In this document: one piece after another, positions 1 to 61,244 of the stretch
Numbering within the stretch: position 1 is the first letter of the stretch
Layout of the letters: each line of letters begins with the position of its first letter
Origin: a virus
Taxonomy: Duplodnaviria; Caudoviricetes
Virus record (IMG/VR): IMGVR_UViG_3300034170_000071
Location: 1 to 61,244 of that record
Strand: one strand, 5' to 3'
DNA length: 61,244 bases
Made by a program: the position numbers and the translations under genes
The notes under the pieces: generated by a model
Databases searched by the model: none
What the model saw: the letters and a program-made list of their open reading frames with translations, nothing else
Told to the model about the DNA's origin: nothing

Positions 1-395
1 GCAAGGCTCCACTGGCCGACAAGATTCCGCAAATCATTTTCGGATTGAAATTTGGCGCCGATAGCCCGTGGCCGATCATCGACACACAGGAATTGTCGTA
101 TGACTTGCTGAACAAAATCCGCAACGCTTCGAACGCCAGCCTTTTTATCGTGGGCGCAGAACTGGCCGACCACCTTCGCTATATCCAAAGCGAAGAATAT
201 TTCGAAGCACACGGCGAAAGTCCGCTGTCACCGTGGCTGGACGTAGACCATAGCAAATCCGGGCGTGAATCCGGATACGTCGGCATGGTGCTGGGGCTGG
301 AAATTTACTCGCATCCTGATCTTGCACCGAACATGATTGTCGGTGTGCAGTTGGGCGTTAAAGCAACCGCCGTTATCGGCTATGTCAAAATCTGA
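1..395 (+). CDS. hypothetical protein (5' partial), possible capsid P-domain-like fragment
   Basis: Frame is open from the window edge; GYVGMVLGLEIYSHPDLAPNMIV resembles the G-x-h-G-x-x-x-G-h-x-h motif also seen at 47447 and 48046. Confidence 0.6.
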   Translation, partial: KAPLADKIPQIIFGLKFGADSPWPIIDTQELSYDLLNKIRNASNASLFIVGAELADHLRYIQSEEYFEAHGESPLSPWLDVDHSKSGRESGYVGMVLGLEIYSHPDLAPNMIVGVQLGVKATAVIGYVKI

Positions 396-410
396 AAAAG
401 GAACAAGAAA

Positions 411-878
411 ATGACGCAAGTAGTTTTGGACCAAATCACGGCTGATCGTGCCACTGCACGCCTGCAAAGCCCGAAAGAAACCTACCCGATTCTGACTCGC
501 ATACTGGGCGATTACGAACTCGGTGCGAAAGCCAAAAAGCCACGCACTGGCGACGACGCGCTGATCGTGATCCTGAAAGACATGATCGCGAAGAACGCTG
601 AAGCCATCGGCCTGCTGGGCAAGACGCAAGGCGGCGAAAGCGAACACGCTGCTGAAATCCTGCGTCTGGAAAATCAAAGCCGTTTGCTGGCGAAATACAT
701 TCCTGCAAAAGTTGAAAAAGTCGAAGCGGAAACCGCCCTCGACGCTGATGCTCTGCGCGCTATCCTGACCGAAGGTAACTTTACTTCCGTTGGTTTTTTC
801 CAGAAGCATCTGAAAGAAAACTACAACGGCCAGTACAGCCCGAAAACTGCTACCGAAGTTTTCAACGGTAAAGCGTAA
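411..878 (+). CDS. YqeY/GatB-like helical protein
   Basis: RBS AAGGA; DDALIVILKDMI...E..LL.KYIP...L.ADALRAIL...G...K.LKE pattern typical of YqeY. Confidence 0.7.
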   Translation: MTQVVLDQITADRATARLQSPKETYPILTRILGDYELGAKAKKPRTGDDALIVILKDMIAKNAEAIGLLGKTQGGESEHAAEILRLENQSRLLAKYIPAKVEKVEAETALDADALRAILTEGNFTSVGFFQKHLKENYNGQYSPKTATEVFNGKA

Positions 879-915
879 TGGGCATGCCAACGCTCGACGA
901 AATTTCTTTGAACGT

Positions 916-1122
916 GTGAGTGTATCCCGTCCGCGTAGCACTCCTTGCATTGGCAAATGTTCTCACAATGTGGGTGACGCCATTTGCAAGGGGTGCAAAC
1001 GCACCATCGCAGAAGTTCGGGATTGGAATCGTTTTTCTCCCGACGAAAAAATGCAACGGATGGAAGAATTAAAGGTTCGCGATATTACAACCTTCGTGAT
1101 ACCCATCGAAATATTAGACTGA
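916..1122 (+). CDS. DUF1289-family small Cys-rich protein
   Basis: TPCIGKCS..VGDAICKGCKRT..EV.DW motif. Confidence 0.8.
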   Translation: MSVSRPRSTPCIGKCSHNVGDAICKGCKRTIAEVRDWNRFSPDEKMQRMEELKVRDITTFVIPIEILD

Positions 1123-1135
1123 TAGGAAATTCCAC

Positions 1136-1627
1136 ATGAGCATTGATTGGATTTCGTGGGATGCAGGCCTGACCACACCACTGAATCGGTTATCCGGGCA
1201 CCGCAGCGTCTCTTCCAACGTGTTTAATCACGCAGTCGATTGCCTGCCTGATAGTTTCCGTGGATTGAGTGTTACGGGCGGCGACCAGTTGGCAGATAAC
1301 GAACTGGCTTACGACTCTGTTGTGAGTATGCTTTGCTTTTTGCCAGTCGTATCGCTTGGTGATTTCTATGTGAGTTCCTACACGGATCTTGGCGATCCAC
1401 TGTACGGAAAATACCTGCATATCAACCTGTACAAAAACGATCACCGTGTGGAAATCGCGTTCAAAAACCATCGCGTTTCCGTGATGCTGTCTAAGCGGGC
1501 GTCTCCCGTTTATTACAAGCGTTATGCTTCCCGTGAATTCAGTCTGGAAACTCGTGCTGAAATGTTTTCCATGTTGGAAGCCATCCTCGCGAAACCTGCC
1601 AACGAAAATAACGAGGTGCCAGAATGA
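1136..1627 (+). CDS. hypothetical protein, paralog of 1624..2070
   Basis: RBS TAGGA; shares P.xFRGL, FLP, DH[RK] blocks with the next ORF. Confidence 0.75.
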   Translation: MSIDWISWDAGLTTPLNRLSGHRSVSSNVFNHAVDCLPDSFRGLSVTGGDQLADNELAYDSVVSMLCFLPVVSLGDFYVSSYTDLGDPLYGKYLHINLYKNDHRVEIAFKNHRVSVMLSKRASPVYYKRYASREFSLETRAEMFSMLEAILAKPANENNEVPE

Positions 1628-2070
1628 GCATGTGGCAACAGTGGACAACCCAGTGCAAGAAAGTCAGCGAAGTTTTTGCGGGCAATAGCCAAACCCGTTA
1701 CAGCGCCGCTGAAGTAAAAGATTTTCTCTCAAAGATTCCAGAAGAATTTCGCGGCCTCGACATGGGTTTTGACGATGACTATTTCGTGTCGGCACAATCA
1801 TTCAAAGAGTTTTGCCGCTTCCTACCCCTGCTAAAGCACGGCGGCGGGTACGCCCTGCAATGCGTAGGGGATGAGATTATCGTGATCCTGTTTTCGCAAG
1901 ATCACAAAATGCGTTTCACTTTTCTGCATAGTGGCGGTTTCAGCTACACGATGTTTACCAAGTACGGTGGGCATTCGTTGTACCGCAAACGGATCGAAGG
2001 TGAACTGTATATCAACGACGATCAAGACCTTTACATCGTCGAGAAAGTTTTAAAATTCATGCTGCCTTGA
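1624..2070 (+). CDS. hypothetical protein, paralog of 1136..1627
   Basis: RBS GAGGTG, ATGA overlap; shared motifs with the previous ORF. Confidence 0.75.
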   Translation: MSMWQQWTTQCKKVSEVFAGNSQTRYSAAEVKDFLSKIPEEFRGLDMGFDDDYFVSAQSFKEFCRFLPLLKHGGGYALQCVGDEIIVILFSQDHKMRFTFLHSGGFSYTMFTKYGGHSLYRKRIEGELYINDDQDLYIVEKVLKFMLP

Positions 2071-2078
2071 GGTGATAC

Positions 2079-2246
2079 ATGGTTGGCAAAAATAAACAGC
2101 GTGGCTTCTTAGACCTTTCCGGAATCGTTCCAATGCTCGTTGGCTTTGGCATCGTGGCCGGGATTGTGATCGGCGCCATTATCTTTAAAGGCATTCCGTG
2201 GCTGTGGGAAATCTCTAAGCCGTGGCTGCATTCCATCACAGGGTGA
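2079..2246 (+). CDS. 55-aa membrane protein with prepilin-like N-terminus (below ORF-track cutoff)
   Basis: GAGGTG RBS; MVGKNKQRGFLDLSGIVPMLVGFGIVAGIVIGAIIFKGIPWLWEISKPWLHSITG; fills the gap between neighbours. Confidence 0.7.
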   Translation: MVGKNKQRGFLDLSGIVPMLVGFGIVAGIVIGAIIFKGIPWLWEISKPWLHSITG

Positions 2247-2251
2247 AGACT

Positions 2252-2764
2252 ATGAGTCATTGCGGTATTACCGAAGAAGATTTGCGCGACTTTCTGGAAG
2301 ACGAAAATATCACCGATATTTCTTTCGTGGCACAGGGACAAATCCCAAGCCACAACGGTGTACAACTTCTGGAAAAAGAATACGTGGGACAAGGCCCCGA
2401 CGTAGACTTCGCAGTTGAAGATGCCATGGCTGCTTTCAGTGCGGAATATCGCGGCGAACGTGTCTACACTCGCGGCGTTCAAATCTCCAGCACCGGCGCT
2501 GGTATCCTCGCTGTATTCGTCGCAGCGATTCGACCGGCTCCGAAAGATTTCAGCCAAATCCTTTACGATTTGAAGAAAGGTGCATCGGCCCGCCGCGCAG
2601 GCTGGAACGGTGCAGGGCAATCTGTGTGGCTTACCACGCTCGGTAGTTCTGCTTTGCCATACCTGCCATGCTTCGTCCTGCAAAACGCACAGGGCGCAAT
2701 GCAACCGGGTTGGGTGCCGTCTATGGGTGACATGATGGCAGATGATTGGGAAATCTTGCCGTGA
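2252..2764 (+). CDS. DUF2829 / Tad2-like anti-defence sponge fused to an unknown N-terminal domain
   Basis: C-terminal FSQILYDLKKG..ARRAGWNG...GWVPSMGDMMADDWEI is the DUF2829 signature; start placed at ATG 2252. Confidence 0.8.
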   Translation: MSHCGITEEDLRDFLEDENITDISFVAQGQIPSHNGVQLLEKEYVGQGPDVDFAVEDAMAAFSAEYRGERVYTRGVQISSTGAGILAVFVAAIRPAPKDFSQILYDLKKGASARRAGWNGAGQSVWLTTLGSSALPYLPCFVLQNAQGAMQPGWVPSMGDMMADDWEILP

Positions 2765-3003
2765 TCAAAATCACCAGCATTGCCGCAGCGGATTTGAACG
2801 CACACATTGAAAAAATGAATGTGGAAACCCGTGCATGGACAGACCGGGCGGCACGCGGTGATTGCAGTTGGATTTGTGCCGATTGCTGCTGTACTTTTCC
2901 AGAGGGAATGCCTGACGATTGCGCACACGGGCACGACCTATGCACACAGATAATCCGACGTGACAAACAGCGCTCTATGCGTGACGGAAACGAGCCATCT
3001 TAA
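2761..3003 (+). CDS. small Cys/His-rich hypothetical protein
   Basis: GTGA overlap with previous stop; CSWICADCCC...CAHGHDLC. Confidence 0.65.
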   Translation: MIKITSIAAADLNAHIEKMNVETRAWTDRAARGDCSWICADCCCTFPEGMPDDCAHGHDLCTQIIRRDKQRSMRDGNEPS

Positions 3004-3016
3004 CTAGGAGGAAACA

Positions 3017-4036
3017 ATGTCTGCTGATAAAAATATGACCGGTGAACAAATTCAGCAGATTATGGATATGTTTTTGTACAAAGCTCTTGAGCCTCTTGTC
3101 CTGTACACGAACATTTTCGACCCACAAGTCGAATACCTCCTACTGCTGGTGGCGACCAACCGTAAGCGCAAACTTAGTTCGTTGGATCGCGGGGAGGCCG
3201 TTGAAAAACTAGCGGCGTACCTGAGCGTTCCTGATCGTCGTCAGAAATTTGATTTCATCCGGGCCGCCCGTGTGGAACGCTTTTTCATCCACAAGTTTCT
3301 GATTTCGTTTACCGAACAAAATAAAGACTACGTGAAAAAGTACAAAGACTTCTTGCTGACTCCTACCAAGGAAAAGCAGATTGCTTTGGACAAGTACGCG
3401 GTACAGGTCGGGATGTGTGAACGCTCTGCGCTGTATAACACGATCAAGATTTGTGACGCCTACCTGAAACGTTTTTACGTGTACCGAAATTCCGTCGTTG
3501 ACCATTATGTGAAGAGCGCCAACAAGTGGGCGAAGGCTCACGTGATCGGTGCGCAAGGCCGGTCGAGTTTCAAAGACCTTGTGCAGTCGATTATCAAGGC
3601 TGTGATCACGGCGATGGATAAATACGACAGTAGAAAAGGTGCCTTAACTTCCTATGTTACGTTTTGGACAAAAAACGCAATGAAGGCATCCAAAGAACAC
3701 GAATACGGCGTGGCCTACACTGTGCCGCAAGCACAGAAGAAAAAGCTATTCGAGGGGACTAGCCATCACGTCAATTTCAGCGTAAGTCTCGATACCCTTT
3801 ACGGTGACGATGACGACGAAAATTCAAGCATGGCCCTGCATTCCATTTTGGCGCCGGGGCACACGCTGGAAAAGGGAATCGAAGTAGAGCAGAGTCGCAC
3901 GCTGGTGCAGATGCTAGCGAAGAAAGTAGATCCGATGGGCATCGCTCGGTTAAGTCTAGATATTGGCGAGTATTTTACGCCAAGCGAACAGGCAATTATG
4001 CACCAGCACATGCTCGAAGAAAAAACTGTAAATTAA
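3017..4036 (+). CDS. phage sigma70-like RNA polymerase sigma factor
   Basis: Strong RBS AGGAGG; region 2 motif DLVQ...AMDKYDSRKGALTSYVTFWTKNAM (compare RpoD DLIQEG..AVDKF..RRGYKFSTYATWWIRQAI); SVSLDTLYGDDDD resembles region 3.2. Confidence 0.8.
   Translation: MSADKNMTGEQIQQIMDMFLYKALEPLVLYTNIFDPQVEYLLLLVATNRKRKLSSLDRGEAVEKLAAYLSVPDRRQKFDFIRAARVERFFIHKFLISFTEQNKDYVKKYKDFLLTPTKEKQIALDKYAVQVGMCERSALYNTIKICDAYLKRFYVYRNSVVDHYVKSANKWAKAHVIGAQGRSSFKDLVQSIIKAVITAMDKYDSRKGALTSYVTFWTKNAMKASKEHEYGVAYTVPQAQKKKLFEGTSHHVNFSVSLDTLYGDDDDENSSMALHSILAPGHTLEKGIEVEQSRTLVQMLAKKVDPMGIARLSLDIGEYFTPSEQAIMHQHMLEEKTVN
4022..4033 (+). promoter_or_regulatory. candidate phage promoter motif AAAACTGTAAAT
   Basis: Same motif recurs upstream of genes at 4821, 22917 and (minus strand) 51165. 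Confidence 0.55.
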
Positions 4037-4048
4037 CGGTGAAGGAAC

Positions 4049-4234
4049 ATGAAAGCAAACAGTAATGTTGCAGTTGTCGATTTCAAAAACCCGCGTGACT
4101 CGAAAGGCAAGGTTGTTACTTTCCTGACGACTGAAGAGCGCGCCCGTCAGATTGCGGCAGACGCCTACGACAAAGCACTCAAACAAGTTCTGGCACGCGC
4201 AGCCGCTGTGTATTGGCCGGGCGATCCGAAATAA
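4049..4234 (+). CDS. hypothetical protein
   Basis: RBS GAAGGA; tiles between neighbours. Confidence 0.7.
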   Translation: MKANSNVAVVDFKNPRDSKGKVVTFLTTEERARQIAADAYDKALKQVLARAAAVYWPGDPK

Positions 4235-4246
4235 AGGGATAACACC

Positions 4247-4822
4247 ATGAGCAATTTGCTTACCCACGCTGACCGCGAATTTGCGATTACCATTGCAAAC
4301 ATGCGCGCAGACGCCAGCATCGACCTCGACGAAGGCGATGTTGAAATGCAGGAACACATGCACCAAAACGTGCGTGAAATTCTTGAAGTGATTGCGGCGC
4401 AAGGTCACTCCGGTGGCAGTATCGGTTTCCTGTTGCACTATGTGCAGAAACTCGGGATGTACGAACCGCTTTCTCCGATCCGTGGCACTGACGATGAATG
4501 GATGGACGTTTCCGGTATCAGCGACGGCCAATCCCTTTGGCAGAACGTCCGCTGTAGCCACATTTTCAAAGACGGTTCTGCACAGGCCTACGATACGAGA
4601 GGGCGTATTTTTGTTGACGCCGACGGGGGAACTTTCACCGGGCGTAATAGCCGGGTGCCTGTTGTATTTCCATACACGCCGACCCGCGTCTATGCACCCT
4701 CCGACGAAGATCGCAGCCGTTTCGAAAGTGCAGGTATCGTGATCGGTGATTACGCATCCGCCAAGGAAGTAATCTACCTGTATTCGCTTTTGCAAATCAG
4801 CGAATCATCCGCAGACGAATAA
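4247..4822 (+). CDS. conserved-looking phage hypothetical protein
   Basis: QGHSGGS...PLSPI.G.DDEW...WQN.RCS.IFK...FPYTP motif set, common in phage proteins of unknown function. Confidence 0.75.
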   Translation: MSNLLTHADREFAITIANMRADASIDLDEGDVEMQEHMHQNVREILEVIAAQGHSGGSIGFLLHYVQKLGMYEPLSPIRGTDDEWMDVSGISDGQSLWQNVRCSHIFKDGSAQAYDTRGRIFVDADGGTFTGRNSRVPVVFPYTPTRVYAPSDEDRSRFESAGIVIGDYASAKEVIYLYSLLQISESSADE

Positions 4823-4832
4823 AACTGTAAAT
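4821..4832 (+). promoter_or_regulatory. candidate phage promoter motif AAAACTGTAAAT upstream of SSB
   Basis: Intergenic exact copy of the motif at 4022 and 22917. Confidence 0.55.
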
Positions 4833-4892
4833 CATATCTATCTAGGAGAGTAAAACTTTCCGGATAACCGACTTGAATTAAGAGGAAGAAAC

Positions 4893-6110
4893 ATGGCCGC
4901 CGTTTTTAAAGGCATGGGTAGCATTCGTACCAACGCAGGTAAGGGTGATTCGCTCCGCTTGGATGAGGTTGTTGATATCATCCAGTGGCCGAAGAACAAG
5001 TATTTCCTGTTCCGCATTCTGCCAATCATGCCGCTCCAAGTCCGTCAGGTCTGGATCAAGCTGTGGGCCGGTGGCAAGGGCAAAGAAAAACGCGAAGTGA
5101 ACATCCCGCGTTACGCAATCGACTTCGACCCGGCTGATCCGGAAACCCCGAAAAAAGGCGTGAAGTGCCCGTACATGGCGCTCGCTGAAAAGTTCAAAGG
5201 CGAGAAAGAAAAACCAGTTCGTGCTGGTGACTTCTGGCTGTTCAACGTGATCGACCGTGACACGCAGGAAGAAGGCCCACCGCGCAAAGCGTCGAAGCCA
5301 ACCAAGGAAGAAAAGAAATCCGGTTTCAAGGATATCAATTCGGAAACTTGGACCCCGGTTCGCGTTGCCCGTCTGACCATGACTTCGATCAACCGACTGC
5401 AAGAATTGTCGGAAGAAAACAAGATCAAGTCGAAGAAAACCGGCAAGACCGCGCAGTTCGACGTATCCGATGCGAAGTATGGTTTCGATACGAAACTGAA
5501 ATTCAAACCGGACGCAGCAGGCACCGACAAATACACCATCGACAAAGCGGACGGCCCTACCCCGCTGACCGACGAAGAGCAAGGCTACCTGACGTGGAAC
5601 CTCACGGAAGAGCTGCTGGACGCAACCGGTCGTTTGACTGAAAAAGCAGCACGTGAAGACGTGAAGCGTATGGAAATCATCGGCGCCGAGGAAATCGACG
5701 ACGAAGACGAAGAAGACGAAGACGACAAGCCGAAGAAAAAGAAAGGCAAGTCCACTTCGCTCGACGACGATGACGACGAAAAGCCGAAGAAAAAGAAGAA
5801 ATCGAAACCGGCATTCGACGACGACGATGACGAAGCCGAAAAGCCGAAGAAAAAGAAATCTTCCAAGGTTGAAGAAAAGCCGAAGAAGAAATCTTCCAAG
5901 GTGAAGGAAGAGGAAGCGCCGAAGAAAAAGAAAAAGGCGAAGGTAGAGGAAGAAGCGCCGAAAAAGAAAAAGAAAAAGGTAGTCGAGGAAGCTCCGAAAA
6001 AGAAAAAGAAATCCTCCGACAAGGAAGAGAAAGGCGGCGCCAAAAAGAAAGTGAAAACTGCTGACAAGAAAGTCGGCAGCAAGAAGAAAAAGTCGGCTTG
6101 GGAAGACTGA
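4893..6110 (+). CDS. gp32-like single-stranded DNA-binding protein with a long Lys/Asp/Glu low-complexity tail
   Basis: FRILP, CPY, WLFNVIDR, FDVSDAKYGFD blocks resemble phage gp32-type SSB; directly upstream of UvsX/RecA; RBS GAGGA. Confidence 0.65.
   Translation: MAAVFKGMGSIRTNAGKGDSLRLDEVVDIIQWPKNKYFLFRILPIMPLQVRQVWIKLWAGGKGKEKREVNIPRYAIDFDPADPETPKKGVKCPYMALAEKFKGEKEKPVRAGDFWLFNVIDRDTQEEGPPRKASKPTKEEKKSGFKDINSETWTPVRVARLTMTSINRLQELSEENKIKSKKTGKTAQFDVSDAKYGFDTKLKFKPDAAGTDKYTIDKADGPTPLTDEEQGYLTWNLTEELLDATGRLTEKAAREDVKRMEIIGAEEIDDEDEEDEDDKPKKKKGKSTSLDDDDDEKPKKKKKSKPAFDDDDDEAEKPKKKKSSKVEEKPKKKSSKVKEEEAPKKKKKAKVEEEAPKKKKKKVVEEAPKKKKKSSDKEEKGGAKKKVKTADKKVGSKKKKSAWED
5697..6050 (+). repeat. coding low-complexity repeats (DDDDEKPKKKK / EEAPKKKKK units)
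   Basis: Repeated gacgacga and ccgaagaaaaagaaa units, visible in DNA and protein. Confidence 0.9.
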
Positions 6111-6126
6111 TCGGTAAGCGCTGTAC

Positions 6127-6150
6127 GGGCCTAGATGCTTAGGCCCTATT
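6127..6150 (+). terminator. hairpin after SSB (possible weak terminator)
   Basis: GGGCCTA-GATGCT-TAGGCCC followed by TATT. Confidence 0.45.
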
Positions 6151-6175
6151 CCAGAAACAATGCTGTGGAGAATGC

Positions 6176-7744
6176 ATGGCAAAAGCCGCTGTCAAGACCA
6201 AAAAGCTCAACCTTTCCGAAAAGGTTCTGAAGACTTCCACGTCTAAAGTTCCAGCCGTCGTGGAGAAAAAGACTGCTAAGTCTAAAGCTCCGGCAGTGAA
6301 GGGCGTTAAGAGCAGTTCAAAAGAAATTGCTGTAGCCGAAAAGGCTGGCAAATTCGTCTTCAATCCTTACGCGACATTCGAAGACGAAATCGACAACATG
6401 GAAAAAAAGGTCGGTCTGACCTCCATGTCTGTCAACGAAAAAGAGGACCGCTTGGGCACAGGCAGTCTTTGTGTGGATTTGCAAATGGCTGGCGGCCTTC
6501 TGGCTGGTGGCTGGTACACATTCTACGGTGCGGAACAGTCGTGTAAAACCACGCTCGCCACAACCGTTATGGGTGCCATTATCCGTAAAGCGGATTTCTT
6601 GGGGAAAGCGTTTTTCTTCGACTACGAAGGTTCGTTCTCCGCTGAATACGCAAACGCCATGTGGAAATACAACGGCGGAGGATCGACCGGTACTGTTGAA
6701 CAGGTTTTCGGCCTGCAAGGTAAAGATGGCGAGTGGATTATCCGCCCGCGTATCCGCAACTACGCACCGGCAGTTGGTGAAGACTTTTTCGACGCATTGG
6801 CCTCGACACTGAAAAAACTCCCATCGGTGCTGAAACTCGATGGCGATTTCTTCTACGTTTACGAAAACAACAAAGTAAACCAGAAGCTGTGCAAAGGTCA
6901 CTACGACACGAAGTATTTCAAGAAATTCAACAAGTTCAAAGTCCCGGCGCCACATGGTTTGCCGCAGGCTGTGTTCCTTGTGGATTCCTACCCGGCAATG
7001 CTCTCGCGTCGTGTTGACGAAAACGAGGAAGGCAAAGACGGTTTGGCCTCGCAAGCGCGTATGTTCTCTGACGGGATCAAACGTGTTAAAGGCCGCATGA
7101 AAGAAAAACGTGTTCTGGTTCTCGGCATTAACCAGCTGCGTTCGATTCCGATGGCAATGTACGGCCCAACAGAACAGGAACCGTGCGGCCAAGCGCTGCG
7201 TTATTTCTCTGACGCTCGTTTCCGTATGTCGCCAATTGCAATTCCTCACGGCGGCAAAGGCCCGCTGGAAGAAGAGCCGTCGATCAGTGGCGAAGGTGTT
7301 GATAACTATCGCTACATCAAGTGCCACGCTTTCAAAAACAAATTGGGTGGCCCACAAAAATCCAACATGATTTTGCGTCTGTACGTCGCGAATGAAAACG
7401 GTGAAGGCCTCGGCTTTGACCGCGTGTGGGATACGTGGATGTACCTGAAAGAAACTGGTCAAATTTCCGGCCAGCGCAACAAGATCAAATTCGGTGAAGG
7501 TACTCCGTTTGCTGGTAACGTCGTGTCGTGGATGGACATGAAGAAACTGGTCGATGGCAAAAAGGAATTGATCAAATCCTGCTGCGAGAAAATGAAGGTT
7601 AAGCCTATTCGTATCTACGAGTGGTGCCGCAAGCAAATCGAATCCGGCAAGGGCTACGATTTGTACCTTGATCAAATCAAAGCAACCCACACCAAAAAGG
7701 CTCTCAAGGCCGCCGCCAAACCAGATGGCGAAGACGAGGAATAA
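6176..7744 (+). CDS. uvsX: UvsX/RecA-like recombinase
   Basis: TGSLCVDLQMAGG, Walker A YGAEQSCKTT, FFDYEGS, Walker B FLVDS, ASQARMFS, INQLR, GQALRYFSDAR, KNK. Confidence 0.9.
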   Translation: MAKAAVKTKKLNLSEKVLKTSTSKVPAVVEKKTAKSKAPAVKGVKSSSKEIAVAEKAGKFVFNPYATFEDEIDNMEKKVGLTSMSVNEKEDRLGTGSLCVDLQMAGGLLAGGWYTFYGAEQSCKTTLATTVMGAIIRKADFLGKAFFFDYEGSFSAEYANAMWKYNGGGSTGTVEQVFGLQGKDGEWIIRPRIRNYAPAVGEDFFDALASTLKKLPSVLKLDGDFFYVYENNKVNQKLCKGHYDTKYFKKFNKFKVPAPHGLPQAVFLVDSYPAMLSRRVDENEEGKDGLASQARMFSDGIKRVKGRMKEKRVLVLGINQLRSIPMAMYGPTEQEPCGQALRYFSDARFRMSPIAIPHGGKGPLEEEPSISGEGVDNYRYIKCHAFKNKLGGPQKSNMILRLYVANENGEGLGFDRVWDTWMYLKETGQISGQRNKIKFGEGTPFAGNVVSWMDMKKLVDGKKELIKSCCEKMKVKPIRIYEWCRKQIESGKGYDLYLDQIKATHTKKALKAAAKPDGEDEE

Positions 7745-7747
7745 TTT

Positions 7748-7954
7748 ATGGACGGCGCAAACATTATCCGCACTGGTACGCTGGAAAATATCAGCGGAGT
7801 AATTCAGAATGTCGAGGATGAAATTGATATTCTGGAACGCGCCGCGAATAAAATTCGGATGAACGAACTCTCTGGTGGGCGGGAACTCGCTTTGGCGATT
7901 ACCAACCTACAGCAGGGTTTGTTGTGGCTGAAAGATTCCAAATCCAAAATCTGA
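7748..7954 (+). CDS. Acb2/Tad1-like helical-hairpin protein (candidate nucleotide-signal sponge)
   Basis: GRELALAITNLQQGLLWL resembles the RE.A.A.T.L[EQ][EQ]..MW motif of the Acb2/Tad1 family. Confidence 0.55.
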   Translation: MDGANIIRTGTLENISGVIQNVEDEIDILERAANKIRMNELSGGRELALAITNLQQGLLWLKDSKSKI

Positions 7955-7969
7955 TGCTGTAAAAAGACT

Positions 7970-7991
7970 GGGGCCTTCGTGGCCCCTTTCT
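7970..7991 (+). terminator. intrinsic terminator
   Basis: GGGGCC-TTCGT-GGCCCC-TTTTC. Confidence 0.8.
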
Positions 7992-8018
7992 CAATTTTCA
8001 GGCCTAGTTGGTGTGCCC

Positions 8019-8273
8019 ATGAAAAACCCAATAATCAAACACGGCACTGTTACGCGTATCGGGGAATTGCTCGACGCCGACAACAAAACCTACGGGGAAG
8101 AGACACGCGAACGCAACGCACGCCATCGCAAGTGGGGGCAACCTGTACAGGCACGCCGTGAGTTCTACCGTGAACCCTATGACCTGCCCAGTGGCAGCGA
8201 TGCAACGATATTCGTCTTTTTCTTCTGCGTAGGTGTAGCCGCGCTCAGTAAATTGCTTGCCCTTATTGTTTGA
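8019..8273 (+). CDS. small protein with C-terminal transmembrane segment
   Basis: Ends in TIFVFFFCVGVAALSKLLALIV. Confidence 0.55.
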   Translation: MKNPIIKHGTVTRIGELLDADNKTYGEETRERNARHRKWGQPVQARREFYREPYDLPSGSDATIFVFFFCVGVAALSKLLALIV

Positions 8274-8302
8274 CTCAATCCGATAAAATCGTGGAGTAGG
8301 AC

Positions 8303-8788
8303 GTGGAACCAAAAACCAAATCTAAAGAAATCATGATTCTGCTGCGTGCTAATTCTGGTTTTGTGCTGAAGGCCTATCGCGTGATGGTGCCAAACTATTG
8401 CGAACAGGGTTTCTACCGTGACGCCCGTACACGTGAAGGTTTTTCAAATCGCGAACACAAACGCCGAGAAAAGAAAGGCGCCTGCGCAACTTACATCGTG
8501 CATCACGACCTACGCGATTACGATTCTTTTCAGGGCGGCTGGGAACGCACTTGCCAATCCATCGACGGCGATGTTCCCCAACGCAGTATCGACCCTAATT
8601 ATATTCGGATTCACAACGCGTTGATTCCGTACCCGACTTTTCAGGGTATGTTGGAGTTCTATAAGGAAATAGGTTTCGACCATACCCAAAACAAATACGC
8701 GCCCGATTCCTACGTGGTGCGATTGGAAACCGACGCAGAATTTTGCAGCGTAGAAATGCACCGCGCAGCATTTAACGCACGCGCCTAA
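8303..8788 (+). CDS. hypothetical protein
   Basis: RBS GGAG/AGGA before GTG; 161-aa ORF. Confidence 0.7.
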   Translation: MEPKTKSKEIMILLRANSGFVLKAYRVMVPNYCEQGFYRDARTREGFSNREHKRREKKGACATYIVHHDLRDYDSFQGGWERTCQSIDGDVPQRSIDPNYIRIHNALIPYPTFQGMLEFYKEIGFDHTQNKYAPDSYVVRLETDAEFCSVEMHRAAFNARA

Positions 8789-8930
8789 CCCCATGACGTT
8801 CGTCGGAACTCCGGTGCCACCTACGAGGCCACTAGTTGACAGGCACAGGCACACTGTGCTAGGGCCAGACACGCCCCAGCAGCCCCGGCCCGCGTGCGTC
8901 TCCGGGCATAACTTCCGATATAGCGTAACC

Positions 8931-8959
8931 TTGTCTAAGTCGTTGATTTTCAGTACAAT
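8931..8959 (+). promoter_or_regulatory. host sigma70-type promoter overlapping an IHF-consensus site
   Basis: TTGTCT-17 nt-TACAAT; TAAGTCGTTGATT (8936-8948) matches the IHF consensus YAANNNNTTGATW. Confidence 0.5.
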
Positions 8960-9063
8960 AGGTCGCTTGGGCGGCGTCGTCCAAGGCTTGACACTAACGG
9001 AATATGGGAAGTTTCATTTCCCTACAGTCCATGCATACAACCAGCAATTTGAAGGATCGGTAT

Positions 9064-9537
9064 ATGGATATCGACTATCAGACATTCATGGCGGGGGATT
9101 TTTCTTGCCTGCATGTAATGTCTAACGGATGCGCAGATTCAATCGGTTTTATTGCAGACCACATCCCACGCAAAGACAGTGTGATTGTGGTGGCGTCTCA
9201 TAAGAATAGTGAGTCGTCGGAAAAGGAACTGGCCGGGTACATCATGGCTACCGCAAACAACGAAAGCATTTACGTTCATAACGTTTTGGTGCTGGATAAG
9301 TTCCAACGCAAGGGCATTGCGTTGAAGCTACTGACGGAAATCGAAAAACTGATTTGGGAAGGCACAGCGTCATACCCGATTACGCTTTTCACAGGCGAGA
9401 AAAACGAAGCAGCAATGAATTGTTATGCGAAGGCAGGGTTTTCTATTGTCCTACGCGTTTCGAATTGCTGTGACTCCGGCGATGCACGAATAGCTCTGCG
9501 TAAAGACAGCAGCGTCGGCAGTCGTCGGTCGTCTTAA
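9064..9537 (+). CDS. GNAT (RimI-like) acetyltransferase
   Basis: V...FQRKGIA.KLL acetyl-CoA loop, NEAAMNCYAKAGF; RBS GAAGGA favours ATG 9064. Confidence 0.85.
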   Translation: MDIDYQTFMAGDFSCLHVMSNGCADSIGFIADHIPRKDSVIVVASHKNSESSEKELAGYIMATANNESIYVHNVLVLDKFQRKGIALKLLTEIEKLIWEGTASYPITLFTGEKNEAAMNCYAKAGFSIVLRVSNCCDSGDARIALRKDSSVGSRRSS

Positions 9538-9555
9538 AAAGTGGTAGGAGCGAAT

Positions 9556-9572
9556 GGTAATTTTATATTACC
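9556..9572 (+). promoter_or_regulatory. candidate late promoter motif GGTAATTTTATA
   Basis: Identical 12-mer in the intergenic gap at 40456; here it is also an inverted repeat GGTAAT..ATTACC. Confidence 0.45.
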
Positions 9573-9620
9573 GGGGCAGTATCTAGGCCCATGCTACGTC
9601 TATAAACGGGGATTTACATA

Positions 9621-10913
9621 GTGGCTCATTCCAAATTCGATGACCTGATCAAAGCGCTGAATTTCTTTGAACAAGGCATGGCAGAAAACACGCTTACCAG
9701 AAAGTCCGATATCATCAAACGGCTTGAAGAAATTTCTAACCAAGCCACTATCCTGCTGAATCAGGGTAGCCTTCCTATGGGCAGCAAATCGACGCTTCTG
9801 AAGATCCGGAAACTGGTCAAAGAAACCGCCGAAGGTCTGCGCACGGATGTGTTCAGTTCCTTGGGACCGATCCGTCGTATTTCCCGCGACCATTTGGGCA
9901 CGCTCCACACTGCATTAACTTTGCAGCTTGGCGGCGGTTTGAATGCCGATGAGAAAACCCAAATCCGCGAAAACTATTCTTCGGATGAAGACACCACCAC
10001 CGAAATCGAACGGCTCGTTGCAGCCTTTGATCCGGGTTCGTTGCAGATTAGCGGTATCAAACGCAATCACGAAGACGCACTCAACGACGTGGCTTCATTT
10101 CTCGACCAGAATTTTACCCTTTCGCAACTCCGCTCTATCCAACCCTATACCGGTGCCGTTACACAGGACGGCCAGCCAGTCAAAAACCCTGACTGCGTTT
10201 GGAATGACCTCACGTATTCCGAAGTTTTGGCTGCATCTGAAAACACGCCGAAAGGCAAAACCAAATTGGCCGCGCTCAAGCGTGAACTGGTCAAGAAACA
10301 CGATGATGATTTGGCGTCTCTTTCCGAGTCGTACAAAGAACTGTCGCGCCGTTTGCCTCGCACCCTGAAACATCCTTTCGCCCCGATCTACTATCCCGTT
10401 GTACCCGTCTTTCAGGACATTGGCGTTTACAAAAACCCAACCCGTTTGGAAAATGCCGGTTTGAAAGTGACCCGCGTAGGTGATCACTTTATCGTTCTGG
10501 AAAACCAATTGCTGTTGTGTATCGACCTCGACCGCATTGGCGTTAAAGATTCGATTCGACTGACCCGCGACGGCCAGAAGATGAAAACTGTAAATAATAA
10601 CAATGAACTCGAAGCAAAGATCCGTGAGATTGTTGCACACATTAACGAGACAGCACGCCATTCGGGCACGGCGTTCGCGGTTGCTTCTGATACCGTTGTG
10701 CGTAACCCGAACAATAAACGTATTGCGCTCATTTGGTTGATTGAAGAGAAAGTGCGCAAGAAGCTCGCGAACACATTGTCCAACACCAAAGTTCAATGGG
10801 ATATTCCACGCCACATGAACGAAGCACCAAAATTGACCCACGGTAAAACCCCCGAGGCTACGCAAAAGTTGATTGAAGCGTCGATCCTCAAACACCATGG
10901 CGTCAAGCAGTGA
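9621..10913 (+). CDS. hypothetical protein
   Basis: 430-aa ORF, no recognised motif. Confidence 0.8.
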   Translation: MAHSKFDDLIKALNFFEQGMAENTLTRKSDIIKRLEEISNQATILLNQGSLPMGSKSTLLKIRKLVKETAEGLRTDVFSSLGPIRRISRDHLGTLHTALTLQLGGGLNADEKTQIRENYSSDEDTTTEIERLVAAFDPGSLQISGIKRNHEDALNDVASFLDQNFTLSQLRSIQPYTGAVTQDGQPVKNPDCVWNDLTYSEVLAASENTPKGKTKLAALKRELVKKHDDDLASLSESYKELSRRLPRTLKHPFAPIYYPVVPVFQDIGVYKNPTRLENAGLKVTRVGDHFIVLENQLLLCIDLDRIGVKDSIRLTRDGQKMKTVNNNNELEAKIREIVAHINETARHSGTAFAVASDTVVRNPNNKRIALIWLIEEKVRKKLANTLSNTKVQWDIPRHMNEAPKLTHGKTPEATQKLIEASILKHHGVKQ

Positions 10914-11419
10914 CAGAAAAGTACAGTGAGGGAGATTGCACGATTTGCGAGAAGTACCAGTCGTTACTGCACTGGCACCACACAATTCCGCAATCAATGG
11001 GCGGTAAAAATAGCCTGCAAATTCCCTTATGTGCCCAATGTCACAACCTTCTGCACGCGCACGCTTTGTCTATCGTGTGCAGGATAAAAACAGGTCGTGC
11101 TAACCAGAAAAAATACTGGGCAACACCGACCATGGAACACAATGCGGGCCAGTGGTTAAAAATACTGGCAGAGGCGATATTGTCTGACGAAGCTGTGGTG
11201 GGTAAACAGTACGTCATGCAATTCAAAGCGTCCCCCGCGTTGCACACAGCACTGCAACTGTTCAAATCGGACAGCAACGTATCGTCGCTAGAGAAAGCGA
11301 TGGTGCTAGCACTTAGTGAACTTTTAAGAAATAGGGGCTATCTGGATAATGAGCGTTCAATCAGGGATCAAAGCACGGGTAACAAAGGCACTTCGAGAAG
11401 TAAGCCCGACCTGTGGTGA
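10910..11419 (+). CDS. HNH endonuclease
   Basis: CTIC...HWHHTIPQSMGG.N....LCAQCHNLLH. Confidence 0.85.
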   Translation: MTEKYSEGDCTICEKYQSLLHWHHTIPQSMGGKNSLQIPLCAQCHNLLHAHALSIVCRIKTGRANQKKYWATPTMEHNAGQWLKILAEAILSDEAVVGKQYVMQFKASPALHTALQLFKSDSNVSSLEKAMVLALSELLRNRGYLDNERSIRDQSTGNKGTSRSKPDLW

Positions 11420-12311
11420 TTGTAGCGGCCTACAAGACGACGTATTAGTCGAGGGGAATACGGTTCCCTGTGGCGTAGTTCCGAAAGGGAACTTGACCAA
11501 GAAAAATACGACGGAAAAAGGGAACGTATCGGCTAAAGAGTCCGCGAAAAACCGCGAACCAAAAACCGAGGCGTCTAGCACTTGTCCAAAGTTTTCGCCA
11601 AACACTCGCCCTGTCGGGGCGCTAGGCGATAGCAAGATTGCAGAACTCGCAAACCTGATCGGTAGCATTGACGCCAAGGCATTACGTGCCCTCGGCGTTT
11701 TGATGTTTAACGAACCAGCAACCCGCGATCAAGGCATGGTTTTCATGCAGAAAGTTTATGTGCGTTTTCGCGGCGCATCGAATCGCAATTACATTTCCAA
11801 TTTCATGCAAGCCTACGTGATGTACGCAACCTCGCAACAGTACAAACTAATGAGCGCCGATGGCCGCTGTGTCCTGACCTACGGGCCGCACTGCCGACCG
11901 GTGATTCATACCGAAGCCGAATTTAAACCCATGCATGACAGCATGATGGCTGCGGGTAAATTGCTCGACCCTGACGCGACAACTTTGATTTCTCGGCGCT
12001 GGCGCCATGAAGAGGAATTCAATCTAGGGATTTCGGATATTGCCGACAAAATGGCGAAAGACGGAATCGGTGTTTCTACGATTGACGATGTGTTCTCTTC
12101 AAACGGTGTGCGTAAAGGCCGCTCCAAGGGCCTGCCGGATCTTATTACGCTGGTGGCTGATGCTGCTGCCGGGTACGACGTGGACGGTCAAGCCGCAAAC
12201 TTTATGGAGCGTGATGTTAAGCGCGACAAAGGTAGCGAAGACGACGACGCGCCGAAGAAAAAACGTGGGTCAGCAGTTAAAGTTCGTAACGTTCGCGGGG
12301 GTGGGGAATAA
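11349..12311 (+). CDS. hypothetical protein with N-terminal Cys cluster
   Basis: CGDC..PC..TCPKF; ends in an acidic/basic EDDDAPKKKRG tail. Confidence 0.75.
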   Translation: MSVQSGIKARVTKALREVSPTCGDCSGLQDDVLVEGNTVPCGVVPKGNLTKKNTTEKGNVSAKESAKNREPKTEASSTCPKFSPNTRPVGALGDSKIAELANLIGSIDAKALRALGVLMFNEPATRDQGMVFMQKVYVRFRGASNRNYISNFMQAYVMYATSQQYKLMSADGRCVLTYGPHCRPVIHTEAEFKPMHDSMMAAGKLLDPDATTLISRRWRHEEEFNLGISDIADKMAKDGIGVSTIDDVFSSNGVRKGRSKGLPDLITLVADAAAGYDVDGQAANFMERDVKRDKGSEDDDAPKKKRGSAVKVRNVRGGGE

Positions 12312-13417
12312 TGCTGGGTAAATACATCACTCAAATCGGAATTGATCCTCAGTCCCACGACGGACAGCGTTTGATCGAGGAATGTATTCTCTGTTTGTCC
12401 GGCGTTAATACTGCTTTTGATTTTCAGCGCAACGTCAAAACCATCGACCTGACCCCTACAGGTATGAGCGGAAAAGATGTGCGCCTTGGCCTCATGGGCA
12501 AATGCTACCTCACGGTGAACGTGAAATATGCGGCGCTGTTTCTCGCGCTTGTTCCAAACAACGCAGATGCATACGTGAAGCTGCAAGCGTATTTGAACGC
12601 CGAAGACATTGCGATTTTCCGCAATTACTTTTCGCGACGTTCGTTCAAATCTAACATGAAAGAATACGCGATTGGCCGTGGCCTGTGCGCTCGCGACGTT
12701 ACCATTCAAGCGATGCGCCAGGACAAGAAAGCATTCGACGACCTGCTGCAAAAAGCAACCCGCCACATCAAATCCCGTGTGCGGAAACGTTTGGGTTTCG
12801 TTGTGAAAGCCGACAACAACACCGACAAAGATTTCAGCGGTGATCTGACGTGCAAAGTGCTGCGCGCCTACCACTCGCTGATACCGACAAAGCAGCCTGA
12901 AGCCTACGTCGTCAACTACCTGCGCCGCTCGGCCTCTAACGAGACTGTGAACCTGATCGAGAAGCACACGACCGGCAAGCGCGGGCGTATGGTGGCTACT
13001 GGTGACGACGGCTACGGCGGCCAGAACTACGAAGTTATTTGTCGGTCGGAAAACCAGACCCACAAGGGCGAAGACGGCGAGTCGGAATTCGACATGCTCA
13101 TGGGTACTCAAATCGAGGACTCGACGCCCACGATTGAATCGTCAATTTTGATGAGCCGTTTGTACGGTAAATTCAAAGGCCGCAAACTAAAGATTCTCGA
13201 AATCCTTAGCGGCCAGAACGACGATGGTTTTACTCGGTTCCTGAAACGCAAAAATAAACTCGGTCGGGGTGTTGATCATACCGACTACCAACGCCGCGTG
13301 GCGCCACAAACGTTCCTGAATACACTCGCTGAATATGTCGGCGTTTACCGGGAAGCCTTCATGAAGTTTGTGCAATACATCGGTGGTGTACTTACTGCAC
13401 ACAAGGAGTTCGCTTAA
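12311..13417 (+). CDS. second sigma-factor-like transcription protein
   Basis: KDFSGDLTCKVLRAY...YVVNYLRRSASNETVNLIEKH resembles sigma region 2; RKLKILEIL...TLAEYVGV resembles a region 4 HTH. Confidence 0.5.
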   Translation: MLGKYITQIGIDPQSHDGQRLIEECILCLSGVNTAFDFQRNVKTIDLTPTGMSGKDVRLGLMGKCYLTVNVKYAALFLALVPNNADAYVKLQAYLNAEDIAIFRNYFSRRSFKSNMKEYAIGRGLCARDVTIQAMRQDKKAFDDLLQKATRHIKSRVRKRLGFVVKADNNTDKDFSGDLTCKVLRAYHSLIPTKQPEAYVVNYLRRSASNETVNLIEKHTTGKRGRMVATGDDGYGGQNYEVICRSENQTHKGEDGESEFDMLMGTQIEDSTPTIESSILMSRLYGKFKGRKLKILEILSGQNDDGFTRFLKRKNKLGRGVDHTDYQRRVAPQTFLNTLAEYVGVYREAFMKFVQYIGGVLTAHKEFA

Positions 13418-13770
13418 TGGATGTGAAAGTCCACCTCAAGGACATGGAAGCAGACGCTCTGACCCTGTGGAAAGTGGATGCGCCGATTACCTACAAGCGC
13501 CAGATTATGAAAGAGCTGTATAACTTAATCCGGCTGCAACCAAACCAGACTGACGTGCGCCTTTTTAATGATCTGAAGCGCACGTGCTACAACGTGACTC
13601 GCGTCGAGTTTGACTGTGCATTGGCTAGCCTGAAATATTTCGATGTGATCGGGATTCATCCCGTACCACTGGCCGAGGGCGATGTTTTCCACGTCAACCG
13701 TAAGCGTCGCAGTGTCCCGCTTTGGAGAAAATACTTAAAACAACTGGGGGCCATCCCCGTGGCGTCGTAG
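13417..13770 (+). CDS. hypothetical protein
   Basis: RBS AAGGAG, TAATG overlap. Confidence 0.75.
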   Translation: MDVKVHLKDMEADALTLWKVDAPITYKRQIMKELYNLIRLQPNQTDVRLFNDLKRTCYNVTRVEFDCALASLKYFDVIGIHPVPLAEGDVFHVNRKRRSVPLWRKYLKQLGAIPVAS

Positions 13771-13780
13771 TAGGTAAACC

Positions 13781-15298
13781 ATGCAGATTCACAGTCAAAC
13801 CGCTGAACTCCGGGCGTTGCTAACCGTAACGACCAAAAAGATGAACGAAGAGAAGCGAACACTGTGGCTCGGCAAACTCAATAAAGATCATTTCCACACG
13901 CCGGTGATGCGACAAGCCTTCGAGCGAATCACATCACTGGCCCGGAAACGTTTCCAAATCGTAAGCTGGAAAAGTCTGGTAGAAGACCCCAGCCTCGACG
14001 AAGACATTCGCGATATCTTGGCGGAAACCAAGGAAAAGCCTTGCGTCAAGAAATCGCAGATGCGGGAGACGTTCGAGACTCTTGAAGAGTTCCGAAAAAT
14101 TCGAGTCATGCGGGACGTTGCGAATCTCATTTACGAATCGCTAGAGGGCACGGCAGTTGATGCCGACAACCTTCTGACCCACGTCCAGCAGAACATTACG
14201 AAAGCCACCGCCGCCAAACACCAAGACGTTTCTTTTCTGCGCTTTGGTAAGGACGCGAACAGTAAAGACGTAACCGACCGGATTTGTCGTAACGAAACCA
14301 TGCCCCGGATTAAAACGGGCATGACTGCATACGACATTTCCAACGGTGGTTTCCCGGATTCTGGTGTGGTGTTTTTGGCCGCGACAACTTCCGGTGGTAA
14401 ATCGACAGTCGCGATGAATATCGCACTGCACATGTTTTTGAATGAGCGCCTAAGCGTATTCCGTGTTTCCCTCGAAATGCAGGACATTCAAGAAACACAG
14501 CGGATGTATTCCCACCTGACGGGTATCCCGCTCAAACGGTTCAAGCATGCTATCTTGACCGAGGAAGACAAACGCAAAATTCGCAAGGTAGAAAAGAACC
14601 TCGCGAAGCACGGCGAAAAGTTCGGAATTCACCAGACGATTCACTGCCCGAAAGGCGGTTTGTCTATGGAAGAAACTCTGCAACTCGCGAAGCCGTTCGG
14701 CTACAAAGTAATCGTGATCGACTACATCGGTTTGCTCAACGAAGACAGTGGCAAAGATCAGTGGAAATCACTGATGGATGCTGCGCGTATCGCGAAGAAC
14801 TACACGCAAGAAACCGGCGCCCTCGTTATCCTGCTGGCACAGTTGGATGATGAAAAAGAAAGCATGCGTTATTCCAAAGGTATGAAGGAACACGCGGATA
14901 CGGTTATCCAGTGGAACTACACACGACCGGAACAACGTGAAGTGCGCCTGATTCCAATGTTCGTATCGAAAGATCGGGACGGCGAATCTAACTTCGGCTA
15001 TGACCTAGAAGAGCGGTTCGACATTATGACCGTCTTTAACCCCGGCCAGCAGAACGGCGGCACGGGCGGAGGAAACCTTGAGTTTGAAGAAGACGACAAG
15101 CCGAAAAAGAAAAAGCTCGGAGACGGGAAAAAGAAACTTAAATCCAAGTCAAAAGACTCCGACGAAGAAAAGCCCAAAAAGCTCAAGAAGAAAGGAACCA
15201 AGTCCCTCAAAGAAGAACTCAACCCAAGTAAAAAGAAAAAACCTAAATCCGGAACCAAACTTATCCGGTATGACGATGGGCCTGCCGCGCTCTCTTGA
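13781..15298 (+). CDS. dnaB: DnaB-family replicative helicase with Lys-rich C-terminal tail
   Basis: IKTG...D...GGF, Walker A AATTSGGKST, SLEM, VIVIDYIGLL, VILLAQL, KDRDG. Confidence 0.92.
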   Translation: MQIHSQTAELRALLTVTTKKMNEEKRTLWLGKLNKDHFHTPVMRQAFERITSLARKRFQIVSWKSLVEDPSLDEDIRDILAETKEKPCVKKSQMRETFETLEEFRKIRVMRDVANLIYESLEGTAVDADNLLTHVQQNITKATAAKHQDVSFLRFGKDANSKDVTDRICRNETMPRIKTGMTAYDISNGGFPDSGVVFLAATTSGGKSTVAMNIALHMFLNERLSVFRVSLEMQDIQETQRMYSHLTGIPLKRFKHAILTEEDKRKIRKVEKNLAKHGEKFGIHQTIHCPKGGLSMEETLQLAKPFGYKVIVIDYIGLLNEDSGKDQWKSLMDAARIAKNYTQETGALVILLAQLDDEKESMRYSKGMKEHADTVIQWNYTRPEQREVRLIPMFVSKDRDGESNFGYDLEERFDIMTVFNPGQQNGGTGGGNLEFEEDDKPKKKKLGDGKKKLKSKSKDSDEEKPKKLKKKGTKSLKEELNPSKKKKPKSGTKLIRYDDGPAALS

Positions 15299-16028
15299 TA
15301 AACTGACGCGCAGTGAACACATCGACATTGTTGCAGGCAATACTCGCGTGGGGCCTAACGACGTGTTTCCAACGAAACGCGTTTTCCGCGTCGAACATCT
15401 TCCGGTGCCTAACGGAACTTTCCGTGCAGACCCGACCATTCCGCCTTGGCGATATGCAAACGCATTAGCCATGGACGTTCCCCAAGATATTCCCCGCACC
15501 ATGCACGAAAATATCCACTACTACGACGACCGAGAATCCCCGCTCGCAATGAACGAGTTCGAGGTTCCCGATTCTGAATTAGTGGATTTCAACGCGGAAA
15601 CTTCGCGGGAACAGGATCGCTACAAAAAACTTTTCTATAAAAACGCTGCGTCTCTTAGTGCTTTGCACGATGCAGCGGAATACGTTGAGGCTGCTTTGAG
15701 TAGCGGCCTCGATATCGAACTCGACATGGATCTAGCGCTGCTTAACGCCTTTGTCCCGCTGTCCCGGCTTGATGCCCTCGCTACTATGGTGCGCGCCACA
15801 TCACTGACTGGTGCGCAACAAGAATCCTACGTTGAAAAACTAACTGCATTCCTTGCTGAAAAAACTGTCCACGCTCTCGATAAATACGATGCGGGTGTGG
15901 CTGCACGCAAGGGATTTGAACATGCTAAGGAACTTTATGCACGCGTACTCTCGAAAGAACAATCTGCGCAAAACCAAGCCGACGCACCGCAAACAATGTG
16001 GGGCGTTAGAGGAACACGCCGACAATGA
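15270..16028 (+). CDS. hypothetical protein (position suggests a possible small terminase subunit)
   Basis: Start probably ATG 15270/15276; ATGA-coupled to TerL; helical C-terminal half; function inferred from position only. Confidence 0.55.
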   Translation: MTMGLPRSLDKLTRSEHIDIVAGNTRVGPNDVFPTKRVFRVEHLPVPNGTFRADPTIPPWRYANALAMDVPQDIPRTMHENIHYYDDRESPLAMNEFEVPDSELVDFNAETSREQDRYKKLFYKNAASLSALHDAAEYVEAALSSGLDIELDMDLALLNAFVPLSRLDALATMVRATSLTGAQQESYVEKLTAFLAEKTVHALDKYDAGVAARKGFEHAKELYARVLSKEQSAQNQADAPQTMWGVRGTRRQ

Positions 16029-18925
16029 AAATGAAGAAAACGAAAGGGGGCTTATTAGTCCCGGATAAGCGCATTGTCGTGCAGCAAGAAAACCCGTTCG
16101 ATTACCTTCTGAATTTGAAGGAACACGGACGGGTGCCTGCCCACGACGATATCGAACACATGGGCAAATCCGCTGCATCCATGATCACCAGCTTGGACGT
16201 GGATTCAGAAATCAACATTTCGAAAACCATTCGTGAATTGATGGATTCGAAAGTTGTAATCCCGAAAGACATGAAAATCGACGACGGGGATTTGCCGACT
16301 GCGAAGAACTTTTACGAATGGGTCACACAAGACAAATTCGGAACCATCGGTGATGAGCGGCCCTTTCTTGAGCAGTTGATTTGGGGCCTGATCGGATTTA
16401 ACGATGTGTGTTATTCGTGTTCGGATATGCAGTGGCTGCTGCACGATCACAAAGTTGACGACACGTATAACAAACTTGAGCGTAAAGTCGCGATTCTGGA
16501 AGAGGGCGTGTGTCCTCACTGTAAGCGCGGGCGATCAGAGGCCGTTAACGCAGGCCTCATGCCGTATTACAACGAACTGGCAATCAACGCCGGTCAACGT
16601 TGCGTAGTCGGTAGCACGCCAGTCCTGACGCGCTGGGGCCTGCTGCATATTGACGAAACAAACCCCAATGCACCGTTAGGGTTTTCTGATTTCACGGTCT
16701 CCATTCACAACGGCACCAAATTCGAAACCACGTCGCAGTATTTTGTCGCTGAACCAGAATTGGTTTATTCGGTAAATACTGCACGTGGTTTCTGTGTTAC
16801 TGGCACAACTGATCACCCAATCGACACGGAATTTGGTTTCGTGAAAATTGGTGAGCTGGTGCCCAACACGCAACTGCAAATGCACTACGGCCAGCGTTGT
16901 TTCGGTCAAGGTGTGTTGCGTGATACTCGACAACTAGGCTGCAACTTTTTTAATACGGTTCTTCCTCTTAATATTCGCACAGCGTGTGAATCGGATGTAA
17001 TCGAATTTCTGCAAGGCCTCTTCCGCGAAGCGCGGCGCGTATTTGTGGGCACCAGTGCCCTTCGCGACGTTAGCGCACTTCTTCTGAATGCTGGTTATCC
17101 TCACTCGATTGACGGCCCAGCAATTCAACTCGAAACTGCCACGTTTGAGAATCTGAAAACGGATTCTTGGATCGCTGGCACATTTACCGATAGCATCACC
17201 GATGTAACAGAATTCGGTGTGATGCCAACCTACGATTTTACCCTTCCCGCAACCCACCAATTCATCACGGCGGGTTTCCTGTCGCACAACTCCGGCAAAT
17301 CTCACACCGTGGGCACGTATCTAGCGCCCTATCACCTTCACCGTTTGCTCAAGCTGCAAAAACCTGCGCAGTTCTACGGCCTGTCGCGTACCACGATGCT
17401 GCAAGGGACGTTCGCGGCCCTGACCTATACGCAGGCAAAGGACACTCTGTGGACGCCGTTCTATGGCGCGCTGATTGAGTCCAATTGGTTCAAGCAATAC
17501 CATGGCATGCTCAAGCACTACGAAAACGTTTACGGCGAACGTCTTTTCAAACTGACTGATACCTTCGTCGATTACCGTGTTCGTGGTTTGCAGTATCACC
17601 CGATGGGGCCTGACAAGCGGGTAATGCGTGGACGGACACGCGTATTTTTCTCGATAGATGAAATCGCTTACTTCGATGCCGAAAAGGATTCGGGGAAAGT
17701 GAAAATCAACGCCTACGAAGTTTACGACGCATTGGCGAACAGCTTGCTTACCGTGCGCGGTGCTGCTGACGCTTTGATCGGTCGTGGCTTCGACGACGTG
17801 CTGTCAGCCTACGCAATGAACGTGAGTTCTCCCACCGCAAAAAACGACATGATCCATGTGCTGCTGGAACGTGCAAAAGAATCCCAATCCATTTACGGGA
17901 TTCACCGGCCAACGTGGGAAGTAAACCCGAACTTCAAACGCGATTCCAAAGTAATTATTGATGCGTACCGCAAAGATCCGGAATCTGCTGAAAAGAACTT
18001 CGGCGCCAACCCACCGTTGATTGCAAACCCGTTCCTCGCGAACCACAAGTTCATTATGGATACGGAAGACACGTCGCGGAAAAACCCGATTCGTCTTGTT
18101 ACCAGATTCATTAACAGCAAGAAACTCGGCCAGTCGCAGATGTATGCGCAAATCGAGAAAATCAAGAAGAGTGGCCGCCCGTCCATTCTCGCAATCGACG
18201 CAGGCGAGAAAGACAACAGCTTTTCTATGTGTGGCGGTACTATCGACGAAGACTTTAATTTAAACGTAGACCTTGTGTGCGAAATCATTCCGTTGCCGGG
18301 ATACCGCATTAACTTCACAAAGGTTTATTCGGAAGTAATCCTGCCGATCATGCAAGCGCGTAACGTAAAAGTGCTGCTGGCTGACCGATGGAACTCCCGA
18401 ACGTTTTTGAGCGATGCTGAAAGCGATATGGGTAATCCGGACGATGATTCGGAAACGCCTAGCTTTATCGCCAAGCAATACAGTTTGAAATACGTGGACA
18501 TGGTGGGCGTGCGCACGCGGATGGAACAGGGCCAAGTCCGGTTGCCTAAATCGGAAATCAAAGTGAATTCTTTGATCGACGCACTGGATTCGAACTACCG
18601 CGATTTCTACCACGAAAAACCAATTGCTCACTTGTACAAACAGATGTTTACCATTCGCGACCAGCTTAAAGGCGTTGGTAAAGGCGATGGTTATACCGAT
18701 GATAACTGGCGCGCAATGGCCCTGCTTTTATGGGGCTTGATGGAAGAGGAATTCATGGCTCTGCTCATGGCGGAACCTATGGATATGACTCTAGCGCGCC
18801 CTAATGCGCTGGCTGCTTCGAAACTCGGTGCAGGCGGTGGCATGTCGGTCGGTAATGGTGGCGGGGGCCTGACCACACAAAACGGTGCGCCACTCATGGT
18901 TATGAGTTCTGGCCGTACCCGTTAA
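16025..18925 (+). CDS. terL: large terminase subunit containing an intein
   Basis: Spliced Walker A AGQR|SGKS, Walker B FSIDEIAYF, NVSSP coupling motif, RNase H-like ILAIDAG...LADRWNS...DD. Confidence 0.9.
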   Translation: MKMKKTKGGLLVPDKRIVVQQENPFDYLLNLKEHGRVPAHDDIEHMGKSAASMITSLDVDSEINISKTIRELMDSKVVIPKDMKIDDGDLPTAKNFYEWVTQDKFGTIGDERPFLEQLIWGLIGFNDVCYSCSDMQWLLHDHKVDDTYNKLERKVAILEEGVCPHCKRGRSEAVNAGLMPYYNELAINAGQRCVVGSTPVLTRWGLLHIDETNPNAPLGFSDFTVSIHNGTKFETTSQYFVAEPELVYSVNTARGFCVTGTTDHPIDTEFGFVKIGELVPNTQLQMHYGQRCFGQGVLRDTRQLGCNFFNTVLPLNIRTACESDVIEFLQGLFREARRVFVGTSALRDVSALLLNAGYPHSIDGPAIQLETATFENLKTDSWIAGTFTDSITDVTEFGVMPTYDFTLPATHQFITAGFLSHNSGKSHTVGTYLAPYHLHRLLKLQKPAQFYGLSRTTMLQGTFAALTYTQAKDTLWTPFYGALIESNWFKQYHGMLKHYENVYGERLFKLTDTFVDYRVRGLQYHPMGPDKRVMRGRTRVFFSIDEIAYFDAEKDSGKVKINAYEVYDALANSLLTVRGAADALIGRGFDDVLSAYAMNVSSPTAKNDMIHVLLERAKESQSIYGIHRPTWEVNPNFKRDSKVIIDAYRKDPESAEKNFGANPPLIANPFLANHKFIMDTEDTSRKNPIRLVTRFINSKKLGQSQMYAQIEKIKKSGRPSILAIDAGEKDNSFSMCGGTIDEDFNLNVDLVCEIIPLPGYRINFTKVYSEVILPIMQARNVKVLLADRWNSRTFLSDAESDMGNPDDDSETPSFIAKQYSLKYVDMVGVRTRMEQGQVRLPKSEIKVNSLIDALDSNYRDFYHEKPIAHLYKQMFTIRDQLKGVGKGDGYTDDNWRAMALLLWGLMEEEFMALLMAEPMDMTLARPNALAASKLGAGGGMSVGNGGGGLTTQNGAPLMVMSSGRTR
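16601..17290 (+). mobile_element. intein (230 aa) in TerL Walker A with a degenerate LAGLIDADG remnant
   Basis: Starts CVVGSTPV, block B GTTDHPI, ends TYDFTLPATHQFITAGFLSHN followed by Ser; EFLQGLF remnant. Confidence 0.92.
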
Positions 18926-18930
18926 AAAGG

Positions 18931-18953
18931 AGCGCTCCAATCGGGGCGCTTTC
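18931..18953 (+). terminator. intrinsic terminator after terL
   Basis: AGCGCTCC-AATC-GGGGCGCT-TTC. Confidence 0.6.
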
Positions 18954-19020
18954 TAATTCTTTTCTGCTGGTGACGAAATGTTAGAAACTTTGCAATCCAA
19001 GTTTTTCGAGGAATCCCCCA

Positions 19021-20316
19021 ATGTCGCTAAACCTGACCCAGTTCAAATGGTTTCAGTATGACGAAAACGCGGCGGAACTGGCCTTTGATCAGGATCGCCA
19101 CAATGAAGACTATGTGCTGGAACTTCACCCCGGAAATATTTACGGCGTAAAGAAACGTGCGCACGGTATTTTCGTCGTACACAAAAACAGTCCTGACATT
19201 CAGTTTTCGCTGAATGAAGCGGAATACATGCGGATCGTTACGCACTCCAAAGGCTGGTCTGGAAAGATCAAGCGCGTGGCAGTGAAAGCGGGCGTAGGTG
19301 GCATGGACAAACCTGTCGATAGCCTGCCTGACGGCTGGATTCGAATGCAGGTTGATAGCTCCAACCTCAACACCGTTATTTATGATTCGAAGCGCCAAGT
19401 TTTGTACGTCGCATTCCACAACGGTGCTTCGTGGGCATACGAAAATGTGACCAAGCGCGAATACGAAGAAATGGAAGCCGCTGAATCGCGTGGCCGTTTC
19501 TTTATCTACCGCATTAAATACGTGAAGCCTCAATACAAACTGGGGAACAACTTCGATCAGCCGCCGTATGACGTTACGCAAACCAGCCCAAGCGTTATGC
19601 CTGAAAAATCGCCTGCTGCAAAAGAAAAAGCGGCTTCGCTCCCGCCTGAAAAATCTGTAAAGAAACCAAAGGTAGCGGCATTTGAAATACCTGCTGGAAT
19701 GAAAGTTAATGGCCGTGCAAAAATCTCCATTACGCATTCCGGACACCCCGGCAAATCCACTGTTAAAACGTGGTCGGGTGTTGGGTTCGAATGGCTGGGT
19801 TCTAAAAATCCAGAGTTGGGCCGTCTGCTTGGGGATCTTGCCACCACGGGTAAGGCTGAATACGTTGACGATAAGGGCACTGCGTACCTGACTCTCGATG
19901 ATCAGATTTTGATTCCTGATGAAAACGCACCTGCCGCGAAAAAACCAGCGGCGAAATCTACAAAGAAACCAGCGTCGAAATCTACAAAACCTGCACTGCA
20001 AATTCCGCGTGGCGCTAGCGATACGTGGCTAGCTTCGGAAGAAAGTTATGTAGGTAAAAAACCGCTGGCTAAAAAAGTCATTGCTATTCTGAAGGGTGGT
20101 AAGGTCAACAGCGAATCCGATATGTTCTCGCTGCTGGAATCCCTGAAAGATGGCGGGTTGGCACTGTACGATAAGCGAGCGTTTAACACCGCTGCTAAAT
20201 CGCTGCTGTCTACGGCGGATGAATACGCATTCTCTGAAAAAGGTGCGTTGGCGTATAAGCCTGTCCGTGAACTGATCATGACAATGATCAAGAAATCCGC
20301 ACTTCATTTTATGTAG
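19021..20316 (+). CDS. KTSC-domain protein with novel N-terminal domain and Pro/Ala/Lys-rich linkers
   Basis: VDSSNL..V.YD.....LYVAFHNG..WAYENV....YEEM..AESRGRFF...IK is the KTSC signature. Confidence 0.8.
   Translation: MSLNLTQFKWFQYDENAAELAFDQDRHNEDYVLELHPGNIYGVKKRAHGIFVVHKNSPDIQFSLNEAEYMRIVTHSKGWSGKIKRVAVKAGVGGMDKPVDSLPDGWIRMQVDSSNLNTVIYDSKRQVLYVAFHNGASWAYENVTKREYEEMEAAESRGRFFIYRIKYVKPQYKLGNNFDQPPYDVTQTSPSVMPEKSPAAKEKAASLPPEKSVKKPKVAAFEIPAGMKVNGRAKISITHSGHPGKSTVKTWSGVGFEWLGSKNPELGRLLGDLATTGKAEYVDDKGTAYLTLDDQILIPDENAPAAKKPAAKSTKKPASKSTKPALQIPRGASDTWLASEESYVGKKPLAKKVIAILKGGKVNSESDMFSLLESLKDGGLALYDKRAFNTAAKSLLSTADEYAFSEKGALAYKPVRELIMTMIKKSALHFM
19942..19989 (+). repeat. 2 x 24-bp tandem repeat coding KPAAKSTK/KPASKSTK
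   Basis: aaaccagcggcgaaatctacaaag / aaaccagcgtcgaaatctacaaaa. Confidence 0.85.
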
Positions 20317-20323
20317 GAACAAA

Positions 20324-20962
20324 ATGCCAATCCTAGCCGATGCACTGGTCGAACCGATCAAAGAAGACGAAGGCCGTTATTTGCAGATGATTGCAGACGG
20401 CGATCTTGAAGAAAATGGCCTGTTCACTTTTAAGGGGATCGGGTACAAACTTTTTGTAGGCACTGACCGCCATATTCAGGGCCTGTCTGGTTGCCGGTTG
20501 ATCGTCCTGTTCAAAGGCGATGATTGCGTTTATTCCTGCTATTACAAAATGGCGGAAAATCAATACTTCGGAAACCGTGTGGTGCAAATAGAGGTTCGGC
20601 AATCTCAATCGTTGCCGGGCCTTGCACGTCATGTGATGCGCAATTATTTCCTGCGTCATTACGATTCAATTCGCACCGATCTTTCCAGTACGCCGCAAGG
20701 CCGGAACATGTGGCAGCAATTCTACATCGACCACCGGAAAGAAAAAGAACTGTTCTTTTATCAAGGACTGGTGAACATCGACCTACGAAAATCGGATGGG
20801 TCGAATAATCAGGATGCTTCCTGTCCAGAGCTGGTATTTGATGTGCGCGCTATGCGCAACGCATGCACCGTACTGCGTGAAGGGATGTGGCACGACAATA
20901 AGCAGGGTAACGTTGTGGTTATCTACGCATCCAATAAACCTCTATGGACAAAAACGAAATGA
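20324..20962 (+). CDS. divergent GNAT-fold-like phage protein
   Basis: PGLARHV...IRTDLSSTPQGRNMWQ resembles the C-terminal motif of phage GNAT-like proteins. Confidence 0.45.
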   Translation: MPILADALVEPIKEDEGRYLQMIADGDLEENGLFTFKGIGYKLFVGTDRHIQGLSGCRLIVLFKGDDCVYSCYYKMAENQYFGNRVVQIEVRQSQSLPGLARHVMRNYFLRHYDSIRTDLSSTPQGRNMWQQFYIDHRKEKELFFYQGLVNIDLRKSDGSNNQDASCPELVFDVRAMRNACTVLREGMWHDNKQGNVVVIYASNKPLWTKTK

Positions 20963-22899
20963 AATTGAGAAAAACCAATCGCACACCGATTGCGCAGTCA
21001 CCGCAAAATCGCAGTCCGCAATCCATGGGTACGTCGAAGCAGTATTACCCGAAAACCGATCAGCAAAAGATCGACGATTATCTGGCTACCGCAGGCAGCG
21101 GTGGCAACGCGCAAATGTCGCAGATGCCGATTGAAATCGACATTGACCCGATGTTGAAAGATATCGTGTTTTCCGAAGACCTTGAACAGAAAAAACTGGT
21201 CATGCGGATTTACACGGACATGTATTACAACGATTCCATCGGCGGTTCGATTGTCGATATCAAATCGCAGCTGATGTTCTCTGACTTCACCATTTCCGGA
21301 ATCATGGACCGCAAGGTTATGGATGATTTCATGGAAAACGTGGATCGTCTGGATATCCGCAACCTGATGCCCGATGTGGCAATCGACTACAACGTGAAAG
21401 GCGGTTTCATCGGATCGCTTTTGTACAACGAAAAATCGCAAGTGTTCTCGCGCATCATGCCGCACGCGTATGAAAACACAAAGATCGACATGCTACCTTT
21501 CCACGGCACCGATCCGCTGATTACTGTAGCGTTTCCCGAATACATCCGGGCGACCATGGCTTCCGATAGTCCACGCGTGAAAGCACTGCGTGAATTCCTC
21601 GGCGCCGACGTAATGAAACAGCTGTCAAACGAAGCGCTGGAACTCGATCAGAAATCCACCGTTTACGTTCCGCGCCGTTCGGGTAGCTCTTCGACTGGCA
21701 CCAGTTATTACCGCCGAATTATGCCGTGGTATTTGCTGGAGAAAAACCTTTTCCGTGGCACGCTTGTTCGTTCTGCCATGCGTCAAAAAGGTATTCTCCA
21801 CGTAACGCTTGACGGTGCGGGCGAATGGGAACCAACACTGGCCGATATGCAGGCCGTGATGGATATGTTCATGAACGCCGACGCTGACCCGGTTGGCGCC
21901 GTAGTTGCAACACGTGGCGGTATTTCCACCGAGGAAATTCGCGATCCACAAGGCGGTTGGACGATCTTCGATAACAAGGATGCGATTGATTCGATTAAAA
22001 TGAAAGCACTCGGTATTTCCGATGCATTCCTTTCGGGTGACGCGACTTATGCGAACGGCGATACTTCGACCTCGTTCTTTATCGACGCAATTCGTACCGA
22101 ACGTGATTGGCTGACCCGCAAGACTTTGTACAGCCGAATTTTCCCGATGATTTCCGCGCTGAAAGGCTACACGCTGAACCGCGACGGCAAATTGATTACT
22201 CGCGGTAACTCGCTGGATAAACTCGATCCGATGGGCAGTTTCGAACGGCTCAACGACGGCACCCGTTTGTTGATTCCGACGATCCATTGGGAAAAGACTT
22301 TGCAGCCGGAAGGCGATCAGCAATACATGGATATGCTGCAAGCCATGTCGGACAAAGGTGTACCGGTTCCCCTGCGCGTTATGGCAGCGGCTGGCGGCCT
22401 GAACCTTGACCGTTTGCTGGCTGGTCAAGATTCCGATTTGCTGGCGCAAGAATCGCTTTATCAATACCAGAAGAAAATCAAAGACCTCAAAAAGAAATAC
22501 GGTATTGATGACGCCGCTGATATGGGCGGTGGTGGTATGGGCGGTGGCGGTTTCGCTTCGACAGCAGCAAGCTATGACCATCAAATGATGGCTATGGCGC
22601 GCACTAATCCCGGCCTGTTCAATGCATTCCGTGCTGAAGCGCAATCGCACTACAACCTAAACCTCGACCGCACACAATCCGATGTTCTGGCCCGTAATAA
22701 CGGTCAAATCGTTGGCTTGGCGAATCGTGAATTTGGTGAAATGTCCGAGGCTTATGGCTATACGCACGACGGTAAGAAACGTCCACTTTCCAACCAAAAG
22801 CTGGCGCATGAACGTCAGAATGAAAAGATCGTTAAAATGCTTCGCAATCGTGATGCACAAACCGGCGTCGGCGCAAAGCGTTCGCGCACACGTTTGTAA
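20959..22899 (+). CDS. portal protein
   Basis: ~645 aa near terL; portal-like SYYRRIMPWYLLEK.L...RQKGILHVTL, ALGIS.AFLSGDATYAN, PTIHWEK. Confidence 0.75.
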   Translation: MKLRKTNRTPIAQSPQNRSPQSMGTSKQYYPKTDQQKIDDYLATAGSGGNAQMSQMPIEIDIDPMLKDIVFSEDLEQKKLVMRIYTDMYYNDSIGGSIVDIKSQLMFSDFTISGIMDRKVMDDFMENVDRLDIRNLMPDVAIDYNVKGGFIGSLLYNEKSQVFSRIMPHAYENTKIDMLPFHGTDPLITVAFPEYIRATMASDSPRVKALREFLGADVMKQLSNEALELDQKSTVYVPRRSGSSSTGTSYYRRIMPWYLLEKNLFRGTLVRSAMRQKGILHVTLDGAGEWEPTLADMQAVMDMFMNADADPVGAVVATRGGISTEEIRDPQGGWTIFDNKDAIDSIKMKALGISDAFLSGDATYANGDTSTSFFIDAIRTERDWLTRKTLYSRIFPMISALKGYTLNRDGKLITRGNSLDKLDPMGSFERLNDGTRLLIPTIHWEKTLQPEGDQQYMDMLQAMSDKGVPVPLRVMAAAGGLNLDRLLAGQDSDLLAQESLYQYQKKIKDLKKKYGIDDAADMGGGGMGGGGFASTAASYDHQMMAMARTNPGLFNAFRAEAQSHYNLNLDRTQSDVLARNNGQIVGLANREFGEMSEAYGYTHDGKKRPLSNQKLAHERQNEKIVKMLRNRDAQTGVGAKRSRTRL

Positions 22900-22915
22900 T
22901 TTATTGATAGCAGCC

Positions 22916-22933
22916 AAAAACTGTAAATACAGT
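22916..22933 (+). promoter_or_regulatory. candidate phage promoter AAAAACTGTAAATAC driving the putative ncRNA
   Basis: Exact copy of the motif at 4022/4821, just upstream of the structured region. Confidence 0.55.
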
Positions 22934-22937
22934 ACAT

Positions 22938-23140
22938 GGAATAGAGGGATGTTCGGCACTAGCCAGACTTAAAGGCCGGGGATCGGAGGTAGGCGCTACG
23001 GCTCAGCTAGCCAATACGAATGCCTGCCTCCACTTGGCCCATACTGAAACGCGGAACATTCCCTCGATTCTCCTTTTGCTTAGGCAAAGGTGGTACAACC
23101 CAACCGCGCCCTGTGAGCAATTGCACGGCGCGGTTTTTTC
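22938..23140 (+). ncRNA. putative structured non-coding RNA (rod with central bubble, hairpin, terminator)
   Basis: 22939-22954 pairs with 23054-23070; 22974-22980 with 23033-23039; 22985-22995 with 23021-23031; hairpin 23072-23090; terminator 23102-23140. Confidence 0.6.
23102..23140 (+). terminator. intrinsic terminator
   Basis: AACCGCGCC...GGCGCGGTT-TTTTC. Confidence 0.8.
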
Positions 23141-23156
23141 GTTTCTGGAGCCGATT

Positions 23157-23456
23157 ATGTGGGACGAATATACATCCGAAGAACAACTGAAATTCCTGAC
23201 TGAATTATGCAGAGTTTCCAGCGGCTATCCGACGATTGATCACGAGCTGGTTTATCTCGGTGAAGCAGCCCTGACCAATAAACAACGCCTGCTTTATGTG
23301 GATCACATGAGTGGCACGATTGCAGACCACACCTATCGCCGTATTGATTCCGATCACCCGGACGCGGCCTCTCATTACTACTTCAATATGATGCATGCTG
23401 ATATTGAATTGCGTGCGAAAATGATTTGGTGTGCAGTAACGGGGAACGCACCGTAA
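23157..23456 (+). CDS. hypothetical protein
   Basis: GGAG RBS at 23147-23150 before ATG 23157; the upstream TTG start would cross a terminator. Confidence 0.65.
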   Translation: MWDEYTSEEQLKFLTELCRVSSGYPTIDHELVYLGEAALTNKQRLLYVDHMSGTIADHTYRRIDSDHPDAASHYYFNMMHADIELRAKMIWCAVTGNAP

Positions 23457-24232
23457 TGGCCGGTTCACCGCTTAACTCGACAAAGCATTTGCAACGGCAG
23501 GGCCTCGATTCGAAAATCATTCACGCTGGCGTTGTGGTGGATAACCTCGACCCGCGCAAGAATGGCCGCGTGCGTGTACGTGTTCCCGGTATCTTTCCGG
23601 ACGCAATTCCTGATAAGCATTTGCCGTGGGCATTGCCGATGAATCAGGACTACGCAACGAACGAGGATCAGCCTACGCGTTCCGGTTTTATGAACGTTCC
23701 GCCAGTCGGTGCAAAGGTTGGCGTTCGCTTCCCAAAAGGCGATCCGCACAAGCCTGAATTAGCCCCGTATCCCGGCGACAAAAAGACCATTTCTTCGTTG
23801 GCCTCGGTCAATTATCCATTCCGCGTTGTAATGGAATTAGAGAATGGTTGTGCCATTATTGCCGATAAGAAAACCAACGAAGTATTCGTCACTAATCCGG
23901 GCGATGCACACTTTGTTTTCCTCGGTGATTACAGCAAAACGATTGTAGGTTCCTGCACAGAAATCATCACCGGTTCAAAGGGTGATGTTCCCGGCTATTT
24001 GACGAATGCTTCCAACAGCAAAATCAGCGAAGTGCAGGCAAAGTCTGCTGGCGGTGTGAGCAAAGGGAAGGGCAACAAATACGAAAAGATTACCGGTAAT
24101 TACACGCTGGAAATCGGTGGCAATCGAATCGTTAAAGTCAATGGTAATGACCAGCTATCTGTCGGTCGTAACCGTGACGAAAAAGTCGGTGGCAACCACA
24201 AAATTCAATCCTCCCGTTCCGATACGAACTGA
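23456..24232 (+). CDS. baseplate hub/spike protein (gp5/VgrG-like OB fold plus beta-helix)
   Basis: GVVVDNLDP..NGRVRVRVP..LPWA..PPVGAKV.V.F..GDP..P; C-terminal 8-residue [IV]xG[ND] repeats. Confidence 0.88.
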   Translation: MAGSPLNSTKHLQRQGLDSKIIHAGVVVDNLDPRKNGRVRVRVPGIFPDAIPDKHLPWALPMNQDYATNEDQPTRSGFMNVPPVGAKVGVRFPKGDPHKPELAPYPGDKKTISSLASVNYPFRVVMELENGCAIIADKKTNEVFVTNPGDAHFVFLGDYSKTIVGSCTEIITGSKGDVPGYLTNASNSKISEVQAKSAGGVSKGKGNKYEKITGNYTLEIGGNRIVKVNGNDQLSVGRNRDEKVGGNHKIQSSRSDTN

Positions 24233-24243
24233 GGCTACACAAA

Positions 24244-24864
24244 ATGCCTACACCAATTGCATCGCGGTTGCTGCGCACAGGCGATACCTACCTGTTAGAG
24301 GATACCGATCTAGCCGGTGGTTATCGCAGCGTGTCCACCATTGCCGCCCGAAACAATATTCCGCTTAGCGCCCGCCGTATCGGTATGGCTGTTTATTGCA
24401 TTGCAGATAAAACCGAATATCAGCTGCTGAATTCACTGGTTAATGCCAGTTGGACACAGCGCCCTTTGTTCAGCGGTAAGGCCCACGCAATTGCGCAGGT
24501 TGTGGCGGTTGATCCACTGCTGCAATACGGCCCTCAAACGTTCGAACAGTACGCAATGGCAAAGGTGCGCGAATGGTTCAATGCGTTGCCCTCTGAAAAT
24601 CGCGTGTTGAATAAGCCGATCTATTACTTCAAGATCGTGTGCGGATCAGGCGCCACTTCGCTGGATGCAGGAACCATTCTGCCGCCGCCTGCTGAATACA
24701 TCGGTGACGCGACATTCATCTATGACAGTGCAGCGAATACCGCGCCTGTTATTCTCGATAATTCCGCATTGGTTTGCATTGCAAAAACATTGGTGCCGTT
24801 GGGTGACGCGGTAATCAAGGCAATGGACGAATACGCGGATCGTAAAGCAGCGGGGATTCCATAA
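24244..24864 (+). CDS. virion fibre-associated protein
   Basis: N-terminal YLLEDTDL.GGYR.V....AR..IP..AR..GM.V shared with 25402. Confidence 0.65.
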   Translation: MPTPIASRLLRTGDTYLLEDTDLAGGYRSVSTIAARNNIPLSARRIGMAVYCIADKTEYQLLNSLVNASWTQRPLFSGKAHAIAQVVAVDPLLQYGPQTFEQYAMAKVREWFNALPSENRVLNKPIYYFKIVCGSGATSLDAGTILPPPAEYIGDATFIYDSAANTAPVILDNSALVCIAKTLVPLGDAVIKAMDEYADRKAAGIP

Positions 24865-25043
24865 TGGCTTCTGTCGAATACACACGGACATTTCTTTCTG
24901 GTGAATTGCTGGCAGGTAATCGTCGCGGTGATCCACACGGCATTCGTTGGATCAAAGAACCAATACCAACCGAGAATAAAAAACGAATGACTCGCGCAGT
25001 CGGGCGTTACCTCTCTGATGATCCATCCACCTACATGAAATAA
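24864..25043 (+). CDS. 59-aa hypothetical protein (below ORF-track cutoff)
   Basis: TAATG-coupled; MASVEYTRTFLSGELLAGN...STYMK; ends at a terminator. Confidence 0.55.
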   Translation: MASVEYTRTFLSGELLAGNRRGDPHGIRWIKEPIPTENKKRMTRAVGRYLSDDPSTYMK

Positions 25044-25064
25044 CCCACTTAATCGTGGGTTTTT
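25042..25064 (+). terminator. intrinsic terminator
   Basis: AACCCAC-TTAATC-GTGGGTT-TTT. Confidence 0.75.
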
Positions 25065-25094
25065 GTGTTTTCCCGCTAATTTAATGGTAAGTTT

Positions 25095-25412
25095 ATGACT
25101 AAACTATATGAACCACGTGTGCTTGGGGCAGGCATTACAATCGAAGAAAAGCCAACGCTGCCAAACCACGGCGCTCGGCTGGTGGACGTTCAGAGCTACG
25201 CCACAATTACGAAGGCACAAATAACCAACGTATTAGAAGTGGCGATCCCTGTTCGTTCTCCTGATTATATCGTTCAATGCTTTGACCAAACGAAACAAAT
25301 CATTTATCCGGATAGTGTCCAAGAAGTCGGTGCGAATATCGAGATTAAATTCCTCGAACCTCAATCTGGCGAAGTAAGGGTGCTGTTCGTCGGAGGCGAC
25401 AGTGGCGACTAA
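25095..25412 (+). CDS. putative virion structural protein
   Basis: Beta-rich; VQCFD...IYPD.V......IEIKF..PQSGEVRV typical of fibre-associated modules; preceded by TAATTT. Confidence 0.55.
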   Translation: MTKLYEPRVLGAGITIEEKPTLPNHGARLVDVQSYATITKAQITNVLEVAIPVRSPDYIVQCFDQTKQIIYPDSVQEVGANIEIKFLEPQSGEVRVLFVGGDSGD

Positions 25413-26229
25413 TATTTCGCAGCGGTTTGTAAAAACCGGTGACTTTTACCTGTTGGTGGATACTGACCTTCGCGGTGGTTTCCGGATTGTAAGTAGCTTG
25501 GCAGAACGGGATGCAATTCCGATTCAAGCGCGTAAACAGGGCATGATGGTTCGGGTAATCGAAGCATCGGGAATTACCAACTGGGAACTAGGTTTCGGTA
25601 AACCGATTACCAACGCCGGTTGGGTAGAGGCTTCGCTGGGAGGCAAAGGGGACTACATTCCAATTGCAGGCGGGCCGTTGCAAGGCGAAATCAAAGCGGA
25701 TGAGTTCGGTTCGGTCAATTTCAATGACACGCTGAAACTGGAGCCGCTGGACGGCAATCTGCAAATGACGCGCATGACTCCGCAGGCCACGGATGATCCG
25801 GAACCACGCGGTATGCTGACGTTCAACAACGGTCTCGAAAACACCGTTGAAATCAATACTGAAATCGGTCAAATAGTTTGTAAAACCGAAGTGGCGCTGT
25901 CGTCTGATCGCACGCTGAAAACCGATATCACCCGTATCGAAGGTGCATTGAAAAAGCTCCGTCGTTTGTACGGCTACACGTTCAAGAAAGTCGGTGCCGG
26001 TAATCGCATGTTTATGGGTGTGATTGCGCAGGAAGTAAAACAGGTTATGCCTGAAGCAATCACCAACACGTCGGATGGCAAACTGGCTGTTTTCTACGGC
26101 TCGCTGGCTGGCGTATTTGTTGAAGCCTTCCACGAAATCGACGACCGCCTGAAAGCAGTGGAAACTTCCGTTGCCGAAATTCGTTTGCATCTTGACCTCG
26201 ACAAGGACGCTGCAAGCGATGGGGTGTGA
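25402..26229 (+). CDS. short fibre protein with C-terminal intramolecular chaperone (peptidase S74)
   Basis: SSDRTLKTDI..I..AL.KL..L.GYTF...GVIAQEV..V.PEA...V.Y..L.....EA plus coiled coil. Confidence 0.88.
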   Translation: MATNISQRFVKTGDFYLLVDTDLRGGFRIVSSLAERDAIPIQARKQGMMVRVIEASGITNWELGFGKPITNAGWVEASLGGKGDYIPIAGGPLQGEIKADEFGSVNFNDTLKLEPLDGNLQMTRMTPQATDDPEPRGMLTFNNGLENTVEINTEIGQIVCKTEVALSSDRTLKTDITRIEGALKKLRRLYGYTFKKVGAGNRMFMGVIAQEVKQVMPEAITNTSDGKLAVFYGSLAGVFVEAFHEIDDRLKAVETSVAEIRLHLDLDKDAASDGV

Positions 26230-26677
26230 ATACGGCCCCAGCCCAATTTTTACGGTTGTTGCTTCGGACATTCCCAATGCAGGCAAACGACCAGATACAC
26301 CGAAACCCGAAATAAGCGAAGTAGGCGAGAGCGCATGTGTTACCGGGCTTTCCAGTTTGGCGCAACGCCTGACGCAGGATATTCTGATCGCACACGAGCG
26401 CCAGCATTACGGGTTCCCAATGCCGGAATTCCTTTTGCTCGCGCACGAATGGGAATTTGCGCACCCGGATTTAATGATTAGTCAGCAGCTGTTCCAATAC
26501 GTGGATTTCCGGGATATCACAATCGGTTATCCGCTGTCGATCAATGCGTATTTGTATATCACTGATCCAGCGGCTTATGGATTGCCACGCGGCCTGACAG
26601 AAGAAGAGGTGCTGAATAGTTTTCTTCGGAATTCTGTGCGGATTACCTACATCGTCAAAAACACGGATTTGAAATAA
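26219..26677 (+). CDS. hypothetical protein
   Basis: Tiles between the fibre and SprT genes; start placed at ATG 26219. Confidence 0.65.
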   Translation: MGCEYGPSPIFTVVASDIPNAGKRPDTPKPEISEVGESACVTGLSSLAQRLTQDILIAHERQHYGFPMPEFLLLAHEWEFAHPDLMISQQLFQYVDFRDITIGYPLSINAYLYITDPAAYGLPRGLTEEEVLNSFLRNSVRITYIVKNTDLK

Positions 26678-28003
26678 ATGGCCAACTACCGATATATGGA
26701 TGCGCGTGACCTAGAATACGGGTCAGCTAACGACGACTATGATTTGCATATCGTGCAAGGTGATCGGTTCACCATGTACCGCCATGGGCAAGTCTACATT
26801 GTGCAGCATGGAACCGAGCCGGATATCCTGTTTAAACTGACACTGAAAGAAGGCAACGCTTTGCACAATATGAGCGAAGAACTTCTGTCGGTGGAAGTCG
26901 ATCCGGACAACCCGCCGTACATGCTGTTCAAGCCGAAATTCGAAATGGTATCCCTGCTTTACGATTATCTAAATCACACGTATTTCAACGACGAATGTCC
27001 GGTTGTGAAATTCCGCAAGACCACGAAAAGCAGCGTGTGGGGAATGGCGCAATTGGAGTTCCTGCGCGGGAAGCCGGTCTACACTTTCTTCGTGAACGAA
27101 AGTTCCATGATTGACCGCGTGCTGTTCATGAATACCGTCGCGCACGAAATGATCCACCTGCGTAACTTTGCGAAGGGTTACAAACTCCACAAGGTTGATC
27201 CGCAGGCCGGTAAGGATTATCTGCACGACGATCACGGCCCGCACTTCCAAGACGAAATGCGCCGCATGAACGCGCAAGGCTTCCACATTCTGCTGGCCGC
27301 AACACACGAAGAATTTAAACGTGAAGCGACCGAAGAATTTTATGCAATCGTGGCCCTTGAAACCCTCGCAGGGCGCGTTGCCTCGTGGAATGCGTGGTAC
27401 ACAGCCCAACCGCTTACCGAAGACGACACAGAGCGTCTGGCGGCCCAGCTGAAGGACATTAACCCGCACTCGGAATACACGATCAAGCTGATCAAGACAA
27501 AAGACCGCAACGTCACGCACGCGAACCACATCAAATCCACGAAGACGTTCACAGAATCGACGCTCAAAAAGAAAATTGCGGGCGATATCGACCTGAAGAA
27601 CGCAGAGGTTTTGTACACGGTTTATTTGCGTCCGTCGATTCACGTTGAGTTGCCGGATTACAAAGACGTGCCGGACCTGTACGCGTTGCCGCTGGATGGT
27701 TTCTACCGCTCTATGCGTTCGTACACCGACGACCGATTGGTGCTGCGTGCGAAGTGGATGAAATTCCCCGGTAAACAATTGAGTTCGCAAATCGACAAGA
27801 AATTCAGTTCGTTGATTGGGCGGATGGGTCGCAACGCAATTCACGATGACGACGTTGTAAATACTCTTAACGATATGCGCGCAGCCTATGCGGATCGTTT
27901 CAGCTACCAACAATATGTGAGTGCCATGCTGGCATTCATTGATAAATACGATAGAAAAGGCTTGCTTGCAGAGTACGCCAAGATTATGAAACTTATTGCG
28001 TGA
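26678..28003 (+). CDS. SprT-like zinc metalloprotease with extra N- and C-terminal domains
   Basis: YDYLN..YF, TVAHEMIHL (HExxH), HGPHF..EM.RMN. Confidence 0.85.
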   Translation: MANYRYMDARDLEYGSANDDYDLHIVQGDRFTMYRHGQVYIVQHGTEPDILFKLTLKEGNALHNMSEELLSVEVDPDNPPYMLFKPKFEMVSLLYDYLNHTYFNDECPVVKFRKTTKSSVWGMAQLEFLRGKPVYTFFVNESSMIDRVLFMNTVAHEMIHLRNFAKGYKLHKVDPQAGKDYLHDDHGPHFQDEMRRMNAQGFHILLAATHEEFKREATEEFYAIVALETLAGRVASWNAWYTAQPLTEDDTERLAAQLKDINPHSEYTIKLIKTKDRNVTHANHIKSTKTFTESTLKKKIAGDIDLKNAEVLYTVYLRPSIHVELPDYKDVPDLYALPLDGFYRSMRSYTDDRLVLRAKWMKFPGKQLSSQIDKKFSSLIGRMGRNAIHDDDVVNTLNDMRAAYADRFSYQQYVSAMLAFIDKYDRKGLLAEYAKIMKLIA

Positions 28004-28012
28004 CCAAGGGGA

Positions 28013-28597
28013 TTGACGGTGGCTTACACACGACGTAAACGCAGAACCAGTACGAAACAATCGCGTGCTAAAAAAGCCTACGATAAGGCAACAGCTGTCC
28101 CAGAATCATCGGTTAAAATGTCCCGTAGTGATATCACAGGCGCGCTTATGCAGGCGCTGACTTATTACTACGTGAAGAAAACCTGTTCCGTCCACAAAGA
28201 AGTGGGCGTGGTGCCGTGGGGCCGGTCGCGATTGGATGCATTGGTGATCGACTATCCCGGCAATTTCCATGGGATTGAAATCAAAAGCTGCCTAGCGGAT
28301 TTCCGCGCTGATAAGAAATGGCGCGATTATCTGCCACACGTGAACAAGATGTATTTTTTGTTTGCACCGTCAATTACCCAATCGCGTTGCTATCCGGAAA
28401 TTCGCGCAGAACTGAAAGCAGAGGGTGTGGGCATTCTGGTTCTGAGCGAAACAACCGGGCGCATATCCTGTAGCCAAAAGGCAAAGCATCGGCAGGTCGC
28501 AATCACCGCGAAATATCGCATGTACCGGAAACTTGCTTGGCTTGCCGGTGACGCGAAGCACACCATTACCAGAACGCAGCGGGTGTTTTTGAAATGA
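28013..28597 (+). CDS. MmcB-like PD-(D/E)xK nuclease
   Basis: EV....R.RLDAL....IEIKSC.ADFRADKKW.DYL....MYF. Confidence 0.8.
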   Translation: MTVAYTRRKRRTSTKQSRAKKAYDKATAVPESSVKMSRSDITGALMQALTYYYVKKTCSVHKEVGVVPWGRSRLDALVIDYPGNFHGIEIKSCLADFRADKKWRDYLPHVNKMYFLFAPSITQSRCYPEIRAELKAEGVGILVLSETTGRISCSQKAKHRQVAITAKYRMYRKLAWLAGDAKHTITRTQRVFLK

Positions 28598-29205
28598 CTG
28601 GGAAATTTATTGCACTGGAATCCATCGAAGCCGCAGGCAAAGGAACAGCCTCGATTTACGTTGGCGATCACGCAAAGAAACGCGGGTTGGAAATGATCTT
28701 TACCCGTGAACCGGGCGGCACTCCATTTGCCGAAGCGATCCGCGCCCTGATGCTTGATAACGAAGGGAAAATTCCCGCGTTGTGCCAGCCTTTCCTGTCG
28801 TATGCTTCCCGCATTCAACACACCGAACATTTGATTCGCCCAGCGTTGGAACGTGGCGCGCATGTTTTCAGTGAGCGCTATTACTGGTCGGCACTCGCCT
28901 ACCAAACGCGCACCTGTGATAAGACGTGGGCCATTCACGAAATGTGTGCTGATCATCTGATAAAACCGGATCTAACAATTCTGTTGGATTTGCCACCAGA
29001 AGTCAGCTTTCAACGTATGCACGAATCCCGCGTTGCAAAGGGAATCGCTCTCGATGAATTCGAGAAAAAACCTTTGTCTTATTTCGCTGAAGTGCGTGAG
29101 GCCTACCACAATCTGATAGACGATTCGTGGGTAGTGATCGACGCACAGCAGCCCCTTGAAGAAGTGCAGCGTCAAGTGTTGGCGCTGATCGACCGAACGG
29201 TATAA
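28594..29205 (+). CDS. tmk: thymidylate kinase
   Basis: FIALESIEAAGKGT, TREPGGTP..E.IR, ERY..S.LAYQ, PDLTILLDLPPEV. Confidence 0.9.
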   Translation: MTGKFIALESIEAAGKGTASIYVGDHAKKRGLEMIFTREPGGTPFAEAIRALMLDNEGKIPALCQPFLSYASRIQHTEHLIRPALERGAHVFSERYYWSALAYQTRTCDKTWAIHEMCADHLIKPDLTILLDLPPEVSFQRMHESRVAKGIALDEFEKKPLSYFAEVREAYHNLIDDSWVVIDAQQPLEEVQRQVLALIDRTV

Positions 29206-29207
29206 AA

Positions 29208-29633
29208 ATGAAAATGATGCTCGCACTGGCGGCCAGCGCTAAGAAGTATTTGCCGGGCGGCCTGATGATTCGACTGGCCCGGAACTATCCGGATTTGCGG
29301 GACTTGGGCAACCGATTACTGCGCCTGCCAATTATCCCACGCGGCAATTTCGTTCCGAAGCTGCCAAAGTTTGATAACGATTTGATTGTGTACGCACAGC
29401 AGAATAAATTCGCGCTGTACTACGGTTATCGGATCTACAAAACCGAAGACAACAAAGACCAACTGGAACCGCTGCTGATGTGCGTAGACGATAAGGGCCG
29501 CGTAGTTGAGCCCGAAAAGAATCGTCTGGATAGCACGTTTTATTATGTGGGTATTCGCATTCCCGCAGACGATATCCAAAGCCGTCGCTACGCCAATAAA
29601 TTTAACCGAATGGATTATCTGAAGGACCACTGA
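29208..29633 (+). CDS. hypothetical protein with N-terminal tag MKMMLALAA
   Basis: 141-aa ORF carrying the shared N-terminal motif. Confidence 0.8.
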   Translation: MKMMLALAASAKKYLPGGLMIRLARNYPDLRDLGNRLLRLPIIPRGNFVPKLPKFDNDLIVYAQQNKFALYYGYRIYKTEDNKDQLEPLLMCVDDKGRVVEPEKNRLDSTFYYVGIRIPADDIQSRRYANKFNRMDYLKDH

Positions 29634-31702
29634 TGGAAATGTCGATTGCTGTGAGTGTGTCCGATGATCCGCGCAAGTGGGAACTAAAAAATAAACACCG
29701 AGCTAATCGTCGCAATAAGCCTACTCACACCGTCAAGCATGGGGCCTACGTTCTGGAATGGTTCGACGGCAAGGGCGCGGATGATTTAGCAGGCCAGATT
29801 TTCGCGATTGATTCCGCGTCGGATGAGGTTGTGGGCGATGCGATGGGATTCATCGACGGTACGAAGTTGGTAGGCACCATCGAAGTGCGTAAAGACTTCC
29901 GTCGTAAAGGTCTAGCGACCCTGATGTATGACCAAATCGAAAAAGAAAGCGGTATGCGTTTTCGACCCGATGACTCTCACACAAAAGACGCTGCCGCATT
30001 CTGGAAAAATCGTATGAAAATTGATATTGCTACGGCTGCGTCAATCGCGCCACCGGGTGCAGCGGATGCTTTCATTAAGCTGCTGATTGCGATCTACAAG
30101 GCGAACGAATTCGACTACGGCACGAATTTCCAAGTCAAACTGAAGAAATGGAACGAAGAGGCTCAACCGTTCCTAGACCAGTACGCAATCAAGCGCACCT
30201 TTACCAAAACGCTGACAATGCTGGTCAACGGTGACGATGTATCGGATGAGAAATATTCGATTATTGTTGCAGGCTGCTTTGATTCCCTCAAGAAGAAAAA
30301 GAAAGCATTCGACAAAGACAAAGGATTATCCAAGTTGCAATTGGGTTTCCTGAATGACGTGCGTCTGGCCTACAAAGGATCGGAAGGCGCGGGCAAGCGC
30401 ATTATGCAGAACGTGGGATACTTCAAAGACTCCCATATCAGCAAGATGTTTTTACATGAAGAATCACAAGTGAATACTTCGGCACAAACTACGCTGTACG
30501 ATCGGTTAGAGCAGCACGTGAAAACCCACGGCAAAGTCAGTGGTCACGTAATGCCGAATACCACGCTTGAGAAATGGCGTGATAAGGCTAAGGAAGTCGG
30601 CGGTAATCTGACCGAACACCAAGACTATTTGGACATGCGCCGCCAGCGTAAAGCCATGGCAGACAAAGCGATTGCAAACATCGTCCGGGCCTCTGGTGAA
30701 CACATTGTGGACGTGGATGTAATCCGCGAACAAATGAACGGAATCCAGCACGATATTCCTGATTGGTTTGTCGGTAAGATCGACGACAAAGGGAATTACT
30801 TCACGACTGACGGATTGCAGCTGCTGAATAAACCGATTGGCGAAGGCCACATGAACCCGAATTACAAAGCGGGATCGACGGTTTATTATTGCCAGTACAA
30901 GGCGCCCTTTGCCGCCAACATGTCGAACGTGTACACGATTGCAGCGCGTACCGAAGGCCGTGTGCAGTCTTTCAACGTCGTGCAAAACATGCTGCCGGAC
31001 GTAACGAAGTATGTGAAAAAATGGCTGCCTGATTTGGCTAAGGGACCGGGCTCGTTGCGTGGCGTTGCTGCTGCTGTTTGTGAAACGATTTATCAGACAA
31101 GTGCGCGTATTGGTTCGACCCGTGGTAATACCGCTGGCGTCACCACCTACGGCATTTCTACACTGCTGCGCAAGCATGCCCTGTTTAACGATCAGCGCGT
31201 AATTTTTAAGTACGACGGGAAGAAAGGCGGTGCCCAAAAGCACGTGATCAAATTCGATGAACAGCGGACACAAATGCTACACGCTGCACTCGATGAATTC
31301 CTGTTTGAAAAGAAACCTACGGAATACATTTTCACTTTCCGTGGCAAACCGCTGTCGAACTCACAAGTGAACGGTTATCTACGCGACCTCGGATTTCCTG
31401 AAGGTTTCAGCATCCACAAATTCCGGAAACTTCGCGGTACAGCAATGGCGAAAGTGCTAATGGATAAATGTCCGTTTGGTGCCCGCGCCCGTGATGCAGA
31501 CGTTAACAAATGGATCGAGAAACAGTGCCTGACTATCGGTAAGGAACTCGGCCACATGGCAGGTACGGAAGTGACGGCCACTACGGCAATCGCGAACTAT
31601 ATCGACCCGTCTGTTTTCCTGCCGGTTTATGAGAAAACGAATACGCGCCCAAACTCCAAAATCCAAAAGGCGATTGACCTCGCCACGAAGAGTGCAGAAT
31701 AA
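29633..31702 (+). CDS. GNAT domain fused to type IB DNA topoisomerase
   Basis: GNAT IEVRKDFRRKGLATLMY; topo IB SARIG, TYGISTL..KH, F.YDGKKG, VNGYL, HKFRKLRGT, LGH, NYIDP. Confidence 0.88.
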   Translation: MEMSIAVSVSDDPRKWELKNKHRANRRNKPTHTVKHGAYVLEWFDGKGADDLAGQIFAIDSASDEVVGDAMGFIDGTKLVGTIEVRKDFRRKGLATLMYDQIEKESGMRFRPDDSHTKDAAAFWKNRMKIDIATAASIAPPGAADAFIKLLIAIYKANEFDYGTNFQVKLKKWNEEAQPFLDQYAIKRTFTKTLTMLVNGDDVSDEKYSIIVAGCFDSLKKKKKAFDKDKGLSKLQLGFLNDVRLAYKGSEGAGKRIMQNVGYFKDSHISKMFLHEESQVNTSAQTTLYDRLEQHVKTHGKVSGHVMPNTTLEKWRDKAKEVGGNLTEHQDYLDMRRQRKAMADKAIANIVRASGEHIVDVDVIREQMNGIQHDIPDWFVGKIDDKGNYFTTDGLQLLNKPIGEGHMNPNYKAGSTVYYCQYKAPFAANMSNVYTIAARTEGRVQSFNVVQNMLPDVTKYVKKWLPDLAKGPGSLRGVAAAVCETIYQTSARIGSTRGNTAGVTTYGISTLLRKHALFNDQRVIFKYDGKKGGAQKHVIKFDEQRTQMLHAALDEFLFEKKPTEYIFTFRGKPLSNSQVNGYLRDLGFPEGFSIHKFRKLRGTAMAKVLMDKCPFGARARDADVNKWIEKQCLTIGKELGHMAGTEVTATTAIANYIDPSVFLPVYEKTNTRPNSKIQKAIDLATKSAE

Positions 31703-32080
31703 ATGGAAATGCTACTGACCGTAACACCTACCAATACCAAGCTCGACAAAAGCAATTTGATTCCGACCGGGATGAAAATCCAAGCCTTTTCGATCCACGA
31801 TCAGTACACGGATAAATACCTCGGCGCCGGTTCGCATTCCCCGTGCAGTGCTGCTGTTGCGCTGAAGAAAATCAAAGAATATACGTCGAAACTCGGCGCG
31901 GTGAACGTGATGTTTGACCTGCTGGATAATGACGGTCGTGTGATTCGTTCGAAACGTTCTTACCGCATAAGAGGCGGTGATTTGGTCCAACCGTATCCGG
32001 GTGCCGATAGCATCCTGAAAGATATCATGACGCCCACACCGAAGCCGACCAATCAGGCGAAAGCAATCCGGAACATTTAA
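31703..32080 (+). CDS. hypothetical protein (variant tag MEMLLTVT)
   Basis: Abuts the previous stop (TAAATG). Confidence 0.75.
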   Translation: MEMLLTVTPTNTKLDKSNLIPTGMKIQAFSIHDQYTDKYLGAGSHSPCSAAVALKKIKEYTSKLGAVNVMFDLLDNDGRVIRSKRSYRIRGGDLVQPYPGADSILKDIMTPTPKPTNQAKAIRNI

Positions 32081-32081
32081 A

Positions 32082-32474
32082 ATGGCCTTGGCAACTCTCG
32101 AAGAATGTTTTCCATCGTGGGAAGAAATAATGGGATCATATGTTGCGGGTTCGATTGGTCCGGGGTATGTGCCGGATGTAAAAGCGTTGCAACGGCTGGA
32201 ATCGTATCCAGTAACAATAATTGTCGATGATTTGATTGATTTCGGATTTCATCCGTCAATAATTGAAAGTTTGCGCCAATACCAAACGGTCGTTTCGAAT
32301 GCGCAGGTTCGTGCGTGGCTCGAACGCGGTATTCCAGATATCGGCCCCACTGGCTGCCCGAAAGGCCCGGAAGGCCCTGAAGGTCCACGTGGTGTGGTGT
32401 CGGCTAAGGGGGAGTTGCCATGGTACGTCGAGCATCTGATGCGACAACAGCGGCGACAACAACGGATGACCTAA
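32082..32474 (+). CDS. hypothetical protein with short Gly-Pro-x run
   Basis: GPTGCPKGPEGPEGPRG. Confidence 0.6.
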   Translation: MALATLEECFPSWEEIMGSYVAGSIGPGYVPDVKALQRLESYPVTIIVDDLIDFGFHPSIIESLRQYQTVVSNAQVRAWLERGIPDIGPTGCPKGPEGPEGPRGVVSAKGELPWYVEHLMRQQRRQQRMT

Positions 32475-32517
32475 ACGAAAAGGATTTCCACCATATTTTA
32501 ACGGAAACTCCAGACCC

Positions 32518-33249
32518 ATGAAAGTTAACGGCAATATCACACTTTCCGAAGGTGGCGTAGTTAATAATCTCACGCTACCACGCGGCACAGCATTTCCGGC
32601 CAACGCAAACGTCGGTGAGAAATTTCGACTGACAACTGCAATCGACGCCAACACACCCGCTGGTGAATACTCCCACGATGGTACTAGCTGGCACAATCAG
32701 CCTACATTGGAAGAGGTAAAAACACTGGTTTCAAACGCAGGCGGTGCAGTTGCGTATTACCGGATAATCGGGGAAGCACGCACCGGTTTTGGTACACAGG
32801 CCGCAGGGCATTACATTTTCACAAACGCTGGTGCTAACGCGCTCACGGCAGGCACAGGTATTGTCAACTTTTCCGCGAGTATTACCGTCCCTTTCCTTTG
32901 GATTGACCCTGCGGATTATCCTGTTGGTACAAAATTCCGACTTCGTGCGCAAATATACTCAAACATTGCGACCGTTTCGGACTTCGTAATCAGCCTGCGT
33001 AAAGTGACCCGTACCGCTGCGTCACAGAGTAACGGGTCTTCGCTTTCGTTCACCGTTGATTTGACCAACCAGATTGGCCCAGTTTCCTTTACTGGTGGGC
33101 AGGCGTCCGGTGTGATTCGTACCGGTGTATCTGCGGACTTCACAATGCCAGCGACCGCTGATTTGTACTGTCTTGCGTTTGTGCAGACCAATACCATGAC
33201 CGCCAACTCCGCATGCTTGATAGAGGCTCAAATTCAAGCGAAATATTAA
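32518..33249 (+). CDS. putative virion fibre/decoration protein
   Basis: GTAFPANANVGE.F...Y..DGTSW module; Gly/Thr/Ala-rich beta C-terminal domain. Confidence 0.6.
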   Translation: MKVNGNITLSEGGVVNNLTLPRGTAFPANANVGEKFRLTTAIDANTPAGEYSHDGTSWHNQPTLEEVKTLVSNAGGAVAYYRIIGEARTGFGTQAAGHYIFTNAGANALTAGTGIVNFSASITVPFLWIDPADYPVGTKFRLRAQIYSNIATVSDFVISLRKVTRTAASQSNGSSLSFTVDLTNQIGPVSFTGGQASGVIRTGVSADFTMPATADLYCLAFVQTNTMTANSACLIEAQIQAKY

Positions 33250-33259
33250 GGTGAAAAAT

Positions 33260-33637
33260 ATGGAAGTTAGTATCGCACTGGGCGCCAATCGCCGCGAGCG
33301 TGATTACCTTTTCGGACGGCTGGCAGAACGTGGCTTCGTCGTTAGCAATCAAGAACGCCGCAAAAATGGCAGTGTCAAAATGAGCAAGGAATATTCCGAT
33401 GCTGCTACCGGTGAATTCCGCGCCCGTGTGAACCTGACGGCCATCGGCCTCAACGGTGGCGACAACGCCTTCGAATACAGCCTGTACGTGGAAACCCACG
33501 CACATGATTCCGTTACCGGCGAAAGCGTGGCGGAAGGCAATTCCATGGAAATGGCAACCCAGCAACAATACCGCATGGAAAAATTCGTGCTTTTTATTGA
33601 TTCTGCGCTGATGGCCCCGGCCTGTGTGGTGAAGTAA
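33260..33637 (+). CDS. hypothetical protein with tag MEVSIALGA
   Basis: AAGGTG RBS before ATG 33260. Confidence 0.75.
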   Translation: MEVSIALGANRRERDYLFGRLAERGFVVSNQERRKNGSVKMSKEYSDAATGEFRARVNLTAIGLNGGDNAFEYSLYVETHAHDSVTGESVAEGNSMEMATQQQYRMEKFVLFIDSALMAPACVVK

Positions 33638-33969
33638 TGGAAATCATGCTCGCCCTTGCGGCCACCGAAAAACCCGAAGCTCCAAACCTCACGAAAACCA
33701 CAATCAATTACGCGACCAAACGCGGATTCGATTTGACGGTCGAGGAAATGAAAGACCAGACCCAACTTTGGATTTGGGATACCAACGAAGACAGCGAGCC
33801 GTTTTGCATTTACAGCGGTATGCCTGACGGTTGGCACTTTCACGGAAATGTTTATCTGAAAAAGGCGATTGTTTCACAACTGCCCAAGATGATTGCTGAC
33901 GACAAAGCTCTGCGCAAAGTCCTCGACTTCCTAAAGACGAACGTTCTCGACAAACGGAAACCTAAATGA
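33637..33969 (+). CDS. hypothetical protein with tag MEIMLALAA
   Basis: TAATG-coupled. Confidence 0.8.
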   Translation: MEIMLALAATEKPEAPNLTKTTINYATKRGFDLTVEEMKDQTQLWIWDTNEDSEPFCIYSGMPDGWHFHGNVYLKKAIVSQLPKMIADDKALRKVLDFLKTNVLDKRKPK

Positions 33970-34142
33970 TCCGGGCATTCAACGTAGACGACCTGCACAA
34001 ACAGTACGCGAATGAAACGCCAGAACAGAAGGCCGTTCGCTGTGCAGAAAACAAAGAACGCACCGAACGCTTTCTGAATCGCTGGAAAGCATTCGAGGCC
34101 AAATATCCGGAACACGCAAAAGACATGGTGTGCCACGCATGA
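33966..34142 (+). CDS. 58-aa hypothetical protein (below ORF-track cutoff)
   Basis: MIRAFNVDDLHKQY...DMVCHA; ATGA overlaps at both ends. Confidence 0.65.
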   Translation: MIRAFNVDDLHKQYANETPEQKAVRCAENKERTERFLNRWKAFEAKYPEHAKDMVCHA

Positions 34143-34570
34143 AAATGGAACTCGCAACAGCAGCCGAACCCACTTCGCTGCCAAGCCGTTACGCCATTGG
34201 CGAACCGGTTTACTTTCACCCGGCAATCCACGATTTCACGCCGGACCAAGTACAGCAACACGCACTGAAAGCCAAAATCATGGCGGTGCGTTTCACGAAA
34301 TCGAAAGTGCTTTACGAACTGGCACTGGATACTGCGCTTGATCCGGGGCCTGCCGAGTATTACGAAGCAATTCCGCTGGCCGATGTGGATTCGTATTTCG
34401 TCCTCAACGCAGCAGATGCAATGGATGGCGACCGCCTGTTGGCCGACGTTTCCTACATGGCGACTGGTTCCAACCAATCCCGCACGCCTCAAGAAATTCG
34501 TCAGTTTGCACAATACTTTTTGGCGGTCGCTTCTGACCTTCCTGAACTACGGAAAGAACAGGGTAAATAA
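34139..34570 (+). CDS. hypothetical protein with tag MKMELATAA
   Basis: ATGA-coupled start; LPSRYAIGE.V.F...AV.FT.SKV.Y.L (SH3-like). Confidence 0.75.
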   Translation: MKMELATAAEPTSLPSRYAIGEPVYFHPAIHDFTPDQVQQHALKAKIMAVRFTKSKVLYELALDTALDPGPAEYYEAIPLADVDSYFVLNAADAMDGDRLLADVSYMATGSNQSRTPQEIRQFAQYFLAVASDLPELRKEQGK

Positions 34571-34572
34571 AC

Positions 34573-34875
34573 ATGGCAAAGTCCCATTGGTTTCACGCTA
34601 AAGCCTCCAACGCTAAAAAGAAATACCTAAAGAAACATCCGGGTTCGATTTATGCTGGTGCCCGTGCTGGTGCAACCAATGGGAACGGCGCTGCTGCATA
34701 CCGCGCACAGGTTGAACACATGCGTGCGGAAATCCTACAGATTAAAAAGCAACTTCAAGAAACTCACGAATCCGACTCTGCACATGACGGGTTGATGCGC
34801 CGGTTGATGGCTCTGCAAAGAAAGCTCACGATGTTTAAACGGGCTGCCATGGCGACCGCACGTTCGAGGAAATAA
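34573..34875 (+). CDS. small basic protein
   Basis: WF......KKKYLKKHPGSIYA followed by a coiled coil. Confidence 0.75.
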   Translation: MAKSHWFHAKASNAKKKYLKKHPGSIYAGARAGATNGNGAAAYRAQVEHMRAEILQIKKQLQETHESDSAHDGLMRRLMALQRKLTMFKRAAMATARSRK

Positions 34876-34876
34876 A

Positions 34877-35788
34877 ATGAAAATGTTCGTAGCCCTTGCC
34901 AAGGATTTTGGCAGTGTATTTCACGGCACATCGCTAATCAATGCTGGTGCGATTTTCAGCAGTGACAAACTCCAGCTGTCGCAAGTTGCAGGCAAAGAAG
35001 CGGAAGCACAATTCGCTAAGCAGCCTTTCTTTTTGAGCGTCCGGCGTAACCGCCTGCTGGCCTCTCAAAACTTCTACGACGTAACGCTGGAATTCAAAGA
35101 GCAGCTGTTGCAATCCAAGATGAAACGGGAATCCGTGGACTACTGGGGCGCAACCGACAAGGGCACCAGCATCGAACAGGAAGACCGATATTATTTCGCG
35201 AAAGCTAACCTGCCGAAAGCTACAAAATACATTCGCGCAATTCACATTGATTTGTCCAACTATGACCCGGCCCGTCGTGGCAAGCTCATGCGCGAACTGA
35301 TCATGTCTGCAAAACGCCTCGGTATCAAAGTTTATTTGTACCGCGACAAGAAAGCCTACGGCATGTTGAATACCCGTAAAACCGTTGCGTTATCGACGAT
35401 GGAATACGGCGGTAAATCGGTGAATCTTTTCCGCACTCGCACGCCGGAAGAGGCTGAGCAGGAAAGCGAAGACCAGAAGTACAAAGGCATGCGCGCTAAA
35501 CGCGATATGTACCGCGACATTAAATTCTTCGTGGATATCCTGTACGGCAATACCCCACCGGTTAATGACAAAACCAAGTACCTGCGCGAACGCTACGGCT
35601 ACGTGTACGGCGAATACGATTTGGTATCGCAATTCAAAGTGGAAATTCACAATTCGTCGAATAGTCAGGCGCCGAAAGATAAGCAGATGGCCGCCCGGAT
35701 TCAGGCGTGGATGCGCGACAACAAAATGGACCTCAAAGAAACGGCTTATCGCATCCGTGAAAACATCCGCAAGGCAGACGGTGAGTAA
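34877..35788 (+). CDS. putative ADP-ribosyltransferase-fold protein with tag MKMFVALA
   Basis: VFHGTS...FFLSVRR...VDYW...EQEDR, the H/S/ExE order of ART folds; function tentative. Confidence 0.5.
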   Translation: MKMFVALAKDFGSVFHGTSLINAGAIFSSDKLQLSQVAGKEAEAQFAKQPFFLSVRRNRLLASQNFYDVTLEFKEQLLQSKMKRESVDYWGATDKGTSIEQEDRYYFAKANLPKATKYIRAIHIDLSNYDPARRGKLMRELIMSAKRLGIKVYLYRDKKAYGMLNTRKTVALSTMEYGGKSVNLFRTRTPEEAEQESEDQKYKGMRAKRDMYRDIKFFVDILYGNTPPVNDKTKYLRERYGYVYGEYDLVSQFKVEIHNSSNSQAPKDKQMAARIQAWMRDNKMDLKETAYRIRENIRKADGE

Positions 35789-37696
35789 ATGGAAATTCAA
35801 ATAGCATTAGCCGCAGTAAAGCTGGGCATTGCACGGCCCCTCGTTAAGGGCTGGAATAAAAACGGCTTGGGTGCGCAGGTAATCAAACGCTTCCTGCCGA
35901 AGAACAAGAAACAAAAGAAAAATGCGTACCGTATTTATCTGCCGATCAAACCCACTAAGCAAGTGATCAAGGTTCCAAAACCGATCCTGCATGCGTTGTC
36001 GGCCAAGGGTTACGCGGTAGATGATTACGTGACCGGCATTGCAGTCGATCAGACGGGCAAACGCCGGATGCGAATCGGCAAGCTGTTGAAAGATGCAGCA
36101 TTGCTCAAAGAATTCATGAACGATCCGCAATGCGCCGCACACAAAGATGAATTTACGTGCGTTATTTCCTGCCATCCGTATGACGTGTTGGCAATGAGTA
36201 CCGGGCGCCGTTGGGACGCAACCAGCTGTATGCGTCTCGATCAACCGGGCGTAGCACGTGGTGGTGTTAATCAGGCGATTGTTAAAAACGATATTGCGGA
36301 AGGCACATTGGTTGCCTACGCGATTTCCCCGCATGACCAGAATATCAATAAGCCTCATGCGCGCCTGTTGATTAAACCTTTTGTCGGCCCGAACGGCGGC
36401 ATTCTTTTCCGTGTCGAAACTTCGATTTACGGCACGCCTATTCCGGGTTTCCGCGAAACGATTTCTAAGTGGTTGCGCAAAGTGAATCAGGGTGCATCCG
36501 CTGGCCTGTACCATTTGGTCGGTGGCCTGTATGACGACGGTGTGGGCAATATTTTCGCACACGCTGACTATGATTCGACCGTGGATAAAATTGCAGCGTT
36601 GCGCAGTTTCAAAGCGAAAACCGATAGCTCTGTGCGCGCCCTTTATGACTTGCTGCTAAGTGATAAACGCTGGCTTGCGGACTGGCTCAAGTACGCCATT
36701 GAAATCTACCACAATGACGAAATGGAAGCGGCTTATCAGGTAAGCACTTTCTACGGAACCATGCGCAAAACCGGCGACATGAAAGCTCGTATTACAGCTT
36801 CGGCATTTGGTAAAGCGCTAGACGATCATTTGGACGAAGAGCTATTCCTTAGCTTGTCTGAAATGCTGGCGCCGTTGGAATGGCGTGCTGAATTGGTTAA
36901 GGCCAGTAAAAAGCTCGCAGATTATGCAGAACAGCTTTACGATTTCAAACACTTCGACGGTGAACCGCAAGCGCCTGAATTTATCCTGAATAACGTCGCT
37001 TATTACGATTCGCGCTGGCTCGCCACAATGGATGGCCCAATCGAACCGGCCAAAGTGGCTTCGGCTTGGCGTGGGTTTCTGGCAGGCATGTACAAGTGGA
37101 CTCCGGAACTCGCTAAATCGACCATGCCGGGTTCTGTACAGCTGCGCGAACAGGTTGGTTTCTTGTGTGCCATGCTTTCCGTAGCAGACCAGAAAACCCT
37201 GCGCGTGAACCGCGATACGCTCGCTAAACTGATGAAGAAATTCCCGGTTGACTATTACTACACGGAAGCGATGGATAAATTCCTGCGTGACGTGCGGTAC
37301 ACCGGTATTTTCAAACGCTATGTTAGCCAGCCAGCGGAAAGCCTGCTGTGTGCCCTCGATAAATCGTGGCCTGCACAGAATCCAGAATTGATTTCGTTTA
37401 GTGACATTTCGATTTTCCGGAAAGGCATTTTCGAAAACCTGATGAAAGCCAACGTGGCCGACCTCGACACAGCGCTTTTCATTAAGCTGCGTGATGTGAG
37501 CCACCGCATGAGCCTAAGCGCCAGTGAATGGAAAAACCGATACCCGTGGACACTGCCGCTGATCAACAAGATCGCACGCGGGCCGGGTGATGATCGCACC
37601 ATGAACTGGGCCAAAACATTCTTGGAAGAAATCCGTAAATCGGAAGCCGACCTAGACGACATTTTCAAAGAACTCGACGGGTGGGATAAGAACTAA
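35789..37696 (+). CDS. modular paralog A (tag MEIQIALAA, conserved ~250-aa N domain, unique C domain)
   Basis: ISCHPYDV..MSTGR.WD..SCMR, EGTLVAY, ET..YG.P.PG, LYDDG. Confidence 0.85.
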   Translation: MEIQIALAAVKLGIARPLVKGWNKNGLGAQVIKRFLPKNKKQKKNAYRIYLPIKPTKQVIKVPKPILHALSAKGYAVDDYVTGIAVDQTGKRRMRIGKLLKDAALLKEFMNDPQCAAHKDEFTCVISCHPYDVLAMSTGRRWDATSCMRLDQPGVARGGVNQAIVKNDIAEGTLVAYAISPHDQNINKPHARLLIKPFVGPNGGILFRVETSIYGTPIPGFRETISKWLRKVNQGASAGLYHLVGGLYDDGVGNIFAHADYDSTVDKIAALRSFKAKTDSSVRALYDLLLSDKRWLADWLKYAIEIYHNDEMEAAYQVSTFYGTMRKTGDMKARITASAFGKALDDHLDEELFLSLSEMLAPLEWRAELVKASKKLADYAEQLYDFKHFDGEPQAPEFILNNVAYYDSRWLATMDGPIEPAKVASAWRGFLAGMYKWTPELAKSTMPGSVQLREQVGFLCAMLSVADQKTLRVNRDTLAKLMKKFPVDYYYTEAMDKFLRDVRYTGIFKRYVSQPAESLLCALDKSWPAQNPELISFSDISIFRKGIFENLMKANVADLDTALFIKLRDVSHRMSLSASEWKNRYPWTLPLINKIARGPGDDRTMNWAKTFLEEIRKSEADLDDIFKELDGWDKN

Positions 37697-47151: not shown

Positions 47152-47450
47152 GCGGCCACCTTACGGCGCTTCGCTTTAGGCACCGTAATGTAGGAATGTT
47201 CCCAATAGCCGGTGATCATTACATGGCCTTCGGGAACTTTGTCACAGGGCGCCACGTAAATATTTGCGTTCTCGCCCTGAAAGCTGGAGACATATTCGTA
47301 ATACGGCGTCTGGTCACGCGGTACGTTCGGGCGGCATTTGTCGATAACGGAAGTAACATCCAAATCGACCTGACCGTCCGTTGTTACCCACGAAACATCA
47401 CCGATGGAAAGCGCCCGTTTTGTTTTATCGCAAACGAGGTAAAGTTTCAC
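47148..47450 (-). CDS. hypothetical protein
   Basis: GTGA-coupled; IYVAPCDKVPEGHVMITG. Confidence 0.7.
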   Translation of the reverse strand: MKLYLVCDKTKRALSIGDVSWVTTDGQVDLDVTSVIDKCRPNVPRDQTPYYEYVSSFQGENANIYVAPCDKVPEGHVMITGYWEHSYITVPKAKRRKVAA

Positions 47451-47779
47451 TGGAATTTCTCCAAGATTGTGAGCGCTTGGCGATTCACGGTGGTGATCAG
47501 CCGGATAGGTGCGCCCGTCTTGAACGAAATGCTCGGGTTGAAAACCGGAATGCCTTTGTAGAAACCGACGTGGCCCTCTTCCCGCGATTCAGCTTCGAAG
47601 TAAACATGCTGCTGCATTTCTTTGAACAGCGGAGAGATACGGCAAATCACGATTGCTTTCACAACCTGATCCGGCTTGTCCAATTGCTCCGCAGTGGGCA
47701 GCGCGTAGGCTTGCGTCCAACCGTTGGTGTGTTCGTAGATACGGTCGGAAATGTGGCACGGCATCGCGTAATTTTTCAT
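47447..47779 (-). CDS. hypothetical protein, capsid-fragment-like
   Basis: GGAG RBS before ATG 47779; EGHVGFYKGIPVF matches 48046 NGHIGWYKGIPVY. Confidence 0.65.
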   Translation of the reverse strand: MKNYAMPCHISDRIYEHTNGWTQAYALPTAEQLDKPDQVVKAIVICRISPLFKEMQQHVYFEAESREEGHVGFYKGIPVFNPSISFKTGAPIRLITTVNRQALTILEKFQ

Positions 47780-47781
47780 GT

Positions 47782-48042
47782 TTACTCCAGTATGACAGCA
47801 CGGTCGTTTCGTTGGATTATTTTCGTTACTTTGCAACCGGTAACAATCTTGGTGCTTCCAAGGTGGAATACCGGCTGCTTTAACAAGTTCTTTTTCTGCA
47901 ACAACTGAAAGCAGCCCTTGGGCCACACGTTGAGGCTCAACAGGATTTCTTCATCGGCTGCCGAAAGCTGTACTTCTTGCGGGCAGAAAATATAATGCAT
48001 GAGAAATTCTTTGCGGCGCTTTGCAAACTGTTCGGCAGTCAT
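47782..48042 (-). CDS. hypothetical protein
   Basis: AAGGA RBS; tiles the operon. Confidence 0.65.
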   Translation of the reverse strand: MTAEQFAKRRKEFLMHYIFCPQEVQLSAADEEILLSLNVWPKGCFQLLQKKNLLKQPVFHLGSTKIVTGCKVTKIIQRNDRAVILE

Positions 48043-48045
48043 TGA

Positions 48046-48750
48046 TTAATCCTTTCGCGGTTGACCCATATGCCATTGATAGTGGACTTCGATCAAATCT
48101 TCGTCGTTGATCATACGGCGGTGCATGTACGAATCCGTATAAACCGGAATGCCTTTGTACCAGCCAATGTGGCCGTTGAATTGCTGTTCGATAGTCGAGC
48201 TATCACCACGGCGCAATTCCCAATCTACGGCGGAAACAACATTGTAAAAATCCGGAAGAAACCGCTGTGGAATCAGAATGTGTTCCGGACGGGAAGTGGA
48301 GCCGCTGAACAGGCTGTCGTCAAACACTTCGCTCTTTTGAGGCACGCAGTATTTAGCGCTGTCTTTTTTCGCCGTGTAATAGGGCGTGCGGGTGTATTCC
48401 AAATCACGGCTGAACTTGCCACCCCACTGGCCGAAAATGATCGGTGCGCCACGCACATAAGAAAACTCTGGAATGGCGTAAACGTCCGAAAAGATTTCAA
48501 CGGAATTTGCTGTACCGATGAAACCACCGGCCACGTTATCCGCAGTCATGGGCGCCAGTTGGATCATGTTCGTTTCGCTCTCCCACTTAATCAGCAAATC
48601 CATGTAAGGCGATGGCAGCAGAACATAGGTGGCGTTTGCTGTCATGTCGAGGAACAGCGCCAGCGATTCTTGGTTGTCTTTTGCGAAGAACGTCTGCCCA
48701 TCGCGGGGCAAGTCCAAGTAGTTGAATTGGTCTTCTATTGACTTATTCAC
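48046..48750 (-). CDS. protein with two tandem capsid-fragment-like repeats
   Basis: GGFIGTANSVEIFSDVY and NGHIGWYKGIPVYTDSY, each preceded by a [YH]hLhP strand. Confidence 0.65.
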   Translation of the reverse strand: MNKSIEDQFNYLDLPRDGQTFFAKDNQESLALFLDMTANATYVLLPSPYMDLLIKWESETNMIQLAPMTADNVAGGFIGTANSVEIFSDVYAIPEFSYVRGAPIIFGQWGGKFSRDLEYTRTPYYTAKKDSAKYCVPQKSEVFDDSLFSGSTSRPEHILIPQRFLPDFYNVVSAVDWELRRGDSSTIEQQFNGHIGWYKGIPVYTDSYMHRRMINDEDLIEVHYQWHMGQPRKD

Positions 48751-48762
48751 AGTTTTTAATTC

Positions 48763-49200
48763 CTACAGAAAATAATCGGAAAGGCGAGCCTGTGACTGGC
48801 GCATTTCCACCTTGTGTGGCGTTGGATCGTTCCAGCAGGTTGTGAGAAATACATCCCACATTTTCATCATCGTATCGACCATGGGTTGCGGACTGCCGCG
48901 ATCCACATAACGCTTGTGGTAATCGCTGCACAAGTCTGCACTCGGGTAGAACAGTGCGTAGGGGATTTGCAGGTTCCACAATTCCGTGCGCAGGTTCAAC
49001 CACGTCGGCAACAGCACCGTAACACCCGGAATTTTCAGGGCTGATTTGATGCGCACGATGTATGCAGGAATATCGTTTTTGAGGTCTGGAAAATCCAGAT
49101 CAATAAACGAAAGGTTTTGCTGCGTCAGCCGAGATTTGCCAATGCCGGGAAACCCGCAGATAACCCGCACACCTTGGGGCAGTTGGTAGTTACCAGACAT
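48763..49200 (-). CDS. small P-loop NTPase/kinase
   Basis: VICGFPGIGKS Walker A; IDLD; Y.KRY..RG. Confidence 0.8.
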   Translation of the reverse strand: MSGNYQLPQGVRVICGFPGIGKSRLTQQNLSFIDLDFPDLKNDIPAYIVRIKSALKIPGVTVLLPTWLNLRTELWNLQIPYALFYPSADLCSDYHKRYVDRGSPQPMVDTMMKMWDVFLTTCWNDPTPHKVEMRQSQARLSDYFL

Positions 49201-49712
49201 TAGTCGGCTCCAAAAAATACAGGTTCTGTTTCTACGCCCTTTGGAGCCAACGGAATCTCTTCGTCGTCGGCCAGTTCACGCACGCGCAGTTCCATGGAAT
49301 ACCAAACCGTCATGTAATGTTCACTGTCTTTGTATTCGTCACCATCGCGCACGTGCCGGTGGGCGTCGTCTTGAACCTCTTCCCAATAATAAAACCAGCG
49401 CCCGGTTTTACCTGCAAACATATCGTCGATGATTTGGGCCAACGCTCGCTGTGCGTGGAACGCTTTCACGTTACGATTGGTCAGCAGCTTTTTATCGAAG
49501 TTCACATACGTCGAAAACTCCGGAATTTGATTGTCGTAAAGCTCAACCAGCCAGCCCATTTGTTCGAGCATTTCCGACCATGCCCAAATGTCGTTGGTGA
49601 ACTCGCCACAATCACCACGGGCCTTCCAACGCTTTTTAAAATCCGCGTTGAACTCGGCTTTAGCACGCTGCGCCAGTTCTTCCGCGCTCGGAAAATCAGA
49701 AACGCTTGGCAT
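49200..49712 (-). CDS. hypothetical protein
   Basis: ATG 49712 (MPSVSDF) immediately after the thyA stop. Confidence 0.7.
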   Translation of the reverse strand: MPSVSDFPSAEELAQRAKAEFNADFKKRWKARGDCGEFTNDIWAWSEMLEQMGWLVELYDNQIPEFSTYVNFDKKLLTNRNVKAFHAQRALAQIIDDMFAGKTGRWFYYWEEVQDDAHRHVRDGDEYKDSEHYMTVWYSMELRVRELADDEEIPLAPKGVETEPVFFGAD

Positions 49713-49713
49713 G

Positions 49714-51117
49714 TTAATTCCCCGCAATCGGCGCTTTGATCGAATCGTAGGATTCATAACCGACCAACGAAACGTCGTCAGTGCGAATATCACGAATCGA
49801 CGTGCGCGGGATTGGGCAATCTGCAATATGCAGCTTCGGCGCCTTGTGAATAATCAGACGCTGCAATTGTTCGGCAACCTGATCGACATGGTTCGCGTAA
49901 ATGTGCGCATCGCCCACCGTCACGTGGTAATGGCGAGCGCGCAGGCCGTGGACGTTTGCCAGCATTTCGGTAAGCAACGCGTACTGCGCAACGTTAAACG
50001 GATTGCCGAGGAAAATATCGTTCGAACGCAGGTACAATTTGCAATCGAGGAAATGCTTCCCGTCCGAGTCAGTATTCGAACTGACGTACCACTGTGCCAG
50101 CGTGTGGCAAGGAGGCAACGACATTTCGTCAAGCTGTGCAACGTTCCAGCCTGTCAGGATAATGCGACGGCCAGCGGAATGCTTTGGCAACTCGCCTTTA
50201 TGGAAAAGCACTTCGTCTTTGATTGCTTTTTCGATCAATGCAATCTGATCAATTTCGCGACGAACTACAACCTGATTTGCGTCTTCGAAACCGGTGTAAA
50301 CAAAATCCCGTGAACCCCATTTTTCGTAGGCATCAACACGACCTAAAATGTCGCCTGCTGGGATAATGCGAATGTCTTCCCACGCACACCATTGCTTGCC
50401 GTAGATTTCACCAAGGTGGCCGTCGCTCAAAGCGCGTTCCGGAATGCCCCAGTTATTCAGCTTGGCTTCGATTGCAAACGTGTGGTCTTGCGTGCGCTCG
50501 CTCAACTGGAAGTCGCGGCCACCGTCTTCTGTACGCATGAAAGGAACGCCGATTTCTTCGAGAAAATCGTTCATCACTTTCTGCTGATTGCTGCCCAACA
50601 AAAGTAGGCGTTGCAGCAGGTCGAGTTCTTTCCCTTCGTAAACTTCAGTACCGGGATAAACGTTCTGATCCCAAATACCGACGCCCAAATCTTTCAGGGT
50701 TTTCAGGTCGGTTTTACCTTTGAGCATCCAGTCGATGGTTTCGATTTTCATCGTTTTGAATGCGAGACGCTTACCGGTAATGGCCGGGAAATTCTCACGC
50801 AAATCGAACTTGAAATTCACGTCACCGAAAGCAGAAATGGTTCCGGTTTTGGTACGGTCGTCGCGGCGCTCGCCATTCGCCATGATGTAACGCAACCAGT
50901 TGTTGTACTGGTGGTCGAATGGGTTGTCTTCGTAGCTGACTTGGCCGCCAACGTATACCAACTTTTTTGTAATGGTGTGGGTGATTTCAACCGGGCGCCC
51001 ATCTGCCAGCGTTGCCTCCCCGAAAGCGACGGCGTGTTCTTCGCCAACGTTCGCATACCCTTTTTGTTCGAAGTTTCCGACTGGTAGTTTGCCTAAATGC
51101 ATCGTTAACAACTCCAT
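49714..51117 (-). CDS. thyA: thymidylate synthase (ThyA type) with N-terminal extension and insertions
   Basis: DRTKTGT, FP.IT.K, IWD, LGEIYGKQW, RRII..WN, LPPCH, RSND.FLG.PFN.AQY, GDAHIY.NH. Confidence 0.95.
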   Translation of the reverse strand: MELLTMHLGKLPVGNFEQKGYANVGEEHAVAFGEATLADGRPVEITHTITKKLVYVGGQVSYEDNPFDHQYNNWLRYIMANGERRDDRTKTGTISAFGDVNFKFDLRENFPAITGKRLAFKTMKIETIDWMLKGKTDLKTLKDLGVGIWDQNVYPGTEVYEGKELDLLQRLLLLGSNQQKVMNDFLEEIGVPFMRTEDGGRDFQLSERTQDHTFAIEAKLNNWGIPERALSDGHLGEIYGKQWCAWEDIRIIPAGDILGRVDAYEKWGSRDFVYTGFEDANQVVVRREIDQIALIEKAIKDEVLFHKGELPKHSAGRRIILTGWNVAQLDEMSLPPCHTLAQWYVSSNTDSDGKHFLDCKLYLRSNDIFLGNPFNVAQYALLTEMLANVHGLRARHYHVTVGDAHIYANHVDQVAEQLQRLIIHKAPKLHIADCPIPRTSIRDIRTDDVSLVGYESYDSIKAPIAGN

Positions 51118-51145
51118 TAAGAAGGCATTAATTGCCTGTTGTGCG

Positions 51146-51176
51146 TAATTTACTCATATATGATATTTACAGTATT
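51146..51176. promoter_or_regulatory. divergent promoter pair: TAATTTA (+, toward baseplate genes) and CTGTAAAT (-, toward thyA)
   Basis: taattta at 51146-51152; atttacag at 51165-51172; in the only divergent intergenic gap of the window. Confidence 0.55.
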
Positions 51177-51203
51177 AGCACGCCATGCACGGGGGAACGC
51201 TAC

Positions 51204-51497
51204 ATGGGCCAACCGAACGTTCGTATCAATACCGACATGTCTAGCGGGCACGGGTGCTGGCCGCCCACGCTCCCTATTCAAGCGTCGATGAATGTGTTTT
51301 GCAATGGGCTGGCCGAAGTGCGTGTAGGTGACGCCTACATGGTCCACTTGTGTCCGGGCAAAGGTGCCCACCAAGGTAAGGCATTAACAGGCGCCACAAA
51401 AACGTTCACCAATGGCAAATTGGTACACACCGTGGGCGGCGCGATTGATTGCGGCGACATGGCGCAGAACGGCAGCCCTAACGTATTCTCGGGATAA
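51204..51497 (+). CDS. PAAR-like spike tip protein (T4 gp5.4-like)
   Basis: D.SSGHGCWPP, VF.NG...RVGD...H.C....H, NGK....GGAIDCG. Confidence 0.9.
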   Translation: MGQPNVRINTDMSSGHGCWPPTLPIQASMNVFCNGLAEVRVGDAYMVHLCPGKGAHQGKALTGATKTFTNGKLVHTVGGAIDCGDMAQNGSPNVFSG

Positions 51498-51500
51498 ATC

Positions 51501-51887
51501 ATGGTTGATAAAACATATCGGTATTCAGACGTAAGCCTGTACGCCGAACAGACACAAAACGCTTTGGTTTTCGACGAATATTCCGTCAACCAAAATATCC
51601 TGATGATTCTGGCAACGCCCATTCGTAGCGCATGGTTCAACCCTTCGATTGGTTGTCTCATTCCAGAATTTCTTTTTGATCCGGTGGACGAATTCACTGC
51701 GGACAAAATCAAAGACGAAATCATTAACGTGCTTCCGCGCAATATGGAAACACGTGTGGTCGTCACCGGGTGTATTGTTATTCCAATGCCAGACGACGGC
51801 ATGTTCTATGTCACCATCCAATACGATGCGCCTGACCTGAATAAAACTAAAATCGTATTCAACTTTAACTTGGGTCGGACACTATGA
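51501..51887 (+). CDS. baseplate wedge subunit (gp25-like)
   Basis: SVNQNIL.IL.TP.....FNP.IGC....LFDP, E.RV. Confidence 0.88.
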   Translation: MVDKTYRYSDVSLYAEQTQNALVFDEYSVNQNILMILATPIRSAWFNPSIGCLIPEFLFDPVDEFTADKIKDEIINVLPRNMETRVVVTGCIVIPMPDDGMFYVTIQYDAPDLNKTKIVFNFNLGRTL

Positions 51888-53344
51888 GTGATGATCGCGA
51901 CATTTTCCCTACCGCAATTGTTGACCTCGACGAAGCTGCATTATTCTTCGCGGACAAACTGAAAGAAACCGGCGTGTGGGACGACATGCTGCCAACCAAC
52001 GTTGGTGCATTTATTCAACGGATGTTTTCGGGTGCTGCTGTCGGCCACCAGCATTCGATCCACACCGCCGCACGTAACGCCTTTTTCCAAACCGCCCAGC
52101 GCGATTCCAGCATCTATGCACTGACACGCGGGCAAGGCGTATTCATGGAACGTCGGGCCGGGGCTTCCACCACTGCGCGCATGCGTAACGGCTACTCGAC
52201 CACGATGTTTATTCCGCCGTTTAGCCAGCACGTTGTGGACTCGGTTCCGTTTTATAACCCATCGCAGTATTACGTTATTTCCGGCCAAACAGCGGACGTA
52301 ATTCTGACCCAAGGCGTTATCAAAACGAAGGCGTTCGACCTCGACACAATCACCGATCTTAACCTGTACGAATTCCTTTTGGGCGAGCCGGGTTTTAACG
52401 TGAGTGCAGAACTTTACGTTACGGTCACGGATAAAAACACGGGTAACGTGCGCCAGTGGGAACAGACAAAGCGCGGCCTGTACGAATACACGGCAGACGA
52501 TTACATTTATTTCCACAGCACCACCGCAACCGGTGACGTTTCGCTGACTTTCGGTACGGGTGAATACGGCGCGAAGCTCCCGACTAAATCGACGCTGAAT
52601 ATTCGCTACGTCGTTAACGAAGGCACCAAACACAACGCGATTTTCCCCGGTGTGCGAACCACCTACATTGCGAACCCTATGATTCAGGGCGAAACGCTGG
52701 AAACCTCGGCGGGCGGTGCTGATCCGAAAGAGGCTGCTTACTACCGCACTTATTCGCCGGTTCTTTATCGTGCGAAAGACAAGTGGATTTCGGTTGAAGA
52801 AATCGCGGCAGGTATTCGCAAATATCCGGGCGTTGCTGACTGTGCGGTATTGGGTCAGCGGGATATCGCGCCAGAAGACAAAACGTGGATGAACACCGTG
52901 CGCATTTGCGTACTGCCACGCAACACGGATAACTGGGGCGGATCGAATCCAAACCCTAAATCGGCCAGCTGGCAAACCTTCGTTAAATGGTTGCAACCAA
53001 AGATCCACGGATCGCTGGAAATCCAAGCGTGGAACCCAACGCAAGTACCGGTGAAAGTGCAGGTGCAGATTGCGTTCTACAGCTGGGCTGCAACCAACGT
53101 TGATAAGCTGGTGCAAACAATTGAAGAACGGATTTACAAGCTATTCGAGAAACGCCAAGGCATTTTGAAACGTCGGATTTCCAAATCTGATATCGAAAAA
53201 GCCTGTCGAATTGACGGTGTGGATTACATCGAAATTCTCAGCCCAATTGAACGCTCTATTGTTCTGGAAGATCCTACTTCCTATTGTGTGCTGGCCGAAA
53301 AGCCTCTGATCATCCCTTCGATTTCGGAGCGCGTTGATGAATAA
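51884..53344 (+). CDS. baseplate wedge subunit (gp6-like)
   Basis: FFQTAQRDSSI, L.FG.G.YG, GGADP.E, Y..KD..IS.E, YPGV. Confidence 0.85.
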   Translation: MSDDRDIFPTAIVDLDEAALFFADKLKETGVWDDMLPTNVGAFIQRMFSGAAVGHQHSIHTAARNAFFQTAQRDSSIYALTRGQGVFMERRAGASTTARMRNGYSTTMFIPPFSQHVVDSVPFYNPSQYYVISGQTADVILTQGVIKTKAFDLDTITDLNLYEFLLGEPGFNVSAELYVTVTDKNTGNVRQWEQTKRGLYEYTADDYIYFHSTTATGDVSLTFGTGEYGAKLPTKSTLNIRYVVNEGTKHNAIFPGVRTTYIANPMIQGETLETSAGGADPKEAAYYRTYSPVLYRAKDKWISVEEIAAGIRKYPGVADCAVLGQRDIAPEDKTWMNTVRICVLPRNTDNWGGSNPNPKSASWQTFVKWLQPKIHGSLEIQAWNPTQVPVKVQVQIAFYSWAATNVDKLVQTIEERIYKLFEKRQGILKRRISKSDIEKACRIDGVDYIEILSPIERSIVLEDPTSYCVLAEKPLIIPSISERVDE

Positions 53345-56300
53345 GATTGATTTTTCCGAACTCGACGTAGAGTTCATCCGGGAACAACCATTGTGGGGCG
53401 CCTTTCTGGAGGCCCTGCAAGAATTCATGACGGTGCAGATTCGTGACCCGTTGTCGCAGGTGCATAAAATCCGTGATATCTCGGCCAAGACGCCGCTGGT
53501 ATTCGTTAAACAGGCACTGCGCGACCTCGGTATCACCCTGCCACCGGATATGATCGTGGACCCGGAACGTTTGTACAATTCGGTCTACATGATCCCATTG
53601 ATTCACCAGTTGACCGGCCTCGAATCTGCCACGCGAATGATTGCCTATATCTTGGGCCGTCGCGTGGTTTCGCGTGACCTTTACACCGAGGATTACATCG
53701 GTTTTTATGAAGAGCCATTAGGTGCGCTGCGCATTGACGGCGGCACGTGGTACAAGACAACGCATATCAATCTGGAAATGCAGAAAGTTCCCGCCGACCA
53801 GACTATCACCCTGCCCACTGGCACAACGCTGAAGGATCGCTTCCTGTCGGCGTTTTTCTCGTTGGCGCCTGTGAATCTCGTTATTGATCAATTCTTTTTC
53901 AGTATTGAAATCGAAAACAAAGACGATTTTGCGATGCAGGGCGTGGTGTACAAACAGCCGGTTCGCCGGTTGGTTTGCGATTCAGATTATTCGCTGGAAA
54001 ATGCGGTGTTTGCAATCGACGGCCCGGACCACGTGAACAGCGGGGAATCCGCAAGCTATCGGCTGATCGCCAAAGGGCAGGAATTCGAAAGCAACGATTG
54101 GACTTCTACGCATCCCGGTTTTGTTTCGGTTAAACAGGGATTTGCGACGTTCTCCGGATTCCAACAGGATACGCTGATTACTTTGCAGGCCACCATTCGC
54201 GGTCAAGTTGTCACCAAAAACGTGACGGTTAATCTTGGCATGCAAGATATTCGAATGCTGAATATCGACGGCCCGGACGAAATCCTTTCTACGCAAACCG
54301 GTGATTACCGTGTGGTCGTTTATCACGCGATGGGCAACGACGTTATTCCGGTTGACCTGAAAGTTTTGAGCCCCTACGCGTATTTCATTGGCGACACTTT
54401 GCACGGGCGCAATCTGACTGCGGATCAAGAAGTTGTAGTTAACTGCAAAGTCTCGATTAATGGCATTGCCTACAGCGCTTCGAAACACGTGAAATTGCGG
54501 TATGTTGATCCGTCCGTGCATTTGACGGGCCTCAGTATCTCGGGCTCTAGCCGTTTGAAAGAGGCGAGCGCTTCGCAGCTGTATGCAACCGCGTTTTTCT
54601 CGGATGGTTCCAGCGCCGATGTAACGTCGTATTGGAATTCGAGTTCGCCGGTTGTTGTAGTGGATAACGGATTGGCTTCGACCATGCTTGTGAGTGGCGA
54701 AACTAAGGTGGAAATCACTGCTGAATATGGTTTCCGGCAAGTGGTGTTAACCGCGCAGCACGACGCCGTGGTTTATCCTGAATTCCTACAACAGGCAGGC
54801 CTGACAATCATCGGCCCAACAATGGTTAACGAATTGGAACGGGTGCAATATACCTGTTTCGCCATTATGTCCGATGGCACTTCGACCACCGTTGTTCCTG
54901 ATTGGTTTGTTACCGATTTTTCTATCACGCCGACCGGTACGTTTACCGCTGGTTACGTGAATGATCAAATCAATATGGAAGTGCGCGCCTCCTATGGCGG
55001 AATGTCGCAAGTTCTTCAGGTCACAGTGCAGCGCCCACCGGTTACATTGCAACAGCTGCTGATCGTGGGGGCCGATACAGTCAAAGAAGGCACCGTTTAT
55101 AAATACGAGGCTTACGCGCAATATACCGATGGCCGGATTATTCCAATTGTGCCGCTTTGGACCCTCAACCCAGTTATCGAATGGGCAACCCTGATCGACG
55201 GCGAACTGTTGATTGAAGCGCCTGACGAACCGCTGATTAATATGCAGGTTTCATATGCAGAAAATGGGCGTGTTTATCAGCAGACGAAAACAATTGTCTG
55301 CCAAGGTGCAACGAACAGCATTCAAGGCCTGATGATTACCGGCCCGAACGAAGTAAATGCACTGGACCGCATTATCCTGACGGCGACCGCGATGTATGAG
55401 GATGGTTCTTTTGCAACGGTGCATCCGCAATGGGAAATCTACAGCCTCGACGTGAACGCGGATTATGTGGCGGCTGACATTGCAGGTTACGGCGTAGTGA
55501 CTGGGCGCGTAGTTGATCAAGATATGTTGGTGACTGTGCGTGCCACGTATTTTCAGGAAACTGCGGAATATTCGGTGCTGGTTAAATACGTTGCAATCAA
55601 AGGCCCCGACGTTCCAGTGAGTTCGCGTATTATCGGCAACCCTGTTATTTATTCGACGCAAATTGCCTCGTTTAGCCAAGCGATTCTGTTCAAACAGTGC
55701 CCGGCTGAATTGTTGGTATCGTCGGATTGGACTGTCGATAACACTGATGTAATTGTCGATGAAAACGGTTTCGTTACCTGCAAACTCAATCAGGATATGA
55801 CGTTCACCATTACGGCCACGTGGTCGTGCGGTGGCTATACCGTTACCGATTCGATGGCGGTGGTAGTTGTCCCGGTTGACGCTGCTTATATTGGCCTCGG
55901 TATTAGCGGCCCGGAAACAATTCAAATCGGCGTTAAAGAACGCTACGCAGCCGAAGCCTACACACCGGATACCGGTATCGTTGTTGGGCAGGGGATTGTG
56001 GTTACGCCGAAATGGACGATTTTGACCGATGCGCTGAATATTCACATGTTCGACGACGGCCAAGTAATGGTGCAGAACGCGGTGGTAAACCAGACGTTCA
56101 CAATTGGTGCTGAATTCCAATTCGAAAACACCATTGTTTCCAGTACGAAAACCGTTCGTGTATTGGGCAGCGGCCCGATCTATTGCACAGGTCAAACGGA
56201 AACCGTTGATTATTCCACACTGTTCTCCAAAAGCATCATGATTTCCGAACAGGCTTTCCGCGATGATTTCGTGGGTTACGGTTACATGCTGGTGCCCTCT

Positions 56301-56486
56301 ATATTCGGGCGTGTGCGTTTCTATGACGCAGTGACCGGTACAGAAGGTGGATGGGCAGGCCCGGACGGTTCTAATGTTCCAGCAATTCACAAAGAAACCG
56401 TGAATGACGTAGAGGTCAGCTGGTACGTTTATCGCACGATCAGCCACGACATGGGACAGAAGTCCTACAGGATCACATTCGGATGA
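53334..56486 (+). CDS. baseplate protein (gp7-like N-terminus) with about 8 Ig-like repeats
   Basis: Repeats opening IDGPD, IDGPD, ISGSS, IIGPT, IVGAD, ITGPN, IIGNP, ISGPE, most with [YF]xDG and W motifs. Confidence 0.75.
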   Translation: MMNKIDFSELDVEFIREQPLWGAFLEALQEFMTVQIRDPLSQVHKIRDISAKTPLVFVKQALRDLGITLPPDMIVDPERLYNSVYMIPLIHQLTGLESATRMIAYILGRRVVSRDLYTEDYIGFYEEPLGALRIDGGTWYKTTHINLEMQKVPADQTITLPTGTTLKDRFLSAFFSLAPVNLVIDQFFFSIEIENKDDFAMQGVVYKQPVRRLVCDSDYSLENAVFAIDGPDHVNSGESASYRLIAKGQEFESNDWTSTHPGFVSVKQGFATFSGFQQDTLITLQATIRGQVVTKNVTVNLGMQDIRMLNIDGPDEILSTQTGDYRVVVYHAMGNDVIPVDLKVLSPYAYFIGDTLHGRNLTADQEVVVNCKVSINGIAYSASKHVKLRYVDPSVHLTGLSISGSSRLKEASASQLYATAFFSDGSSADVTSYWNSSSPVVVVDNGLASTMLVSGETKVEITAEYGFRQVVLTAQHDAVVYPEFLQQAGLTIIGPTMVNELERVQYTCFAIMSDGTSTTVVPDWFVTDFSITPTGTFTAGYVNDQINMEVRASYGGMSQVLQVTVQRPPVTLQQLLIVGADTVKEGTVYKYEAYAQYTDGRIIPIVPLWTLNPVIEWATLIDGELLIEAPDEPLINMQVSYAENGRVYQQTKTIVCQGATNSIQGLMITGPNEVNALDRIILTATAMYEDGSFATVHPQWEIYSLDVNADYVAADIAGYGVVTGRVVDQDMLVTVRATYFQETAEYSVLVKYVAIKGPDVPVSSRIIGNPVIYSTQIASFSQAILFKQCPAELLVSSDWTVDNTDVIVDENGFVTCKLNQDMTFTITATWSCGGYTVTDSMAVVVVPVDAAYIGLGISGPETIQIGVKERYAAEAYTPDTGIVVGQGIVVTPKWTILTDALNIHMFDDGQVMVQNAVVNQTFTIGAEFQFENTIVSSTKTVRVLGSGPIYCTGQTETVDYSTLFSKSIMISEQAFRDDFVGYGYMLVPSIFGRVRFYDAVTGTEGGWAGPDGSNVPAIHKETVNDVEVSWYVYRTISHDMGQKSYRITFG

Positions 56487-61244: not shown

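Follow-up and report, generated by a model that had tools for sequence, protein, structure and literature searches.

The window analyzed here, 61,244 nt in length, is a 61-kb piece of a virus record (IMGVR_UViG_3300034170_000071) with an estimated completeness of 21%. Its nearest named relatives are the Pseudomonas phage HRDY3, which covered 98% of a 6-kb query from the window at 74.6% identity, and Lu11, which covered 74% of the same query at 70.5% identity; PaBG was more remote than both in this comparison. The large terminase gene (16025-18925, 966 aa) is followed by two genes that carry no functional annotation and then by the portal gene (20944-22899, + strand, 651 aa), which was taken from the open reading frame list and matched the PHROG portal protein with an E value of 1.5e-258. 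After a gap of 257 nt comes the first gene of the tail/baseplate block, a 99-aa gene on the + strand (ATG at 23157, ending at 23456) for which no Pfam or PHROG family was matched, and then a baseplate-hub-like gene (23456-24232) and tail-fibre-like genes. The 99-aa gene has its own ribosome site, GGAG at 23147-23150, which agrees with the position (23147) given in a first-pass annotation made from the letters of the window. Elsewhere, the window encodes a sigma factor with a sigma-70 region 2 (3017-4036; Sigma70_r2, 27.8 bits). Phages of the Lu11/HRDY3 group are described as encoding sigma70-like factors, and that source lists no phage polymerase core for them (PMC7412058), from which we infer that these phages use the host core polymerase, an enzyme that would obey intrinsic terminators.

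The gap between the portal and 99-aa genes had been annotated as a self-contained, rod-shaped non-coding RNA, and each element listed in that annotation was located in the sequence at the position given. When 22900-23145 was folded as the + strand, the predicted energy was -92.7 kcal/mol, compared with an average of -70.94 over shuffled sequences (sd 4.54, z -4.79; none of 200 shuffles equaled it), and the fold consisted of the same rod, separate hairpin and terminator. The - strand of this segment had a z of -2.56, with 2 of 200 shuffles as stable. The homologous gaps also folded strongly (z -3.91 in HRDY3 and -3.43 in Lu11, none of 200 shuffles being equal in either). Another gap that folds strongly, at approximately 7748-8003 (z -3.73, coordinates by eye), appears to contain an ORF of about 67 codons from ATG 7748 followed by a G+C-rich hairpin and U-run, and probably represents a small gene, not an RNA.

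All parts of the fold lie on the + strand. In the minimum-energy structure, the closing stem, P1, pairs 22938-22957 with 23051-23071 (22939-22954 with 23054-23070 as first annotated) and leads into an asymmetric junction loop of about 20 and 14 nt. The 5' strand of this loop, J5 (22955-22974), was delimited from an alignment of ten sequences and a variant-by-variant dissection; it holds an invariant UCG at the P1 end, then a conserved GCCA(A/G)(C)AC motif (alignment columns T39, C40, G41, C49 and A51 are invariant), and is able to form a mini-hairpin, GGC-ACUA-GCC. The 3' strand, J3 (23040-23053), carries a conserved AAUAnUGA motif, in which A127, A129, T131 and A133 of the same alignment are invariant and G132 is nearly so. 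Beyond the loop is a variable inner arm (22975-23039) made of two stems (22975-22981 with 23033-23039, and 22985-22995 with 23021-23031) and an apical hairpin (23000-23012). The rod is followed by a separate, sequence-conserved 18-nt hairpin, P4 (23072-23090), seen in both the fold and the alignment, and by an intrinsic terminator (23102-23140) with a 9-bp G+C-rich lower stem, a 5-bp upper stem, a GCAA loop and, directly after the hairpin, a run of six U residues. The terminator ends 7 nt ahead of the ribosome site of the 99-aa gene.

Upstream of the rod lies the motif AAAAACTGTAAATA (22916-22929, + strand; AAAAACTGTAAAT was located at 22916-22928), which is of the phage middle/late type and was taken to resemble a -10 element. 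When up to one mismatch was allowed, ACTGTAAATA occurred seven times in the window compared with 2.39 expected, a count reached in none of 100 shuffles. The exact CTGTAAAT sites of the window immediately precede start codons or fall at the ends of genes, and on the + strand no further exact copy was present in the window downstream of 22921. In a 50-kb stretch of Lu11, CTGTAAAT was found 11 times on the gene strand and not once on the opposite strand; the Lu11 record labels the homologous site a "putative middle/late promoter", and four such sites are labeled in this stretch. A strong hairpin with a T-run follows within 300 nt at only one of the four + strand CTGTAAAT sites in the window and at only one of the 11 in Lu11. 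Given its enrichment, the Lu11 label and the sigma factor gene, the phage motif that had been pointed out at 22916 is a plausible phage promoter. At the copy located at 4026, a ribosome site begins 8 nt past the motif, so that the motif must work in the manner of a -10 element, with transcription beginning only a few bases further on; the transcript that concerns us here would then start about 7 nt past CTGTAAATA, near 22936, 1–3 nt before the closing stem.

Several further observations were made on these signals. The CTGTAAAT copy at 4026-4033 adjoins the end of the sigma factor gene, and another copy, at 4825, lies ahead of a gene starting at 4893. A heptamer, TAATTTA, follows the portal coding region (22897-22903) in all examined relatives that keep the intergenic region; it is conserved in distant relatives and in Lu11 (L062, 27929 and 30097), where it is not a stop codon, and it recurs in the window at 25077-25083, upstream of the gene at 25095 and past a terminator (25042-25061). 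The heptamer could represent a second regulatory signal, its counts in the window (six on the + strand and one on the - strand) being too low for statistics. X1, a metatranscriptome and the only RNA library in which the stretch is present, contains 92% of the words in the form of contigs, from which neither RNA ends nor levels can be read; one contig of 12.9 kb with a depth of 27.4 covers 20000-23331 and contigs further downstream have depths of 3.6-9.1, values that, coming from contigs, do not give transcript levels.

A portal-based search of viral contigs identified 20 loci, and scans with the terminator pattern identified 16 stretches in viral contigs, each contig having the terminator once, and 11 in metagenome contigs, seven of which were unrelated bacterial terminators. 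One match to the pattern of small hairpin and terminator, L029, was rejected as coding sequence. After removal of duplicates, there were ten distinct rod-bearing versions (the window, L004, L005, HRDY3, L010, Lu11, L036, L011, L014 and L016), all from Lu11/HRDY3-like jumbo phages and all with the same order: promoter motif, P1, conserved junction loops, variable arm, P4 and terminator. In metagenome runs X2, X23 and X24, contigs share the terminator (23102-23148) almost exactly and have a P4-like hairpin upstream and different flanks, indicating that more variants of the module exist. Three unrelated bacterial contigs (L031, L032 and L040) have the same lower stem and U-run with another loop, after metabolic genes; this likeness is explained either by chance or by a type of terminator that is common in hosts.

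P1 was present in all ten versions with 11–21 pairs, and the sequences of its arms are unrelated between subgroups. Compensatory changes in homologs, which had been proposed as a check on the annotated structure, were indeed found. They affected 18 of 44 pairs in an alignment of five sequences and 20 of 44 in one of six, where the shuffled mean was 10.7, none of 500 shuffles reached 20 and slid controls gave 3–5; the six-sequence alignment was fitted to a model and leans to that model's structure, and the slid controls and the independent five-sequence result concur with it. By helix, 13 of 21 pairs of P1 and 6 of 10 of helix 3 were compensatory in the six sequences, and 4 of 7 pairs of helix 4 (P4) were invariant. 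RNAalifold, applied to a MAFFT alignment of the ten sequences, returned P4 and the terminator only, because the P1 arms are out of register there. A covariance model built from the five sequences (R1) recognized L016 (26.6 bits, E 2.5e-5) and failed to recognize the rods of Lu11, L036, L011 and L014 (at most 13.9 bits, partial and in some cases on the wrong strand); these four are regarded as probable homologs from their position, their layout and short motifs read by eye.

We also compared the rate of change of the rod with that of the portal gene. In four comparisons, identity in the rod and at four-fold sites of the portal gene was nearly the same (0.746 and 0.751, 0.720 and 0.716, 0.511 and 0.504, 0.559 and 0.561), and in the remaining four pairs the two values differed by 0.05–0.11. 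The rod thus drifts at the synonymous rate of the portal gene while its pairing is kept, so it is under selection for pairing and for a few loop nucleotides. P4 and the terminator were 0.92–0.97 identical in seven of eight comparisons and 0.68 identical to Lu11. Where they are 92–97% identical, the four-fold codon sites are 50–85% identical, so that selection on the 3' hairpins acts on their sequence. The terminator that follows the terminase gene, taken as a control, could be aligned in the two closest relatives only, at 79% identity. We consider it highly probable that the rod and P4 form a real, selected RNA structure, in line with the self-contained non-coding element first proposed for the + strand.

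Covariation by itself would also fit an inverted repeat that acts as DNA. Such an element, having no function as RNA, could serve as a pac site, promote recombination as a hot spot or be what is left of a small mobile insertion. Several features of the locus are compatible with it: the rod immediately follows the portal gene, with the large terminase gene no more than about 4 kb upstream, it is either there or missing as a clean unit, and its folding energy has no consistent strand preference, the + strand being more stable in six of the ten variants and the - strand in four. The abundance of G-U pairs, which the first-pass annotation had taken as a sign of structure at the RNA level, did not hold up, as only 5 of 45 pairs in the rod of the window are G-U. 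With so few G-U pairs and energies split in this way, the assignment to the + strand rests on the promoter and the U-tract. We nonetheless find a DNA-level element very unlikely. The window and three complete genomes each have a single copy of the rod (the match in Lu11 being weak). Its arms vary and its inner loops are conserved, the opposite of what transposon ends show, and no target-site duplication was seen by eye. In addition, it lies exactly between the promoter and the terminator on the coding strand, with no anomaly in G+C content or skew. A miniature inverted-repeat transposable element was likewise rejected, since there is one copy per genome and the arms are unrelated between phages, as would not be the case for a multiplying inverted-repeat element.

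Searches for known families did not yield an identity for the rod, in line with the annotation, which had recognized no known family in it. No Rfam family matched the whole window at the gathering score. At E≤10, the segment 22700-23350 gave only two chance matches to mir-8338, both on the terminator, and none to 6S RNA; at E≤5, no family, 6S RNA and phi29 pRNA included, matched the loci of eight relatives. The rod, about 135 nt long, therefore belongs to no Rfam family. A scan for tRNA and tmRNA found none, and no compositional signal of a replication origin (skew switch or G+C anomaly) was observed. Translation from TTG 23034, raised earlier as an observation that would speak against an RNA, was rejected because the in-frame extension is shifted or stopped in relatives, which indicates that the region is non-coding. 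Protein families were searched in the window and three complete relatives (four records). A retron non-coding RNA was discarded, as reverse transcriptase (PF00078) was found in none of the four records, and so was a bacterial Y RNA, as there was no Rfam match and no TROVE protein above the cut-off in any of the four (a single sub-threshold match of 13.6 bits in Lu11 has an internal stop). Two ideas examined by eye were also dropped: pairing of J3 with the U-run or ribosome site, for which one suggestive pair in the window and HRDY3 is not kept in other variants, and an RsmA sponge acting through GGA motifs, most of which are within stems. A literature search on HRDY3 returned no papers.

The phyletic distribution of the rod is different from that of the signals around it. 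L006 and L007-9 lack both the rod and P4, and in them about 11 nt separate the promoter motif from the same terminator; P4 was found only where the rod exists. In the outgroup loci L020 and L023 (57–58% portal identity), the motif, the hairpin, the U-run, the ribosome site and ATGTGGGA are kept, again with no rod. Here, the cassette lies directly ahead of the homolog of the 99-aa gene and extra genes part it from the portal gene. The placement of the rod directly after the portal gene, part of the original description, is thus correct for the window, but nothing except position ties the rod to the portal gene, as the cassette in L020 and L023 stays with the downstream gene. In L017 and L022 the whole intergenic region is gone, and L018 has three unrelated hairpins and the terminator. 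On comparison of these loci, the conserved core consists of the promoter, the hairpin with its U-run, the ribosome site and the first tail-module gene, and the rod with P4 is a single-copy accessory insert between the putative start and the terminator hairpin. This nature of the rod, an optional insert within an older promoter-terminator-ribosome site cassette, is invisible from the sequence of the window alone.

In a tree of portal proteins, the rod-less L006 and L007 lie inside the rod-bearing clade as the sister group of HRDY3 and L010 (support 99/98), L017 is the sister of L016, and L018, L020 and L023 branch outside. The most parsimonious history would be a single gain of the rod with at least two subsequent losses, a pattern that recombination could blur. 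As the rod was lost in two lineages and the whole region in L017 and L022, the rod is dispensable. Two observations on neighboring hairpins were made in the same loci. In L011, L014 and L016, another small hairpin, ending in a T-rich tail, is visible by eye about 20–60 nt past the portal stop codon and before the promoter motif, so that the portal transcript may end ahead of the promoter, in which case the conserved terminator would serve the promoter's transcript only. In L023, a second hairpin and U-run with CTGGAG and an ATG (6040-6110) precedes a different gene and resembles the 3' half of the cassette; no CTGTAAA motif was found in the 240 nt upstream of it.

These data bear on the two roles suggested for the RNA at first, a packaging-related RNA and a 6S-like RNA. 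In favor of an RNA that joins the portal motor, as in phi29, there are only the position of the rod beside the portal gene and a palindromic AGCU in its apical loop, seen in the groups of the window and of Lu11; phi29 pRNA (RF00044) is also a phage-encoded structured RNA of similar size. However, the pRNA models were not matched, packaging is of the terminase type here, with a 966-aa large terminase encoded, and no interlocking loops are conserved. The apex varies between subgroups, its palindrome being missing from HRDY3, L010, L011, L014 and L016, close relatives have no rod, and the cassette of L020 and L023 is away from the portal. A phi29-like packaging role is therefore extremely improbable.

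The other suggestion belongs to a broader class, a stand-alone, shape-bound RNA acting in trans, either as a 6S-like decoy of the polymerase holoenzyme or as a protein sponge, whose product would be the terminated 205-nt RNA and for which the position before the tail genes would be incidental. The rod resembles 6S RNA (SsrS, RF00013) in that a closing stem leads through a large central loop, asymmetric here, to an apical arm, a general shape present in all ten variants, and its shape is kept while its sequence drifts at a neutral rate. 6S RNAs likewise keep their shape while their sequence drifts. The conserved loop nucleotides suggest a specific ligand, the strong terminator and U-tail at the 3' end recall small RNAs of the Hfq type, and the phage would redirect the host polymerase through its own sigma factor. 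On the other hand, no 6S covariance model matched the window (E≤10) or eight relatives (E≤5). The closing stem is short (16–21 bp) and nearly perfect, whereas those of 6S RNAs are long and bulged; over the ten variants it has just 11–21 near-perfect pairs and is followed by two extra 3' hairpins. The rod would differ further in being a phage-encoded, accessory product of a late promoter, with polymerase binding as a hypothetical property. A decoy of the holoenzyme would also tie up the core enzyme on which the phage depends, and close relatives dispense with the rod. Thus, the 6S-like role gained no positive support, and a trans-acting RNA of any of these kinds is, in our view, rather unlikely.

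Processing of the transcript offers another explanation. The P1 duplex could be cut by host RNase III, which would part portal read-through RNA from tail RNA and set their half-lives. P1 is mostly unbroken and selected for pairing rather than sequence, and the element is intergenic, at the border between the packaging/head and tail modules. RNase III sites of T7 are irregular hairpins with an internal loop, and the T7 sites (R1.1) and the lambda N-leader site share with the rod an irregular, shape-constrained intergenic hairpin with an internal loop at an operon border. RNase III genes were found above the cut-off in none of the four records, which is neutral with regard to this explanation because the host has one. 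In contrast to those sites, the rod is about twice as long and its loops are conserved in sequence, and with the promoter directly ahead it would form the 5' end of a primary transcript, not an internal site; cleavage is hypothetical. The conserved J5/J3 loop and P4 would be unnecessary for RNase III, and L011–L016 already carry a separate hairpin and T-run (by eye) after the portal stop codon. This explanation is unlikely as well.

The arrangement as a whole has a close parallel in lambda. At lambda PR'-tR', and at StxS of Stx phages, a late promoter gives a transcript of about 200 nt that runs into a strong terminator directly before the late structural genes, and the present locus is laid out likewise, its promoter being followed by a short leader and then by a terminator immediately ahead of a late operon. 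The lambda "6S" RNA was observed as bands of approximately 194 and 121 nt and is described as stable, processed and Hfq-associated; its terminator is overcome by Q together with NusA, and StxS is a 74-nt RNA at the same position, according to a report on these RNAs (bioRxiv 10.1101/2024.10.31.621285). There was no sequence or model similarity between the lambda locus and ours, where the promoter is of the phage-sigma type and the body of the RNA is a covarying rod that is wholly missing in some relatives. A Q-like antiterminator was not found in the four records: Phage_antitermQ (PF06530) and Antiterm (PF03589) had no match in any of them, and neither did NusG, so that regulated read-through has no factor assigned to it. 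By analogy of layout with PR'-tR', the cassette may be read as a promoter-proximal gate.

Beside the structure, covariation, copy number and phyletic and conservation patterns described above, the start site, termination and every function are what we infer. Our preferred reading, which we put forward tentatively and at somewhat less than an even chance, is that the rod is the body of a promoter-proximal transcript of about 205 nt and, on read-through, also the leader of the tail/baseplate operon. A middle/late promoter dependent on the phage sigma factor would start an RNA about 7 nt past CTGTAAATA, with the rod at its extreme 5' end, and some 205 nt on the transcript would meet the strong and unusually sequence-conserved intrinsic terminator. 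The host core RNA polymerase with the phage sigma factor would then terminate most of its transcripts as short RNAs of about 205 nt, and when polymerases read through, the rod would serve as the leader of the tail operon. The cassette of promoter, hairpin, U-run and ribosome site would be an old conserved gate before the tail/baseplate genes, and the rod and P4 a later accessory, selected mostly for shape. Selection on shape, a 5' end within a long duplex and a conserved loop together suggest an accessory module for protein binding or for stability and processing. The small, sequence-specific junction loop probably binds a protein, and the rod probably tunes RNA stability, processing or read-through. 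A pure leader or stabilizer role leaves the conserved junction loop unexplained.

In another reading, the rod would be a new kind of phage RNA directed at the polymerase, either in cis, helping it pass the terminator as put RNAs do, or in trans, capturing holoenzyme like 6S RNA. The put RNAs of HK022 consist of two short hairpins of about 70 nt and, like the rod, are structured RNAs that immediately follow a phage promoter and precede a terminator that has to be passed for the genes beyond it to be expressed. The rod has no similarity to these RNAs, and rod-less relatives keep the same terminator. We regard a polymerase-directed RNA as quite unlikely. If it were true, the junction loop would be the contact site; in the cis version the rod would let polymerase into a tail operon of about 20 kb, in the trans version it would capture host holoenzyme late in infection, and the rod-less relatives would display the ancestral, unmodified gate.

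To our knowledge, gene regulation in Lu11/PaBG-type jumbo phages has hardly been studied. In our preferred reading of the locus, a promoter-proximal transcript that doubles as an operon leader, a single conserved promoter would fire into a strong, sequence-invariant terminator ahead of the tail/baseplate genes, which would provide a testable handle on the timing or dosing of late gene expression in these phages. The arrangement itself is of a known kind; what is new is the RNA family, a covariation-supported RNA with no Rfam match that lies between promoter and terminator in most members of the Lu11-like clade. The rod is a well-supported candidate to join the few phage-encoded structured RNAs, and its natural rod-less relatives are ready controls.
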